From Nanobdellota archaeon (GTDB taxonomy: Archaea; Nanobdellota; Nanobdellia; Pacearchaeales; GW2011-AR1), in assembly GCA_038045705.1 (NCBI GenBank), contig JBBSXO010000002.1, positions 1 to 64,000 on the forward strand: a stretch of DNA of 64,000 nucleotides, read 5' to 3'. This document shows, piece by piece, positions 1 to 64,000 of this stretch. A program made the translations under genes and the position numbers. The first letter of the stretch is position 1. Each line of letters starts with the position of its first letter. Under the pieces are notes generated by a model. The model was not told where the DNA came from and made no database searches. It was given only the letters and a program-made list of their open reading frames with translations.

Positions 1-63
1 GTTATTTGATATTTGTGTAAGGAGGCGAGTTTAGTGCGTATTTCCACTAATCACCAAATATTA

Positions 64-173
64 TTGTAATATCAACAATTAGAGGTGTTCGTTTCACATA
101 AAGTTCGAAATCCAAAAATGATTTTTCGCTATAAAATAATCTTAAAACCACACCTCTAAATTGAATATTACAA
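64..173. repeat. Imperfect inverted repeat, ~24-25 bp arms
   Basis: TTGTAATATCAACAATTAGAGGTGT (64-88) vs reverse complement of 150-173, TTGTAATATTCAATTTAGAGGTGT. Confidence 0.7.
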
Positions 174-311
174 ATTAACCAAGTCAAACTTCTATTTAAA
201 CCTATGCTTTTCCACCTTGTAGTCTAAGAATATCCTCAAGTCCATCAAAATAATCTCTAACTTCTTCAGGTATTTGAGGCATATCCTGGAATTGTGTGAC
301 ATACAATATAT

Positions 312-1082
312 CTAATTAGGAGTTTTCCTATTAAACAACCATATTGCTGTTGGTATTGAAACAATTAGTATTCCAATGCACCAGATAAATGCCAAAACTC
401 CAGCATCACCTATTGGAGTTCCAACCATCCAAGCACGCATAGCCTCAATTACTTTTGTAAAAGGTTGGTTTTCTGCAAACCATCTAACAACTCCAGGCAT
501 TCCTTCAGTAGGAACAAAAGCACTGCTTGCAAAAGTAAGAGGCATGATTATTACAAATGTCATCCATTGAATAGCCTCAAAGCTCTTAGCCAATAATCCA
601 AGAATAGCAGATAACCATGAAATAGCAAATGTGAATAATAACAATAATCCTATTATCATCATCCATTCGTTAAATCCCGCTGTAGGTCTAAATCCAACGA
701 GAAATGCAACTAAAACCATTATTACACCAGATATAACATTTCTAACAAGATCAGCTATAGTATGTGCAACTAATAATCCTGGAGAAAACATTGGTAGAGA
801 TCTGAATCTGTCAATAACTCCTCTTTTCATATCAAGCACTAAATTAATTGCAGTCGTACTTGCTCCAAATGCAAGAGTTTGTACTAAAATTCCAGCTACT
901 AAGAAATTAACATAAGTTGTTCCACCAGTGTCAATTGCTCCACCAAAAACATATCTAAACAATAACAAGAACATAATTGGCATTATTGCAACACCAAGTA
1001 GCTGATCCATATTTTTTACAATGTGTTTCAGACTACGATTAGTTAAAATCCAGCAGTCAAGTAAAATATCTTTTAGTTTCAT
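312..1082 (-). CDS. ABC-2 type transporter permease (DrrB-like)
   Basis: About six hydrophobic segments, GVIDRFRSLP and FASSAFVP motifs; overlaps the stop of the ATPase gene. Confidence 0.9.
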   Translation of the reverse strand: MKLKDILLDCWILTNRSLKHIVKNMDQLLGVAIMPIMFLLLFRYVFGGAIDTGGTTYVNFLVAGILVQTLAFGASTTAINLVLDMKRGVIDRFRSLPMFSPGLLVAHTIADLVRNVISGVIMVLVAFLVGFRPTAGFNEWMMIIGLLLLFTFAISWLSAILGLLAKSFEAIQWMTFVIIMPLTFASSAFVPTEGMPGVVRWFAENQPFTKVIEAMRAWMVGTPIGDAGVLAFIWCIGILIVSIPTAIWLFNRKTPN

Positions 1083-2050
1083 TTTTTAATCTCCTGATCA
1101 TGTTCATCTTTAGAAGCAGTATGTCCTGTTAAAGATAGAAATACATCGTCTAGAGTTGGTTTGTGTAAAGACAGACTATCCACTTTAATGTCAGACTTTT
1201 CAAGCTGTTGTAAAACTTCTTTGAGTTTTTCAGTTCCACCTTTAGATGCAACACTAATAATTCTTTTCTTCTTGTCTGTTTGCATTTGTTCACCCTCTAT
1301 CACACTAACAGCTTTTTCAAAATCACTTTCTTTAGAGATTATTATCTCAAGCCTTTCAGAACCGACTTTTGATTTTAATTCATCAGCAGTTCCTTCTGCT
1401 ATAACACGACCATGATCAATAACAACAATTCTGTCTGCAAGCTGATCAGCTTCATCCATATATTGAGTAGTCAATAATACTGTTGTTCCATCTGCAGCTA
1501 ATTTCTTAATTATATCCCATAGTGCTAGTCTACTTCTAGGATCAAGCCCTGTTGTTGGTTCATCTAAAAAAATTATTGGAGGAGAAGCAATTAAACTCAT
1601 AGCAAGATCAAGTCTTCTTCTCATACCTCCAGAATAAGTTTTAACAGCACGCTTTCCAGCATCTACCAAGTCAAATTGTTTTAGTAATTCTTTTGCTCTT
1701 TTTCGTGCTTCTTTTTTACTCAATCTATAAAGGCGACCCATCATCTCTAAATTTTCTTCACCAGTCAAGTATTCATCAACAGCAGCAAATTGTCCAGTAA
1801 GACCTATACTTTTTCTTACCTCATTAGGATATTTTACAATATTATAATTATTTACTATAACCTCTCCGCTATCAGGTTTAAGCAAAGTACTAAGAATTCT
1901 AACAGTCGTTGTTTTACCTGCTCCGTTAGGTCCAAGTAAAGCAAGAATACTACCTCTTTCAACATTTAAATGTAAACCCTTCAAAACGTGAAGATTCTTA
2001 AATGACTTTTTCAAATCTTTAACAACAATCACATAGTCATCTTTTTTCAT
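1079..2050 (-). CDS. ABC transporter ATP-binding protein (DrrA-like)
   Basis: Walker A GPNGAGKTT, signature YSGGMRRR, Walker B IIFLDEPTTGLDP. Confidence 0.95.
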   Translation of the reverse strand: MKKDDYVIVVKDLKKSFKNLHVLKGLHLNVERGSILALLGPNGAGKTTTVRILSTLLKPDSGEVIVNNYNIVKYPNEVRKSIGLTGQFAAVDEYLTGEENLEMMGRLYRLSKKEARKRAKELLKQFDLVDAGKRAVKTYSGGMRRRLDLAMSLIASPPIIFLDEPTTGLDPRSRLALWDIIKKLAADGTTVLLTTQYMDEADQLADRIVVIDHGRVIAEGTADELKSKVGSERLEIIISKESDFEKAVSVIEGEQMQTDKKKRIISVASKGGTEKLKEVLQQLEKSDIKVDSLSLHKPTLDDVFLSLTGHTASKDEHDQEIKK

Positions 2051-2127
2051 AATCTAAGAAAATTAACTAGATATTTAAATATAGTTTTCAGTTTATTTTT
2101 TAGCTCTACGTATGCTAATGGTTTAGC

Positions 2128-2637
2128 CTACGATGCATTTAATTTATCTCTTAAAGTTCTTCTAGCACGAAATAAATTTTTTCTAAATTTTGGATCATTT
2201 TTCCTTCCTGTATTTTGGATGTAAGAAGAAAATGCTTTTAACTGACAATCTGGTAAACACTCTACTTCTCGAGCGATAATTTCCTCAAGTTCTTTAGAAA
2301 GTAATTCATCAAAGGGAGTTATAGATCTTAAAGCAATTTTTCTTCCTACAAATTCTTCTTCAGTCGGTTTATACCCAGAATCTGTCCAACGATCTCTACA
2401 AAGATTACCAAAAGAAGTATAAATAAAAGAAGGCATAGTCTCTCGCCGAATAACCTTTCCACTAAATAGATATCTATGCAATTTAATATATAAATCTTGT
2501 ACAAAATCTTCAGATCTAGGAGAATCAAAACCAAACTTTCTTTTCCCATACCTTAGTAGTTTTGGCATTAACCCATTAACTGCAACAGCCAATTCTTCAT
2601 AACTTACTTGATCGGAATCTTTTTCAACAAAGTCCAT
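2128..2637 (-). CDS. ECF sigma-70-like protein (region 2 plus shortened region 4)
   Basis: SEDFVQDLYIKL...SFIYTSFGNLCRDRW resembles sigma region 2; LPDCQLKAF...LFRARRTLRDKL resembles region 4. Confidence 0.7.
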   Translation of the reverse strand: MDFVEKDSDQVSYEELAVAVNGLMPKLLRYGKRKFGFDSPRSEDFVQDLYIKLHRYLFSGKVIRRETMPSFIYTSFGNLCRDRWTDSGYKPTEEEFVGRKIALRSITPFDELLSKELEEIIAREVECLPDCQLKAFSSYIQNTGRKNDPKFRKNLFRARRTLRDKLNAS

Positions 2638-2706
2638 GAGTATAATATAAAATTTATTGAGATATATAGATATTTATATTTTTAAAAGTTCTGAGAAATA
2701 ATGTCA

Positions 2707-3258
2707 TTAAATTTCAATTTCCAAGACACCAACTCTAGAAAGTCTTTCTTTAAGTTTATCTCTAGCTCTATTAATTTTTGCCCTTTTAGCACCTGATTTA
2801 TATGCCTCTTTTAATTCACCTAATTGACTTAAAATTACTCTTTGATAATTTTTAGACAATTTAGATATCTCTTGCATTACAATTTTAGAATTTTCATCTT
2901 CAACTAATTGACTAATAGGTTCCACAGCATTTGTGTCAATCAAGTCATCATCAAGACATTCAAATTTGAGTCTTTTTCTAGAATTTCTTCTACGTAATTC
3001 ATCGATACAATTTCTATCAAATGCTCTTGCAATATAACCTTTTAGACCACTTCCAAATTCAACAAAATTTTCTGTCATTAAATTACGATAAACTTCAAGA
3101 GCAGTATCTGCCTTTAAATCTTCAGCAATGTCCCAAGGTAGCCCGTAAGATTTAGCTCTTCTAATAAGTTTTTCTTCAAGTTCATCAAATATTGATGGAA
3201 GTCTTTCTATCAGTCCAGCATTTATTTCAACATAGCCTATTTTAGTCATAGTGTCCAT
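2707..3258 (-). CDS. ECF sigma-70-like protein (region 2 plus shortened region 4)
   Basis: AEDLKADTALEVY...LKGYIARAFDRNCIDELRRR; LSKNYQRVI...AKINRARDKLKERL. Confidence 0.7.
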   Translation of the reverse strand: MDTMTKIGYVEINAGLIERLPSIFDELEEKLIRRAKSYGLPWDIAEDLKADTALEVYRNLMTENFVEFGSGLKGYIARAFDRNCIDELRRRNSRKRLKFECLDDDLIDTNAVEPISQLVEDENSKIVMQEISKLSKNYQRVILSQLGELKEAYKSGAKRAKINRARDKLKERLSRVGVLEIEI

Positions 3259-3480
3259 CTAAAATTAGACTATTTAAACGTGTGTATTTATTACTACTTT
3301 CTAGAGGTAATATTTATTTATTATCTGTTTTCTTGCTATTTTAAATCCCTTAACAATTCCAACTGTCAAAAGAGAATAAACAATAAATCTAAGAGATTGT
3401 TGTGGAATTAAAGAAACAGCATTTTCTAAAAAAATACTAATTTGATTTTTCATTTTATCCAGAACATTTAGGTTGTAAAA

Positions 3481-4758
3481 TTACTTCTTAGCTGTAATCT
3501 CTAAGCAAACGCCAGCTGCAACGGTGCTACCAGCATCTCTTACCGCAAATCGAGCCATATTTGGATTTGTAGCCTGTGTTTCAAGTACAAGGTTTCCAAT
3601 AGGTCTTATTCTAACTTTAGCAATATCTCCATTCTTCAAGAAGTCAGGGTTTGAAGCCTTTGTCCCATCAGGAGATTGTTTTTCAATCAATTCAATAAAC
3701 TGACATGGCACTTGAGCAGTATGTACATGGAAAACTGGTGTATATCCTTTAGCAATAACTGTTGGGTGTGAAATTATAGCAACTTGAGCAACAAACTCTT
3801 GTACAATTGATGCAGGTTGAGATGCGTCACAAACAACATCGCCACGAGCAATATCTTTCTTTCCAATACCTCTGATATTGATTCCAACATTATCTCCAGC
3901 TTCAGCTTGATTCATTTGTTCATGATGCATTTCAATAGTCTTAACTTCACCATTAATTCCTGTTCCTGACCTTCCAGGTAAAATAACAACCTTTTGACCG
4001 AGTTTCATAATTCCTGTTTCAATCTTTCCAACTGGAACAGTTCCAATACCAGTAATTTCATAAACATCTTGTAAAGGCATTCTTAATGGTAATGATGTTG
4101 GTTTGTTAGGTTGTTCAAATAAGTCTAACTGTTCTCTAACAGTTGGTCCCTTATACCATGGCATGTGTTCTGACTTCTTAACAACATTATCCCCAAGATA
4201 ACCAGCAGCAGGAATAAAAGCCATTGTTTCAGTCTTATAACCAGCTTGTTTTAATATAACTGAAACATCAGCAACAACTTTTTTATAAGCATCTTCTTTC
4301 CATTGAACAGTATCCATTTTATTAACAAGAACAGCAATCTGCTTAACACCCATTGTTCTTAAAAGCCAAGCGTGTTCTTTTGTTTGAGGTTGAACTCCTT
4401 CAGCTGCTGCAACTGTTAAGAAAGCAGCATCAGATTGTGAAGCACCAGTAATCATGTTCTTGATAAAGTCTTTGTGACCAGGAGCATCAATTATTGTAAC
4501 TTCATACTTATTTGTAATCAACTTTTGATAAGAAAGATCAATTGTAACTCCTCTTTCTCTTTCTTCCTTAAATTTATCCATAACATAAGCAAACTCAAAA
4601 CCAGCTTTACCATGTTCCTTTGCAATTGTCTTAAGCTTGTCTATTTCTTGCGCAGGGATAGCTCCAGCATCGAACATCAATCTACCAATAGTAGTACTCT
4701 TACCGTGGTCTACATGACCCACGAAAGCAACGTTTATTGTTGGTTTTGTTTTTGCCAT
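3481..4758 (-). CDS. tuf: Translation elongation factor EF-1 alpha
   Basis: GHVDHGKST, ERERGVTID, DAPGHKDF, NKMD; archaeal type. Confidence 0.98.
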   Translation of the reverse strand: MAKTKPTINVAFVGHVDHGKSTTIGRLMFDAGAIPAQEIDKLKTIAKEHGKAGFEFAYVMDKFKEERERGVTIDLSYQKLITNKYEVTIIDAPGHKDFIKNMITGASQSDAAFLTVAAAEGVQPQTKEHAWLLRTMGVKQIAVLVNKMDTVQWKEDAYKKVVADVSVILKQAGYKTETMAFIPAAGYLGDNVVKKSEHMPWYKGPTVREQLDLFEQPNKPTSLPLRMPLQDVYEITGIGTVPVGKIETGIMKLGQKVVILPGRSGTGINGEVKTIEMHHEQMNQAEAGDNVGINIRGIGKKDIARGDVVCDASQPASIVQEFVAQVAIISHPTVIAKGYTPVFHVHTAQVPCQFIELIEKQSPDGTKASNPDFLKNGDIAKVRIRPIGNLVLETQATNPNMARFAVRDAGSTVAAGVCLEITAKK

Positions 4759-4922
4759 TTTAATTTGTAATCAGTTTTATTTTTGTGGGTATTTAAACTT
4801 TGTGATTTTTGAAGATTATATTCGTTTAATAAATTAAAATTCAGACAATAAAAATAAAAATAATCAAGAAATATTGATAAGTCTAAGAAATATATTTAAA
4901 CTCTAAATCTCAAATAAAAAAT

Positions 4923-5102
4923 ATGGAAAAAGAGCAAGAGTTGATTGTTGAGCAGGGAGAATACAATTTAATTGCAAACACAGATAAAGATTTTAAAATA
5001 ACTCATTTAGTTCTAAAGGCAGCAAATGGATCAAAGAGAGTTTGGAAAGTAGAAGAACTATCTGAAAAAGAAGTTTCATTTAAAATAGAAAAGTTTGCAT
5101 AA
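4923..5102 (+). CDS. Small hypothetical protein (59 aa, MEKEQELIVEQGEYNL...), below the ORF-track cutoff
   Basis: Open frame from ATG 4923 to TAA 5102 with TATTTAAA ~25 bp upstream. Confidence 0.55.
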   Translation: MEKEQELIVEQGEYNLIANTDKDFKITHLVLKAANGSKRVWKVEELSEKEVSFKIEKFA

Positions 5103-5122
5103 TACACTCGATGAACATCAGT

Positions 5123-5329
5123 TCAGCAATATTTACTAAAACTATGTTGTATATGTTTAACAGTTTCTACTTTTTCAGTAATTTTCTTAAAATTTTTATT
5201 ATTTATCTTTGAGACTTCTTCTTTCAAAAAGTTCTCAACCCTCTTGCTCATGCTTATTCCATTTTTTTTACAATATGCAGAAAACTGTTTATACACTTCT
5301 TCCTCAATATTGAATGTTTTTATGCTCAT
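5123..5329 (-). CDS. Ribbon-helix-helix DNA-binding protein
   Basis: KTFNIEEEVYKQFSAYCKKNGISMSKRVENFL fits the RHH strand-helix-G-helix pattern. Confidence 0.7.
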   Translation of the reverse strand: MSIKTFNIEEEVYKQFSAYCKKNGISMSKRVENFLKEEVSKINNKNFKKITEKVETVKHIQHSFSKYC

Positions 5330-5330
5330 G

Positions 5331-5406
5331 TTCAAAACTCTCTTGTCCTGTATGCGTAGGCATACCAGTTTAGTTTTGAACTGCTAAAAATTTCAATTTT
5401 TTCCAT
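5331..5406 (-). promoter_or_regulatory. Conserved leader copy 1: 24-aa uORF plus 50-nt inverted repeat
   Basis: uORF MEKIEIFSSSKLNWYAYAYRTREF (5406-5332); TTCAAAACT..GTATGC-N4-GCATAC..AGTTTTGAA; near-identical to 10945-11020. Confidence 0.75.
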
Positions 5407-5513
5407 TCTCATCACTTATTATATAATGTTAATTAAGATTAATAAACCTTAGCATAAAAATTAAACAGAACTTTAACAAATACAAATATCTAATTAAAGT
5501 TATATAATATTAA

Positions 5514-5864
5514 TTAAGTATAACCTGGATGCAATGTAGCTCTTTGAGGAACAATTGTTTCAATTCTTCTTTTAACCCAGTCATATCCTGCGTTTCTCCA
5601 ATCATTACACTTTACCATTGCTCTATAACCTATAGCTCTTCCAAACTTATCCATAGAGTGCACTGAAATCGCTAAAGCATTACCTACTGCACCAAGAACT
5701 TTAACGTATGGTCTCTTGTAGAAAGGTATACTGCTTATTATAGGGGCTCCATCTTCAATATCTTCAACAAAATCCTCTTCAACAACCCTATCTAATGCGC
5801 TCTGTATTTCTTCTCTTAAATTTGGTTTAAGAGTCATATATCCAGGAGTCTCTTTTCTATTCAT
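5514..5864 (-). CDS. Hypothetical protein
   Basis: 116-aa ORF with ATG start and upstream TATA-like element; no recognised motif. Confidence 0.6.
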   Translation of the reverse strand: MNRKETPGYMTLKPNLREEIQSALDRVVEEDFVEDIEDGAPIISSIPFYKRPYVKVLGAVGNALAISVHSMDKFGRAIGYRAMVKCNDWRNAGYDWVKRRIETIVPQRATLHPGYT

Positions 5865-5898
5865 GGGTCAAAGTCAAACCAAAAGCAAATTAATAAAT

Positions 5899-6195
5899 CT
5901 ATCTTTGATTTTTAAGATAATTTATTGCTCTGCCTGATTTTTCTTCAGGCATTTTCAACAAAACCCTTCTACCATAACCACCACAAAAGACTGAAACTTC
6001 TAGAGCCCTTAAGAATGGATTATATTCATGAACTCTCATACCATTACCTTGAGCTCTATGAGTGAATTCTCTCCCTAACATAATTCCAGCTAAATCAGGT
6101 GTATCTTTTAGTCTTAGGATGAAAGGCAATATTCTAGGATCAAAAGATGCTGGACCACTAGAATATAGCTTTGCAATATCATTAGAAAAATCCAT
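5899..6195 (-). CDS. Hypothetical protein
   Basis: 98-aa ORF directly downstream of EF-2. Confidence 0.6.
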   Translation of the reverse strand: MDFSNDIAKLYSSGPASFDPRILPFILRLKDTPDLAGIMLGREFTHRAQGNGMRVHEYNPFLRALEVSVFCGGYGRRVLLKMPEEKSGRAINYLKNQR

Positions 6196-6207
6196 ATTAA
6201 ATTAAAA

Positions 6208-8397
6208 TTATTGATTAGCTGCTAACCCCTTTCTATCTCTAATTTTTCTAACCACATTTTCCTGTAATTCGCGAGGTAATTGTTTGAAGTCTTGAGTAAT
6301 CAAACTAGAAACTCCACGACCTTCAGTGAGACTTCTCAAATCACTTGCCCATCCAATCATTTCAGCTACTGGAATTCTTGCTTTGATAAATACATCAATT
6401 CCTTTCTGTTCTACATCAATTAAAATTCCACGTTTACTTGCAACCAAACCAGTAACAGAACCCATATAATCAACAGGTGCTTCAATTAAGTGTGTTTGAA
6501 TAGGTTCAAGCATTGCAGCTCCGCCTTTAGTCATTGCATCAAACATTCCTAGTCTTATGGCTGGATAAATCTGCGCAGGACCTCTATGCATATGGTCAAC
6601 GTGCAATTTAGAATCATGTAAAATGAATTTTGTCTTCATCAATGGTTCTTTAGACAAAGGTCCATTATCTATAACAAGTCTCCACCCATCAATTATTGAT
6701 TCAATTACTTCTGAAAGTAATACAAGACCTCTCGTCTGATCTTCAAAGACATTTCCCTTGTAAATGTCTCTATAAGCCCTAGCTTCATCGTTTGATATCC
6801 CTAAATCAGATAATTTTTTCCAAATGTCTTCAGGTTTTTTCTTAAGCCTTCCTTCAGGAATATCTCCTTTTTCAATAGAATCATAAACATTATCTTCAAG
6901 AGGCATCATTTCAAGGAAGAATATGTTGTGCCCATTAGGAGTTCTACTTTCAATTTCTCCACTTGATTTAATCAAAGTCTCTCTATAAACAATAATTGGA
7001 TTACCCATTTTAACTTCAAGACCTTTCTCCGTCTTTATACGACCTTCAATAATCTCTAAATGTAACTCACCCATTCCAGAAAGTAAGTTTTCTCCAGTTT
7101 CTTCATTAATCTCAATTTTAACTGAAGGATCTTCTTTTCCAACTTTACGCAAAACTTCAATCAATTTAGGCAAATCTTGTGGTTTAGTAACTTCAATAGA
7201 TTTAGTAATAACTGGCTGGAATATATGTTTCAACTCTTCAAATGGAATTTGCTCTCCAACAGTAATTGTCTCTCCAACATCAACATTAATTCCAGAAATA
7301 GCAAGTACATTTCCAGCAGGAACTTCTTCAAGTTGTTCTGGTTTAATTCCATTATAAACTAAAACTTGTTGAACTCTTGCTTTCTTTTTATTGTTATTAC
7401 AATAAACTTCCATTCCAGTCTTCATTGTTCCAGAATACAAACGACCAGCACAAATTTCCTTCCCAGATCTAGGATCAATAACAATTCTAGTAACTACAAA
7501 AGCAAGCTCACCATCTCTATTACAACCAATTAAATCTTGACCCATCTTACTATCAATATCTCCTCTCCATATTTTAGGGATTCTATATTTCTGCGCTTCC
7601 AAAGGATTAGGCAAGTGCTTAACAGCCATATCAAGAACTACTTCATGTAATGGAGCATTCTTCCAAACCCACTCTTTTCTAGCAGTTTCTTCCATATCAT
7701 AAATTTTGATTATATCACTAAAACTAATATTTCTCTTCTTCATAAAAGGAACAGACAAAGCCCAATTTTCTCTAGCAGAACCAAAAGCAACACTTCCATC
7801 TGCTACACTAACTCTCCATTTTTCAGCCAATTCTGGTTCAGCAATTTGTAAAATCAAAGTATTAAAATCCGCAATAACTTTAGCAAATTTTTCCTGCATT
7901 TGTTGAGGAGTGACTTTTAATTCTTTAATCAATCTATCAACTTTGTTAATAAACAAAACAGGTTTAACTCTTTCACGTAAAGCTTGTTTCAACACAGTTT
8001 CTGTTTGAGGCATTATTCCTTCAACAGCACAAATAAGTACAAAAGTCCCATCAATAGCTCTCATAGCTCTAGTTACGTTTCCACCAAAGTCAATGTGACC
8101 AGGGGTGTCAATTAAATTAATCAAATATTCTTTTCCATCATATTCGTGACCCATGCTAACATTTGCAGCGTCTACAGTCATCAATCTTTCTTGTTCGTCT
8201 TTATGAAGCCATGTACTCATTCCCTCTTCAAGATCTCCAGCATTCTTAGAAGCCATCATTCCAGCAGCAGCTAGTAAGTTATCTGTGAAAGCGGTTTTTC
8301 CGTGATGTATGTGAGCAGATGTAGCAACATTACGAATATTCGCTTGGTTACTTGTCAAACGTTCAATCTTCAGTAAACTTGTTTCTTTCTCTGCCAT
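6208..8397 (-). CDS. fusA: Translation elongation factor EF-2
   Basis: AHIHHGKT, DTPGHIDF, NKVD, GMGELHLE, diphthamide-loop HRGPAQ. Confidence 0.97.
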   Translation of the reverse strand: MAEKETSLLKIERLTSNQANIRNVATSAHIHHGKTAFTDNLLAAAGMMASKNAGDLEEGMSTWLHKDEQERLMTVDAANVSMGHEYDGKEYLINLIDTPGHIDFGGNVTRAMRAIDGTFVLICAVEGIMPQTETVLKQALRERVKPVLFINKVDRLIKELKVTPQQMQEKFAKVIADFNTLILQIAEPELAEKWRVSVADGSVAFGSARENWALSVPFMKKRNISFSDIIKIYDMEETARKEWVWKNAPLHEVVLDMAVKHLPNPLEAQKYRIPKIWRGDIDSKMGQDLIGCNRDGELAFVVTRIVIDPRSGKEICAGRLYSGTMKTGMEVYCNNNKKKARVQQVLVYNGIKPEQLEEVPAGNVLAISGINVDVGETITVGEQIPFEELKHIFQPVITKSIEVTKPQDLPKLIEVLRKVGKEDPSVKIEINEETGENLLSGMGELHLEIIEGRIKTEKGLEVKMGNPIIVYRETLIKSSGEIESRTPNGHNIFFLEMMPLEDNVYDSIEKGDIPEGRLKKKPEDIWKKLSDLGISNDEARAYRDIYKGNVFEDQTRGLVLLSEVIESIIDGWRLVIDNGPLSKEPLMKTKFILHDSKLHVDHMHRGPAQIYPAIRLGMFDAMTKGGAAMLEPIQTHLIEAPVDYMGSVTGLVASKRGILIDVEQKGIDVFIKARIPVAEMIGWASDLRSLTEGRGVSSLITQDFKQLPRELQENVVRKIRDRKGLAANQ

Positions 8398-8533
8398 TTT
8401 ACAAAATAGATAAATCGTCTTATTAAATATGGTTTTTAAACGTTGTGAAAAAGTGGGCTTTGTGTAAATAGTCTCTAGAGGAGTTCACTTTTTACATCAC
8501 TCACCTAATTCTTTGCCACAGGGAAATAAAAAA

Positions 8534-8872
8534 TTATCTCTTTTTCCACGCAGATGCTGAAAAAATTAAGTCTTTGTCAACACTCAAACCTTTTAACATA
8601 TTTCCACTACAAAATGCTTCAACAACTTTTCCTTCAAGTTGTGATGGCTGGCAAGTATTTGTTCTAGCAAAAAGTTCTTCTATATCTTTAGGATCTCCTA
8701 AAGACCATGACGCTTCACCATAACCTTTATACTTCAATTTAAACTGTAGTCTGCACCAATCATGTGAAAAATCAAAAGTTGGTTCTTCAATTCTTGCATA
8801 TTCCATTGTTAATTTTCTGACTTGTTCATCTGTCAATCCATTGCTATACCATTTATCAACTTGTATTGTCAT
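8534..8872 (-). CDS. Hypothetical protein
   Basis: 112-aa ORF with TTTATAAA upstream, between rps7 and fusA. Confidence 0.6.
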   Translation of the reverse strand: MTIQVDKWYSNGLTDEQVRKLTMEYARIEEPTFDFSHDWCRLQFKLKYKGYGEASWSLGDPKDIEELFARTNTCQPSQLEGKVVEAFCSGNMLKGLSVDKDLIFSASAWKKR

Positions 8873-9024
8873 AATTTATGGATAATAGACCCATTTATAA
8901 ACCTTTCTATATTTACTACTTTCAAGTTATACTACTTTCAGAAACTTACATATCATCCCAATAGGTATCTTTAAAGTTAAAATTAATCTTCGATATTTGA
9001 GTAGAAATCATTATTTTATGACAA

Positions 9025-9633
9025 TTATCGAGCAGAATCTGCTTGTTTTTCAGCTTCGTTTTTCTTGTTCATGGCATAACTTTCCATGTTTTGTTCTGAA
9101 GCGTTAATTATTTCTTGAGCAAGTGCTTCAGCCATTTTCTTCTTTTTTCCAAATGATTTTTGGAATGATCCTTGAATCATCCATCTAATAGCTAAGTTAA
9201 CTCTTCTTAAAGGAGATACATCAACTGCTTGAGGATATCTAGCCCCACCATATTCAATTGTTGTAATCTCATCACGAGGAGAAGCACTTTCAATAGCCTT
9301 TACAAGAATTTGAACAGGATTTGTTTTTTTCTTTTCAGCAATAATTGCTAATGCATTAATCATAGTCTGCATATTCATATTATATTTTCCAGAAGAGTGA
9401 GATGTAATTATTTTATGTTTTTTCCCAACGTGTCCTGGAACAGCTAATCTGTTCGCAAGTCTTTCTATAATATGAACCTTTGTTTGTGTAAATTTACCAA
9501 CATTTCTTCCATGAGATTTTACAAGTAATTTTGGTTGGATATTTATGTAAGGTGCTAATGCCGAATCAGTAACCTTTACTTCTTCCATGTCATATAAGTC
9601 AAATATTTTGAAGTTCATTGTGCTTACAGCCAT
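9025..9633 (-). CDS. rps7: 30S ribosomal protein S7 (uS7)
   Basis: NPVQILVKAIE, PRDEITTIEYGGARYPQAVDVSPLRR. Confidence 0.97.
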   Translation of the reverse strand: MAVSTMNFKIFDLYDMEEVKVTDSALAPYINIQPKLLVKSHGRNVGKFTQTKVHIIERLANRLAVPGHVGKKHKIITSHSSGKYNMNMQTMINALAIIAEKKKTNPVQILVKAIESASPRDEITTIEYGGARYPQAVDVSPLRRVNLAIRWMIQGSFQKSFGKKKKMAEALAQEIINASEQNMESYAMNKKNEAEKQADSAR

Positions 9634-10055
9634 TATCTTCTTCCCTTCTCTATCTTACCTTTCCACAATAAGTGAAGTGGCTGATCATTTACTTGAATAA
9701 CTCTAAATCTGATACCTCTAATGTTTCCCTTACTTCTTCCTTGTTTTCCACCGATTCTCTCAATCATAACTTCATCATGTTCATCAACAAATTTTTGAGC
9801 TAAGTTTCCAGGAATAAATGCTCCAACAGAAATACCACTTTTTACAAGCTGAACTTTGCAACACTTTCTCATACCAGAAGAAGGCTGTGCAGCTTCTTTT
9901 TGAAATTTGCTAACAACAATTCCCTTAGCTTGAGAAGCACCACCAAGTGGATCTGCTTTAACATTAAGCTTTAGAGTTCTAACCTTGTAAGTACGATCGT
10001 TCCATCTGAACTTTTTCCTATTCTTCATTAGCTTTTTAGCGTTGAATAAACCCAT
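9633..10055 (-). CDS. rps12: 30S ribosomal protein S12 (uS12)
   Basis: DPLGGASQAKGIV, QPSSGMRKC, DEHDEV. Confidence 0.96.
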   Translation of the reverse strand: MGLFNAKKLMKNRKKFRWNDRTYKVRTLKLNVKADPLGGASQAKGIVVSKFQKEAAQPSSGMRKCCKVQLVKSGISVGAFIPGNLAQKFVDEHDEVMIERIGGKQGRSKGNIRGIRFRVIQVNDQPLHLLWKGKIEKGRR

Positions 10056-10118
10056 GTATATCTCCTGTGTAAAATTGGTTTTTAAATCTTCCTCATAAGT
10101 GAATGTTAATTCAAAAAT

Positions 10119-10469
10119 TTATAGGTCATCTTTAATTGAAGGTCTTAATAATGTTTCATATGCTAAAGAGATTGCTTGAAATATTATAATTGGTTCATAA
10201 GCTCTAGAATCTATTGATTGATATAACTCTCTAAAAATATAGCCTCCAACAGCTAATCCAGATATTAAAGCAACCAGATTAGATGCTTTTTCAGATCTGC
10301 TTGCTCCCATCATATCTTCAGTATTCTCACGATAATCTCTAATGTCCTCAATTAAACTCCTTATAGCAGTTGGGACAGCAAATAATATTCCTAGAAAATA
10401 AATTGTCCCTCTACCAGAATTTTCAAATATTCTTTCAGATTCTGTCTTAGTAGGGAACCTATAATCCAC
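10119..10469 (-). CDS. Hypothetical membrane protein
   Basis: 116-aa ORF (GTG start) with 2-3 hydrophobic stretches. Confidence 0.55.
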   Translation of the reverse strand: MDYRFPTKTESERIFENSGRGTIYFLGILFAVPTAIRSLIEDIRDYRENTEDMMGASRSEKASNLVALISGLAVGGYIFRELYQSIDSRAYEPIIIFQAISLAYETLLRPSIKDDL

Positions 10470-10523
10470 AACATTTTGATCAATGATAATTATTTAAATA
10501 TATCCTCTCCGAACTTTCAAGGA

Positions 10524-10943
10524 TTAGACAACTCTAATTGTTTTTCCGAAATAAGATTCCATTATAGCACTTAATTCCATGAGCCTCATTTTATTTCTTC
10601 CAATTAGTGTTGCAGCTCTTTCTCTAGAGCCAGCAGTTATAATATAAGTTCCTTCTTGGATATCAAAACCATCAAAACCAGCAGGTGAAACAACAGATTC
10701 TACAAATCTAGCGACGGAATTTGGATCATCACCAGCATCTTTTATTATCCTTATTCTTTTTCCAAGTTGTTCTGAAAGCATTTTTGCATTTTCATTTTGG
10801 TTTCCACTTGCTTTAGAAAAGAATTTTGGAGGGACAGCAAAGTAAATCATATTGTTGTAAACAAAACACTTTGTTGCACGAACACGAGCAATTCTCTCGA
10901 AGAGATTTATATATCTCATCGTCTGCATATCTATTATTGCCAT
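10524..10943 (-). CDS. nusA: Archaeal NusA-like transcription factor (KH domains)
   Basis: MRYINLFE, LIGRNKMRL; canonical position between rpoA and rps12. Confidence 0.88.
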   Translation of the reverse strand: MAIIDMQTMRYINLFERIARVRATKCFVYNNMIYFAVPPKFFSKASGNQNENAKMLSEQLGKRIRIIKDAGDDPNSVARFVESVVSPAGFDGFDIQEGTYIITAGSRERAATLIGRNKMRLMELSAIMESYFGKTIRVV

Positions 10944-10944
10944 A

Positions 10945-11020
10945 TTCAAAACTATTTTGTGTTGTATGCGCAGGCATACCAGTTTAGTTTTGAATTGCTA
11001 ATAATTTCAGTTATTTCCAT
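10945..11020 (-). promoter_or_regulatory. Conserved leader copy 2: 22-aa uORF plus 50-nt inverted repeat
   Basis: uORF MEITEIISNSKLNWYACAYNTK (11020-10952); same nested inverted repeat, ending 1 nt before the nusA ATG. Confidence 0.75.
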
Positions 11021-11069
11021 TTTAAAACAAATTTATTCACGTAGTTAGTTTATAAAACTTCTGAAATAA

Positions 11070-14000
11070 TCATTCTTTTTTAGATTTATTCTTTATCTTC
11101 TTATCAACCAGAGCACCAGTTATTTTTACAAGTAATCCAGGTAGTCCTGTACCTACAGGTATAGGTTGGTTAAGAATAATATTTTCGATAACAGAAGCTA
11201 AATCATCTTTCTTACCTTGTATCGTAGCATTTACAAATTGTTTATCAGGTGTCTCGAAAGCTGCTCTAGCAAATATACTTGATTTGTTTGAGATAATTCC
11301 CATTCTTGTAACCCCTTTAACGAGGCCAGTATTTGTCATCGCATCAGATATTAAATCCAAGTGTCTCTCATCAATATCTAAACCTTGAGAGTCAAGAACC
11401 TTTTTAATTTCAAGTAATATAGCTTCTCTAGCAGCTTCAATTCCAAGAACTTGAGCAACTTCATGAACATTGTTTGTAAAGACTTTATTTTTATCAACTC
11501 CCTTAATTTCAATTACTTCTTTAAGATTACTTCCACTAGTTAGTACAACAAAGTCTTTTCCCCTATGAGCAACAACAACTTGTGATATATCTTTAACCCC
11601 TGAAATAATTGTTTTCTTTAATTTCTCTTTCATCTTATACATCTCTTTGAATCCTAATTCAGTTGTCTTCAAAATAATTGAATTATCTTTTTGTTTAGCG
11701 TCAATTCCTTTTTCATTTAATCTTTCTGCAATCTTTTGGGCACCAACATGAACTCTCTTAAGAGCATCAGAATCTAGTTCTATCTCTATCTTTTTTCCAG
11801 AAAAGTCCATTTTAACTTCTGAAGCAATTTCTTCAAGTTTGACTTCCTTAAGTTTTTCAGCAATGCTTCTTGCATCTTTTTCATTATTGAAATCTTTATC
11901 AAGATAAATCTCCATTGCAGGAGTAGAAGGTTCTTTTCTAGCATCAAATATTTCAATTAATCTAGGAAGACCTAAAGTAACCTGCACTTCAGCAACTCCA
12001 GCAGAGTGGAATACGTTCAAAACCATCTGCGTTGAAGATTCTCCAAATGATTGTGATGTTGTAACTCCAACAGATTCTCCAGCTTGTATTTTTTTACCAG
12101 TATGTAATTCAGAAACATCTCTACCATCTCCACCATATAAAAATTGAACAATATTCTGTGAAGCATCTCTAACAGTTCCATCATATTCCACTTTCAAATC
12201 TTGAAGAGCACTTACAAGTCTTCTATACAAGTAACCAGATTTAGGGGTTCTCAAAGCTGTATCCATTAATCCATCTCTTCCAGTAATTGCTCCAAAGAAA
12301 AATTCAGTCGGTTTCAATCCTTCAAAGAATGAAGATTTAATGAATCCCTTAGCCTCTGAACCAACATCTCCTTTCTTGAAGTGAGAAGTTGTTCTCCCTG
12401 CATACCCAAAACTAATACGTTTATTCCACAAGATCTGCTGTCCAACACAACATCCAATTTGTGTAACATTAGTTGCACTACCCTTAGCTCCAGAAAGAAT
12501 CATTTTACTTATGCTACTTTCACGAGAAATATTTTCCTTTACAATCTTACTTGCAGAAGATAGAACTTCGTTCAAAGCTTGAGAAATCTTAATTTCTTTA
12601 GTTTCATCAATAGTTTTACCGGGAAGCAATTCCAAGTCTCCAGATCTTGCATCTTCAGCAATCTTATTAGTTTTCTTTACAGTTTCTTCGATAATATTAT
12701 CTGTAAGTTCCTTAACTTTACCAGATACATCTAAATCACGTAAACCTATAGAGAAACCTCTTCTAGTCAAATATGAAACTCCAAGTGCAGATGCTCTTTG
12801 AATTGTATCAAATGTAGCATCTCGCCCATGCACTTTATCAATTTGTTTTACCATAGAACCATCTTCAAGTCCTAACGTTGATTCACTTGTGATATCTTTA
12901 GGTACAGTAAGCTCATTGCCCTTAGGAAGAATACCACCAAAGACATCTATCCCACTAATATTTTTTTGTTTAACATTAAATATCACTCCAGCACTAAACA
13001 GCAACTGTTCAGCGTCAGATTTTTCAAAATTATCCTTTCCTAAAACATAATTTCCAGTAAGAGAATCAAGAGTAAGTCCAATCAAGTTCGAATTGTTTTT
13101 CGTAGACATTATATTATGTTTAATATTAAGCAAAGTTTCAGCCTCAGATCTAGCTTCTTCAGTTTGTGGAGAGTGTATGTTAACTTCATCTCCATCAAAG
13201 TCAGCGTTATATGGAAATACAACTGCAGGATGCAATCTAAATGTCTTATAAGGCAAAACTCTAACATAATGAGCCATTAAGCTCTGCTTATGAAGTGAAG
13301 GATGTCTGTTAAACAGTACAATATCCCCATCAACCAAATGTCTTTCAACTTTATATCCAGGGACAAGTTCAGTGCAAATTTCTTCTTTTAATTCCTCTGT
13401 GATTCTCTTTTTCTTCCCGTCAGGTCTTATAACATAATTGGCTCCCGGGTGTTGATCTCCCTTTCTCACAAGTGCCCTCATATATTCTAAGTTTGTACTT
13501 GTAACCCCCTCAGCAACAGTGATTATTTTAGCAACTTCAAAAGGAACTCCAACTTCATCAAGAGCCAAATAAGGATCAGGTGAAACTACAGTTCTTGCAG
13601 AGAAGTTAACTCTTTTACCAGCTAAGTTCTTCCTAATTCTTCCTTCTTTACCTTTAATCCTTTCAGTTATTGTCTTCAAAGGCTGTCCAGACCTATGCCT
13701 TGCTGGAGGAATCTTAGAAATATTATTATCAAAGAATGTTGTAACATGGTATTGTAATAAGTCCCAAAGGTCTTCAATAATTACTTCAGGAGCTCCAGCA
13801 TTCAAATTTTCCCACAATCTCTGATTTGCTCTTATAATATCTGAAATCTTGTGAGTCAAGTCATCTTCACTTCTTTCTCCTGTGTCAAGAGTAATAGAAG
13901 GTCTCATTGTAACACTAGGTACAAGCAACTGTGAAAGAATTGCCCACTCAGGTCTAAATGTTTTAGGATTAACTCCAATCTTTTTTATTTCTTCATCCTT

Positions 14001-14513
14001 AATCTTAACAAGCATCTCTCTTATTTCGTTAGGGAATAATCTTTTTTTTCCAGTATAGAAAGAAGTTGGTTTCTCTAATTTTATTTTTTCAGCATCAACG
14101 TTACAGAAAGGACACTTTTTCTTATCTCTAGCCTTCTTAGCTCTTTCGATAGGTGTGTATTTCTTCTGTTTATCTTCTTCCAAAGTTAATTTTCCGCAAG
14201 AGTGACAGAAACTTCTCAAGAATAACTCAATCAAAGGAATATATTTAATATGCACAATAGGTCTAGCCAATTCAACACTACCGGGATGTCCAAGACATTC
14301 CTTAAGACGACCACCACAAGTTCTACATCTTACCCCAGGGTCAACAGCTCCAAGACGTAGATCCATAAGACCCCCATCTACAGGGAATCCATCAATATCA
14401 TAAAGTTCAGGTGTTACAATTTTAGCAGTACTTAACTTCTTAATTTGTTCTGGATTGACTAAACTAAATCTAAGTGATTTTACTTGCTTCTTTATTATTT
14501 CAGGGTTTGCCAT
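11070..14513 (-). CDS. rpoA: RNA polymerase subunit A (A' and A'' fused)
   Basis: CRTC/CLGH Zn site, catalytic YNADFDGDE, then A''-type TQMVLNVFHSAG and TLGLPRLIE in one frame. Confidence 0.97.
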   Translation of the reverse strand: MANPEIIKKQVKSLRFSLVNPEQIKKLSTAKIVTPELYDIDGFPVDGGLMDLRLGAVDPGVRCRTCGGRLKECLGHPGSVELARPIVHIKYIPLIELFLRSFCHSCGKLTLEEDKQKKYTPIERAKKARDKKKCPFCNVDAEKIKLEKPTSFYTGKKRLFPNEIREMLVKIKDEEIKKIGVNPKTFRPEWAILSQLLVPSVTMRPSITLDTGERSEDDLTHKISDIIRANQRLWENLNAGAPEVIIEDLWDLLQYHVTTFFDNNISKIPPARHRSGQPLKTITERIKGKEGRIRKNLAGKRVNFSARTVVSPDPYLALDEVGVPFEVAKIITVAEGVTSTNLEYMRALVRKGDQHPGANYVIRPDGKKKRITEELKEEICTELVPGYKVERHLVDGDIVLFNRHPSLHKQSLMAHYVRVLPYKTFRLHPAVVFPYNADFDGDEVNIHSPQTEEARSEAETLLNIKHNIMSTKNNSNLIGLTLDSLTGNYVLGKDNFEKSDAEQLLFSAGVIFNVKQKNISGIDVFGGILPKGNELTVPKDITSESTLGLEDGSMVKQIDKVHGRDATFDTIQRASALGVSYLTRRGFSIGLRDLDVSGKVKELTDNIIEETVKKTNKIAEDARSGDLELLPGKTIDETKEIKISQALNEVLSSASKIVKENISRESSISKMILSGAKGSATNVTQIGCCVGQQILWNKRISFGYAGRTTSHFKKGDVGSEAKGFIKSSFFEGLKPTEFFFGAITGRDGLMDTALRTPKSGYLYRRLVSALQDLKVEYDGTVRDASQNIVQFLYGGDGRDVSELHTGKKIQAGESVGVTTSQSFGESSTQMVLNVFHSAGVAEVQVTLGLPRLIEIFDARKEPSTPAMEIYLDKDFNNEKDARSIAEKLKEVKLEEIASEVKMDFSGKKIEIELDSDALKRVHVGAQKIAERLNEKGIDAKQKDNSIILKTTELGFKEMYKMKEKLKKTIISGVKDISQVVVAHRGKDFVVLTSGSNLKEVIEIKGVDKNKVFTNNVHEVAQVLGIEAAREAILLEIKKVLDSQGLDIDERHLDLISDAMTNTGLVKGVTRMGIISNKSSIFARAAFETPDKQFVNATIQGKKDDLASVIENIILNQPIPVGTGLPGLLVKITGALVDKKIKNKSKKE

Positions 14514-14514
14514 T

Positions 14515-17500
14515 TTATTGTTCGTATTTGTTTTTTAGTTCAAATGAAGTTAATATATGTAATCCTAGTAATTCTTCAACTAGAAGTTTGAAAGCGTAAG
14601 CAACTTCAATAGGTTCAATGTCATTTCCTCCACAGATAGGACAGTAAGTCTTGTTTCTAATTCCATCCTTAACCCCAATATTTCCACAAGATGAACAAAT
14701 GTAAATGGTAGTTTTATCAGAATCATATCTTTCTTTCAATAACAATGAAGCTCCATGCGCAACCAGTGCTTGTTGTTCCATTTCTCCAAGTCTTAATGCT
14801 CCACCTCTAGCTCTTCCTTCAACTGGCTGACGAGTCAACAATGTAACTTTACCAGAAGCACGAGCCTGTAATTTGTTTTTTACCATATGAACAAGTTTTA
14901 AGTAATACATATTACCAACATAAATTCTTGCATCCATTTTTCTTCCTGTAACTCCATCATACATTTCTTCTTTTCCATCAAAACTAAAGCCCATATGTGT
15001 CAATTGTTTTTCCAAATCTTCAACCTTAGCACCTGTGAAAGGCGTGCCATCAATGAATCTTCCAGTAATTGCTCCAACTTTTCCAGCAAGAACTTCAATC
15101 ATATACCCAACAGTCATTCTAGAAGGAATACCATGAGGATTGAAAATTAAGTCAGGTTTAACTCCCTTTGATGTGAATGGGATATCTTTCGGATCAGCCA
15201 ATAAACCAACTACACCTTTCTGTCCATGAGGTGTAGAAAATTTGTCTCCCGGTTCAGGTAGTCTATGATCTCTTATTCTTACTCTCGCAATTTTATTTCC
15301 TTCACTATCAGTTGTTATAAATACGCTGTCAACAATTCCTGATTCTCCTTGTTTAATCGCAACACTCCCTTCTTTCTTTGATTGTATACTTAAGTTCCTT
15401 GCTTCAGAAAGGAATTTAGGAGGCGTAGTTCTACCAATAATAACTTCAGATGCAGACAATTGAGCTTCAGGGTAAACAATTCCATCATCTTCAAGCAATC
15501 TGTAAGATGTTTCTGTCCTATATCCAGAAACGTCCTTATCAGGAATAGTAATTTCATCTTTTAACCCACCAGCATAATTGAATTCAATAGATTCATATGG
15601 TTTGAAATAAGTACTTCTACCCATCCCTCTTTCAACACTTGCTCTATTCAATATTGTAGCGTCTTCTAAGTTATATCCTTCATAAGGCATAACTGCAACA
15701 ACGATGTTTTGACCAGCAGGATAAAGCTTCAAAGTGTCAAAAACGAAACTCTTTACAAGAGGATTTTGTGGATAATGTAATATAGAAGAATTAGTATCCA
15801 TTCTAACTAAATAGTTAGCAGCATAAATTCCAAGGCTTTGACGTAAAGTTTTACTCCCTCTTAACAAACGTGAAGCCTGGTCATGATTTGCGAAAGGTAC
15901 AAGTGAAGTTACTAAACCAAATATAGCTACAGGGTCAATCTCCAAATGAGTATGTTTATCAGTTACACCTTCAAGTGTCTGAGCAACAAATGCATCTTCT
16001 TCTTCAGCAGCATCAATGTATTCTAAAACTCCCTCTTTCAATAACTCGCGCCAATTTAGCGAGCCTTGTTCAAGCAAAACTAAATGTTCATCTTTAAGCC
16101 TACTAGCGCCATGTTCGACGACTATCAAAGGTCTTAAAACTCTTCCAACTTCAGTAGAAATTATGACTGTCTTTGCTGGACTATCACTAGTGATACTTAA
16201 TTCAATAGGGAAATGTCCCTTTCTTCTTTCCTTTCTAACTGCATTTACAAATAATTCTACATCCTTAGACATTCCAATATATTTACCATTAAAGAATACA
16301 TCTTTACCATCTTCTTCATTCAATCCAAGAGATTGTATTTGTTTAACAAGATTTTTTTCATCAATATCAACAGCATTAGAAATCTTAGATAATATAGCAA
16401 GATTTTTTCTCAAACCAATTTCAGTTCCTTCTGGTGTCTCAGTAGGACAGAATCTTCCATAGTGAGTAGGATGCAGTGTTCTTGCTAAAAAGTTCTCTTG
16501 CTCATCAGGTAACATTGAAGAAACTCTTTGAAGAGAAGATAACATGTCAAGATAATTGTTCTTAGACATATTCTGAGTAACACCACTTCTCTCTCCAATC
16601 CAAGCACCTGTAGCAATAGCACTTTCAACTCTGTGTGTAAATAATGTAGACTTAGCAACAGTTTTTACTGAATAGAATTTCTTTCTTTTTGCAACTTTTT
16701 GTAATGTATACTGAATATCCTTCACAAGTATATTCATATTAACTCTAAACAAATCAGCAAGTAAGTCTCCAGAAAGCTTTATCCTCTTATTAGCATAATG
16801 GTCTTTGTCTGTTCTAAGATTATCATCTTGTTTTGCCTGTAAAAACTGCTTAAGCATCTTGCACAAGTTAATTGCCTTTTCAATCCTGTATTCTTTTGTT
16901 AAACCAATATGGGGTATAAAGTAAGAATCAACTCTTTGTTTTACTCTATCAAGGATCTCTTTTTCAGTTCCTTGTATTCCCGAAAGTTCAGCAACTATCA
17001 TAAAGGCATCTTTAGACTGTTGTATCTTAGCATATTCATATAAATTAACAATAACTGAATCATCTTGTCTACCAATATACTTAGCAATTTCAGCTTCAGT
17101 TAATACACCTAGTGCTTTAATCATGACAATAGCTGGGATATTCTTCAATCTTGAGAATGTAACCTCAAGAATTCCCTCTGCAGTTTCAGAAATTGTTGTG
17201 GGTATTCTATAAGGTCCCCTTTGAGAAAACATACGCAATGTTAATCCGCGTCTTCCCTCTTCAATAAATGGCTGATTAGGTGCAAGATCCTCTGCCATAA
17301 CAATTACTCTTTCATTTCCATTAACTATAAAATATCCTCCAGGGTCAAGAGGATCCATTAAAGATTCTCTTAATTCATCTTTAGACATACCATGGGTATT
17401 ACATGTATCACTCTTTACAATAACTGGTATTCTTCCAATTTCAACTTCAGCACTGTCAGAATTATCTCCAAAATTAACCGTAATTTCAACATAAATAGGC

Positions 17501-17766
17501 GCAGAATATGTAATTCTTCTTAACCTCGCTTCGGTTGGTGTTATCAACGAAATACTACCATCAGATTCAGTTACATTTGGTTTTCCAATTCTTATCTTTC
17601 CAAATTTTATCTTAACTTCCTCTTGAGGGATGGTATCATTTAATTCATAAACTATCTGTTGCATTCTCCTTGAAACAAAATCATTAAAGCTTCTTATACT
17701 TGATTCCACTAACGAATGCTGTTGCAAATATTTCTTAATCAAAATATGCTTATCAGTTACGGTCAT
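14515..17766 (-). CDS. rpoB: RNA polymerase subunit B (unsplit)
   Basis: GYFIVNGNERV, GDKFSTPHGQKG, LRLGEME, C-terminal Zn ribbon. Confidence 0.97.
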   Translation of the reverse strand: MTVTDKHILIKKYLQQHSLVESSIRSFNDFVSRRMQQIVYELNDTIPQEEVKIKFGKIRIGKPNVTESDGSISLITPTEARLRRITYSAPIYVEITVNFGDNSDSAEVEIGRIPVIVKSDTCNTHGMSKDELRESLMDPLDPGGYFIVNGNERVIVMAEDLAPNQPFIEEGRRGLTLRMFSQRGPYRIPTTISETAEGILEVTFSRLKNIPAIVMIKALGVLTEAEIAKYIGRQDDSVIVNLYEYAKIQQSKDAFMIVAELSGIQGTEKEILDRVKQRVDSYFIPHIGLTKEYRIEKAINLCKMLKQFLQAKQDDNLRTDKDHYANKRIKLSGDLLADLFRVNMNILVKDIQYTLQKVAKRKKFYSVKTVAKSTLFTHRVESAIATGAWIGERSGVTQNMSKNNYLDMLSSLQRVSSMLPDEQENFLARTLHPTHYGRFCPTETPEGTEIGLRKNLAILSKISNAVDIDEKNLVKQIQSLGLNEEDGKDVFFNGKYIGMSKDVELFVNAVRKERRKGHFPIELSITSDSPAKTVIISTEVGRVLRPLIVVEHGASRLKDEHLVLLEQGSLNWRELLKEGVLEYIDAAEEEDAFVAQTLEGVTDKHTHLEIDPVAIFGLVTSLVPFANHDQASRLLRGSKTLRQSLGIYAANYLVRMDTNSSILHYPQNPLVKSFVFDTLKLYPAGQNIVVAVMPYEGYNLEDATILNRASVERGMGRSTYFKPYESIEFNYAGGLKDEITIPDKDVSGYRTETSYRLLEDDGIVYPEAQLSASEVIIGRTTPPKFLSEARNLSIQSKKEGSVAIKQGESGIVDSVFITTDSEGNKIARVRIRDHRLPEPGDKFSTPHGQKGVVGLLADPKDIPFTSKGVKPDLIFNPHGIPSRMTVGYMIEVLAGKVGAITGRFIDGTPFTGAKVEDLEKQLTHMGFSFDGKEEMYDGVTGRKMDARIYVGNMYYLKLVHMVKNKLQARASGKVTLLTRQPVEGRARGGALRLGEMEQQALVAHGASLLLKERYDSDKTTIYICSSCGNIGVKDGIRNKTYCPICGGNDIEPIEVAYAFKLLVEELLGLHILTSFELKNKYEQ

Positions 17767-17969
17767 GCCACTACCCTAAAATAAACATTTATTTTATCTC
17801 TAAACTTTCTTTCAATTTGAATAATATCTCCAGCAACGCAGTCTTGAGGCAATGCAAGATCATCAGATTTAATTCTTGGTAATTGTGATACAGAAATGTT
17901 ATACTTCTCTAGAAGTTTCTTAACCTCGTCGGATTTTAGCTTTGAATGTTTTGGTTGAAGGGCGTGCAT
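17763..17969 (-). CDS. rpoH: RNA polymerase subunit H (Rpo5)
   Basis: HALQPKH...QLPRIKSDD...GDIIQIER...YFRVV. Confidence 0.93.
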   Translation of the reverse strand: MHALQPKHSKLKSDEVKKLLEKYNISVSQLPRIKSDDLALPQDCVAGDIIQIERKFRDKINVYFRVVA

Positions 17970-18148
17970 TTTTAGTCGCAAAAGCCACACATAAGTGATG
18001 ACCTTGAAGATAAAGACAATTGTAAAAAGTGGTTTTTAAATCTTCCTATTTATCGAGATTAATAGTCTACAAACTAAATAATTATAAAATTAGTGAAAAA
18101 TATCTAAAATAACAACAGTTAAATATGGATTTTTCAGATCTTTAATGT

Positions 18149-18223
18149 GGCCTCGTAGCTCAGCCTGGTCAGAGTACCGCGCTCTTAACGCGGGTGTCGT
18201 GGGTTCAAATCCCATCGGGGCCA
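18149..18223 (+). tRNA. tRNA-Lys(CTT)
   Basis: Acceptor GGCCTCG/CGGGGCC, anticodon stem CCGCG/CGCGG with loop CT-CTT-AA, T-loop TTCAAAT. Confidence 0.95.
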
Positions 18224-18256
18224 TAATTTTTAAACAAGTTTTATGTTATTTTTTAT

Positions 18257-18703
18257 ATGATAACATTTTCACATTCTCTAGAAGACCTAAAAGAAATAAC
18301 TAGACAAAGTCTGAGGGATAAATTTCCTTTATTCGAAGAAAGTCATAAAGTAGATGCAAGCCGATTATCTTCAAATAATTTATGGATAGGATATAGAACT
18401 AAATGGGGTAGTGCAATAGAAGTAATGGAAAATACTCATTTTGATCTAAATATAACTGCTGGAATATTTTATGGAGTAAGTTTATTTCTTGATCAAATCC
18501 AAAGAGGTAATGGCCTAGGTTGGAGATTATATGAGACAACTCACGAAGTAGCTAAAAAACTTGGATTTGAGTTTATTAGAAGAAGTCCTTCAGGGGGATT
18601 TCATAGGAGTGGCAAATTGATAGAATCAAGAAGAGATTATTTGTTAAGAAGGGGTTACATTCCAGCAGGAGAAAATCAACTAGATTTTAGATTAATTACT
18701 TAA
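18257..18703 (+). CDS. GNAT-like acetyltransferase
   Basis: Motif A-like QRGNGLGWRLY...AKKLGF. Confidence 0.6.
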   Translation: MITFSHSLEDLKEITRQSLRDKFPLFEESHKVDASRLSSNNLWIGYRTKWGSAIEVMENTHFDLNITAGIFYGVSLFLDQIQRGNGLGWRLYETTHEVAKKLGFEFIRRSPSGGFHRSGKLIESRRDYLLRRGYIPAGENQLDFRLIT

Positions 18704-19013
18704 TCTTTTCAGCCATCTTTACAATATCATTCTCGCTAAGAGCACCAACTCTCATATCAACAGCTTGTCCATTCTTGAAAGCAATAGTGCTCGGAATACT
18801 CATCACTCCGTAACGAATTGCAATGTCTTGAGCTCCATCAACATTAAGCTTTGCAAACTTAACTGAAGACACCTTAGTAGAGGCTTTCTCAAAAGCAGGA
18901 GCCATTATTTTACAGGGCCCACACCAATCCGCATAAAAGTCAACAATAGTTGAACCTTTAGAAATAACCGCATCAAAATTTTTAGAGTCTAAAACTTCAA
19001 TATTTCCAGCCAT
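18696..19013 (-). CDS. trxA: Thioredoxin
   Basis: DFYADWCGPCK, VMSIPS. Confidence 0.96.
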   Translation of the reverse strand: MAGNIEVLDSKNFDAVISKGSTIVDFYADWCGPCKIMAPAFEKASTKVSSVKFAKLNVDGAQDIAIRYGVMSIPSTIAFKNGQAVDMRVGALSENDIVKMAEKIK

Positions 19014-19045
19014 GTTATTTTTTCAGAGAGTATTGTTAATAAAGA

Positions 19046-19285
19046 TTATGGTGTGTTTTTAACAAAAACATTTTCGTTTGGATTAACACATATCCCAGGA
19101 TAAACTTGTATTATTGAACGTCCTGAAACAACACAATCATCAAAGTTACCAATAACATTTTCACCATCGTTGTTACTTCTATTATCAAAGTATTTCCCAA
19201 CTTCATAACAAGCGAAAGCTCCAGCTGAATAAACAACAAGCATAATTATTGCAAGTCCAATTATTTTTATCATGTCAGCAAGCAA
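19046..19285 (-). CDS. Small membrane-anchored protein
   Basis: N-terminal TM segment; FDDCV..G..I..YPGIC motif. Confidence 0.55.
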   Translation of the reverse strand: MLADMIKIIGLAIIMLVVYSAGAFACYEVGKYFDNRSNNDGENVIGNFDDCVVSGRSIIQVYPGICVNPNENVFVKNTP

Positions 19286-19465
19286 TATTTTTAGTATATA
19301 AAAGAATTCTAGACTTCAAAGCTATTTGAAGCATTAAATGACTTTATTCATTTTTATATTTTGTAATAACAAAATCCTATAATCCCAACGTTTATATAGG
19401 CATTTTTGACAAATATTATAATACTAGTCACAGATAACTTCTTTATCTTTTATTAGCAATTAACA

Positions 19466-20773
19466 ATGGAAAAATTTAAGCAATTAAATCTAAGCGAAGA
19501 TTTACTCGAAGCAATCCGCAGAGAAGGATTTGAAACTCCTAGTGAGATACAGGAAAAAACAATCCCTTTAGTACTAGCTGGAAAAGATGTCATTGGTTCT
19601 TCAGCAACTGGTTCAGGTAAAACTTTGGCTTTCGGAGCAGGTATTATAGATAAAGTTACAGCAGGACAAGGAATACAAGCATTAATTCTAACACCTACAA
19701 GAGAGTTAGCAGAACAAGTTGGAAAAACAATCTATAAATTTTCCCATAGAAAAGGAATTAGAGTATCTCAAATATATGGTGGGGTATCAATGGATCCTCA
19801 AGTGAGAGCAATTAGAAATTCAGACATTGTCGTGGGAACACCTGGAAGATTGCTAGATCATTTAGAAAGAAGAACTCTAAATCTTTCAAGAATTAAATTT
19901 TTAGTTTTAGATGAAGCAGATAGAATGTTAGATATGGGTTTTATTAGAGATGTTGAAAAAATAATAAAATCATGTCCTGCAAATAAACAAACACTATTAT
20001 TCACAGCAACACTTTCTCAAGATATCGAATATATGGCTAGAAAGTACATGAATAATCCAATACATATTGAAGCAGGAGAAAGAGTAGACCCTTCTAAATT
20101 ATACCAAGTATATTATGATGTCAACCATGAACAAAAGTTTTCTCTTCTTGCTCATTTATTAAAACAAGAAAAGAACGGAGTAGTAATGGTATTTTGTAAT
20201 ACTAGAAGGAACACAGACAAATTAACAAGAAACCTGTCAATACATGGAATACATGCAGAATCCATTCATGGAGGACACTCGCAAAATAGAAGGTCAAATA
20301 CATTACAAGCATTTCATGAAAGAGGAATCTTAATACTTGTTTGTACAGACGTGGCTGCAAGAGGTCTGGATATTAAAGATGTTTCTCATGTATACAACTA
20401 TGATATTCCAAAAACAGGATCAGAATATGTTCACAGAATAGGAAGAACAGCAAGAGCTGGAAAAAATGGAATTGCAGTTAGTTTTGTTTCAAGCGGAGAC
20501 CATTCAGAATTTAGACAGATAATGAGACAAGTGGATTCTGCGATAGAAAAACAGTCAATTCCAAAATTTGAAATTTTACAGACGCAATCAAAAACACAAG
20601 ATAGAGGTCACAACATAACTCATGGAAATAGAGAGAGCCGTTTTGGATCGCACAGAAAATTTGGAGGAAACTTCAGAGGGAGTAGAAATGACAGAGATAA
20701 CAGAAGTAGAGGAGACGAAAATCAAAATAATAGATATAATAAACAAAATGGGAGAAGATTTGGCAGGCGTTAG
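19466..20773 (+). CDS. DEAD-box RNA helicase
   Basis: ATGSGKT, PTRELA, DEAD, HRIGRTARAG, RG-rich tail. Confidence 0.96.
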   Translation: MEKFKQLNLSEDLLEAIRREGFETPSEIQEKTIPLVLAGKDVIGSSATGSGKTLAFGAGIIDKVTAGQGIQALILTPTRELAEQVGKTIYKFSHRKGIRVSQIYGGVSMDPQVRAIRNSDIVVGTPGRLLDHLERRTLNLSRIKFLVLDEADRMLDMGFIRDVEKIIKSCPANKQTLLFTATLSQDIEYMARKYMNNPIHIEAGERVDPSKLYQVYYDVNHEQKFSLLAHLLKQEKNGVVMVFCNTRRNTDKLTRNLSIHGIHAESIHGGHSQNRRSNTLQAFHERGILILVCTDVAARGLDIKDVSHVYNYDIPKTGSEYVHRIGRTARAGKNGIAVSFVSSGDHSEFRQIMRQVDSAIEKQSIPKFEILQTQSKTQDRGHNITHGNRESRFGSHRKFGGNFRGSRNDRDNRSRGDENQNNRYNKQNGRRFGRR

Positions 20774-20815
20774 CAAATAGCGAATATTTAAATACCCACA
20801 AATAAAAACATTAAT

Positions 20816-21007
20816 ATGAAAGGCAAAATAAAGTTCTTTAACGATATCAAAGGATTTGGATTTGTTACAGGCGAAGACGGAAAAGACTATTTCGTTCATA
20901 GCACTGGTATGACCCCTGGAACATCTTTAACAAAAGATGACGAAGTAACCTTTGAAATCGAGCAAGGCGACAAAGGTCCAAAAGCTGTTAAAGTTAAGAA
21001 AGCTTGA
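20816..21007 (+). CDS. cspA: Cold-shock protein
   Basis: RNP1 KGFGFV, RNP2 YFVH, KGPKA. Confidence 0.95.
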   Translation: MKGKIKFFNDIKGFGFVTGEDGKDYFVHSTGMTPGTSLTKDDEVTFEIEQGDKGPKAVKVKKA

Positions 21008-21047
21008 TTAAAAATTGTTTTATAGTTCAATTTATTGACTTTTTTAA

Positions 21048-21168
21048 TCACAAAACTCTGATGAGTTCTCTAGTGTTTTGTGAGTACAGTTGAAAATATA
21101 CAACATACTAACTCCAATCTTTAAATTGGAGATTTCAACTAGTATTAATTAATATCCGTTGAAATCTC
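21048..21168. other. Cluster of inverted repeats in the intergenic region
   Basis: TCACAAAAC/GTTTTGTGA (21048-21083), CTCCAAT/ATTGGAG (21112-21131), GAGATTTCAAC/GTTGAAATCTC (21129-21168). Confidence 0.6.
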
Positions 21169-21306
21169 AAAACTATTAGTAAAATCTAGAGTTAAAACCT
21201 ATAAAGTTTGGATTTACATTAATCCTTGTTGTATTAGTTTATTTGTGACCCTTATACTCCTAGGTCTAGACGCATAATCTTGAAGTTATCTTGAACTGTT
21301 TTATTC

Positions 21307-21843
21307 TTAGATCAACTCTTTTTGTATTAACTTATGAGCTCCATTAATCTTCTGAAACATCTCATGATTTCCTTCTGGCATATCTGGATGATATTTCTTT
21401 GCTAAATTCTTGTATTTCTTGCTTATTACTTCAAAATCTTTCTCATTTTCATCTACATCTAATGTTTTTCTTGCCTCTATAAGTTGGTTAGGTAAATCAT
21501 CATCTTCAGAAAACTCTTGTTTAAATTCATCAAGAGTTATCTCTCCATCAATTAGTTTTTGTATATAAATTTTTAGAATTTTATCAATAACTGCCATGTT
21601 CTCAACAAACTTAGGCATTAAAGAATAAGTATATTTCAGGTTTCTACCGTCAAAATAAAAAGATGCAGAAGCAGGGGCTTTTTTACGAGCAATCATCTCA
21701 AGTTTTATTTCAGTGTCATAACGAGTAAGACCCAAAAGTCCAAGAGTATCTATGATGCTATTCTTAAGTTGAATAGCCCTCCTATCAAAAGAAGTCTCTA
21801 TATTAGGAGCTTCTATCTCATTTCCTTTAATCTTAATAATCAT
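21307..21843 (-). CDS. Protein with C-terminal DnaJ (J) domain
   Basis: YKNLAKKYHPD...FQKINGAH. Confidence 0.85.
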   Translation of the reverse strand: MIIKIKGNEIEAPNIETSFDRRAIQLKNSIIDTLGLLGLTRYDTEIKLEMIARKKAPASASFYFDGRNLKYTYSLMPKFVENMAVIDKILKIYIQKLIDGEITLDEFKQEFSEDDDLPNQLIEARKTLDVDENEKDFEVISKKYKNLAKKYHPDMPEGNHEMFQKINGAHKLIQKELI

Positions 21844-21924
21844 AAAAAGATACCAAAAAATCGGTATTTAAAGTTCTCTAATTACTTACTTTGAGATTTT
21901 ACCTTATCTAACTATAAAATCTAT

Positions 21925-22239
21925 TCACCGATGAATACAACCAGCCCAACAACAAGGCCTTCGTTTTCCTTCCATAAGTTCTGTGCATGTCCTTTCGATT
22001 CTATGAGTTCTAGTCTCCGTTTTCTTAGCGTCCTCAATCCAGCAGATAAACTCGTTCCTAGCAAGGGGTGTAATATCATTCCATGCCTCTCTTGCTTTTG
22101 GGAAAGAAGTAAGAACTATCTTTAAATCAGCTGGTACTTTATGCACCACACCTGATGAAATCTCTTTTTTCATAATAATAATATTCATCAAGATTTTATA
22201 AAAATATGCTCGAGACGAACCTATGACTCTTGGATTCAA
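21925..22239 (-). CDS. YdeI/OmpD-associated family protein (true start probably later, at MKKEIS)
   Basis: VPADL...TPLARNEFICWIEDAKKTETR..RI...GKRRPCCWAGCIHR. Confidence 0.8.
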   Translation of the reverse strand: MNPRVIGSSRAYFYKILMNIIIMKKEISSGVVHKVPADLKIVLTSFPKAREAWNDITPLARNEFICWIEDAKKTETRTHRIERTCTELMEGKRRPCCWAGCIHR

Positions 22240-22253
22240 TTGATGGAACTAAA

Positions 22254-22352
22254 TCAAACTAAAAAAATCTTATTCATGGCTTCTTTAATTTTAGGAATAT
22301 CGTTCTTTACAATATTCCAAACCATATGCATACTTACTTCATAGTAGCTATG
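22254..22352 (-). pseudogene. C-terminal remnant of a DUF86/HepT-type HEPN protein
   Basis: Translates as HSYYEVSMHMVWNIVKNDIPKIKEAMNKIFLV*, like the H-x-Y..VW..V..D-IP end of DUF86; no start codon or N-terminus. Confidence 0.55.
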
Positions 22353-22360
22353 CCATATAA

Positions 22361-22705
22361 CTAAATACTGAAGCCTTCAGGACCTAAATTTGTTAATATC
22401 TTCTTTATCTCATTGATTGTTTCTTGTTGATCTTTTTTATTTGACATTCTAACAAATCTTATTAGCAAATCAACTAAATTTGCCTCATCCATGACCTTTA
22501 GTTTGTATCCATCTGTAATAAAGTAAAATCTAAAATTTTTATATTTTAATTCTTTTATTACTATTCCTCCAACTTGGCCTAACATTTTGCCCTTTTTTGG
22601 ATTATTCTCCAAAGTTTCTAATAAATCAATAATTTCGTGTGCTTCTCCTTTAAATTTTTTCTGAATTTCTTCAAATAAAGATTTGATTATTTCGACCTTG
22701 GCCAT
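22361..22705 (-). CDS. Putative RelE/ParE-like toxin
   Basis: LENNPKKGK...IKELKYKNFRFYF; overlaps a small upstream partner gene. Confidence 0.55.
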   Translation of the reverse strand: MAKVEIIKSLFEEIQKKFKGEAHEIIDLLETLENNPKKGKMLGQVGGIVIKELKYKNFRFYFITDGYKLKVMDEANLVDLLIRFVRMSNKKDQQETINEIKKILTNLGPEGFSI

Positions 22706-22899
22706 TTTTTATTCAACTCTTTTCTAGCCTCTTCTATAGAAATAGTGCCTTCTGAGGAAAGTAGGAATTCTCTTAGTTGTTCTTTAACTGCTAGAGAATA
22801 AATTCTTTTAAGAATTTCTTCATAACTTTCATTCTTTGTTCCAAATGAAGAGAGCTTATCTTTCATTTCTTTGCTTAATTGAATTGTTGTTATGTCCAT
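22687..22899 (-). CDS. Putative antitoxin / small DNA-binding protein
   Basis: TTIQLSKEMKDKL...ESYEEILKR N-terminus and ISIEEA tail typical of archaeal antitoxins. Confidence 0.6.
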   Translation of the reverse strand: MDITTIQLSKEMKDKLSSFGTKNESYEEILKRIYSLAVKEQLREFLLSSEGTISIEEARKELNKKWPRSK

Positions 22900-22977
22900 T
22901 TTAACCTATAGTCACCATAGTAGCTATAGTTTATAAATCTTTTCATTAGTTTTAAACTCTTGCGGTAAAACTTCAGT

Positions 22978-23047
22978 GTTTACATGTACCTAAGAAATGA
23001 AGATACTAAAAGTCGAGTAGTCAGCAATTCGATTTTCCCTGAGACCA
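22978..23047 (+). pseudogene. Degenerate copy of the intron-containing tRNA-Val(TAC)
   Basis: GTTTACAT..AAGAAATGAAGATACTAAAAGTCGAGTA..TTCGA..GAGACCA aligns with the anticodon, intron and 3' exon of 62389-62489. Confidence 0.7.
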
Positions 23048-23100
23048 TTAATTAAGAGATATTATAAACCTTAATTGCCTTAACAATTAAAGAAAGTAAA

Positions 23101-24195
23101 ATGAAAAAGAGATTTATAATAATTGGGACAATTATTGTAGTTATAGTATTACTTCTTGTATTAAAACAACTTACAAATCCAGAAAAAAACGAGTTAAATA
23201 CACAGACAATGCAAAATGAACAAATAAACCAGCAAAGTCCAGGAAATGTAAGAAATGAAGAAGAAACAAATTGTCCTCCGGTGTTTAGTTATGAATTCAC
23301 AGACTTTTCAAAGATTGATGCATTTCAGCCTATCGGTTCAATCGCAGGAGCATCACGTGGCAGAAGTTATATTAATGTAAAAAATGGGGTGAGCGTACCA
23401 GTCTATGCTCCTATGGATGCTACTTTAGTTTCAATAATCTATGCATATCGCGGACCTGAAGCAGATCATGGAGAATATGGATTAAAATTTGATACTAAAT
23501 GTGGTGTGATCTTTCTTCTTGATCATTTAGATTCTGCATCAGATGAAATAAAAAAATATGCTCCAGCAGAACCAGTTAGATCAACAGCTACGAATGACAA
23601 TTTAGCAATTCCAATAAAAGCTGGAACTCTTTTAGGTTATACTGATGGCACTCCTCAAGCAAGGACTTTTGACTTTTTAGTAATAGACCAAACAAAAAAA
23701 GCTTATTATATTAATCCAGAAAGATGGAAATGGGAACAATCTCTTTATTCAGTTTGTCCTTATGATCTCTATACAGAGGATTTAAAGGAAAAATATTATC
23801 AAAAAATAGGAGTAGCATATGATGGCGGTTTTAAAAAAGCTGAAAATTGTGGAAACCCTTCATATGACGTTGAAAACACAATTTCAGGAGGGTGGTTTCT
23901 AGACGAACAAGCCACAGATCTTAAAGGAGAATTCCTGTTAATAGGAAAAGCAATGGGCTCTGTTGATGTAGTGGTTAAAGAAGAGAGCGAGGGAACAAAA
24001 TTAAGAATAACAGATAATAATCCAGAGAAAAACCCAATAGATATTGGAATTGGCGAATCAGTTTGTTATGAAGGATTTAACAATAATTGGGCATATCTTC
24101 ATTTAGTTGATAAAACAACAATTGAATTATCTAGCGGACAAGGCGAATGTCCGTCATCTTTTCCTCAAACTAATTCAAAGAAATATTATAGATAA
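23101..24195 (+). CDS. Secreted/membrane-anchored protein with M23-peptidase-like region
   Basis: N-terminal TM; PVYAPMDATL...LDHL...IKAGTLLGY resembles the M23 scaffold; HxxxD not evident. Confidence 0.5.
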   Translation: MKKRFIIIGTIIVVIVLLLVLKQLTNPEKNELNTQTMQNEQINQQSPGNVRNEEETNCPPVFSYEFTDFSKIDAFQPIGSIAGASRGRSYINVKNGVSVPVYAPMDATLVSIIYAYRGPEADHGEYGLKFDTKCGVIFLLDHLDSASDEIKKYAPAEPVRSTATNDNLAIPIKAGTLLGYTDGTPQARTFDFLVIDQTKKAYYINPERWKWEQSLYSVCPYDLYTEDLKEKYYQKIGVAYDGGFKKAENCGNPSYDVENTISGGWFLDEQATDLKGEFLLIGKAMGSVDVVVKEESEGTKLRITDNNPEKNPIDIGIGESVCYEGFNNNWAYLHLVDKTTIELSSGQGECPSSFPQTNSKKYYR

Positions 24196-24374
24196 AAAAT
24201 AATTAAACTAATTAAGTTATATTATTATTTTAAGTCTAGGAAATATGTTATGGTTTACACCAAGGATATGGTTTTACTAACCAATATTAATAACCTTTTT
24301 ATTTACTTAAATAAAACAAAAGATTAATTATATATATTAAATGTCTCTTGAGATCATGGAAATAAAAATCTTTC

Positions 24375-24764
24375 TTAATTTAAGAAAGTTTGAGCATAAT
24401 TAATATATTCTCCGGTTAAAAAAAGAGTTCTTTTTTTACCATCTGGTCCTATTGGCTTTCTTTCAGGACTATTAAAGTATCCAATGCCCATTTCTCCTTC
24501 TTTGAACTTAGAGTGTTCTCTTAAGAGATTTCGATAACTCCTCAATTGTCTTAATCCAGGCTTTAGACGATGAATATAGTCTTCTATTCTCTCACCATCT
24601 TCTCTAACATGTAATCTCACTGCACTTAATGAAGCACAAATATTCCCAATAATGTGGCAAAAATGTCCTTGATTTCCTTTATTTTCTTCAATAAGGCTCT
24701 CTTGTAGATCTCTGCCTGCTTTAGCTACTCTCTCAAATCTTCTCAATATTTTTTCCGTATCCAT
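24375..24764 (-). CDS. Hypothetical protein
   Basis: 129-aa ORF with upstream TTTAAA. Confidence 0.6.
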   Translation of the reverse strand: MDTEKILRRFERVAKAGRDLQESLIEENKGNQGHFCHIIGNICASLSAVRLHVREDGERIEDYIHRLKPGLRQLRSYRNLLREHSKFKEGEMGIGYFNSPERKPIGPDGKKRTLFLTGEYINYAQTFLN

Positions 24765-25051
24765 AAAAGACCTAAAAAATAACTCTTTTTAAACATAACT
24801 AAAACTACTAGTTCTGAGAGTAAGCCTACTCCACCATTAGCGTTAAACCTGTTCTCGAGCCTATTGGTATACCAAGTCCAGAGCATAGCTTTACTTAATT
24901 TGACCAGCCATTGCTTTATATTATTACAAGGACTTTCCTCGTTAAAGAATTTAAAATGTTCTTATTCTCCATTAGATAAATCATCTTACTATTTACACAA
25001 ATAACCTAATTTTTACTTAGCAAGTCTTCACCAGAAAAATCCCTATAAAAA

Positions 25052-27919
25052 TCATTCACCACAACCACTACGCTGTGTAGTATTGCAAGAACTACATTTA
25101 ATCGCGCAATTGCCAATTCTCTTCGCAGGGCCACCGCACAAACCACAGACTAAACCCTCATCACTTGTAAAAGATATTAAGTCTTTTTGTTCTTCATTCA
25201 CTAATGGATTTTCCATTTGAGGAATTTCTAACTCTATTGCTTGAGCTTTCCCAAATGTATTCAACATAAATTGTGCAATATAATCTACAATACTTGATGC
25301 TGTTCTGATTGGGGATTGCATCTCATCTAAGGCTCCGCGTTCTTCAGCATTCCTAACAAATCCGCTAGGTTCAAACTTCTGATGTCTAAATTTTCCGAAC
25401 AAATCTTTAACAGTTACACCATACTGTAAGTTCATTGACATAGATAATGCCCATGCATCAATCAGACCGCGAACAGTAGAACCTTGTTTTGCAATAGTCA
25501 CAAATATTTCTCCAGGACGACCATCATCATATAATCCTACAGTCAAGTAACCTTTATGGTCTGCAAGCTCAAACTTATGAGTTATAGACCTTCTAGTCTG
25601 AGGAAGCTGTTCCCTACTCTGTTTAACTGTTACAACATCTGCCTTCTTAGTCATCTCACCTTCTGTCTTCTTTACATTCAAAGGCTGACTTCTTTTTGAG
25701 TTCTCTCTATAAATTGCAACCGCTTTCAATCCTCTCTCCCAAGCAAACATGTAAGCATCCATTATCTCTTCAACAGTCGCAGATTCAGGCATGTTAATCG
25801 TCTTAGAGATAGCCCCAGATACATAAGGCTGACAAACCGCCATCATTAAAACATGACCTTTATAGTGAATAGATCTTTTACCTTTAGCAGCCTTGAAAGC
25901 ACAATCAAATACTGGTAAATGTTCAGACTTTAGGTAAGGAGTCCCTTCAATAGTATCATTCTTATTAATATAATCAAGAATGTTTTTAACATCATTTTCA
26001 CCATAACCTAGTCTATTCAAAGCAAGCCCGACAGAACGATTAACTATTTTCAACATTCCTCCGCCAGATAAGACTTTATACTTTACCATTGCAATATCTG
26101 GTTCGATCCCAGTTGTATCGCAATCAAGCATAAAAGATATAGTTCCAGTCGGAGCAAGTACTGTGGCTTGTGAGTTTCTAAAACCATATTGTTTACCAAG
26201 TTCATAAGCATCGCTCCATGAGTCCCATGCTTCATTTACCAAATATCTCAAATCATAAGGAATCTTATTTACATCAATATCTTTAACATGATCGCGATGC
26301 ATCTTAATTACTTCTAACATTGACTCGCGATTTTCATTATATCTTGGAAATGGTCCAACAATAGAAGCAATGTTTGCAGATGCCTTGTAAGCTTGTCCAC
26401 ACATCAAAGCAGTTATTGCAGCACTAACTGCACGACCTTCATCTGAATCATAAGGTAATCCAAAACTCATAAGTAAGGCACCTAAGTTAGCATATCCAAG
26501 TCCAAGAGGACGAAAATCATGAGAATTCTGAGCTATCTTTTCAGTTGGGTAACTAGAACCATCAACTAACAATTCCATTGATGTGATAAATCTATCAACT
26601 ACTTTCTTAAATGATTCAGTATCAAACTTTCTATCATTATTCAAAAACTTCATCAAATTAATTGAAGCCAAATTACAAGCAGAGTCATCTAAAAACAAAT
26701 ATTCAGAACATGGGTTAGAAGCATTTATTCTTCCTGAAACTTTAGAGGTATGATATTTGTTAATTATTGTATCGAACTGCATTCCAGGGTCACCACAAAC
26801 ATGTGTTCCTTCAGCTATTTTGCGCAAAATATCTTTGGCCTTAAAAGTTTCGCAGACTCCACCAGTTCTGACAAACTTAGTCTGCCATTCCCCATCTGTT
26901 TTAACCGCATCCATAAAATTATCAGAAGCCCTAACTGACATATTACAGTTCTGAAAAGCAACACTTGCATAGGCTTCACCATTCATCCCACCAGAATATC
27001 CTTGCTCTATCAATGCCCAAGCTTTTCTTTCTTCTTTCTGTTTAGATTCAATAAAATCAAGAACATCAGGATGATCAACATTAAGAATTTCCATCTTAGC
27101 AGCACGCCTAGTCTTGCCCCCAGATTTAATAGCTCCAGCGTAAGCATCATAGCCCTTCATAAAAGACATAGGACCACTAGACCTTCCACCACCAGTTAAC
27201 TTTTCCTTACTGCTCCTAAGAGTAGAACGGTTAGTTCCAGTCCCACTTCCAGCTTTAAATAAATTAGCTTCAGCAACTTGAACAGCCATTATAGAGTCCA
27301 TTGTGTCTTCCATGCTTTGTATAAAACAAGCAGAACATTGAGGTCTATCCATTGTCTTCTGAGATTTTATAATTTTATCACTAATAGAATCCCAAACATA
27401 AGCAGAAACTCCTCCTGCATTAGAATCATACTCTTGAATTCCAACGTTAAACCAAACAGGAGAGTTAAAAACAGCCATTTGATGCAAACAAATAGAAGCT
27501 ACCTCATCTCTCAAAGAATCAGCTTGTTCTTGATTGAATAGTTTCTGTTTAACAGCTTGTCTTCCAATAAATTTAGAAACCCTGCTAATAATTTTTTCAA
27601 CAGAATCTTCTCGTTCATTTTTTACCTGATCCCCCCAGAAATATTTACTAGCAACAACTTTCAAAGCAAGAGAGCTCCAAAATTCAGGTTTCTTAACATT
27701 TTTTTGAGTAAATACAACTTTCCCCATATCATCTGTAACCGCAACATCTTCACTAACCCAGTTAATCTCATTTCCATACATATTGTATCTAAAAGCATCC
27801 CTTCCAAGCTTAGTAAAGTATCTATCGACTAAAGAATTTGGATTTGCAAAATCAGAGGCCTGTTTTGAAACAAATATAGAAGAATTTTTATCTTCAGATT
27901 CGTTGTTTTCAAGGCTCAT
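25052..27919 (-). CDS. nrdJ: Class II (adenosylcobalamin-dependent) ribonucleotide reductase
   Basis: PQCSACFI, SNPCSEY, ACNLAS, LAPTGTIS, C-terminal TSCPD-like domain and Zn ribbon. Confidence 0.95.
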   Translation of the reverse strand: MSLENNESEDKNSSIFVSKQASDFANPNSLVDRYFTKLGRDAFRYNMYGNEINWVSEDVAVTDDMGKVVFTQKNVKKPEFWSSLALKVVASKYFWGDQVKNEREDSVEKIISRVSKFIGRQAVKQKLFNQEQADSLRDEVASICLHQMAVFNSPVWFNVGIQEYDSNAGGVSAYVWDSISDKIIKSQKTMDRPQCSACFIQSMEDTMDSIMAVQVAEANLFKAGSGTGTNRSTLRSSKEKLTGGGRSSGPMSFMKGYDAYAGAIKSGGKTRRAAKMEILNVDHPDVLDFIESKQKEERKAWALIEQGYSGGMNGEAYASVAFQNCNMSVRASDNFMDAVKTDGEWQTKFVRTGGVCETFKAKDILRKIAEGTHVCGDPGMQFDTIINKYHTSKVSGRINASNPCSEYLFLDDSACNLASINLMKFLNNDRKFDTESFKKVVDRFITSMELLVDGSSYPTEKIAQNSHDFRPLGLGYANLGALLMSFGLPYDSDEGRAVSAAITALMCGQAYKASANIASIVGPFPRYNENRESMLEVIKMHRDHVKDIDVNKIPYDLRYLVNEAWDSWSDAYELGKQYGFRNSQATVLAPTGTISFMLDCDTTGIEPDIAMVKYKVLSGGGMLKIVNRSVGLALNRLGYGENDVKNILDYINKNDTIEGTPYLKSEHLPVFDCAFKAAKGKRSIHYKGHVLMMAVCQPYVSGAISKTINMPESATVEEIMDAYMFAWERGLKAVAIYRENSKRSQPLNVKKTEGEMTKKADVVTVKQSREQLPQTRRSITHKFELADHKGYLTVGLYDDGRPGEIFVTIAKQGSTVRGLIDAWALSMSMNLQYGVTVKDLFGKFRHQKFEPSGFVRNAEERGALDEMQSPIRTASSIVDYIAQFMLNTFGKAQAIELEIPQMENPLVNEEQKDLISFTSDEGLVCGLCGGPAKRIGNCAIKCSSCNTTQRSGCGE

Positions 27920-28126
27920 TATTTTTTGTTTTCTCCTTTTTATCGAATGTAAAAAACACTTCATCGCTCATTTCTTACAATCTGATTTCTCAATACAAAA
28001 TCTATATTTAAACTTTTATGTAATTCACTATTTATCTAATTAATTTTTCAGTAGTAATGTTCGTTTTACTGTAAAAAATAAAAATTTTTCAGAAAGTTAT
28101 TTAAACCAAAACTATTTATTAAAATT

Positions 28127-28381
28127 ATGAATCCATTACTAAGTGATTATCAATTTTTGGCAAATATCCCCCCAATTCTGTTAGCAATAGTATTGATTTG
28201 GTCTTTAATTTGGAAAGGTCTTGCATTATGGAAAGCTTCAAAAAGAGATAGTAAGGGTTGGTTTGTGGCAATTTTAATAATTAACACAGTAGGTATTTTA
28301 GAAATTCTCTATTTCTTTCTGTTCTCAAAGATAGATTTAGATGAAAAGAATAGTAAATCTAAAGTGAAGAAAAGAAAGTAA
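28127..28381 (+). CDS. Small membrane protein (DUF5652-like)
   Basis: WSLIWKGLALWKAS..WF..INTVGILEILY. Confidence 0.75.
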   Translation: MNPLLSDYQFLANIPPILLAIVLIWSLIWKGLALWKASKRDSKGWFVAILIINTVGILEILYFFLFSKIDLDEKNSKSKVKKRK

Positions 28382-28383
28382 TT

Positions 28384-29295
28384 TTATTTAGCAGTTTCAG
28401 TAAACTGGACGTCGTCGGGTAAAAAGAGAACTGCCTTTTTCTGAATTTCTTCATAGCTTTTTATGAGCTCATCGTAATTTGTGTTATTATCTTTTTTATA
28501 ATTACACCAATCACAATATCTACCATTGCAAGATGGCCATTCAGTTGTAGACTCTATCTTTTTTATCAATTCAATGGTATCATACCTTAATTTATCAAGT
28601 TGTTCAGGAGTTCTTTCAGAAACGACCTGTTTATTAAAATTAAGGAAATGCCAAATTAATTTTACCTTTATTTCTTTTCCAAATGCTTCTTTTAATCCAA
28701 TATGGTACAGTGCAAGTTGTCTATCATTCTCAAAGTCCTCTTTCTTTTTCATGGACTGATTTGTCTTATAATCATGAACTTCATAAGTTCCATCCTCAGC
28801 CATATCTAACCTATCTATAAATCCTTGAATTTTATATTTTCCTTCTGGGTCTAATGAGAATAAGACTTTACGTTCTATAGCCAAAACATTTTGCTTAAAC
28901 GGTTTGTTCTTAGTATAATAATCTGTCAAAAACCTAACCCCTTTATTATAAGCTTGAATATCATCTCCATCCTCTGCTCTTAGACTTTCATCTTGAAGAA
29001 GAGAAATCCATCGTTCAGTAAAGTATTCCATTAATTCATCAATACTAACTTCTCTATGTTTTACCTGGTAGTATAACCATTCCAAAGCCTCATGTACAGC
29101 ACTCCCCAAAAAGAGAGGAATTGTAGTAGGCATTTGAGGTGCTTTCTTATCAATATATTTCAGTTTGTAAAATTCAGGGCAACTCTCGTAAAGCCACAAT
29201 CGAGAGTGTGAATAGATAGTTTCACCACTCCCATTACTCGATTTTCTCATCACCATGTTACAGACACAAAAATGTCTATTATAAAAATCTATCAA
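28384..29295 (-). CDS. PD-(D/E)XK RecB/Cas4-like nuclease
   Basis: YESCP, GSAVH, GFIDRLD, DYKT, QLALY, C-terminal C-x4-C-x2-C. Confidence 0.88.
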   Translation of the reverse strand: MIDFYNRHFCVCNMVMRKSSNGSGETIYSHSRLWLYESCPEFYKLKYIDKKAPQMPTTIPLFLGSAVHEALEWLYYQVKHREVSIDELMEYFTERWISLLQDESLRAEDGDDIQAYNKGVRFLTDYYTKNKPFKQNVLAIERKVLFSLDPEGKYKIQGFIDRLDMAEDGTYEVHDYKTNQSMKKKEDFENDRQLALYHIGLKEAFGKEIKVKLIWHFLNFNKQVVSERTPEQLDKLRYDTIELIKKIESTTEWPSCNGRYCDWCNYKKDNNTNYDELIKSYEEIQKKAVLFLPDDVQFTETAK

Positions 29296-29612
29296 TCATC
29301 AACAAGTCTATTTTTCTGAATCCAATCTCTCTTTGCCTGACAATGCATTTCTCGAGTAAGTCCATACCCCAGATCAATATCTGTATTTGTATATCCTGAT
29401 GGTTTTCTACATAGGGGTGGAAAATCTTGTTTCATTAAATCCATTGATGGAAATTCTCTTTTTCGATGAGTAAGACCAGATTTACCAATAGTTGCACGAT
29501 GAGTTATATAGTGTTCTTTTCCATTAGAATCTACAAAAAGTAATGCACTACAAATAATTCTATCCATTTCAATACAACTTAACATTTCTAATCTTTGGGG
29601 CATGAAAAACAA
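29292..29612 (-). CDS. Hypothetical protein
   Basis: ~103-106-aa ORF; no motif. Confidence 0.5.
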   Translation of the reverse strand: MFFMPQRLEMLSCIEMDRIICSALLFVDSNGKEHYITHRATIGKSGLTHRKREFPSMDLMKQDFPPLCRKPSGYTNTDIDLGYGLTREMHCQAKRDWIQKNRLVDD

Positions 29613-29654
29613 CTGAAACCATACATATTAAAATCTTTTTATAGCCTAAAACAA

Positions 29655-29732
29655 TTATCTTCCAGCAACTCTTCTATTTACTTTTCTCTTAAGAATTGCT
29701 TTTCTTCTCGATCTTCGAACTGTTTTCCTCAT
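29655..29732 (-). CDS. 25-aa highly basic peptide MRKTVRRSRRKAILKRKVNRRVAGR
   Basis: ATG-TAA frame, 13 of 25 residues R/K, TTTAAAAA ~25 bp upstream. Confidence 0.55.
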   Translation of the reverse strand: MRKTVRRSRRKAILKRKVNRRVAGR

Positions 29733-29762
29733 AATAAAATAAGTAAGAACTAATTTTTAAAC

Positions 29763-30878
29763 CTATCTAATTAATTCTTTCAAAATCTTCAAAAAATAAT
29801 CTGCATCTTTCTTTGTAATATCAACTGGAAGAGATATACGAATAGAACTTTTTATCTTCAAAGTAGATAAACCAATAGCTTTCAAGACACTATCTTCTTT
29901 TTCTTTCTTAGAATCACAAGCACTCCCTATAGAAACATAAACTCCTTTATTTGACAAGTCATAAAGTAATTTTTCAGCATTAATCCCAGAAAAAGTAACA
30001 AAGATATTATTTTGGATTCTACATTTTGATGAACCGACAAGTTTAGCTCCAAAATGTCCTAATTTCTCAATTAAATAATCTCTAATTTCAGAAACAGCTT
30101 TCCAATCATTTTTATATGAAATATCAAGAGACTTAGAAAAACCAACAATTCCAGGAACATTTTCAGTACCACTACGAAGACCATTTTCTTGTCCACCACC
30201 ATAAATTAAAGGTGTAATTTTAACTCCGTCACGAATATAAAGTAAACCTATTCCTTTAGGTCCTGAAATCTTATGAGCAGAAGCAGAAAGTAAATCTATA
30301 TTCCAATCATGCACAAATATCTTCATCTTTCCAAATGTCTGGGCTACATCTGTATGGAATAAAACATTCTTGTTTTTACAAATATCCCCAATTTTCTTCA
30401 AATTCTGAATAGTTCCAAATACATTATTTCCATGAATAACTGAAACAACTAATGTGTTAGAATCTATATTCCTTTCAATAAAATTCAAATCAACAAACCC
30501 ATCATTATCTACAGGAATTTCAACTATTTTGTATCCAAGATGTTCTAGTCTTAAGCAAACCGCTCTAACAGAAGGATGTTCAATAGAAGAGATTAATATT
30601 TTTTTCCTGTTCGGATAAGATTTCGCAAGTCCAAATAAAGCCCAGTTATTCGATTCTGTTGTTCCAGAAGTAAAGAATATTTCATTTGCTCTAGCACCAA
30701 GATGTCTAGCAATATTTATCCTAGACTCAAGAACAATCTTATTAGAAGAATCACCGAAAGCATGAGAAGAACTAGGATTTCCATAATCTTCAAGCATAAC
30801 TTTATTCATTGATTTAACTACTTCCTCATCAACACGAGTAGTTGCGTTATTGTCAAAGCATAGTTTTTTCATACACAA
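29763..30878 (-). CDS. iscS: Cysteine desulfurase (IscS/NifS)
   Basis: DNNATT, GNPSS, SAHKISGPKG, RSGTENV, GSAC. Confidence 0.93.
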   Translation of the reverse strand: MCMKKLCFDNNATTRVDEEVVKSMNKVMLEDYGNPSSSHAFGDSSNKIVLESRINIARHLGARANEIFFTSGTTESNNWALFGLAKSYPNRKKILISSIEHPSVRAVCLRLEHLGYKIVEIPVDNDGFVDLNFIERNIDSNTLVVSVIHGNNVFGTIQNLKKIGDICKNKNVLFHTDVAQTFGKMKIFVHDWNIDLLSASAHKISGPKGIGLLYIRDGVKITPLIYGGGQENGLRSGTENVPGIVGFSKSLDISYKNDWKAVSEIRDYLIEKLGHFGAKLVGSSKCRIQNNIFVTFSGINAEKLLYDLSNKGVYVSIGSACDSKKEKEDSVLKAIGLSTLKIKSSIRISLPVDITKKDADYFLKILKELIR

Positions 30879-30922
30879 TGAAGCAAGATAAGACTTTTAA
30901 CCTTAACCTTCTAAACAAAACA

Positions 30923-31681
30923 ATGAAACTAGTCTCATGGAATGTCAATGGAATTCGTTCAGTATTAGGAAAAGATTTTATCAAAAGCATAGAACAAGAA
31001 AATCCGGATATTTTATGCATTCAGGAAATAAAAGCACGCCCTGAACAAGTTGACAAGATTTTATCCCAATATCAAGAACATATATGGAATCCAGCTGAAA
31101 AGAAAGGTTATGCTGGAACAGCAATATTCAGCAAATTAAAGCCTATTTCAGTAACTTTAGGCAAGCAAATTTTAGAAGATACAGAAGGCCGAGTTATAAT
31201 AGCAGAATTCTCACATTTCTATTTAGTTAATGTTTACACCCCTAACTCACAAAGAGGTTTATTGAGACTGAAGCACAGGCTCGAGTGGGATAAGAAATTT
31301 ATCCAGCTATTAAAAGATTTAGAAAACCAAAAACCAATAATCTTCTGTGGAGATTTAAATGTAGCCCATGAAGAAATAGATATAGCAAGACCAAAAGAAA
31401 ATGTAAAAAATGCAGGTTTTACTCCAGAGGAAAGAGAAAGCTTCAGTAGTTACATCAAACACGGTTTTATAGATGCATTTAGACATTTTCATTTAGAAGA
31501 AAAGAACCATTATAGTTGGTGGAGTTACATGCATAATGCAAGGACAAAAAATATAGGATGGAGAATAGATTATTTCTGTATTTCAAACTCATTAAAGAAC
31601 AATTTAGTTTCAGCTCAAATTTTAAAAAACATTTATGGAAGTGATCATTGTCCAGTTTCAATTAAATTGAATTTTAGTTAA
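30923..31681 (+). CDS. xth: Exodeoxyribonuclease III / AP endonuclease
   Basis: SWNVNGIR, QEIK, GDLNVAH, GWRIDY, GSDHCP. Confidence 0.95.
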   Translation: MKLVSWNVNGIRSVLGKDFIKSIEQENPDILCIQEIKARPEQVDKILSQYQEHIWNPAEKKGYAGTAIFSKLKPISVTLGKQILEDTEGRVIIAEFSHFYLVNVYTPNSQRGLLRLKHRLEWDKKFIQLLKDLENQKPIIFCGDLNVAHEEIDIARPKENVKNAGFTPEERESFSSYIKHGFIDAFRHFHLEEKNHYSWWSYMHNARTKNIGWRIDYFCISNSLKNNLVSAQILKNIYGSDHCPVSIKLNFS

Positions 31682-32087
31682 CATCACAACCAGAGATTTT
31701 AATAAGATCATCCAAATTCTTCAAACCATAATAAGTCTGTTTTCCAATAGTCCATGCAGGAACTCCTCCTTCAGGACAAGATTCAGCATTTTCACAAACC
31801 ACAACATTCAAGATTTTAGAAGCATCTCTCCCAAACAGTTCAAGCTGTTTTTCACAGTCTGGACATGTACTTGAAGTGTAAAAAACAGCATTCTTAGTAC
31901 CTAAACAGCTGGCAAGTTTTGTTTTCTCATCATCTCCCAAAACATAACCAGTTGTTCTAGAAAACCAATCACTAAAATAATACAAGCCAAACAATACAAT
32001 AACTAAAACTCCGAAAGTAATCATAGTCTTTCTGTATTGTTCCATAATTACTAAATAGATAGAACCTATAAAAACATTTATAATCAA
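31674..32087 (-). CDS. Membrane-anchored thioredoxin-fold protein
   Basis: TM segment, CPDC..Q..LFG, VPAW. Confidence 0.65.
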   Translation of the reverse strand: MIINVFIGSIYLVIMEQYRKTMITFGVLVIVLFGLYYFSDWFSRTTGYVLGDDEKTKLASCLGTKNAVFYTSSTCPDCEKQLELFGRDASKILNVVVCENAESCPEGGVPAWTIGKQTYYGLKNLDDLIKISGCDVN

Positions 32088-32105
32088 GAGTTTTTACAAA
32101 AGAAC

Positions 32106-32654
32106 ATGTTAACTTGGATTTTATTGGTAATTGGAGTAATAGTAGTGATAATGTTCATATATTATTACAATCGCCTGGTCAGTTTAAGTAATCAAATTGA
32201 TAATTCCCTATCACAAATAGATGTTCAATTAAAGAAAAGAGCAGACCTAGTTCCTAACTTACTTGCTTCAGTTAAAGGATATATGAAACATGAAAAAGAA
32301 GCAATATCAGAGGTAACAAATGCTAGAAAAGCTCTTCTAGGAGCAAAGTCATTTGAAGGAAAAGTAAAAGCAGGAGCACAATTAGAATCTGCTTTAGGCT
32401 CAATATTTGTAATCGCAGAAAATTACCCTCAGTTAAGAGCAAGTGAAAACTTTATACAGCTACAGCAAGAATTGTCAGCAATAGAAGATAAAATAGCATA
32501 TGCCCGTCAATTTTACAATGATGGAATACTATCTTATAATAATACATGTACAACATTCCCTGGAAAAATATTCGCATCAATATACAATAGAAAAGAAAAA
32601 ACATTCTTGCAAATAACAAAGGAAGAAAAAGCTGTTCCAAAAGTTAGTTTCTAA
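32106..32654 (+). CDS. lemA: LemA family protein
   Basis: IDVQLKKRADLVPNL, AENYPQLRA, ARQFYN. Confidence 0.95.
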   Translation: MLTWILLVIGVIVVIMFIYYYNRLVSLSNQIDNSLSQIDVQLKKRADLVPNLLASVKGYMKHEKEAISEVTNARKALLGAKSFEGKVKAGAQLESALGSIFVIAENYPQLRASENFIQLQQELSAIEDKIAYARQFYNDGILSYNNTCTTFPGKIFASIYNRKEKTFLQITKEEKAVPKVSF

Positions 32655-32686
32655 AAATTTAAATAGCCTTTAAATTTATACACATC

Positions 32687-32956
32687 ATGGTTTCTTACCA
32701 AGGTAGACCTGAGTCAGCATATTCTGACAATCTAAAAATATTAGAAGCCAGACGAGTTCAAACAGGAGATCTGAAGCTAGTTCTACGGGATAATTCTCTT
32801 AGAAAATATGATCATACTGTACCAGCAAAAGAATCTAAAAGTCTCGGAAGTAAACCTGTCAGAGGACTTGAGGGTAGAAATGTTTTAGGAATTATTAATC
32901 TCAGAGGTCATAGCTTAACATTAAAAGCAGTTTTTTTAGATTATATGATACCTTAA
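32687..32956 (+). CDS. Hypothetical protein
   Basis: 89-aa ORF with upstream TTTAAA. Confidence 0.5.
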   Translation: MVSYQGRPESAYSDNLKILEARRVQTGDLKLVLRDNSLRKYDHTVPAKESKSLGSKPVRGLEGRNVLGIINLRGHSLTLKAVFLDYMIP

Positions 32957-33004
32957 AATCCAAGAATTCTAAAGATTTAAATATGTCTTAAACTTAACAG
33001 AAAC

Positions 33005-33643
33005 ATGATAAAAAGAGTTTTTGTTTCAAGTATAATAGCCTTACTTATTATGTCAACATTTGTTTTGGCAGCGGGATCATCTTCTGGAAATGCTCGAGTA
33101 AGTCCAACCACTGCAGATCGAGTAGCAGAATCAACAGTTTCAACATGTGAAGACAAAGAAACGGTAAGAGATAGAATCAAATGCAGGATCGAAAACCCTC
33201 AAGTTGCTAGAGCTGAAGCTTATGATGCAGTTGAAGAGGCATGTAGAGATAGCGATAAAAAAGATGCTTGTGAAAGATTATATAAATCTTCAGCTTACTG
33301 TTATGATCAAACAGATCCAGCTGAAAAGAAAAGATGTTTCTTGAAAGAATCAGGAGTAAACATTAATTCTAAAGGTACATTTAGAGCAGCTCCAGATGAA
33401 ACAAAAAGAAATTATGTAGTTTTATTATTCTATGAATTGCAGGAAAGAATCGAAAAAATGCAAGAAGAAGGCAAAATAACTGCGGATCAAGCAACAAGTC
33501 TTATTACAAAAATAGTAGAGATAAAGAAGATGATTATAGCTGGAGAAAAAAGAGAAGATATAGTTGTCAAAATAATAGACTTTAAAAAAGAATATAGATC
33601 CGTTGTTTCAAGCTTCATTCCAGGAGTTGCTAACGACTCATGA
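33005..33643 (+). CDS. Secreted Cys-containing hypothetical protein
   Basis: Signal-peptide-like N-terminus, several Cys, helical C-terminus. Confidence 0.65.
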   Translation: MIKRVFVSSIIALLIMSTFVLAAGSSSGNARVSPTTADRVAESTVSTCEDKETVRDRIKCRIENPQVARAEAYDAVEEACRDSDKKDACERLYKSSAYCYDQTDPAEKKRCFLKESGVNINSKGTFRAAPDETKRNYVVLLFYELQERIEKMQEEGKITADQATSLITKIVEIKKMIIAGEKREDIVVKIIDFKKEYRSVVSSFIPGVANDS

Positions 33644-33837
33644 AAATTCTTATTTGGATTATAGTTGCGTTAGTTATAGTTGGTGGATTAGCTTGGTTTA
33701 TGTCAGGAGATAAAGAAACAAGCACAAACACCCAACAAAACAGCCTAGAGAATACAGGAATAACAGAATCAAGTAGCATTGGATCAGATGATCAAGTATT
33801 TACAGAGATAGATAATGCATTATCAGAATTAGAATGA
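33640..33837 (+). CDS. Small membrane-anchored protein
   Basis: N-terminal TM and acidic tail; overlaps the upstream stop. Confidence 0.6.
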   Translation: MKILIWIIVALVIVGGLAWFMSGDKETSTNTQQNSLENTGITESSSIGSDDQVFTEIDNALSELE

Positions 33838-33840
33838 AAT

Positions 33841-34269
33841 TTATTTTTTATCTTTTTTCTTATCACCTTCAATATCCACTAAATTAGAAAGACTAATAAT
33901 AGAATAACCAATTAATAAAACATATAATCCACACATCAAATCATGGTCGTCTAAAGTTAAATGTTCATTATTCCAGGTATCATATCTTCTGACATCATTA
34001 GACTCCACTAAAATTTCAAGGTTTTTATTAAATTTATCTATCTTGCTATCTAAATGAACAAGTTTATGATCATTTTCTTGCAAAGATGCTCTTTGATTCC
34101 ACAAGCTATCTAAAGAATAAATAGTCTCTTTATACTTATTAACAACCTCAATTTGAGAGTATGGATTTGCACAACTGTTACTGGTTGCATTATAAATTCC
34201 AGCAATAGGCAAAATAGGCAATGGAATCAGAGCGAGAGAAATGATACGGTCAAGTCTTTTTGAAACCAT
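33841..34269 (-). CDS. Hypothetical membrane protein
   Basis: Two TM segments flanking a coiled region. Confidence 0.55.
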   Translation of the reverse strand: MVSKRLDRIISLALIPLPILPIAGIYNATSNSCANPYSQIEVVNKYKETIYSLDSLWNQRASLQENDHKLVHLDSKIDKFNKNLEILVESNDVRRYDTWNNEHLTLDDHDLMCGLYVLLIGYSIISLSNLVDIEGDKKKDKK

Positions 34270-34354
34270 GCAGAAAACGAATAACTATAATTTATAATGA
34301 TTGTTATGCCTCGATTTTCAAAGGCTTTATATAATTTAAAATACACATAATAAA

Positions 34355-35260
34355 ATGAAAGAAAGATTATCATTTCACACAGAAATTCAAAATAATAATA
34401 TTAAATCTATTGTATTGATGATTTTTATGATTCTAATCCTTATAGGAATTGGATATATTGTAACACTTTTCTTTGACCCATCTTATTTCTTCTTCATCAT
34501 GATTTTATCAATAATTATTTCTTTAAGTTACACAATTTTTAGTTATTACAATTCAGATAAAATAGCGTTAGCTTCAGTAAAAGCAAAACCAGCTTCATCA
34601 ATTTATCACAGACAACTACTAGCCTCAGTTGAAAATATGGCCTTAGCTTCAGGTTTACCGATGCCAAGAGTTTATGTGATGAATTCGCCACAAATTAATG
34701 CCTTCGCTTCTGGAAGAAACCCAAAAAATGCAGTAATTTGCGTAACAACAGGGACATTAGAGAAATTAAGTAAACAAGAATTAGAAGGAGTAATAGCTCA
34801 TGAAATGTCTCACATAGCAAACTATGATATAAAATTCATGACATTTACTGCAATAGTAATAGGGATGATTTCGATCATAGCAGAGATATTCTTGAGAAGT
34901 TTATGGTTCTCAGGAGGCAACAATAATAGAGACGGTAAATCTCATGCTTTTCTTATAGTTATGGGTATAGCCCTATCAATAATAGCACCGATACTTTCAA
35001 ATTTAGTTTCACTAGCAATATCTAGGAGAAGAGAATATACAGCAGATGCAACAGGAGTTAAATTAACAAGATATCCAGTAGGTCTTGCATCTGCATTAAG
35101 AAAAATTAAGAGTGAGCACGTTTCAGAAGAGGATAAGCATAGATTTCCTAAAGCAGTAGCACCACTATTTATTTCAGATCCATACAAGAAAAAATTTAGA
35201 AATCTTTTCTCAAGCCATCCACCTATAGACAATAGAATCGCGAAGTTAGAGAGAATGTAA
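34355..35260 (+). CDS. htpX: M48 zinc metalloprotease HtpX
   Basis: INAFASG, HEMSH, SRRREYTAD, SHPP. Confidence 0.93.
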   Translation: MKERLSFHTEIQNNNIKSIVLMIFMILILIGIGYIVTLFFDPSYFFFIMILSIIISLSYTIFSYYNSDKIALASVKAKPASSIYHRQLLASVENMALASGLPMPRVYVMNSPQINAFASGRNPKNAVICVTTGTLEKLSKQELEGVIAHEMSHIANYDIKFMTFTAIVIGMISIIAEIFLRSLWFSGGNNNRDGKSHAFLIVMGIALSIIAPILSNLVSLAISRRREYTADATGVKLTRYPVGLASALRKIKSEHVSEEDKHRFPKAVAPLFISDPYKKKFRNLFSSHPPIDNRIAKLERM

Positions 35261-35448
35261 CCTAAAGTTCTCTTTAATATATAACAAAAAATCATAGAAA
35301 AGATTATAAACTAAATAATATAAAAGATAAGATGAGTAGACATACAAACAGTATAAAAACAAAAAATACTAATTGGAAATCTACTAAAGTTAAGTTTTAC
35401 GGCATTAATTAGTTGCCATCTAAATTTCCTTTAAATTCTTATCACAAA

Positions 35449-35787
35449 ATGAGCGACAACATCAACAATTCAAATGAAATTCTTTTAAAGAATAATCTTA
35501 GTAGGCAAAGCTGTGTTCGAGTAGTCAGAAAATCAAATCTACCACTTATACTTAAAGCGGAAGCAGAAAAATTCATAGAAAGAAATATCCTTCAGGATTG
35601 CGGAATGGTTCCACCAAATTGTTTAAAAGCATTTATGTTAAAAACTGCTCAGAAAATGGGTTTGCAAAAAATAGTTCCTTATGTAAAAGACTTGTTTAGA
35701 TCCAAAATAGGTTATGATGGCTATTATTTAGATGGAGGAAAGCTGTTCAGAGTTGATTTGGTTGATAACTCCAGAGACTTTACTTAA
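35449..35787 (+). CDS. Hypothetical protein
   Basis: ORF with likely ATG at 35449; its 3' end overlaps the HAD gene. Confidence 0.55.
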   Translation: MSDNINNSNEILLKNNLSRQSCVRVVRKSNLPLILKAEAEKFIERNILQDCGMVPPNCLKAFMLKTAQKMGLQKIVPYVKDLFRSKIGYDGYYLDGGKLFRVDLVDNSRDFT

Positions 35788-36420
35788 ATCAGTAAGTAAA
35801 TAGTCAGGTCTTTTTTTAATTATATCTTTCCTTGAAGACCATGAACTTTGATTCGAAATAATTATACTATATACTCCAGCACATCTTGCCACATCAACGT
35901 CAATATCTTTATCACCTATATAGATTATTTCTGACCTGGATAGACCATACTTTTTGCGCAACTTATCAATCATCCAAGATTTATTATGTTTAAATCTATC
36001 CGCTCCATAAACGCCATCAAAGAAGTTTGCTTTCAGAAAATTCAGAGATTTTTCAATAAAGAAAGTAACATTATTAGAAAGAATTATTTTTCTTATTTTA
36101 ATATTTTTAACACTCATAAAGTTTTTACAAGGTTTTATTTTATGATATTCTTTAAAAAAGTCATCATGGATTCCAGCGCAAACACTTCTGACTAAATCTG
36201 TAGGAAGCCCAGTAAGCATCAAATAATGTTCTAAAGGAGTATTCCCAAAAAATCTAATCAAATCTTTAGTCAAAGATATTTCAAAAGAAAAAAGATGTTT
36301 TTTTATTATGCGCAAAAGTAACTCCCTTGTATCTGCAAGTGTACCATCAAAATCAAAGATGACTAACTTTATCCCAGGATCCTCTCTATTAGAAATTATC
36401 CTCCTAAAAAGATATGTCAT
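35728..36420 (-). CDS. HAD-superfamily hydrolase
   Basis: FDFDGTLADT, YIGDKDIDV. Confidence 0.9.
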   Translation of the reverse strand: MTYLFRRIISNREDPGIKLVIFDFDGTLADTRELLLRIIKKHLFSFEISLTKDLIRFFGNTPLEHYLMLTGLPTDLVRSVCAGIHDDFFKEYHKIKPCKNFMSVKNIKIRKIILSNNVTFFIEKSLNFLKANFFDGVYGADRFKHNKSWMIDKLRKKYGLSRSEIIYIGDKDIDVDVARCAGVYSIIISNQSSWSSRKDIIKKRPDYLLTDLSKVSGVINQINSEQLSSI

Positions 36421-38501
36421 TATTTATTCCTATCGGAAAACCTTTTAATAAAATCTTTACTAGAGGAATGATCTATTACTCTAAGTACTTCCCAAACACC
36501 TTGAAAAGGAGATCTTTCAGCTTTAACTGTACTTATTACTTTTCTCCTTATAGAATCTGAAATCAAAAGCTTTGTATTAGATGCATTGGCAAGTCTTTTC
36601 GCATAACTTATTAGATTGCCTGTACTCGTGAAATGAAATTTATTATTTTCAACTTCACTTATTATTTCCCCATCACTAACTCCAATTCCGAAGTTTATTC
36701 CATCATTATTAATGCTACTATGTTCAAGGAATAAAGCTTGTATACGCCTTGCAACACTAATTGCAGAGGATTCATTATCTTGACTTCCAGTCAATCTAGG
36801 AGATAACAAAACTATCTTATATTCACCGTCCACGTAGACTTTAGCTTTAACTTCTTGTGCAAGGGACAATGCTCTATTAAGAGTCTCAGAAACAGAAGGT
36901 GAATTAGCATGTATATATAATGCAATAGCTACAGCTCTCTCTCTAATTCCCTGTCCTTGAGTTCCAAACAAATTGGTAGGACTTACTTTAGCAACAGGTA
37001 AAAATGAATTAACACTTGAAGTTGCTGAAGATGGAACTTTAGGTTTATTAAACCAAGACATATCAAACTTACTCTTATTATCAGAAGAATCAAATATATT
37101 GCTTCTAGTATTGGGTGTAAACTCGGTCTTGGCAGGCTTCATCTCAACCTTATTTGAAGACATGCTAGAAATTGAGGATCTAGGGTTAACTTTCTGCATT
37201 CTAAGCCTAACCTGAACAAGTATTATCACCAAAATTAAAAGAATTACTCCTAGCCACCAAATTAAAGGATTAGTAAATGTATAAATAACATCTTCTCTGA
37301 AATCTGTTACTTTTACCGCATTTCCAGTTAGAAAAGCACTACCAAGTGTCTTAATTTCACCAGCTTTATCTGAAACAGCAATTGAATAATCTCCATCAGG
37401 TGCTCTCAATGTAAACTTCTGAGTTTCTCCTGGACCAAGCTTAACTTGTTTAACTTCTACAAACGAACCAATAGTTATCTCTAACGGTCCAGAATAAGGA
37501 GCATTTCCAACATTAGTAACTATTAGAGTATTATTTATCAAACTAGTCTGTAAAGTATTTATTTCAGAAAGATAAAATAATTTTCTATTCAATAAACCAT
37601 CAACATCTGTTTCAATACTCCAGTAACCAGGACTATCATTAAGAAAGAAACTTATTTTCTGATCTTCTCCAGATTTAACAATCTTCTTAATAAATGGAAT
37701 CCCTTTAGGTTTATTTACGGTTAGACTAACTTCCTTATCTATTAAATCTCCTGCCTGATCAAGCGTATCAATTCTAAAAATAAATTCAGACTCGGGTTTT
37801 GCAATTTCATCATTCAAATGAATGTTAACTTCTTTCAATATTTGACCAACACTAAAAGTATTATAATAAGAACCAGAATTTATTTTTCTAGAATTATAAT
37901 CTGTATTATGCACTTCAACGGTAAAATTATGATCTCCAGATTTTGAATTAGATGGTAAAACGATAGTAATATTAAAAAATCCATCAATAACAAGCGCAGA
38001 TTTATACAGATTTAAAGCAGGAATAAAAAGTTCGGCGAATCCATCAACAGGTACACTACTTCTCTTAATTGCGCTTCCAGAAACATATAATGTCTGTCCA
38101 GGATTAAGACTCTCAACTTCGAGTTCCGCGTCAACATCTATCAATTTAGAAATCATAAACGAATTGCTGTTCACAACCTCATTTGCAAAACTAGCCCTCA
38201 AAAAGCAAGAACTTGTCATATTTTCTAGAAGAGGGCTTAAAAGCTCTGTAGTGACAGTCACAGGTATTTCAACATTAGCTTGAGCTTCAAAAAAGCTATT
38301 AAAAACATTAGCAGTAAAATTTGTCCCGCACTTTAAGTCTACAACATAATGGGAACTAGTGGTTACAGATGGAACTATTGTTGTATCAACACTAACTTGA
38401 TCCCCATAATTATAAATCTGTCTCAAAGGTTCAACAAAAATACTCGACGATACCAAAGGCAACACCAAAACTAGTAGAACTAACATCAACCTCACTTTCA
38501 T
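36420..38501 (-). CDS. Single-pass membrane protein with beta-rich ectodomain and C-terminal class III nucleotide-cyclase-like domain
   Basis: Signal peptide, TM near aa 415-432, FGIGVSDGE...TGNLISYAKRLA..LLISDS. Confidence 0.6.
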   Translation of the reverse strand: MKVRLMLVLLVLVLPLVSSSIFVEPLRQIYNYGDQVSVDTTIVPSVTTSSHYVVDLKCGTNFTANVFNSFFEAQANVEIPVTVTTELLSPLLENMTSSCFLRASFANEVVNSNSFMISKLIDVDAELEVESLNPGQTLYVSGSAIKRSSVPVDGFAELFIPALNLYKSALVIDGFFNITIVLPSNSKSGDHNFTVEVHNTDYNSRKINSGSYYNTFSVGQILKEVNIHLNDEIAKPESEFIFRIDTLDQAGDLIDKEVSLTVNKPKGIPFIKKIVKSGEDQKISFFLNDSPGYWSIETDVDGLLNRKLFYLSEINTLQTSLINNTLIVTNVGNAPYSGPLEITIGSFVEVKQVKLGPGETQKFTLRAPDGDYSIAVSDKAGEIKTLGSAFLTGNAVKVTDFREDVIYTFTNPLIWWLGVILLILVIILVQVRLRMQKVNPRSSISSMSSNKVEMKPAKTEFTPNTRSNIFDSSDNKSKFDMSWFNKPKVPSSATSSVNSFLPVAKVSPTNLFGTQGQGIRERAVAIALYIHANSPSVSETLNRALSLAQEVKAKVYVDGEYKIVLLSPRLTGSQDNESSAISVARRIQALFLEHSSINNDGINFGIGVSDGEIISEVENNKFHFTSTGNLISYAKRLANASNTKLLISDSIRRKVISTVKAERSPFQGVWEVLRVIDHSSSKDFIKRFSDRNK

Positions 38502-38557
38502 GTAAATAGCAGTTATGTAAGATATATAAATATTATCAAAAAGCTTTTGACATCAAA

Positions 38558-39214
38558 TTATCTATTTGATGATCTCTGAGTTGCTAAACTACAAGCGCAT
38601 TTTAGTAAGAGATCACGGTTTGATTCAATACGTTTTTTAAGCCCGCCCATTCCATTAATTTCAGCATTTAAATATTCCTCACGATTAGCATATTCAATTG
38701 CAGCTTCTCTGATTCTTCCTTTATTAAGTAATTCGCGAGTCTTAGGACTATCTGCAAGATCTCCTCTATAAGCCATATCAACAAGAGCTTTTTTTCCATT
38801 CAAAGGGAAATTTTTAAAATCAGGAACAAGTCTTTGAGCAACCTCTAAATGTCTCTTTAAGTCAGCTAAAAACAAAATATTAACTTGTTTATCAGTTAAG
38901 AAAATTTTTCCGTTTTTTACTGAATCATAATCTACTCCTTCTAAAGCATCTTCAAATGTTTTTTTGGATCTAGGTGCCCCAAGATAATGTCCTATCCCTA
39001 TAGTTGGTTCATAAACTGTAGCAGAAGGATTAGCATCATATACCTTATTTCTTCTGCCCTCGAAACTCCCAGTATATTCTGCAAAGATTTGCATTTCATC
39101 AATCAACCTAAGTTCTACATTTGCCAGATCTTTTCTAAATAAATATTTTAATCCAATAAATCCAACAGTAAAACCAGTCAATGCTAACAAAGATTTTTTT
39201 AATGTTTTGTGCAT
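38558..39214 (-). CDS. GH24/T4-type lysozyme-like protein with N-terminal membrane anchor
   Basis: FEG..VYD..TIGIGH (as in T4 lysozyme) and ALVDMAY. Confidence 0.8.
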   Translation of the reverse strand: MHKTLKKSLLALTGFTVGFIGLKYLFRKDLANVELRLIDEMQIFAEYTGSFEGRRNKVYDANPSATVYEPTIGIGHYLGAPRSKKTFEDALEGVDYDSVKNGKIFLTDKQVNILFLADLKRHLEVAQRLVPDFKNFPLNGKKALVDMAYRGDLADSPKTRELLNKGRIREAAIEYANREEYLNAEINGMGGLKKRIESNRDLLLKCACSLATQRSSNR

Positions 39215-39321
39215 AAAAATAAAACTTTAATCTCTTTTTAAAGTTTACTATTTAATGTCATAAATTAGTAGTAACGATAATAAAGAGCATATTTTAAATA
39301 TTATCTAATTGTATATCAAAT

Positions 39322-41046
39322 ATGAGGATACTTACATTACATTGCGACTATATCAAGTTCAAAGCTCTTAAAAAAGCAATAAAGAGCATAGAAGATTTAT
39401 CTGAAGAAGAAAAAGAGTCTAAAGAAGTGAAAGAATGTCTTGTTATTTTAACTTCAATAGAACAAGGAGACACAGAAAAAACAATCCATCAATTAGTAGA
39501 AGCGGTTGAAAAAACAGCAAAAGAAGTCAAAACAGATAAAATAGTACTATATCCTTATGCACATCTGTCATCAAACTTAGCAAAACCACAAATAGCTTTA
39601 GAATTATTAAAAGAAGCAGAATCTCAATTAAGTAAAAAATTCAAAACAATTAGAGCTCCATTTGGTTATTATAAGGAATTTGAATTCAAATGCAAAGGTC
39701 ATCCATTGGCAGAGTTAAGTAAGGAATTTAGGCAAGAAGACTCAGTAGAGACTAAATCAAAAATGGTCTCGAAAGAAGAACCAATAGATTCTTCAAAATT
39801 ATTAAATCAAATATCTCGTTCAAAGCTAGATACATCAAAACTAAAAGACAACGACCACAGAATCCTAGGACAAAGACTTGACTTATTCAGTTTCAATGAA
39901 GTAGCTCCTGGAATGGTTTTCTGGCATAATAACGGTTTAACAATATATAATGAATTAGTGGGCTTCTGGAGAGATGAACAGAAAAAAGAGAATTATCTAG
40001 AAATAAAAACTCCTCAAATAATGGATTCAAAATTATGGAAAGTATCAGGTCATTGGGACAAATATAAAGAAAATAACTTTATCACAGATTATGAAGGCAG
40101 ATCATTCCTTGTCAAACCAATGAACTGTCCTGGAGGAATGCTGGTCTTCAAAGCAAACTCAAAATCCTACAGAGACTTACCTTTAAAAGTTTCAGAAATG
40201 GGGACAGTTCACAGAACTGAGCTTTCAGGTGTCATTAACGGACTGTTTAGAGTAATACAATTTACCCAAGATGATGCTCATATATTCTGCGCAGACGAAC
40301 CTCAGGCAGAATTAGAGATATTAGAAGTAATAAAACTAATAAAAAGATTTTATGAAAAATTCAAATTAGAATTTGATCACGTAGAACTCTCAACAAGACC
40401 TGAAAAAAGAATAGGTTCTGACGAAATGTGGAATAATGCTGAAAGTTTGTTAGAAAAAGCATTAAAGAAAGCTAAGATTAAATATGGTGTAAAAAAAGGA
40501 GAAGGTGCATTCTATGGTCCAAAAATCGACTTTCACGTGAAAGACTCTTTAGAAAGAACTTGGCAGGTTTCAACCATACAGCTTGATTTTGCGATGCCCG
40601 AAAGATTCGAATTAGAATTCACAGATAAAGATAATCATCAAAAAAGACCAATAATGCTTCACAGAGTAATCTATGGTTCATTAGAAAGATTTATAGGCAT
40701 TTTACTAGAGCACACAAACGGAGCTTTACCATTATGGTTATCTCCAAGACAAGTCAGAGTTATATCATTTACAGATAGAAATGATAAGGCAACTGAAAAA
40801 CTAGCTCAAGAACTAAAAGAATTAATCCCATCAATAAGAATAGATACTGATACTCGTTCAGACACAGTTCAATCAAAGATCAGAGATGCAGAAATGCTAA
40901 AAGTAAATTATACATTAGTTGTAGGAGATAAAGAAGAAGAAAATGATACTCTAGCTATAAGACCTAGAGGTGGAAAACCGCAATTTAATGTAAATAAAGA
41001 TAAATTTGTAAAACAGTTAAAAGAAGAATTATCCAAAAGACTATAA
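39322..41046 (+). CDS. thrS: Threonine--tRNA ligase
   Basis: Archaeal editing domain (YPYAHLSS, APFGYYK), KPMNCPG, AFYGPKID, GSLERF. Confidence 0.97.
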   Translation: MRILTLHCDYIKFKALKKAIKSIEDLSEEEKESKEVKECLVILTSIEQGDTEKTIHQLVEAVEKTAKEVKTDKIVLYPYAHLSSNLAKPQIALELLKEAESQLSKKFKTIRAPFGYYKEFEFKCKGHPLAELSKEFRQEDSVETKSKMVSKEEPIDSSKLLNQISRSKLDTSKLKDNDHRILGQRLDLFSFNEVAPGMVFWHNNGLTIYNELVGFWRDEQKKENYLEIKTPQIMDSKLWKVSGHWDKYKENNFITDYEGRSFLVKPMNCPGGMLVFKANSKSYRDLPLKVSEMGTVHRTELSGVINGLFRVIQFTQDDAHIFCADEPQAELEILEVIKLIKRFYEKFKLEFDHVELSTRPEKRIGSDEMWNNAESLLEKALKKAKIKYGVKKGEGAFYGPKIDFHVKDSLERTWQVSTIQLDFAMPERFELEFTDKDNHQKRPIMLHRVIYGSLERFIGILLEHTNGALPLWLSPRQVRVISFTDRNDKATEKLAQELKELIPSIRIDTDTRSDTVQSKIRDAEMLKVNYTLVVGDKEEENDTLAIRPRGGKPQFNVNKDKFVKQLKEELSKRL

Positions 41047-41292
41047 TTATAACACAAATACCCAATATCTATCTTTACGCTCTTCAAGTGAATAAAAACT
41101 TAAAGTCTTGTTATTTGGCAAAACAAATGTTCTTTTTAAATAAGGATCTAAATCAATCCTTTCAAGACCTAAGACATCACAAAATGCCCTCTGTATTTCA
41201 GAGTATGATCTATAACCACTAGACCACCACCCTAACAACCTTCTTTTTAGTACAGGAATTTCTCTTCTAGTTATCAAAGGTTCATCTTCCAC
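41047..41292 (-). CDS. Hypothetical protein
   Basis: 81-aa ORF (GTG start). Confidence 0.45.
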   Translation of the reverse strand: MEDEPLITRREIPVLKRRLLGWWSSGYRSYSEIQRAFCDVLGLERIDLDPYLKRTFVLPNNKTLSFYSLEERKDRYWVFVL

Positions 41293-41356
41293 AATAATAC
41301 CATGAAAATAGTATTATTAAACTTAATTTATTATAACCCATTTATACATTAATTAT

Positions 41357-41893
41357 TCAATCATCTCTATCTTGAGATCTACAGTATTCTCCAACAGATT
41401 TTATTGCGTTCCTTATTCTTCTACAAACTTCCTCCATTTTCAATCCAAGTAATTCAGAAATTTCTTTATAATCTACGCCATTAAGCGCAAGAGAAAGAGC
41501 TTCACCGCGACGACGAGGAATCAGGGGTAATACTCTTCTTACTTTTTCAAATTCTTCCCGTTCAATAATTTTATCTAATGTATTAGGAGCCTCTACATAA
41601 CAAATCAAACTTGGATTTTTTAATGATTTTAATCTTTTCGCATTGCGGAAGTAATCCATACAAGAATTAGTAAAAATAACATATGCGAGTCCTCGTAAAG
41701 TTCTAGGTATTAATTTACCATCTCTGGCAAGAACAAGTAATTTATAAGCAGTATCTTGAAAAAAGTCTTGAGCTACATCTAAAGAAAGATTATATCTCAT
41801 ACGACCCAAATTAACTAGGAGTCGTTCCAAATAGACTAATGACTCAGCTAAATCAGTATCTTTTTCTTCAATAGTTTCATCAAAACGAACCAT
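41357..41893 (-). CDS. ECF sigma-70-like protein with intact region 4 HTH
   Basis: AQDFFQDTAYKL...AYVIFTNSCMDYFRN; GVDYKEISELLGLKMEEVCRRIRNA. Confidence 0.8.
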   Translation of the reverse strand: MVRFDETIEEKDTDLAESLVYLERLLVNLGRMRYNLSLDVAQDFFQDTAYKLLVLARDGKLIPRTLRGLAYVIFTNSCMDYFRNAKRLKSLKNPSLICYVEAPNTLDKIIEREEFEKVRRVLPLIPRRRGEALSLALNGVDYKEISELLGLKMEEVCRRIRNAIKSVGEYCRSQDRDD

Positions 41894-41997
41894 GACTTAA
41901 AAATTATAAATTTACTTTTAAAACTATCTCCTGTGGTAAAAATTGGCGACATATTTATATATCAATTATTCAATAACTAAATATCAAGAGGCTCATA

Positions 41998-42633
41998 ATG
42001 AAAATTCAACCATACGTCCAAAAACTTCAAACATCTGAAAAATATAAAAAGTTTATAAAAGAAAACGCAGAATCATTTCTAGTCGCAGGATTCTTTGTTT
42101 TAGATTATGAGGCTGGGATGAATGTACATCAAATAGATTATTATGTACCATCGAAAAGACAAGTTGCAGCATTTAATTTAGACGGGGAAGTCGAAGTTCG
42201 TCTTTTAGATATGATGCATAAAGAAAAAAAACCTGAAAAATTAGATATTAGAACAAAAGTAGATCTTGACGCATTAAAAGGAATTCTTGAAGATGAGATG
42301 AAGAACAGAAATATAACTGAAACTATAAAAAAATGTGTTGCAGTTATTCAGATGGTAGATGGCAAAAAATTATGGGTATTAAATTGTGTCCTTTCAGGCA
42401 TGGAAATATTAAAAGCCCATGTAGATGATGAATCAAGAACAGTTTTAAAAATGGAAAAATCTTCAATGCTTGACTATGTAAAAAAAATGCCTGCTATGCC
42501 TCAACAAAGTCCTAAAGCAAATAAAGAAACTCTTCAAAAACAAATTGAGCAATTAAATAAATTAAAAGAACAATTAGAGAATGAAAAAGCCCAATTAGAT
42601 AAGCAAGGAAAGTCTAGTGAAAACGTAGAATAA
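41998..42633 (+). CDS. Hypothetical protein with coiled-coil tail
   Basis: 211-aa ORF with housekeeping-like composition. Confidence 0.7.
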   Translation: MKIQPYVQKLQTSEKYKKFIKENAESFLVAGFFVLDYEAGMNVHQIDYYVPSKRQVAAFNLDGEVEVRLLDMMHKEKKPEKLDIRTKVDLDALKGILEDEMKNRNITETIKKCVAVIQMVDGKKLWVLNCVLSGMEILKAHVDDESRTVLKMEKSSMLDYVKKMPAMPQQSPKANKETLQKQIEQLNKLKEQLENEKAQLDKQGKSSENVE

Positions 42634-43182
42634 TTATTTATTTCTCAATGACCAAAGTTGTTTTGTGTAACCCCTTTGTTCACAATCAGACTCCTTAAAC
42701 CCAAGACTATTCCTAACATCTATAATTTTATTTCTAGCAACATTAACCTCTTTAATAGAACACAGAACTTCCAATTCTAAAAACCAACCTAATTTCTTAA
42801 CATAATTCAGTTCTATATTTACCCCACTCTTAGTCTTATAAAGTTCAGTAGTTTTTTCCTTATGAAGCCACTTTCTAAAACCAAAGTCTTTAATCAAATC
42901 AAAAAAACCATCAATATCAGATATCTGGAACTGGACTTCTTTTTTTGCATGAATACAATTAGATAAGTTAATTCTTTTCTTAAAATTAACCTCTCTAATT
43001 TTTCCCATATCTCTAACACGAAGGCTCTTTTCAGGATACTGAAAATATTCTAATGTATAATAATCATCTTTTTTATTTTGTTTTTTAACAAACTTAGCAA
43101 TTTTTTTTATTCTATTTCTAACGCTATACAAATCTTTTTTTTCAAATGGTATTTTAGTTTCAACTTCTATCCAGCTCATCAT
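42634..43182 (-). CDS. CYTH-domain protein (class IV adenylate cyclase/triphosphatase family)
   Basis: EVETK, LRVR, LGWFLELE, GY tail. Confidence 0.85.
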   Translation of the reverse strand: MMSWIEVETKIPFEKKDLYSVRNRIKKIAKFVKKQNKKDDYYTLEYFQYPEKSLRVRDMGKIREVNFKKRINLSNCIHAKKEVQFQISDIDGFFDLIKDFGFRKWLHKEKTTELYKTKSGVNIELNYVKKLGWFLELEVLCSIKEVNVARNKIIDVRNSLGFKESDCEQRGYTKQLWSLRNK

Positions 43183-43217
43183 AACCTCAATTAATTCTAG
43201 TTCTTTGTCTTTTTAAA

Positions 43218-43745
43218 TTAAGGCACATAAGTATCACAAATAACTTGTTGTCTTGTAGGATTACAAATAGTATCTGATTTTCCTACAACTGCACTAACAG
43301 TTACAGACAAAGGAGTGTAATCAAGATTCCTAACTGCAGCTTCAACAGAGTTGTATTCAACTAACCTAGAGTAATTTGTATCAATATTAATATCTAGTAT
43401 GTCTAGTTCAACTGGACTCTCAACATGCAAATTGCCAATATCATCTGTAACTGAAAATCTCAAATCATTAATATCTTTACCACCCGGAAATCTTTCAACA
43501 TTAATAAGAATTCCATCACCAGTAGTACCAGGTAATCCGATACTCTGAAGAAATTCTCTTGTGAAAATAAGACAATTATTTACTTCTAAATCTATCCCAA
43601 AACATAAAGAAGAATCTCCAGAAGTGTTTTTATTAACATTTCCAAGGTAAGCTCTTAAAAATATAGATGTCCCTACAACAGCAATAAGAATAAGAATAAT
43701 ATAAGCAACAACAGAACCAACGCCATTTCTTTTCATACTAATCAT
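43218..43745 (-). CDS. Archaeal type IV pilin-like protein
   Basis: Class III signal KRNG|VGSVVAYIILILIAVV. Confidence 0.7.
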   Translation of the reverse strand: MISMKRNGVGSVVAYIILILIAVVGTSIFLRAYLGNVNKNTSGDSSLCFGIDLEVNNCLIFTREFLQSIGLPGTTGDGILINVERFPGGKDINDLRFSVTDDIGNLHVESPVELDILDINIDTNYSRLVEYNSVEAAVRNLDYTPLSVTVSAVVGKSDTICNPTRQQVICDTYVP

Positions 43746-44515
43746 CTAACTATTGTTATAGACCCTCCAGTATTAGGATTAACTTGACAACAAACAGTTT
43801 TATTTCCAGGAGGTAATATTCCATTTATTAATTGACGAGTAATTGGATTAATTGGATAAGATTGATCCATTCCATTATAACACTCACTGTAATTAACAGG
43901 GTGTTGACAACAATTCCCAGCCCTATTACTATTAGAATATGTTCCTCCAGTATATGTATTATTAGACACATTTCCAAGTGGAGGGGTCATAGTTACAGAA
44001 GGACATCTTACAGAGTTGGATGCAATAGGGCAGACATCTTTATTTTTTCCAATTAAAGCAGCAACACGTAATAAATGAGGTTCTCCCGCCTGAACAGGTA
44101 TAGCATCATAAGGATCTGTAAATTGTAAACTCTGTAATTCTCCCAACCCAATTGCATTTAAATTTCTATCATAAGTACCCTTTCCCCCAAGCCAATTTTC
44201 AAATATAAATCTTAGACCTGTTACATTTCCTTGTCCAACACTTCTTTTAACAAGAACATTTGCTTCATAATAACCGCCTCCAATTTGATAATTACATGCC
44301 CCATAAGTCTGACAGTTCATAAGTTCAAGATTAACTGTCAAGCAATCAGGATCAACAATTTCACTAGAAGCGTTTTCTATATTTTTTGAAATAAATGCCC
44401 AAAGTAACGCTACTCCTATAATTGCCCCAAGAGTTATTAGTGCAACAGAAACAACAGAACTAATACCTCCCCGATCAATCATCAATAAAAATATAATTCC
44501 ATTATTTATAAACAA
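43742..44515 (-). CDS. Archaeal type IV pilin-like protein with Cys-rich tail
   Basis: DRGG|ISSVVSVALITLGAII. Confidence 0.7.
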   Translation of the reverse strand: MFINNGIIFLLMIDRGGISSVVSVALITLGAIIGVALLWAFISKNIENASSEIVDPDCLTVNLELMNCQTYGACNYQIGGGYYEANVLVKRSVGQGNVTGLRFIFENWLGGKGTYDRNLNAIGLGELQSLQFTDPYDAIPVQAGEPHLLRVAALIGKNKDVCPIASNSVRCPSVTMTPPLGNVSNNTYTGGTYSNSNRAGNCCQHPVNYSECYNGMDQSYPINPITRQLINGILPPGNKTVCCQVNPNTGGSITIVR

Positions 44516-44620
44516 TACCTCGCCATATCCATAACTATATATAATCTCAAATGACGTTAATTTAAGTTATAAGACAAATAAGGCTTTGAAAATCGCATAT
44601 TTCTTTATAATCAAAGCTAA

Positions 44621-44821
44621 ATGAATAATCGTAGAAATAGTTTTTGGAACAAAGCAGACACAACAAGAAGTTGTTCGTGTGGTAGAACTCTAAAACAAAA
44701 GAAAAGAGTTAACTATCCATTCGGTAGAAATTCACAACCCATAGTAACAAAATTCTACAAATGCGACACTTGTCAGAAAAATCTAAAACCCTTAGTTAGG
44801 GAAAGTAAAAAATTAGTATAA
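44621..44821 (+). CDS. Small basic Zn-ribbon protein
   Basis: CSC...CDTC; YPFGRNS. Confidence 0.55.
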   Translation: MNNRRNSFWNKADTTRSCSCGRTLKQKKRVNYPFGRNSQPIVTKFYKCDTCQKNLKPLVRESKKLV

Positions 44822-44851
44822 AAAATAAAATAAAAAATAAATAGTAATTAA

Positions 44852-45304
44852 CTAACAATCAATAGGTTGTGTAGTTATCTGACACAATTGTCCACCACTA
44901 ACAACGACTGTATTAACACTTATAGCGTCAAATGTTGAAGAAGTTGTACCTACAACTGTCAATGTACTAAGCTCAGATAAAGTAGTGTCACTAGCAACAG
45001 GAGTTGTTACAACTTTTTGAGTCTCTTCATTAGCATTTTCAAATACAAGATCTACAGAATCAAATTCTCCGGCTCCCGGGTTACGTTTCACTACGACATT
45101 CCATTGACCTTCAGTACTGCCAGGTACACAACTAATCGGCTCCACACTAACTGTAAAACAATCAGCTTGAATTCCAGCAGCGCCCTTATCAATTGTTGGT
45201 TTTACAACAGACCATATAACAGCAATTCCGACAATTACCAGAAGTACTATGAGGACATTAGCGACAACTTCACTCACTCCTTTTTTTGAATTAAACATTC
45301 TCAT
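44852..45304 (-). CDS. Archaeal type IV pilin (candidate major pilin)
   Basis: KKG|VSEVVANVLIVLLVIV; SD-like AGGAGG just upstream. Confidence 0.8.
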   Translation of the reverse strand: MRMFNSKKGVSEVVANVLIVLLVIVGIAVIWSVVKPTIDKGAAGIQADCFTVSVEPISCVPGSTEGQWNVVVKRNPGAGEFDSVDLVFENANEETQKVVTTPVASDTTLSELSTLTVVGTTSSTFDAISVNTVVVSGGQLCQITTQPIDC

Positions 45305-45359
45305 AAACCTCCTTTACAGTTAAGACAATATCAAGGACTTTATAAATTATTCGCCCAAA

Positions 45360-47036
45360 TCAGGGGTGTGAAAACCAATATTCAGCAATCTCTTCATGAA
45401 CTCTGTCAAACTTTACAAACCCAAACCTTTCAAACTGAACAACCGTTCCAGACTTTATTTTAGCGCCAGCAGGCTCTACAAAACCTGCAATCCAATTCCC
45501 ATCAGGCATCAATATTCGAGTTTTTACTGCTCCAGATGAAACCCAGTTTATTTTAGGTATCTTCTTATTATCTATAGAAGTAATTTCAGTTCTCTCTCCT
45601 ATTTTTACATTAAATAAATGTAAAAGTCTAACTTCATTTCCACGATTTTTATCAAAGTCTTTTCCAGAAATTGCAATATCATCACTAACTAAAACCTCTC
45701 TAGTATCTTCAGGTCTATCTGGATGATTGGGTACAATAATTCTATCTACCCCATTCATTTCAGAAGCAGAGATATTCAGCTTCTTAGGGTCCTCAACAAA
45801 AGAATAACGTAAAGTTTCTGAATCAATCATCTGACGATTTATTGCATAAAGAACATCAATAGGCACAATAATATCTTGTTTATTCAAACCAATTCTTTTA
45901 ACAAACTCTCGTATAGCTTCAGGTTTTATTCCTCTTCTAGCTAAACTCTGAACGCTCCAAGTTCTAGGATCATCCCATCCGCTAAACTCTCCAGAACTAA
46001 CTTCTTTAGCAGCTTTTGATTTAGAGATTTTAGCACCAACACCTTCAAGCCTAATAACTCCAACGTGAATTAAAATAGGGTGCTTCCACTTAAATAAATC
46101 CCAAATATATTTTTCCATATCACTCTCAATCATTAATTCATTTCCTCTTATTATATGTGTAATTCCAAGCAAATGATCATCTACTGCCCAGCACATTTCA
46201 AGAGTTGGCCAGACTCTATACTTCGTTCCTACTCTAGGATGAGGTCTATCCGCAATTCTAAAAAGTACTCTGTCCCTAAAAGCAGGATTAGGATGTTGCA
46301 TATCCGTTTTAATTCGTAAAACTGCTTCTCCTTCTTTAACTTTAGAATTGAACAATTCTTTCCATCTAGAATGTTGAATTCCAGTGGGATATTGTCTGCA
46401 AGAACATTCTTTTCCTTCGGCTCTATTTTGCCTTAATAATTCAGCCTTGCAGTAGCAAACATAAGCTTTATTCATTTCAATTAATTTTTCAGCATATTCA
46501 TAATAAATCTCGAGCCTATCTGATTTAAAATAAGTCTTTTTATAATTAATTCCAAGCCATTTAAATGCATCAGGAATTAAATCATAAGCCTCCTTCACAA
46601 TAGGTTTTTCAACACTTCCTATAGTATCATCCATAACAAGAAGCAAATCCCCGTTATATTTTTCAGCATATAATGCATTAAGCAAGTAAGTCTTAGTATT
46701 TCCTATATGCAATGCTCCAGATGGAAAAGGCGCAAGTCTCAAGACCATTTTTTTACCAATATCTGAAGGTGGTAATTCAGGAAGTTCATAATCTTCAGTT
46801 TTATCAGTTTTCTTAACTAAATCTTTAACACTATCAAATAATTTAGCCCTATTTTTCTCATTTAATAAATTAACATCATCAACAGTTTTGTTAACAATCT
46901 TCATAACAAGAGGGATTTCCTTCTTATCCAAACCATGCTGAAACAGTTTTGTTAAGACTCTTGAAGCATCTGCCTTGCCATGTTCCATGGCATTTTGTAA
47001 TGCATATGCCAGTATTTCCCTAGAAAAATCTTTCAT
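45360..47036 (-). CDS. gltX: Glutamate--tRNA ligase
   Basis: APFPSGALHIGN, KISKS, QFERFGF. Confidence 0.96.
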   Translation of the reverse strand: MKDFSREILAYALQNAMEHGKADASRVLTKLFQHGLDKKEIPLVMKIVNKTVDDVNLLNEKNRAKLFDSVKDLVKKTDKTEDYELPELPPSDIGKKMVLRLAPFPSGALHIGNTKTYLLNALYAEKYNGDLLLVMDDTIGSVEKPIVKEAYDLIPDAFKWLGINYKKTYFKSDRLEIYYEYAEKLIEMNKAYVCYCKAELLRQNRAEGKECSCRQYPTGIQHSRWKELFNSKVKEGEAVLRIKTDMQHPNPAFRDRVLFRIADRPHPRVGTKYRVWPTLEMCWAVDDHLLGITHIIRGNELMIESDMEKYIWDLFKWKHPILIHVGVIRLEGVGAKISKSKAAKEVSSGEFSGWDDPRTWSVQSLARRGIKPEAIREFVKRIGLNKQDIIVPIDVLYAINRQMIDSETLRYSFVEDPKKLNISASEMNGVDRIIVPNHPDRPEDTREVLVSDDIAISGKDFDKNRGNEVRLLHLFNVKIGERTEITSIDNKKIPKINWVSSGAVKTRILMPDGNWIAGFVEPAGAKIKSGTVVQFERFGFVKFDRVHEEIAEYWFSHP

Positions 47037-47066
47037 TAAAATTACAAATTAATTGTATATTTAAAA

Positions 47067-47285
47067 TTACCTTCTATAATCAATATAAGCAAGATGTTTA
47101 TCAGAATCCTCTGATTCTGAAATGATTTCAAGATTACTAATTTCATCCCTCTTACCTGCAGAAGAAGATAGAGATCCATATAGACCAATTCCAAGGCTCA
47201 AAAGAATAATGGACAAATCAATCAAATAATTATTTCTAGAAGATTCATGCACAGGAACATATTGTCCGCGTAACATAATCAACAA
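47067..47285 (-). CDS. Small membrane protein
   Basis: One TM segment. Confidence 0.45.
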   Translation of the reverse strand: MLIMLRGQYVPVHESSRNNYLIDLSIILLSLGIGLYGSLSSSAGKRDEISNLEIISESEDSDKHLAYIDYRR

Positions 47286-47305
47286 AGAACTATTTAATAT
47301 ATAAA

Positions 47306-49294
47306 CTATTCTAAAGGAGCTCCAGAAAATGAGCTATTATTTGCTTTTCCAGGAATTTCTCCTCCAAGAGATGCTGGCAGACCACTAAACCCTCCCCCAT
47401 AAACTGAATGGTGTATCTCTGGGTTAATAGGGCCTAGTCCACCAAAGTAACCTCCATCATTCATTATTGCGCTATTCCAGTAAGCAGACCCAGCATTACC
47501 CATTGAACCTTCAGCATACACTGGAGCAGTCAATCCAGAAAGAGATTCAGCAACAGGCGTCTTAGTCATTCCTAACCCACCTTGACGTGAAAACCAGTCT
47601 CCTGTTTCTATTGCCTTTTTAGCCTTTCTAAAATTTTCCCCCCATTCCTGATTGTTAAGAATTTCATCAATAGGAACGTTACCCATTCCAGCAGGCAATT
47701 CAGCATCTTCAAACCCTAAGTTATCAGCAATATGCATATGCTTAACATGTTTAGAGATTGTTTTAGCCTGATTCAAAACATCTTGTCGATTATAACCCCA
47801 TTTCTGAATTGAATTAATATGTCCAACGTCCCAAGTTGCTCCAATAATTTTTTCAGCTGTCTTTTTTGCCTCATCTTTAGAAAGACCCAATCCACCATTT
47901 TTTGTAGGAGCACTAGCTTTTTCAATAAATTTCCTTTGAGTTTCTTCAACAAGTTCAGCAATTTCATCAGCCCTGGTTAATCCAGACATTCCAGCAGGAG
48001 GATTTTCAATACTAATTATTCCAGGAGCAAATCCATGTTTTTTAGCATTTTGATAAGCATGTATTGCAACATTAGAAAAAGTATCAGACCCTTTATCAAC
48101 GGCAAATTTTCGAAGTGGCTTAAACAACTCAGGTTTAATCCCCTCGCTACCTAGCAGTCTCGTACCTTCCGAAATTTTATCTTGTAAATCAACAAAATTA
48201 TAATCTTTATTGAATCTATCCCATGCACCCATTAACTCTTTCTTATAATTTCCAAGTTTAGCCAAAGCCTTTCCATTATCTTTTTCTTTATTTCTCAAAG
48301 CTTCACCATAAGCCTCACTATACAAATCTTTAAGCTGGTCATAAGATTCTCTGACGAAAAAATCAGCATTTTGTAAACCTGAAACTCCATTATTAATTAA
48401 AGAAGCAACCTGCGGATTTTTCTGCCTTATTTCTTCAAGATCTTTTTTATATCTTTCATAATCTTTGCTATAAACCTTATAACCCTCAAAAAGACTCTCT
48501 GAATATTCAGGTGCAATTTCTTTTATCTTTGAATTATTTTCTTTCACATTAGTTAGATTCTCAATAACTTCTCTATTCACCCGAGTATTATTAACATAAA
48601 CAGATTCTATTTGTTTTTTCCACTGCTCCTTATTAAATTCATCAAGAGTTTTTTTCATTTCATAGTCTTCTTTTTTGCCATCATCAAAATAATCTTTTTT
48701 TGGAATAGGCAAATTTCCAATCTGTCCAGAACGCTCATTATAAACAGCCATCTGAACTGTCTTTTCTCTACGATCATTCTTATCATCAACAACAATAATT
48801 TTTCTTTCAACTTCAGGTAATCCATTATTAGAGTGAAATGTCATTACTATTCCCTTCTCTTTATCATCTGAATTCATCTGCTGTGCCAATTCAACAGCAG
48901 CCTTCATCTGTTTTTCAGCTTCAACTCTCTGATCTTCAGACCAATTACCTCTAGAAAATCCAGTAGACTCAACAAGAGGTCCATGAAAAGTTAAATCAAC
49001 ACCAGTCAGTTTTCTAAGTCTGTCTATTTCTTTCCAATGCTGTTTAGGAATGGAAGCTAAATGTTTCATAGGCCCTGCCCCACTTAACCCAAGACCTGAA
49101 ACCTCGATAGTCTGAGCACCAGTATTCAATTTATCAGAAACTTTTTTCAACTGATTGGCAGTCAACGGATCAGTAGGATATGCAATATCTTTCACAGAAG
49201 GGTGATAAGCTTTAGCACCTAAGAAACCACCATATGGTTTCTCAAAAGGATAACTAGAACCATTTTCAGGATAAAAAGTCTCGTAACTTGCCAT
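47306..49294 (-). CDS. Xylose-isomerase/AP-endonuclease-2-like TIM-barrel protein with large helical insertion
   Basis: TFHGP, ISIENPP, TWDVGH, HMHIADN..DAELPAGMGNVP. Confidence 0.7.
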   Translation of the reverse strand: MASYETFYPENGSSYPFEKPYGGFLGAKAYHPSVKDIAYPTDPLTANQLKKVSDKLNTGAQTIEVSGLGLSGAGPMKHLASIPKQHWKEIDRLRKLTGVDLTFHGPLVESTGFSRGNWSEDQRVEAEKQMKAAVELAQQMNSDDKEKGIVMTFHSNNGLPEVERKIIVVDDKNDRREKTVQMAVYNERSGQIGNLPIPKKDYFDDGKKEDYEMKKTLDEFNKEQWKKQIESVYVNNTRVNREVIENLTNVKENNSKIKEIAPEYSESLFEGYKVYSKDYERYKKDLEEIRQKNPQVASLINNGVSGLQNADFFVRESYDQLKDLYSEAYGEALRNKEKDNGKALAKLGNYKKELMGAWDRFNKDYNFVDLQDKISEGTRLLGSEGIKPELFKPLRKFAVDKGSDTFSNVAIHAYQNAKKHGFAPGIISIENPPAGMSGLTRADEIAELVEETQRKFIEKASAPTKNGGLGLSKDEAKKTAEKIIGATWDVGHINSIQKWGYNRQDVLNQAKTISKHVKHMHIADNLGFEDAELPAGMGNVPIDEILNNQEWGENFRKAKKAIETGDWFSRQGGLGMTKTPVAESLSGLTAPVYAEGSMGNAGSAYWNSAIMNDGGYFGGLGPINPEIHHSVYGGGFSGLPASLGGEIPGKANNSSFSGAPLE

Positions 49295-49334
49295 CTCCCC
49301 TCTATATAATGATTAATTCAGAATATATAAACCT

Positions 49335-49823
49335 TTAAAGGTCTCGTCTTCTATCTTTTTTCTGTTGATCTTGTTCACGCTCGCCAACATAGGTTCTACC
49401 AGGATTTATCTCTCCTCTTGATTGTTGTTGTTCCACCTTATTATTTTGAAAAGTTCTATCTTGTTCAAAATTTCTTTCTCCAAAGTTTCTAGTGCCACTA
49501 TCTGTTGCCTCAGCAGAACCAACAGGTTTGTAATTATTACCTTGATAAGAATTATTTCCCCCTCCAACATAAGATGGTCTGAAATCAATCTCATCTCTAT
49601 CTTTTTTAGCAACTCTAACTGACCTTTCTTCAGGAGTACTTTGAGAACCTTCAGTAGCATCTAAAGTTGAAGTTTTGTTAAATCTTCTTACAGAAACCGA
49701 AGAGAAATCATTTCCTGCTTCTTCAAATTCTTCTTCATCAAACTCATCATCTATAGACTCAACTTTTTTTGGAATTTCTTTAATGGGAGATTCAATTTTC
49801 TTTATTTCTTTTATTTTTGACAT
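49335..49823 (-). CDS. Low-complexity hydrophilic hypothetical protein
   Basis: Acidic and Q/R-rich 162 aa. Confidence 0.6.
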   Translation of the reverse strand: MSKIKEIKKIESPIKEIPKKVESIDDEFDEEEFEEAGNDFSSVSVRRFNKTSTLDATEGSQSTPEERSVRVAKKDRDEIDFRPSYVGGGNNSYQGNNYKPVGSAEATDSGTRNFGERNFEQDRTFQNNKVEQQQSRGEINPGRTYVGEREQDQQKKDRRRDL

Positions 49824-49856
49824 ATTTATTTAGATTAAGGATAGTTAAATATTTTC

Positions 49857-51497
49857 CTATTGAGCATCATATGGATTAGCATGTGAAGGCATACCATGTG
49901 CTTTCTTATAAGTATCAAATATAGTAAAACAAGATTCTCTTGCACTTAATGCAGTTTGAGAACGCACAACCTTTTCATATTCATTATCAGGATCTACACC
50001 TTTAGTTAAATCTGCTTTTTCTTTGTCTTTTTTCTTAATTCTAAAAGCAGAAAAGAAAGCTTTCAGACCAAAATCATCTCCTGAACCTTTCTTTCTTTTT
50101 TCATCTTCTTCTTTCTTTTTCTTATCCTCTTCTTCTATTTCCGATTCTTCTTTTCCTTCGGTTAATGCCCTAATCTCTTTCTCAATCTGTTTCAAACTAT
50201 CATCAGTTACACCTTGAACAAGTTTCAAAACACTATTAAGATCGTCTTTCTCAAGCTCATCTTTTAAAACCTTAAGCTCTTGTTCATTTAGAGCATAACT
50301 AGTAAATTTAACTTCAGTCTTTCCACCAAAAGACCAATCTCCTCTTTGGGATATTCTTTGTGGTATACCTCTAAAACTTAATTCTAAAATTAGAACTTTA
50401 TTATACTTCCTATCAAACTTAATTTTTTTAAATAAATCTGGAAGCAATCCAGCATCAACATCATCTTTAATATCGTAAGGTGAATTTGCAATTAACTGCA
50501 ATTCTAAAATCATTGTGTTAAAAGCAGTAACAAGAGCAGGATTTTTACTTTCTATGTTTTGTGCAAGTTTTTGTGCAGCAATTAAGTAAGGTTTAACCCA
50601 CCTTGCATACATCTTAAGCATATTTACTTGAGATTTTAAGTAATTTCTTTCTATTTCATATCTCTGTTTAAGAGATGTATGAGACTCATCTATCCACATA
50701 AAGAATTCCTGAGCTCTCTGTTGTAAGATTCTTTTTACTCTCTCATTTAAATCAATACCTTCTCCTTTCGCATTCTGTAATTTATCATTTACTACAGACA
50801 TAAAAGCATCACGAAGTGTCACAAAGTCTAATTCCCCTGAAGATAAAGCGTTAATACTTCCTCTGCCCTTACGAATATCTACATTATCCAGCCAAATCTG
50901 TTTTAAGGAAAGCAACTGTTTATTTTTATCATCTTTGCTAGATTTTTCATCCATATAAACCTTGTAAGGTTTCAACCTTAACCTAAACTCTTTCAGATCA
51001 TAGACTAAATTAAGAACAGATTTCAAAACGGTATTTACATTTCCCATTGTTCGTGAAGCTTCCTGTTGCATTTGAGTAGCCTTTCCCTGTAGTTCTGAGA
51101 AATGTCCAGATCCTGGAGAAGAGATAAAATTATCAGTTATCTTGTTTATTTCTCCACCTGCATATATGGCCTTAAGAAAATCTAGTAACCAAAAATAAAT
51201 TGGTTCTAAACCTTCTGCAGGAGAATCATAAGTAAGGCTATGTTCTTCTTTTGGAGATTTCAGACCCCATAAATTTAAAGCATCAGCTTTAGCATCATCA
51301 TAATTATAAGCAGGAAGGCTACTAGATTTAATTGGTTTAACTTCCTTCATTACTTTATCAGAAGAATAACCTTCTCGCTTAACAAGTTCCCTTACAATCT
51401 TAACTAAATCTATAGTCTTTCCATTCTCTCCTTCTTTAGTTTTCTCACAATAAATCTCGGGACTAATAGCTGCAATTAACTTATGAATATCAACCAT
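49857..51497 (-). CDS. Hypothetical protein (546 aa)
   Basis: Long ORF with conserved-looking cores (EPIYFW, FISSPGSGHF); no family recognised. Confidence 0.75.
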   Translation of the reverse strand: MVDIHKLIAAISPEIYCEKTKEGENGKTIDLVKIVRELVKREGYSSDKVMKEVKPIKSSSLPAYNYDDAKADALNLWGLKSPKEEHSLTYDSPAEGLEPIYFWLLDFLKAIYAGGEINKITDNFISSPGSGHFSELQGKATQMQQEASRTMGNVNTVLKSVLNLVYDLKEFRLRLKPYKVYMDEKSSKDDKNKQLLSLKQIWLDNVDIRKGRGSINALSSGELDFVTLRDAFMSVVNDKLQNAKGEGIDLNERVKRILQQRAQEFFMWIDESHTSLKQRYEIERNYLKSQVNMLKMYARWVKPYLIAAQKLAQNIESKNPALVTAFNTMILELQLIANSPYDIKDDVDAGLLPDLFKKIKFDRKYNKVLILELSFRGIPQRISQRGDWSFGGKTEVKFTSYALNEQELKVLKDELEKDDLNSVLKLVQGVTDDSLKQIEKEIRALTEGKEESEIEEEDKKKKEEDEKRKKGSGDDFGLKAFFSAFRIKKKDKEKADLTKGVDPDNEYEKVVRSQTALSARESCFTIFDTYKKAHGMPSHANPYDAQ

Positions 51498-51576
51498 CTT
51501 CTTTTAATTACAAATAGAATCTATTTATTTAAAGGTGTTGGAGTATATTTATATAAGATAAAACGCTAAAAAGAAG

Positions 51577-51963
51577 ATGTTCAAAAAAAGAGAAAGTATA
51601 GAGATTTTAGATATTCCAGAATTGCATAGAAAAAAATTAATCAAATTACCAGAAGTACAAAAAGAAGAGTCTACAAAAATAACAAATGACGGTTTTTTTG
51701 ATCTTTCACAAATTACTCCTCAAAACAACAATATTTCTGAAGTAACTCAAAAAAATGAAGAAATAAAAACTCAAGAAACTAACCAGTTAACAAACTTCTT
51801 GACAGATTTTGCTTCAATAGGAACATCAAACCCAACACAAAATGTCCAAAAAGAAACAAAAACAGAAGACAGCTCTGAAGTAAAAGACTTAAAATGGAGA
51901 ATAGAAAATCTAGAGTTTAAATTAGAGCAATTAATAGAAAAAGTAAACTCAATAAATGAATAA
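51577..51963 (+). CDS. Hypothetical protein with C-terminal coiled coil
   Basis: 128-aa ORF. Confidence 0.6.
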   Translation: MFKKRESIEILDIPELHRKKLIKLPEVQKEESTKITNDGFFDLSQITPQNNNISEVTQKNEEIKTQETNQLTNFLTDFASIGTSNPTQNVQKETKTEDSSEVKDLKWRIENLEFKLEQLIEKVNSINE

Positions 51964-52020
51964 TTACACCTCCGGAGTAATGTTTAAATAATGCTTTATC
52001 ATTAAAACGTCGAGAGGAAG

Positions 52021-52860
52021 ATGAATAAAGAAAAAATACCTAGCAAGCCTGTTAAAAAGAATTATTCTAAATTCAGAACAGACAAAGATATTGCAATGGA
52101 CTTTGCGACAAAAGTTCAAAGAAAATTTGACCATTTAATTAAAGCAACAGTTCTATTTGGTTCACAAGTTTCAGGAGAAATAAAACCAGGTTCTGATATA
52201 GATATTGTAATAATTTTAGATGATGCATCAATAAATTGGGACATGGAATTAACTGCATGGTACAGAGAAGAGCTGTCAAAATTAATTACAGAACAAAACT
52301 ATTCTAGAGACTTACATGTAAACACAATTAGATTGACGACATGGTGGCGCGATTTATTGCACGGAGACCCAGTAGTACTAAACATAGTGAGGCAAGGTCA
52401 AGTCCTAATTGATATAGGAGGATTCTTCAATCCAATAAAATCATTAATGATTCAAGGTAAGATACACTCAACTCCTGAAGCAGTTTATGCCGCGTTACAA
52501 AGATCTCCTTATCATTTAACGAGAAGCAAAATGTCTATGCTAAACGCAGTAGAAGGAGTTTATTGGTGCATGGTAGAAGCAGCCCAAGCAGCTTTAATCA
52601 CTTTGGGAAAATTACCTCCTTCACCAGAACATATAACTAAAATGTTACATGAAAATTTTGTTGAAACAGGAGTCTTAAAGTCAGAATTTGTAAAATGGTA
52701 CCATAACATACACATTTTACACAAACAAATAGCTCACGGCGAAATAAAAATGGTAAAAGCACAAGAAATAGAGACATCCCAAATAAGAGCAGAAGAATTT
52801 ATGAAAAAAATGGTTGAAATTATAGACAAATTAATAGAAGCTCGTAAAGATCAAAAATAA
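52021..52860 (+). CDS. Pol-beta-family nucleotidyltransferase plus HEPN-like domain
   Basis: LFGSQ...SDIDIVIILDD; AAQAAL...HKQIAHG. Confidence 0.8.
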   Translation: MNKEKIPSKPVKKNYSKFRTDKDIAMDFATKVQRKFDHLIKATVLFGSQVSGEIKPGSDIDIVIILDDASINWDMELTAWYREELSKLITEQNYSRDLHVNTIRLTTWWRDLLHGDPVVLNIVRQGQVLIDIGGFFNPIKSLMIQGKIHSTPEAVYAALQRSPYHLTRSKMSMLNAVEGVYWCMVEAAQAALITLGKLPPSPEHITKMLHENFVETGVLKSEFVKWYHNIHILHKQIAHGEIKMVKAQEIETSQIRAEEFMKKMVEIIDKLIEARKDQK

Positions 52861-52874
52861 AGATTGATAAAAAA

Positions 52875-53609
52875 TTAAGCTGCTTTCTTCTTAGCGCGTT
52901 CTTTCTCTTTTTCAACACTATATTGAGCAACAGCTATTCCAAGACCATAAGCTTCAGCAGGTCTATCTTTATCTTTTGTAGCATCATATCCTGCCATAGC
53001 ATATCCTCTTAAAAGATCATCTTCTAAAGCATCGAAAGCCCTTATTTTATTAATAGCATCAGTTTGCACAGCACTCTTAGCAATGTTAAGATTATTTCTT
53101 AATACCCATGCAATAGAACCCTTTAGAGAGTTAGATTTGGCTCCATTGATAAGATCTTCATTATATTTATTAGCAACTTCATTCAAAGCATTTTCATCAG
53201 TAAGTATTTGTTGTGCATTGTAAGCATCTTTATGTGCTTTAATTACATCAGTAAGACCAAATGGTAACGAGAAAGGTTTCTTACTCATTAAATATTGTCT
53301 TAAAGTTTTACCTCCAATACCATCAATAGCTTCACGTACATCAGATTGCACTTCAGTCACAACTCCACTAAAGACTTCTCCCAAATAAGCTTCAAGCCTT
53401 TCTCCTTGTCTAGCGGAAGTCATGTCTGCAGAATAAGCCTGTAAATGTTCCCATCTTTCAACATCCTTAGGATTTTTTGATTTATCAAGACCTTGCATCT
53501 TAGCAATTTCTAAAGCAGCATTTAAACCCCTAACCTTAGTAAATTTATCTCTGAAAGCCTCAGCTACCATTGCACCATTACCTGCTTTTATGATTGTTTC
53601 CAATGTCAT
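52875..53609 (-). CDS. Hypothetical alpha-helical protein
   Basis: 244-aa Ala-rich ORF. Confidence 0.65.
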   Translation of the reverse strand: MTLETIIKAGNGAMVAEAFRDKFTKVRGLNAALEIAKMQGLDKSKNPKDVERWEHLQAYSADMTSARQGERLEAYLGEVFSGVVTEVQSDVREAIDGIGGKTLRQYLMSKKPFSLPFGLTDVIKAHKDAYNAQQILTDENALNEVANKYNEDLINGAKSNSLKGSIAWVLRNNLNIAKSAVQTDAINKIRAFDALEDDLLRGYAMAGYDATKDKDRPAEAYGLGIAVAQYSVEKEKERAKKKAA

Positions 53610-53671
53610 AAAAACAATATAAGTTCGTACTATTTAAATCTTTCTATTTTGTTCACACTATATAGTAACAA

Positions 53672-56428
53672 CTATTCAGCAGACTCAATTTGACCCTGAG
53701 GCTCAAGCATCTTTCTAACAGCAGGATTATTCTCAACTTCACCAAACACAATAGCATCAAATAATATATCCTGCTGTACTTCATAAGGTATCTCTGAAAC
53801 TTCCATTTTTTCACTAGATAACTCAATAATCTCTTCTTCAACTTTTTTAGAAGCAAAATCCTCCGAACTCAAAGACATAGAGTCATTCAACGCTGGTATC
53901 TCACTAGAAGCCCCCTTTCCAGGATTATAATCTCCCTCTTCAACACCCCAACTTTCTATATGTTTCATAACATCATTATGAGCTATGGCAGGTTCAACAT
54001 GCTCAGAAGCTTGAAGCATAGGCCTTATAGTCTGCAAACCAATCCCTTGAGAAGGCGCATGGTGAACTGGAGTATCAATTCCATGAGAGATTCTCTTTAT
54101 CTTTACAGTTCTTTCTACATCATTAAACTTCTCATGAACTTTAGTCTTAGTATTTTCGATCTCATTAATCAAAAGAGAAACAGCATGTGCGGCATCAGCA
54201 TTTACTGAAATACTGTCTATCCCCTCTGAAATTAAAAACTTGACCATCTCAGGCTTACTTCCAGCCTGTCCACAAATAGATGTTTCAACACCATATTTCT
54301 TACAACGTCTTATAACATAAGAAATAGAATTAAGTATAGCAGGATTAAGCTCATTATACAAATTCTGAACATCTTCATTATTTCTATCTAGCGCTAAGGT
54401 ATACTGAGTTAAGTCATTAGTTCCAAAGCTAACAAAGTTAATCCCTTCTTCACAAAGGTCATTTATTATTTGAACAGCAGCTGGTGTTTCAACCATGATT
54501 CCTAGTTTAACATTACTCGGAAATTTAACTTTAGAAGCAATTCTTTTGGCAGACTTCACTTCATCAACAGAGATTATCTGAGGAAACATCACACCAAATA
54601 TTTTTTTACTATATTCGTCAGCAAGCTCTTTAATAGCCATGAATTCAGCTTCAAGTAAATCTTCATTCTTTAAACTAAATCTTATTCCGTGATCTCCTAA
54701 CATCGGATTCATCTCTATAGTTTCAGGAGCACCTTCCAAATTTCTATATTCATCACTTCTAATATCTGAAGTTCTAATCCACATTTCATCAAAATGTTTT
54801 GCTATTTTCTTAAGACCAGAGTGTATAGTTGAAACATACTCATTCAGTTTATTCTTTTTGACAAACCAAACTGGATGTTTACCAGAAGTAGCAATTAAAG
54901 TCTCCAATCTAATCAAACCTACACCAGTAACACCAGATAAAGCAGCACGTTCTGCATAATCTGGCAAATCAACTATTGTTTTTATCTTTGTCTTTTTAGT
55001 TGGAACTATCTGTTTAATTTCCACCTTTTTTTCAAAAGTCTTTCCGTCAAATATACGACCAGTAAATCCATCAACAGTAACTAATTGTCCATCCTTAAGT
55101 CTTTCAGTAGAATTGCGAGTTCCAACAACCGCAGGAATTCCCATCTCACGAGAAATAATAGCTGCATGTGATGTTGCTCCACCTTCATCCGTAATTATTG
55201 CTGAAGCCCTTGCCATTGCAACAACCATATCAGGATTAGTCATCTTAGTTACGAGAATAGACCCTTTACTAACTTTAGAAAGCTCATCAAGAGAATGAAC
55301 TATTTTAACTATTCCAGATGCAACTCCAGGAGAAGCAGCTAAACCAGAAAGTAAAACATTACCTTCTATTTCTTGATTACTTTCATGAACTTTGGTAGTA
55401 ATGGGTCTTGATTGCACAATATAGACGCCATCTCTATCTATAGCAAACTCAATATCTTGAGGTTTACCATAATGCTCTTCAAGTTTCAGACCATATTGAC
55501 CTAGAATCTTAAGCTCATGACCTGTCAAAACTTCCCTATTACTTATTTCATGACTTAATTTTACTTCTTCGGTTTTTCCTGAAGAGCTTCTTGTTAAAGC
55601 TATTTTTTTATCTGATATTTTATGATCTACCAAATCAAGCTTGGAATTCATCACATAATGATCTGGAGAAATCATCCCAGAGACTATCCCCTCTCCTAAA
55701 CCAAAAACAGCTTCAATAACAATATTTCCATCGTTCTTCAAAGGATTTTTAGAAAACATAACACCAGATTTTTGCGAATCAATCATTCTTTGAACTACAA
55801 CAGCTAAATATCCTTTTTCAGTTGCAAACCCTTTCTTTTTACGATAATAAATTGCTCTAGCAGTAAACAAAGAGGCAAAACATTTTTTTACAGACTCAAT
55901 TAAAGAATCAGCCCCTTTAACATTTAAGAAAGTCTCTTGTTGCCCTGCAAAACTAGCATCTGCTAAATCTTCCATCGTAGCACTAGAACGAACTGCAACA
56001 AATGGAGGTTCATGAGAGTTCTTCAATATTGATAGGGCTCCATCAGTCATCCCTTTATGTTTGATTCTTTCCCTCTCAACATCTAAAACTTGATATGCTT
56101 CAGCAATATCATTTCTCATTTCATGAGACATAGGAGCATCGACTATCAATCCTCTAATCTTTTTAGCAGTAGACTCAAGTTGTTTTGTATCATCAACATC
56201 AATTGAATTTACAAGATTAATTATCTGATTTCTAAGTCCAGATTTTTCGATAAAATAATCATAAGCCTGTGCAGTTACAATAAATCCAGGAGGCACAGGA
56301 AATTTATTGTTATACATCTCCGCTAAACTTGCACCTTTACCACCAGCAATGGAAATATCCTTATTACTCAATTCGGAAAACCATTTAACAAATCCTTTAT
56401 TAGCATCACCCATAAAGAAAGAAAACAC
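53672..56428 (-). CDS. ppsA: Phosphoenolpyruvate synthase with C-terminal extension
   Basis: GGKGASL, AVRSSA, GGATSHAAI, SFGTNDLTQY, ICGQ. Confidence 0.95.
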   Translation of the reverse strand: MFSFFMGDANKGFVKWFSELSNKDISIAGGKGASLAEMYNNKFPVPPGFIVTAQAYDYFIEKSGLRNQIINLVNSIDVDDTKQLESTAKKIRGLIVDAPMSHEMRNDIAEAYQVLDVERERIKHKGMTDGALSILKNSHEPPFVAVRSSATMEDLADASFAGQQETFLNVKGADSLIESVKKCFASLFTARAIYYRKKKGFATEKGYLAVVVQRMIDSQKSGVMFSKNPLKNDGNIVIEAVFGLGEGIVSGMISPDHYVMNSKLDLVDHKISDKKIALTRSSSGKTEEVKLSHEISNREVLTGHELKILGQYGLKLEEHYGKPQDIEFAIDRDGVYIVQSRPITTKVHESNQEIEGNVLLSGLAASPGVASGIVKIVHSLDELSKVSKGSILVTKMTNPDMVVAMARASAIITDEGGATSHAAIISREMGIPAVVGTRNSTERLKDGQLVTVDGFTGRIFDGKTFEKKVEIKQIVPTKKTKIKTIVDLPDYAERAALSGVTGVGLIRLETLIATSGKHPVWFVKKNKLNEYVSTIHSGLKKIAKHFDEMWIRTSDIRSDEYRNLEGAPETIEMNPMLGDHGIRFSLKNEDLLEAEFMAIKELADEYSKKIFGVMFPQIISVDEVKSAKRIASKVKFPSNVKLGIMVETPAAVQIINDLCEEGINFVSFGTNDLTQYTLALDRNNEDVQNLYNELNPAILNSISYVIRRCKKYGVETSICGQAGSKPEMVKFLISEGIDSISVNADAAHAVSLLINEIENTKTKVHEKFNDVERTVKIKRISHGIDTPVHHAPSQGIGLQTIRPMLQASEHVEPAIAHNDVMKHIESWGVEEGDYNPGKGASSEIPALNDSMSLSSEDFASKKVEEEIIELSSEKMEVSEIPYEVQQDILFDAIVFGEVENNPAVRKMLEPQGQIESAE

Positions 56429-56505
56429 AATCAGTTAATAAATATTACTTCAATTCAAGCTGATCTTTTATTATGATGTCATAATCTTCAACAACATTAA
56501 ATAGG

Positions 56506-57588
56506 TTATGTTTTCTCTGTAGAAAGCTTAGTTTTAACGAATTCAATAATATTTTTCTTAAATCTATCCAAATCTTTCTTCATAAAACTACCACCAGATG
56601 CATTAGGATGTCCAGCACCCATTGCATTTTCAAGTCCTTTAACTCCATATCCAAGCATTTCATTCATAAAGTAGATAAGTTTATCAGCATTATTACGAAC
56701 AGAGACTTTTAGCCTATCAGTTCCATTAATTTCAGAAAAAGTAATTATTGTAGAACCCCTATGTCTGACAGAGAGTATTGTAGACATTTTTGAACCCATA
56801 GAAAATCGAGATTTAAATAAATAAAAATACAAATGATTATCAAAATGTCTTTCAGCATTTTTCTCAAAATCTTGTAAACACCTCTCCATTTCAGAAGAAA
56901 CTTCAGAATGAATATTGTCAATAACCTCAAAATCTTTCTTTAGTAAAATATCGTAAGCTTTTAAAGAATCTTTTGAATAATAAATCACTAAAGAACTTGT
57001 CTTATTTACAACATTAAATATTTCTGAATTCTCAACATTCTTTGCATCAAAATCAGGGTAATGTTTCTGTATAAATTTCAAGTTCTCATCACCCTTATAA
57101 GAAAACTCTGAAATAGCAGTAACACAAGCTAACCAAGTCCATTTACTATAATCTATTATTCCTTCGCCAAATCTATAAATAACTAGCCCAGTACAATCAT
57201 GACCATCTGTTTTAATCACATTCTCATCCATTATTAATTTAAGATTAACAGGGTGATGATCTATAAAACAAACATTAAAATTTTTTCTAAATTTTTCAAA
57301 TTCATCTATCATCTCCATATCAACATTCAAATCAAGAACAAAAACCCTCTTTATTTCAATTTTGTTAAATCTTTCAGCAAGTTTGTCAAGAGCCCCAGTG
57401 GTATAAGAGATAAAATTAATATCTGCTTTAATTATGGGATACTTCTTTTTCAATATCTCAACCATAAAAATAGCAGAAGTCATACCATCAAGACAATTAG
57501 CATGTGAAACTATTCCAACCATTTCTTCATCTTTCAAGCTATCTAAGAAATTAAAGAAATTTCTTTTATGTTTTTCAAAATCCTGCAT
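56506..57588 (-). CDS. DHH/DHHA1 phosphoesterase
   Basis: CLDG, LDL, IDHHP, GAGHPNASGG. Confidence 0.85.
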   Translation of the reverse strand: MQDFEKHKRNFFNFLDSLKDEEMVGIVSHANCLDGMTSAIFMVEILKKKYPIIKADINFISYTTGALDKLAERFNKIEIKRVFVLDLNVDMEMIDEFEKFRKNFNVCFIDHHPVNLKLIMDENVIKTDGHDCTGLVIYRFGEGIIDYSKWTWLACVTAISEFSYKGDENLKFIQKHYPDFDAKNVENSEIFNVVNKTSSLVIYYSKDSLKAYDILLKKDFEVIDNIHSEVSSEMERCLQDFEKNAERHFDNHLYFYLFKSRFSMGSKMSTILSVRHRGSTIITFSEINGTDRLKVSVRNNADKLIYFMNEMLGYGVKGLENAMGAGHPNASGGSFMKKDLDRFKKNIIEFVKTKLSTEKT

Positions 57589-57653
57589 TAATCAAAACAA
57601 TAAAAGCTATATAAAATCCTTTCTAAAATGAAACACCTTTGAGTTCCTCATAA

Positions 57654-58223
57654 TTATTGAGAAACAGGAGTAGGAGAATGAGCCTTATCTTCAACTTTAT
57701 CAAACAAAACACGAGTTCTACAAGGCAACTTTGCCTTAGCCATAGAAATTATTTCTCGAGCTACCTTAACGGTAGATTCAGAATCACAAGCAACCATAAA
57801 TAATTCCTGACCTCCCAAAACACGAGCAGCTCTGCCCTCAATAATACCAAATGACTGTTTCATACCAGTAGATAAACGGTCTGCTCCAGCCCCAGCAGCT
57901 GCTTTATTATTTCTCAAAATGTGATGTGGGTGTATCTTAACCCAAAGATAAAATTTACCAGCTAATCTTGTCTCAAGATTCTTAGTCAAAACCATTCTTC
58001 CAGCTTCAATTGCTAAATCTTTAATAACAATCATCTCATCTGAAATAAGTCTTAAAATAAAAGGTAACTTTCCTTCAACAAAAGCCTTCTGATTCCCAAT
58101 ATTATATTTAACAACTTTATTTGGAGGAACAACTTTAATGTAAGACTTTGATTTTGCTTTAGAAACACGAGTATAAGGTCTATTGTGTTTTTTAGAATAT
58201 GAAAGGGATTTACGAACAGCCAT
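57654..58223 (-). CDS. rpl10e: 50S ribosomal protein L16/L10e (uL16)
   Basis: AIEAGR, HPHHILRNNK...GADRLSTGMKQSFG, AKLPC. Confidence 0.95.
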   Translation of the reverse strand: MAVRKSLSYSKKHNRPYTRVSKAKSKSYIKVVPPNKVVKYNIGNQKAFVEGKLPFILRLISDEMIVIKDLAIEAGRMVLTKNLETRLAGKFYLWVKIHPHHILRNNKAAAGAGADRLSTGMKQSFGIIEGRAARVLGGQELFMVACDSESTVKVAREIISMAKAKLPCRTRVLFDKVEDKAHSPTPVSQ

Positions 58224-58306
58224 GTTAAATTTTATCCTCGAAAATGAAATTCAATTCACTGTTATATTGTGAGTGAAGGCGAGCAGTGTGAGTTAAATAA
58301 ATCATT

Positions 58307-58561
58307 TTATTTTACTTCCACATCTGTTGTTACAGCTTGTCCAGGCAATCCAGTTTCAAAAATAGCTCTAACAAGACCTTTATTTCCATGAGCATCACTT
58401 ATCTTTCCATGAATTGCTTTTCCAGCTGTACTCTTCCAAATAACCTGTTTTCCAACAAGTTTTTTAGCATCATCACGAGAATTAAACCCTAAGTCTAGTA
58501 AGTAGTGTCTTTCATGAATCCTGTGTCTGCTTCTTCTAAACTGCACTATAATTCCTTTCAT
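58307..58561 (-). CDS. rpl35ae: 50S ribosomal protein L35Ae (eL33)
   Basis: GKI..AHGNKGLVRAIFETGLPGQA. Confidence 0.95.
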   Translation of the reverse strand: MKGIIVQFRRSRHRIHERHYLLDLGFNSRDDAKKLVGKQVIWKSTAGKAIHGKISDAHGNKGLVRAIFETGLPGQAVTTDVEVK

Positions 58562-58608
58562 CTTTTTACGATAGAAAATAGGGTTTTTAAAGCTTGCTTG
58601 TAAGAGCC

Positions 58609-58923
58609 CTAACGTTGATATTTTCTTTTATCAAATACATTGGATGCAATTTCTTCTCCAAGAAAAGACCCAATATAAGGTAATGTAGGTACTCGATCTT
58701 TCCACATAGCATATGAAACACCAGTAAAACCAGCAATAGAAATCCCCCAAGAAACAGGATCTTCAAAAAAAGGACTATCTATAAAACCATTAATTGCTAA
58801 ATATGAAAGACTCTTTATTAAAAAGATAGGGACAAAAAAACCCAAAACACACCCAATAGTTCTTCCAGCCACTGAAATAACCTTATCTTCAAGCTTAGAT
58901 TCGATACCCATACAAAAAAACAA
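58609..58923 (-). CDS. Hypothetical membrane protein
   Basis: 2-3 hydrophobic segments. Confidence 0.55.
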   Translation of the reverse strand: MFFCMGIESKLEDKVISVAGRTIGCVLGFFVPIFLIKSLSYLAINGFIDSPFFEDPVSWGISIAGFTGVSYAMWKDRVPTLPYIGSFLGEEIASNVFDKRKYQR

Positions 58924-59021
58924 GATACATTATTTTTAAAGCTTTAGATCAAATTTTTAAAAAGACATATTACTATAAAATAAGAGATTATAATCCTATG
59001 TTGTCGTGATTTTGCAACAAA

Positions 59022-60842
59022 TCACAGTAAAATCTCAAAATCTCCAAGTTCTTTACTTAAGGCAGAAAGTACAGAAGAAGAAATTTTAACCTGAGTTTTA
59101 TCATTCTTATGAGTTACTAAGGCTTTCTCCAAAGCAATACTATCGCTCAACTTGAAAGAATTACCGACTATCTGCATCACACGACCAGATTCAATAAAGA
59201 AATTTCCAGAACCAGTCAAAACAAGTTCTCCTTTTTTATCTCCAAAGACAACTTCAACAACTTCTTTTTCCTCAAGAAGCAAATCAGCTCTCTGTGTATA
59301 ATCAAGCAATTCTTTAATCAATTCAATTGCATCTCTACGAAGAGCACCCATTTCCAAAGAAGTAATTTTTCCAGATTTAACCCTAGATTTCATAGCAACA
59401 ATTTCTTTCAAAGGCTTGGCAAATCTAGGTTGCAATTTACCCTTGGCAATCAGTTCATTATTTACATCCTTAACAAGAGCATCAACACTCTTATCACCAA
59501 ATATTTTCTTAAGTAAATCAAAAACCTCTTTATAGCTACGATCAGCATCATGAACAATCAATCTAGCTTCTAGTTTTTTCCTTATTTCTTGAAGTTTCTT
59601 ATCATATTTTTTAGACTCTTCAAGTAGCTCATCAACTTCTTTTCCAGGAATAGTTTTCAAAGTTCCATGTTCATAATCTTTATACAATTTAATAACTCTT
59701 TCAAGGAACTTCAATTCATTTACAGACATTATTTTTTCCGTATCGACTAAAACTTTCTTAACATCTGCAACCATATGTTTTGGAGCAGGAGGAGCATGAC
59801 CTGCAAGCATCACAAGAGCTTGCGTAGGAGTTACGACTCCCCAATAAATATCAACCATCGCATCAATTAATCTTCTAGTGACAAGAGACTCATTTTGCTC
59901 TCCATATTTCATAAATTTATCGACCGCCTCAGGAGATGGCTTAACTTTACCCATCTGGAGTAATAATTTCCAAGGCAAGAATGTACCCCTGTCATACATT
60001 GGTACACCATCACGAATAAAGGTAAACATTACAGGATTTGCATCTTTAACATTATCCCAGAAATCAGTCAACAAATAGACTTGAACATTTAAAACATTTT
60101 TAGTTCCAGATAAAGCAGTTGCTTCACGAATATAATCATGAATCATTCCCCTAAGTTTTTCAAGCAACTGTAACCGAGGCATTCTTTTTACATCAGTATC
60201 ATCAATAATAACAAAAGTATCTACATCACTTGTTTTATCAGCAGTACCTCTAACAAGACTCCCACCAACAACATAACTAGCAACATATTTTTCAAACTTA
60301 CGTAAAACCAAAGTCTTATGGATATTAGCAAGTCTCATTGAACCAAGCAAACCTTTATCATGCAATGGGAAACTGGAAGCAATAGCATCAACAAATTCAA
60401 ATTTGCTATCTAAACCATAATTCCACAAATCAACTTCAGTTTTTATGTGAACCCATAACTCTTGTTTTGATTCCTTAACCAACTTCAAAATCTCAGGTTT
60501 AATCTTCTTAGGAATATTCTTAAATTCATCTTCGGGAATAAGCATAACCATGTGAATAGGCTTTTTAGCAATTTCTTCAGGAAGCAAACCTTCATCTTCT
60601 TCAAACAACTTGAAAGCAGGCGCAGGCAAGATACTCAAAAAAGTAGTAAATGGAAACTTCTTAACTAATTTTTTCTTAAAATCCTCAAAACTTTCCTTGA
60701 GTTTCTCATTCTTAGCTAAATTCTCATCAGAAATTTGAGGCATAGAACCAGGAATATTCCCAGGTGGAACATAAGTATTAGTAGAAGACATAGCATCACT
60801 CAGGCCATGAGATTTCTTTTCCTGCATATCAACAAAAAGCAT
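59022..60842 (-). CDS. Nucleotidyltransferase (degenerate plus intact NTase) with HEPN-like domain
   Basis: VGGSLVRG...SDVDTFVIIDD; paralogous to 52021-52860. Confidence 0.8.
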   Translation of the reverse strand: MLFVDMQEKKSHGLSDAMSSTNTYVPPGNIPGSMPQISDENLAKNEKLKESFEDFKKKLVKKFPFTTFLSILPAPAFKLFEEDEGLLPEEIAKKPIHMVMLIPEDEFKNIPKKIKPEILKLVKESKQELWVHIKTEVDLWNYGLDSKFEFVDAIASSFPLHDKGLLGSMRLANIHKTLVLRKFEKYVASYVVGGSLVRGTADKTSDVDTFVIIDDTDVKRMPRLQLLEKLRGMIHDYIREATALSGTKNVLNVQVYLLTDFWDNVKDANPVMFTFIRDGVPMYDRGTFLPWKLLLQMGKVKPSPEAVDKFMKYGEQNESLVTRRLIDAMVDIYWGVVTPTQALVMLAGHAPPAPKHMVADVKKVLVDTEKIMSVNELKFLERVIKLYKDYEHGTLKTIPGKEVDELLEESKKYDKKLQEIRKKLEARLIVHDADRSYKEVFDLLKKIFGDKSVDALVKDVNNELIAKGKLQPRFAKPLKEIVAMKSRVKSGKITSLEMGALRRDAIELIKELLDYTQRADLLLEEKEVVEVVFGDKKGELVLTGSGNFFIESGRVMQIVGNSFKLSDSIALEKALVTHKNDKTQVKISSSVLSALSKELGDFEILL

Positions 60843-60912
60843 TAATGCTATTTAAGGCTTACCAAAAGCGTTAATAAAGCTTAATCTCTTTAATAAAAAG
60901 GAAAAAGAAAAG

Positions 60913-61455
60913 ATGCCACAAGCAGTTACACACGTTTTAATACCTATAATTTTATTATCAATATTTAGACACATCTATCAAAAAAGAACTAATAAAAAAT
61001 TCCCATTACAATACGTCTTAATAGGAGGTCTAGCAGGAGTAATTCCAGATTTAGATATTCCTTTATTCTGGATAATGCATTACTTCGGCTACAGCCTAGA
61101 ACAAATCCATCGAACTTTTTTACACACAATTTTCATCCCGCTAATTTTTTTAGCACTGGCATTTATATCAAAATATACAATAAAAAAGAAAATTGGCAGA
61201 AATAAACTTTCAATTCCAGTGATCTTAATTTTATTTGCATTTGGCAGCACAATACACCTTATCCTAGACTCAACTTTGGCAGGATATATAACTCCATTAT
61301 ATCCATTTTCAGAAACAAAGTTTGGAACAGGTTTTCCATTCAGCATCTTACCCGAACATCTAGCAATATTTTTCTTAGCAACTTTAGATGGAGTTCTATT
61401 TATATTATGGATTTTATATCTAGAAATAAAACACAAAATATCGGATTTTATATGA
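60913..61455 (+). CDS. Membrane metal-dependent hydrolase (YdjM-like)
   Basis: TH, PDLD, HRTFLH, HLILD. Confidence 0.85.
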   Translation: MPQAVTHVLIPIILLSIFRHIYQKRTNKKFPLQYVLIGGLAGVIPDLDIPLFWIMHYFGYSLEQIHRTFLHTIFIPLIFLALAFISKYTIKKKIGRNKLSIPVILILFAFGSTIHLILDSTLAGYITPLYPFSETKFGTGFPFSILPEHLAIFFLATLDGVLFILWILYLEIKHKISDFI

Positions 61456-61871
61456 ATATATTATTTCTATGCAAAGCAAATATGTTCAGAAGCCAAATGG
61501 CAGAAGCATGGTGCAACCTTCTGTCTAAAAACAAAGTAAAAAGTGCAGCATTAATAGCACATGAAGGGAAATTATCTTGGTTAGTTATAGATTCTAGTAA
61601 AGAATTTGGATTAGATCTATCAAATCATATATCTAAAGACGTAACCAAATCAATGATTCAAAAAGCAGATCTTATCATAATTATGAACAAAAATTTACGT
61701 GAACATTTTGAGAAATATAAAAAGTTGCTAAAGAAAAATGCTTTAGTTGAAATGTGGGAAATTCAAGATATAGTAGCAAAAGATACAGACAATGATATTT
61801 ATCCTGAATTTGTTAAAACTTGTAAAATTATAGGGGAAAAAGTAAAATCTTTAGTTAAAAGATATGGATGA
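61452..61871 (+). CDS. Low-molecular-weight phosphatase / arsenate reductase family
   Basis: LFLCKANMFRSQMAEA P-loop. Confidence 0.85.
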   Translation: MNILFLCKANMFRSQMAEAWCNLLSKNKVKSAALIAHEGKLSWLVIDSSKEFGLDLSNHISKDVTKSMIQKADLIIIMNKNLREHFEKYKKLLKKNALVEMWEIQDIVAKDTDNDIYPEFVKTCKIIGEKVKSLVKRYG

Positions 61872-62003
61872 AGAAATAGACTCTAATTATGTTTGTGAAG
61901 CTCGTGGTTATCAATCACTAAATTCTTCTATTGCTTTTATACTATCCAAAATTACTTGGTGTAAATAATATTGTCTTAAAGGTTAAATTCTTTGTTATAT
62001 GAA

Positions 62004-62270
62004 TTACATTGCTCTCAATTTATCTTTGTATTCATGAAAAGAAATTTCAGCTGGTCTTATATCTAGTACTTCTTTAAGTCTTGAAGCAATACACCCAAGC
62101 TGAGAACCTGCTTCAAAAGGACCCTCTACAAGCCCTAATCTAACAGCTTCTTTTAAATCTTGAAAACTCTTTCCTTCTTTGTAACCTGCAACCTTCTCTA
62201 GACTGTTTGCATCTATTCCTTCAAAAAAAATCCTCTCGACAAGAGCAACGTAATATCGATGATTCTCCAT
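62004..62270 (-). CDS. Hypothetical protein
   Basis: 88-aa ORF. Confidence 0.5.
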   Translation of the reverse strand: MENHRYYVALVERIFFEGIDANSLEKVAGYKEGKSFQDLKEAVRLGLVEGPFEAGSQLGCIASRLKEVLDIRPAEISFHEYKDKLRAM

Positions 62271-62331
62271 TGATGTTTATTTAATTAATATGTTTTTAAT
62301 AATTTGTGTAATCTGACTGTATATTACTATA

Positions 62332-62370
62332 TGGCCCGTGGAAGAATCGGACTTCCGCCTTCTCGGTGTA
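62332..62370 (-). pseudogene. Orphan tRNA 3' half (Val-TAC-like)
   Basis: TAC-AC-CGAGA-AGGC-GGAAG-TCCGATT-CTTCC-ACGGGCC-A; perfect T stem; no matching 5' half in the window. Confidence 0.7.
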
Positions 62371-62388
62371 TAAATGCTCTTCTTATAA

Positions 62389-62489
62389 TGGCCCCACGCA
62401 GACTCGAACTGCGAATTACTCGGCTTTTAGTGTCTTCATTTCTTCCAACAGATGTAAACGAGTCGTTTGAACCCTTAGACTATGGGGCC
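62389..62489 (-). tRNA. tRNA-Val(TAC) with 29-nt intron at 37/38 (62424-62452)
   Basis: GGCCCCA/TGGGGCC acceptor, ACTCG/CGAGT anticodon stem, BHB core TTTA/TAAA, T arm CGCAG-TTCGAGT-CTGCG; weak D stem. Confidence 0.85.
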
Positions 62490-62493
62490 ATAC

Positions 62494-63441
62494 TTACGAT
62501 TTTATTTTACTTATTATAAACGTTTCTACCTGTTCTTTTTTTGGTACTTTTCCAGTTCTTAGAAACTCTTTATATTTGTAATTATTCTTAAAATTTGAGA
62601 ATCCTATTTTATCATAAAAATCTTTTACTTTCTCTTTTGTATAAATCATAATTCCTTTGTTGTATACTCCATGCTTTATTTCTAACATCTTTAACCCTTG
62701 ACTTACAGAATCTATTAAAGACTTTATTGTAATGGATAAATGAATCATTATTTTTGAATTTGGGTGTGAAGATAAACTTCCATCTGTATCCATTAATCCC
62801 CTTATACAAGACGCCACGGCTTCTTTATTAGCCATAATATAACCAGGAATTACTGGATTTGAGCCATATTTTACTCCTATTGGAAATCCGCATTTGTTTA
62901 GATATTCTGCTACTTTCTTACTATAAATTAAGCACCTTATCACCCTTTCTCTTTTATTAGTATAAATTTTTGGATAAAATCCAAAGAGATTATTAATTAG
63001 ATTATTCAAAAAATTGTTATAATAAAAATAGTCCACTATTTTATCTCCTGTAATAGATGTAGCTTTTTTATCTGAAAATATGCACCCATCTCCTAATAAT
63101 ACTCCATACAATTCTGCAAAATGAGGATTTTCTTTATCTGGAAAAGTTACTTCTTTTATTTGTAACTTCTGACCCCAGAAAGGTTCAGTTCTTTTAATAT
63201 CTAATTTAGTAATATCAACATCTGCTAATTTTATTAATTTATTAAACTTTGATGATGCAATTGTTCTATTAGGTATTAACCAATCATGAATTACTGCTTG
63301 CAGGTTAATTTCTAGTTTAGAGGCTAGTTGCTTCCAAGTTAGATTATTCTTTATCTTAGCTGAATTAAGAATTTCTTTTAAAGATCTCTTATCTAATAGT
63401 ATTCTTTCTTCTATAAACCTACCGTCAGTTGTTCTTTTCAT
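62494..63441 (-). CDS. Free-standing LAGLIDADG endonuclease-like protein with N-terminal HTH
   Basis: Two motifs AELYGVLLGDG and IRGLMDTDG; N-terminal LTWKQLASKL; no intein splice residues. Confidence 0.85.
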   Translation of the reverse strand: MKRTTDGRFIEERILLDKRSLKEILNSAKIKNNLTWKQLASKLEINLQAVIHDWLIPNRTIASSKFNKLIKLADVDITKLDIKRTEPFWGQKLQIKEVTFPDKENPHFAELYGVLLGDGCIFSDKKATSITGDKIVDYFYYNNFLNNLINNLFGFYPKIYTNKRERVIRCLIYSKKVAEYLNKCGFPIGVKYGSNPVIPGYIMANKEAVASCIRGLMDTDGSLSSHPNSKIMIHLSITIKSLIDSVSQGLKMLEIKHGVYNKGIMIYTKEKVKDFYDKIGFSNFKNNYKYKEFLRTGKVPKKEQVETFIISKIKS

Positions 63442-63543
63442 TTCTTTTAATAATGCTCTTTTATTTATATTTATTCATACTACTAGACTAATATTATGAT
63501 TAGAATAAAGCTTTATAAAACCTTTCTGTCCACTAACAAATAA

Positions 63544-63647
63544 GCGCGGGTAGTATAGTGGTTAGTATACGACGTTGCCACTTTTTCCCTTTAGTAAGAA
63601 GAGAAAGCAAAGACGTTGTGGCCCGGGTTCAATTCCCGGCCCGCGCA
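63544..63647 (+). tRNA. tRNA-Gly(GCC) with 32-nt intron at 37/38 (63581-63612)
   Basis: GCGCGGG/CCCGCGC acceptor, CGACG/CGTTG stem, BHB core TTGC/GCAA. Confidence 0.93.
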
Positions 63648-63727
63648 TACCTCCATCATGGCTCCTTTCATGTGAACTCGCCTTATTGTCCGAACCTTTC
63701 ATTAAAAAAAATATAAACTCTTTTAAT

Positions 63728-64000
63728 CTAAACTTCTTTAGAAAGATTCCATAGAAAGTCAAATTGCTTTCTAAAAGTATTAAACACTTCTTCATTCTTG
63801 ATTACCACCCCAAGAGGCTCTCCTGAATAGACTATTATAGCAACTTGATCCTCAAACAGCATAATCTCAGTTACCTGAATTAATTGTCGAGGCAGTTTCT
63901 TACGTTCGCTAAGAGCTTTAGTTATTCCAACTGTATTCTTAAAATCTGCATTAAAAAGGAGATGTTCTTTTATTTTACGATTTTTTCTTAACTGATTAAA
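63728..64000 (-). CDS. C-terminal part of a probable TrmB-family regulator (cut by the window edge)
   Basis: ...IMLFEDQVAII...GVVIKNEEVFNTFRKQFDFLWN*. Confidence 0.65.
   Translation of the reverse strand, partial: FNQLRKNRKIKEHLLFNADFKNTVGITKALSERKKLPRQLIQVTEIMLFEDQVAIIVYSGEPLGVVIKNEEVFNTFRKQFDFLWNLSKEV

Follow-up and report, generated by a model that had tools for sequence, protein, structure and literature searches.

Fungal mitochondrial mobile ORF elements (mORFs), first described from atp6 of Allomyces macrogynus (Paquin et al. 1994, cited in PMC3630166), combine a travelling endonuclease ORF with a foreign copy of a section of the gene that they interrupt. The displaced native part stays alongside and is identical or nearly identical to the gene of a sister species, whereas the inserted copy is divergent (PMC3630166). 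The targets are protein genes of organelles, only the C-terminal segment is replaced, and this foreign segment as well as the ORF may share the reading frame of the host gene, as described for atp6 and nad3, in which segment and mORF are in phase (PMC3630166). An archaeal tRNA gene with an ORF-bearing insertion has been reported from Caldiarchaeum subterraneum, where the tRNA-Thr(GGU) locus consists of a 5′ fragment, a 1,868-bp insertion with an 813-bp ORF and, directly behind this ORF on its strand, a complete tRNA, with the junction at position 27 and an extra intron at 24/25 of the restored tRNA (PMC3293823). The ORF was classed as a putative recombinase by a machine-learning predictor, and integrase-mediated integration of the pNOB8 type was proposed; that report mentions neither a LAGLIDADG identity, nor a family-wide pattern, nor a 3′ orphan (PMC3293823).

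The archaeal homing endonucleases I-DmoI, I-Tsp061I and PI-PfuI are encoded inside a spliced rRNA intron or an intein, and the host gene is restored at the RNA or protein level. LAGLIDADG homing endonucleases make site-specific double-strand cuts, with 4-nt 3′ overhangs, in the allele that lacks the element. In collaborative homing, a free-standing nuclease is paired with an intron that interrupts its target, and the intron near the cut protects the nuclease-bearing allele. SegB, a phage GIY-YIG enzyme that acts in the inheritance of the phage tRNA region, spreads in co-infection and comes with neither a replacement gene nor a split resident tRNA. It is a free-standing homing endonuclease of the T-even phage tRNA gene cluster (PMC13096335). 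tRNA introns have been proposed to protect tRNA genes from mobile elements, an idea attributed to Randau and Söll (PMC4390854). In the literature searched (supplements excluded) we found no description of archaeal or DPANN LAGLIDADG genes adjoining tRNA genes, and the word tRNA is absent from a study of rRNA insertions in CPR bacteria (PMC11270868).

Here, we analyse a tRNA locus near the end of a 64,000-nt stretch of a Nanobdellota archaeon genome (positions 1 to 64,000 of contig JBBSXO010000002.1, assembly GCA_038045705.1; hereafter the window). In our judgement, the 1.1 kb from ~63473 to 62371 is probably a mobile cassette of nuclease and replacement tRNA inside a former resident tRNA-Val(TAC), and would comprise an HTH-LAGLIDADG gene with a TATA box of its own, then a complete tRNA-Val(TAC) and a short 3′ flank. 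As in gene-replacing mORFs, an ORF and a complete tRNA-Val of one allelic type (A) lie between a 5′ fragment and a 3′ half of another type (B), and the native part resembles the sister gene (that of congener G009, with 40 of 40 matching bases) more closely than the inserted copy does. Unlike in mORFs, the target is a chromosomal archaeal tRNA gene and the enzyme is an HTH-LAGLIDADG protein with an apparent promoter of its own; what is brought in is a whole tRNA (or its 5′ part), and displaced pieces flank the insertion on either side. The Caldiarchaeum tRNA-Thr locus shares the architecture, has nearly the same junction (~25-32 is inferred here) and likewise has an intron beside it. With the free-standing nucleases of T-even phages the cassette would share a gene placed between genes rather than in an intron or intein, linkage to tRNA and co-conversion of flanking markers. 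Fold and catalytic motifs are those of I-DmoI, I-Tsp061I and PI-PfuI, its best structural matches; unlike these, the cassette would restore host function by a second copy of the gene, and its enzyme has an added N-terminal HTH-like domain.

Layout of the tRNA-Gly/tRNA-Val locus

The nuclease gene, tRNA-Val(TAC) and an orphan tRNA 3′ half are all present on the minus strand, as a preliminary description of the window had noted. The gene for the 315-aa HTH-LAGLIDADG endonuclease (63441..62494) ends with TAA at 62496-62494, exactly 4 nt ahead of tRNA-Val(TAC) (62489..62389), which a 29-nt intron (62452-62424) interrupts between positions 37 and 38. An 18-nt spacer (62388-62371) separates this tRNA from the different, 39-nt 3′ half (62370-62332) that had been seen to start at the anticodon. 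The sequence ATATAAAT at 63463..63470 (minus strand), 22-29 nt before the ATG, is a candidate TATA box of the nuclease gene, and in the homologous loci inspected a TATA-like element likewise lies directly 3′ of a tRNA 5′ fragment. In run X3, which stems from another sample, a contig of 2,626 nt spans 61900-63580 with 0 differences, and the orphan is joined to the tRNA across the spacer on contigs of runs X4 and X7; because these contigs reproduce the arrangement, it is not an assembly artefact. A 9-nt direct repeat, AAGAGCATT (63460-63452 and 62381-62373), surrounds ORF and tRNA, but was rejected as an element boundary since 10 repeat families of this kind, itself included, occur within 1.26 kb. 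Outside the cassette, a divergent tRNA-Gly(GCC) with a 32-nt intron (63544..63647, plus strand; Rfam tRNA 53.1 bits, aragorn -i) marks the conserved tRNA-Gly/tRNA-Val locus. Run without its intron option, ARAGORN missed both intron-bearing tRNAs.

By motifs, profile and fold, the protein is predicted to be an active, monomeric two-motif LAGLIDADG homing endonuclease. It matches Pfam LAGLIDADG_3 (PF14528; E 1.7e-9, 38.2 bits vs a cut-off of 22.5), and its core holds two motifs, LGDG (Asp118) and DTDG (Asp220), which are invariant in 23 of 23 aligned family sequences and also in 15 of 15 in the Val-type alignment. The N-terminal ~100 aa form a helical, DNA-binding-like (HTH-like) domain. The top Foldseek matches of an AlphaFold2 model (mean pLDDT 93.7) are the archaeal intein and intron homing endonucleases TliVMA, PI-PfuI, I-Tsp061I and I-DmoI (probability 1.00), so that profile, model and structural matches agree on a double-domain alpha-beta-beta-alpha-beta-beta-alpha homing-endonuclease fold. 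Sequence similarity to PDB entries is marginal (best 1dq3, E 0.0018), and in NCBIfam the nuclease has weak matches, far under the cut-offs, to intein-containing proteins only.

The cassette tRNA-Val scores 42.9 bits with the Rfam tRNA model (gathering score 29), is called by aragorn -i too and is the sole tRNA-Val(TAC) found in this assembly. Congeners G002, G012, G006 and G013 each have an intronless, nuclease-free tRNA-Val with exactly this exon sequence. Folded by hand, the splice sites form two 3-nt bulges flanking a 4-bp helix, in which positions 32-35 pair with UAAA near the 3′ end of the intron and one C-C mismatch adjoins the 5′ bulge; the predicted structure is a bulge-helix-bulge-like motif. 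Minimum-free-energy folds (z -1.9 for the pre-tRNA, z +0.3 for spacer plus orphan) recovered no cloverleaf and are uninformative. The intron holds no ORF and the nuclease ORF lies upstream of the tRNA, i.e. the endonuclease is not intron-encoded.

Comparison of flanks indicates that the 18-nt spacer belongs natively to the intron-bearing tRNA-Val unit, as its 3′ flank. A similar flank follows a decayed second copy at 22925..23075 (plus strand, 76% match), which keeps the 5′ part, the anticodon loop, a homologous intron, the 3′ exon and the 3′ flank. This alignment marks it as what is left of a further copy of the unit, and no nuclease remnant was found beside it. Short spacers of 10-21 nt, some starting (T)TATAA, precede the orphans in genome G209 and at the end of contig C2.

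The displaced tRNA-Val and its counterparts in congeners

The first bases of the orphan are the anticodon TAC; its T arm consists of a 5-bp stem and a 7-nt loop, and its 3′ end reads ACGGGCC followed by the discriminator A. Together with the next base it is identical, at 40 of 40 positions, to the intact and intronless tRNA-Val(TAC) of congener G009, and because of this match it is not a chance sequence. Only 23 of 35 bases are alike between the orphan and the 3′ exon of the cassette tRNA. Joined to the upstream 5′ exon, it could form only 5 of 7 acceptor and 4 of 5 anticodon-stem pairs, in line with the incomplete acceptor pairing remarked on before. The downstream genes are syntenic with those behind the G009 tRNA-Val (83% amino acid identity for a YdjM-like protein and 87% for a 606-aa protein). 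The match to G009 identifies the orphan as a relic of a different, B-type resident tRNA-Val allele.

Upstream of the nuclease gene, 63491-63474 (minus strand) is a decayed 5′ fragment of the same B-type gene, covering ~positions 7-24 with the D arm. It aligns to the G009 (B) allele with 15 of 17 matches and one indel (p=0.0065, 2000 shuffles), compared with p=0.12 for the cassette's own (A) allele, and has 4 mismatches of 15 to a D-arm motif (best control window 5). Farther upstream, a purine-rich stretch with the TATA box TTTTATAAA (63511..63526, minus strand) is probably the resident tRNA-Val promoter, still upstream of the insertion; the motif is kept in congeners, with GAAAGGTTTTATAAAG lying ~30 nt upstream of tRNA-Val in G012, G006, G005, G010, G009 and G013. 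The orphan is pristine (0 changes in 39 nt), whereas the 5′ fragment is decayed and its acceptor strand gone. As upstream fragments stop near position 25 and orphans begin at 31-34, the 5′ strand of the anticodon stem is the lost piece. The 5′ half predicted in the preliminary description, with GGCCCGT and a TCTCG anticodon-stem strand, is intact in G009 and was found nowhere else in this genome. The invasion of an intronless tRNA-Val at the anticodon, also proposed there, holds in that a resident B-type allele, intronless in G009, was displaced; there is no clean cut at the anticodon.

All 10 of the 10 congeners examined have tRNA-Gly and tRNA-Val side by side as the same divergent pair, and lack both an intervening nuclease gene and an orphan beside the tRNA (one of the ten loci, L008, is counted although aragorn labels the partner of tRNA-Gly there as tRNA-Phe). 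The two genes are 60-537 nt apart in all ten and 1053 nt apart in this genome (G000). The fixed site is thus filled here and empty in every one of these relatives, and the comparison with nuclease-free relatives, suggested at the outset as a check, favours the proposed insertion. A contig of a co-occurring relative joins 63500 to 62489 through only 17 other bases, and homology to this nuclease-free allele stops at 63500; the joint belongs to a G012-like relative (7 differences in 70 bases). No filled/empty polymorphism was seen within the species in the assembled contigs of several runs compared, of which the uncovered parts in runs X6 and X7 carry no information; one contig of run X7 stops precisely at 62370, which may hint at recent or ongoing invasion. 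In a tblastn search, Val-type nuclease orthologues of 45-58% identity were present in 7 other genomes, representing 7 other genera, and none were found in 10 other congeners.

The A and B alleles are scattered among congeners of equal distance: identity in the flanking 606-aa protein is 87% for G013 (A) as well as for G009 (B). A, B and other tRNA-Val alleles share a 15-nt anticodon stem-loop core, and tRNA-Val has an intron in 2 of the 10 nuclease-free congeners. In G001, a toxin-antitoxin-like (MNT/HEPN-like) pair, not a LAGLIDADG gene, separates a new tRNA-Val from an old pseudogene, and G010:C17 has a decayed copy of the tRNA-Val unit without an adjoining nuclease remnant. Additional matches in G004:C120 and G031:C30 are ordinary tRNA-Val(GAC) genes.

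Nuclease clades track tRNA identity

Of 401 genomes of the order searched with tblastn, 160 have nuclease homologues, a count that, like those below, overstates the number of independent events because related genomes are not independent. A same-strand tRNA begins at or inside the ORF end in 27 of 30 loci; aragorn alone gives 26, to which Rfam adds one and inspection by eye one. In a second, wider sample, 59 of 80 homologous ORFs run up to or into a tRNA gene. The stop codon lies inside the D loop of the tRNA in many homologous loci. A tRNA D-arm fragment ends 31-55 nt before the ATG in 18 of 27 loci but in 0 of 133 control windows, counted with a fixed motif that was picked after inspection of the loci; in the second sample the numbers are 16 of 47 loci and 1 of 233 control windows. 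Aligning the 5′ part of each locus's own tRNA to its upstream region gave p<=0.005 in only 5 of 28 loci, because alignments to AT-rich background dominate.

On the nuclease tree, tRNA labels change 7 times against a shuffle mean of 13.5 (0 of 200 shuffles were that low), and the Val(TAC) clade has 100/100 support. Together with the ORF-tRNA linkage, this supports the view that nuclease and tRNA behave as a single unit across the family. Relics of the displaced gene recur as well, with an orphan 3′ half behind two other Val-type cassettes; in G163 both halves of a split resident tRNA-Val lie around the cassette, and G209 has an orphan 3′ half. Compared with the orphan studied here, its homologues in G209 and at the C2 end carry mutations. 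Nuclease homologues with in-frame stops are among the matches listed. The tRNA-Cys with a 1,291-nt intron that aragorn places on contig C3 is a false positive lying over an ftsZ-like gene.

Candidate mechanism and alternative readings

A homing cassette with a replacement tRNA would spread as follows. The enzyme would cut an uninterrupted tRNA-Val gene between the D arm and the anticodon loop, at ~positions 25-32, and the cassette-bearing copy would serve as the repair template. Homology would be provided by the promoter and 5′ fragment on one side and, on the 3′ side, by the tRNA itself or, if the alleles are too divergent (as here), by a short anticodon-loop junction. The resident gene would be destroyed, its 5′ fragment left upstream and its 3′ half downstream, and the cassette tRNA, presumably co-transcribed with the nuclease mRNA and freed by normal tRNA processing, would assume decoding. 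Given that the sole tRNA-Val(UAC) found in the assembly sits on the element, we propose that the host cannot drop the cassette without losing that tRNA; element and host therefore appear locked together. The restored tRNA again holds a whole tRNA sequence, and self-cleavage must therefore somehow be avoided: sequence differences near the junction, a nearby intron, or both, may spare the cassette tRNA. Of 19 cassette tRNAs of the Val type, 13 have an intron (37/38 or D loop, 3-4 nt away from the junction; several placed by eye) and 6 are intronless; intron-based immunity of the cassette allele is a plausible candidate. A pristine orphan beside a decayed 5′ fragment could reflect co-conversion of an older fragment from the donor, which is an extra assumption. 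The cassette tRNA exons equal an allele that is common in the genus, although the nearest nuclease homologue is only 58% identical. The sampled genomes do not contain the donor, and nuclease-bearing congeners that have yet to be sequenced must have been part of the history.

It is unlikely, although it deserves weight, that the alleles were replaced without any drive by the nuclease, through lateral transfer and illegitimate or short-homology recombination at a recombination-prone tRNA locus that left the orphan behind, with the LAGLIDADG gene as a passenger or a domesticated DNA-binding protein in a well-expressed, harmless tRNA leader. The tRNA-Val relics that lack an adjacent nuclease (22925-23075 and G010:C17) and the G001 locus, where an MNT/HEPN-like pair accompanies the new tRNA-Val and the old pseudogene, agree with such a history and imply that tRNA-Val turnover does not always proceed via this enzyme; the scatter of A and B alleles among equally distant congeners fits it too. 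WhiA, a LAGLIDADG-fold transcription factor, is also among the Foldseek matches of the nuclease model, but is not known to keep the two catalytic Asp, which are invariant in all 23 sequences of the nuclease family. Preference for a harmless spot would also not give a gene-tRNA linkage as tight as that observed, with stop codons within the D loop, nor tRNA-specific nuclease clades, nor an upstream fragment that always stops at one tRNA position, beside the TATA box of the ORF. The copies with in-frame stops resemble the decay phase of selfish nuclease genes.

Integration of a plasmid or virus at a tRNA-Val attachment site, followed by loss of most of the element and leaving a duplicated tRNA part, is quite improbable here. 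Archaeal integrative elements do target tRNA genes and leave partial tRNA repeats (PMC3293823), a 404-aa ORF beside the G001 tRNA-Gly is tyrosine-recombinase-like as judged from its sequence alone, and the 15-nt core common to the alleles could be a crossover site. However, the insert encodes a LAGLIDADG protein only, with no match to any other Pfam family and no integrase of the SSV or pNOB8 type; the intact tRNA is no hybrid of resident and element, both of its exons being A-type; and with 23 of 35 bases shared between the orphan and the intact 3′ exon there is no att-type direct repeat, nor are there near-identical border repeats. The orphan also lies 18 nt behind the intact tRNA, not the length of an element away, and dozens of loci repeat this architecture with LAGLIDADG genes. 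Least of all do we expect the orphan to supply the 3′ half of a trans-spliced split tRNA like those of Nanoarchaeum equitans, the alternative raised in the preliminary description, even though it is well formed, with T arm and acceptor strand intact and no decay relative to a functional gene. That reading was dropped because the search for a 5′ half gave nothing tRNA-like: in the 844-kb assembly (91.5% complete) GGCCCGT has one other occurrence, in a non-tRNA context, and two wobble-tolerant patterns had 16 and 26 hits, not one of which resembled a tRNA. The orphan sequence moreover forms part of a contiguous gene in G009, a complete tRNA-Val(TAC) lies only 18 nt upstream, no complementary leader precedes the half, and the homologous orphans of G209 and the C2 end have mutated.

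If the homing cassette with its replacement tRNA is the right reading, a spare copy of the broken gene is a third route by which a homing endonuclease gene becomes harmless to its host, besides the self-splicing intron and the intein, and one so far documented mainly in fungal mitochondrial protein genes. It would offer a testable source for orphan tRNA halves and 5′ fragments beside complete genes, including the unexplained Caldiarchaeum case, and for unrelated alleles of the same tRNA in sister species and introns at non-canonical positions. The cassette also bears on the tRNA-intron protection proposal of Randau and Söll. A wider generalization is possible but doubtful, namely that HTH-LAGLIDADG/tRNA cassettes are widespread and still active 'home-and-rescue' gene drives in DPANN, with kin beside tRNA-Ser in CPR and other bacteria, that cut uninterrupted tRNA genes between D arm and anticodon loop and shield the rescue tRNA by compensatory stem changes or a bulge-helix-bulge intron adjoining the cut. 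If so, homing endonucleases would directly cause tRNA-gene fragments and rapid turnover of tRNA alleles in Archaea, and would also drive the gain and retention of D-loop and 37/38 tRNA introns. Being compact and, as it appears, each dedicated to a single tRNA gene, the enzymes are candidates for biochemistry. At a tRNA-Glu site that is filled in G006 and empty in the present genome (G000), the upstream fragment in G006 equals the 5′ end of the resident gene of G000 at 19 of 19 bases, and the G006 cassette tRNA-Glu departs from that resident by compensatory stem changes.

The tRNA-Val locus and its resident allele

The minus strand of the window carries a 315-aa LAGLIDADG ORF (63441-62494; Pfam LAGLIDADG_3, E 1.7e-9; bit score 38.2, cut-off 22.5), a complete tRNA-Val(TAC) that starts 4 nt after the ORF's stop codon (62489-62389; Rfam 42.9 bits, with agreement from aragorn run with the intron option) and, past an 18-nt spacer, an orphan tRNA 3' half of 39 nt (62370-62332), which begins with the anticodon TAC and ends in ACGGGCC plus A. 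The preliminary description of these three elements was exact. A 29-nt intron interrupts the tRNA at 37/38 (62452-62424). By hand reading, a 4-bp helix separates two 3-nt bulges that contain the intron's splice sites, with one mismatch by the 5' bulge. Ahead of the ORF on the same strand lie the conserved putative tRNA-Val promoter (63526-63511), an 18-nt relic of a tRNA-Val 5' part (63491-63474) and the ORF's TATA-like box (63470-63463); an intron-bearing tRNA-Gly(GCC) follows on the plus strand (63544-63647; Rfam and aragorn). We refer to the LAGLIDADG gene, the complete tRNA-Val(TAC) and its short 3' flank (~63473 to 62371) as the cassette. Its tRNA-Val(TAC) is the only one found in the source assembly (G000; 844 kb, 10 contigs, 32% G+C, 91.5% completeness; the window lies on contig C2). 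An assembly artefact was ruled out by matching contigs from other samples: one of 2,626 nt spans 61900-63580 with zero differences, and contigs of two further runs bridge the orphan, spacer and tRNA.

Alleles were compared through a DNA search of 60 relatives and inspection of 10 same-genus loci, all 10 of which contain a divergent tRNA-Gly(GCC)/tRNA-Val(TAC) pair. The preliminary description had proposed a comparison with relatives lacking the nuclease, and this came out in its favour: in 10/10 congener loci the two tRNAs adjoin with no LAGLIDADG gene between them. Their spacing is 60-123 nt in eight loci and 351 and 537 nt in two; that in G000 is 1,053 nt. tRNA-Val(TAC) exists in the genus as at least two alleles that differ considerably. 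One of them, A, is intronless in four congeners (G002, G012, G006 and G013), where it is identical to the exons of the intact gene in G000. The intronless B allele of another (G009) has a 3' half that matches the orphan and the next base at 40/40 positions, and it contains the partner 5' half that had been predicted, with a GGCCCGT start and a TCTCG stem strand. The orphan and the cassette's own 3' exon have 23/35 bases in common. The G009 tRNA-Val and the orphan have the same 3' neighbours, a YdjM-like gene (83% identical at the amino-acid level) and the gene for a 606-aa protein (87%), so the orphan marks the ancestral site of the resident tRNA-Val gene. The alternative offered earlier, a trans-spliced split tRNA, is rejected because no 5' half fitting the orphan was found elsewhere in the 844-kb assembly (91.5% completeness).

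The upstream relic at 63491-63474 corresponds to positions 7-24 of the B allele, matching it at 15/17 bases with one indel (p=0.0065, 2000 shuffles); its alignment to the A allele is non-significant (p=0.12). With a B-like 5' relic and a B-type orphan, pieces of a B gene lie on both sides of a segment made up of the TATA box, the nuclease gene, the intact A-type tRNA-Val and its short 3' flank. The first six bases of the B gene and the part from about position 25 to position 33 are gone. A 416-nt contig of run X7 stops exactly at the orphan's first base, 62370, which may be an assembly-graph branch produced by a B-type allele that is intact in that sample. The 606-aa protein (59022-60842, minus strand), which has a nucleotidyltransferase domain, is conserved at 70-88% identity in 17/17 genomes of the genus, and a ~28% identical paralogue (52090-52845, plus strand) is nearby in most of them.

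tRNA linkage across the nuclease family

A tblastn search with the 315-aa protein found homologues in 160/401 genomes of the order. Full-length orthologues with 45-58% identity occur in seven genomes from seven different genera, and the other matches are ~25-40% identical. In a sample of 30 loci, aragorn placed a same-strand tRNA at or inside the ORF end in 26; one was added by Rfam (L031) and one by eye (L041), and two loci have none (L016 and L021). Close orthologues are followed by tRNA-Val(TAC), and distant homologues sit before tRNA-Glu(CTC), tRNA-Gln, tRNA-Gly(CCC) and others. Many of the latter have a TAG stop within the D loop of the tRNA, so that the tRNA acceptor strand encodes the protein's final residues. 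In a second sample covering all prokaryotes with one genome per species, such a tRNA is present in 59 of the best 80 of 366 confirmed stretches (36/51 among matches with the N-terminal domain, 23/29 among core-only matches). In a 23-member protein tree the Val(TAC) clade is supported at 100/100, and tRNA identity changes 7 times, against a mean of 13.5 when shuffled (0/200 shuffles as low); the Val(TAC) association extends to homologues of ~30% identity.

Core-only homologues in CPR (Patescibacteria-type), Omnitrophota and Margulisiibacteriota lie directly 5' of a tRNA, nearly always tRNA-Ser, with gaps of 3-20 nt or an overlap (loci L091, L097-L100, L103, L106, L107, L110, L114, L116 and L121-L125). 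As these genes adjoin tRNA genes, the tRNA linkage of LAGLIDADG genes may extend to bacteria. At L016 (genome G239), which has the sole Val-type nuclease gene without a downstream tRNA, an Rfam RT-16 RNA match (502-628, minus strand; 68.2 bits, gathering score 50) lies ~0.9 kb away.

Resident tRNA pieces recur at other loci. A D-arm-like 15-mer (≤4 mismatches) ending about 33-55 nt 5' of the ATG, just before the TATA-like box, is found in 18/27 loci against 0/133 control windows, and in a wider set in 16/47 against 1/233 (4 loci skipped), for a motif picked after viewing the loci and genomes that are related, not independent. The cassette of G163 splits a resident tRNA-Val of which both halves are present, a 26-nt upstream 5' part with a GGCCCGT start and, 16 nt past the cassette tRNA, a 3' half that ends ACGGGCCA; in G209 a mutated orphan 3' half lies 21 nt past the cassette tRNA of that genome. 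In tRNA numbering, upstream fragments stop near position 25 and orphans start at 31-34, which corrects the junction at the anticodon first proposed. For tRNA-Glu(CTC), the upstream fragment of the filled G006 locus equals the first 19 bases of the uninterrupted gene in G000, the empty counterpart, and the G006 cassette tRNA has compensatory differences in the D stem and anticodon stem.

Proposed mechanism and the role of the intron

The segment is most likely a homing cassette that brings a replacement for the gene it destroys. An uninterrupted tRNA gene would be cut by the nuclease at a site past the D arm but short of the anticodon loop, and repair off a cassette-bearing copy would insert promoter, ORF and tRNA. 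The resident tRNA's 5' part would remain upstream, and its 3' half would remain downstream where the alleles are too divergent for recombination inside the tRNA body, as with A versus B in G000 and likewise in G163 and G209. Cleavage, cut site, repair route and co-transcription of the cassette are all steps that we infer from sequence. The pristine orphan beside a decayed 5' fragment suggests, on our assumption, that the upstream fragment was co-converted from the donor and that the orphan alone is the recipient's fresh relic. Apart from the anticodon junction, the preliminary reading of a nuclease with a replacement tRNA is largely supported by these comparisons. Such elements are apparently widespread in DPANN archaea and possibly occur outside them.

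The motif aspartates, Asp118 of LGDG and Asp220 of DTDG, are invariant in 23/23 aligned members. The AlphaFold2 model is confident (mean pLDDT 93.7), and homing endonucleases from archaeal inteins and introns (TliVMA, PI-PfuI, I-Tsp061I and I-DmoI) are structural matches to its core, as is WhiA, a LAGLIDADG-fold regulator; by sequence the closest solved structure, 1dq3, is marginal (E 0.0018). The N-terminal ~100 residues are modelled as a helical HTH-like domain, named Xre-type in some databases. Several tblastn matches have in-frame stops, as expected for decaying selfish nuclease genes.

A further proposal was that the intron protects the cassette tRNA. An intron is present in 13 and absent from 6 of 19 Val-type cassette tRNAs, and nuclease-free congeners have one in 2/10 loci; these numbers would fit an intron that disrupts the recognition site, although not as a general rule. 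The intron is at 37/38 in G000 and G042. In G393 and several deeper-branching members a homologous intron lies in the D loop, 3-4 nt ahead of the end point of upstream fragments; these were read by eye because aragorn mislabels them. The 37/38 intron of the neighbouring tRNA-Gly(GCC) (63544-63647, plus strand) also varies among relatives (L002-L012; aragorn), with lengths of 20, 21, 27, 32, 34, 44 or 56 nt and none called in 4 loci; at 93 nt, one of these four may hold an intron that escaped the call.

The cassette resembles selfish elements already known, and collaborative homing is a looser parallel. The logic is like that of mobile ORF elements of fungal mitochondria, in which an endonuclease ORF and a foreign C-terminal gene segment arrive together, leaving behind a native segment that the sister species' gene matches exactly (PMC3630166, citing Paquin et al. 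1994). SegB, a free-standing phage nuclease of the T-even tRNA cluster, is more loosely comparable (PMC13096335). The architecture is that of a single archaeal case, the tRNA-Thr(GGU) locus of Caldiarchaeum (PMC3293823). There a 5' fragment is followed by a 1,868-bp insertion, whose 813-bp ORF lies directly 5' of the tRNA; the junction falls at position 27, a new intron has appeared at 24/25, and the paper attributes the locus to a pNOB8-type integrase. The literature searched, which comprised open-access main texts, has no description of a LAGLIDADG gene embedded at a tRNA gene of archaea or CPR bacteria.

Observations that complicate a simple history

Several observations count against a simple story. 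At 22925-23075 (plus strand), in an intergenic gap, lies a decayed full-length copy of the tRNA-Val(TAC) unit, which shares the intron of the cassette tRNA, resembles it in the 3' flank and has no nuclease remnant next to it; a decayed intron-bearing unit in G010 (C17) also lacks one. The A and B alleles are scattered over equally distant congeners. The nearest nuclease homologue in a collection of 5.8 billion proteins is 58% identical, so the donor is unsampled. No within-species filled/empty polymorphism was seen in assembled contigs of other samples; the nuclease-free allele from the same samples is that of a G012-like relative.

Outside the window, contig C2 has near its end an orphan intronless A-type tRNA-Val 3' half with three acceptor-end changes (89499-89540; L044), next to an MNT/HEPN-like pair and a SNF2-type helicase gene. 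G012 has this locus too (C5, ~12.4 kb; L127; 93% identity over 143 nt, same nucleotidyltransferase gene), so the relic is older than their split or was transferred. In G001 (C13; L004) the order is tRNA-Gly, a tRNA-Val whose 33-nt intron is a different one, a nucleotidyltransferase/HEPN-like pair and an old tRNA-Val pseudogene, which lacks its first ~6 bases and has the intron of G000. Here it is the MNT/HEPN-like pair (172 and 110 aa), not a nuclease, that parts new from old tRNA-Val. A 404-aa ORF beyond the G001 tRNA-Gly is putatively tyrosine-recombinase-like by sequence appearance. A ~45-nt conserved element (core ...CTCCGAG...GTTGAGGAG...CAAGAGAG...) lies by tRNA-Val in four congeners in either orientation, downstream at L009 and L007 and upstream, as the reverse complement, at L002 and L004.
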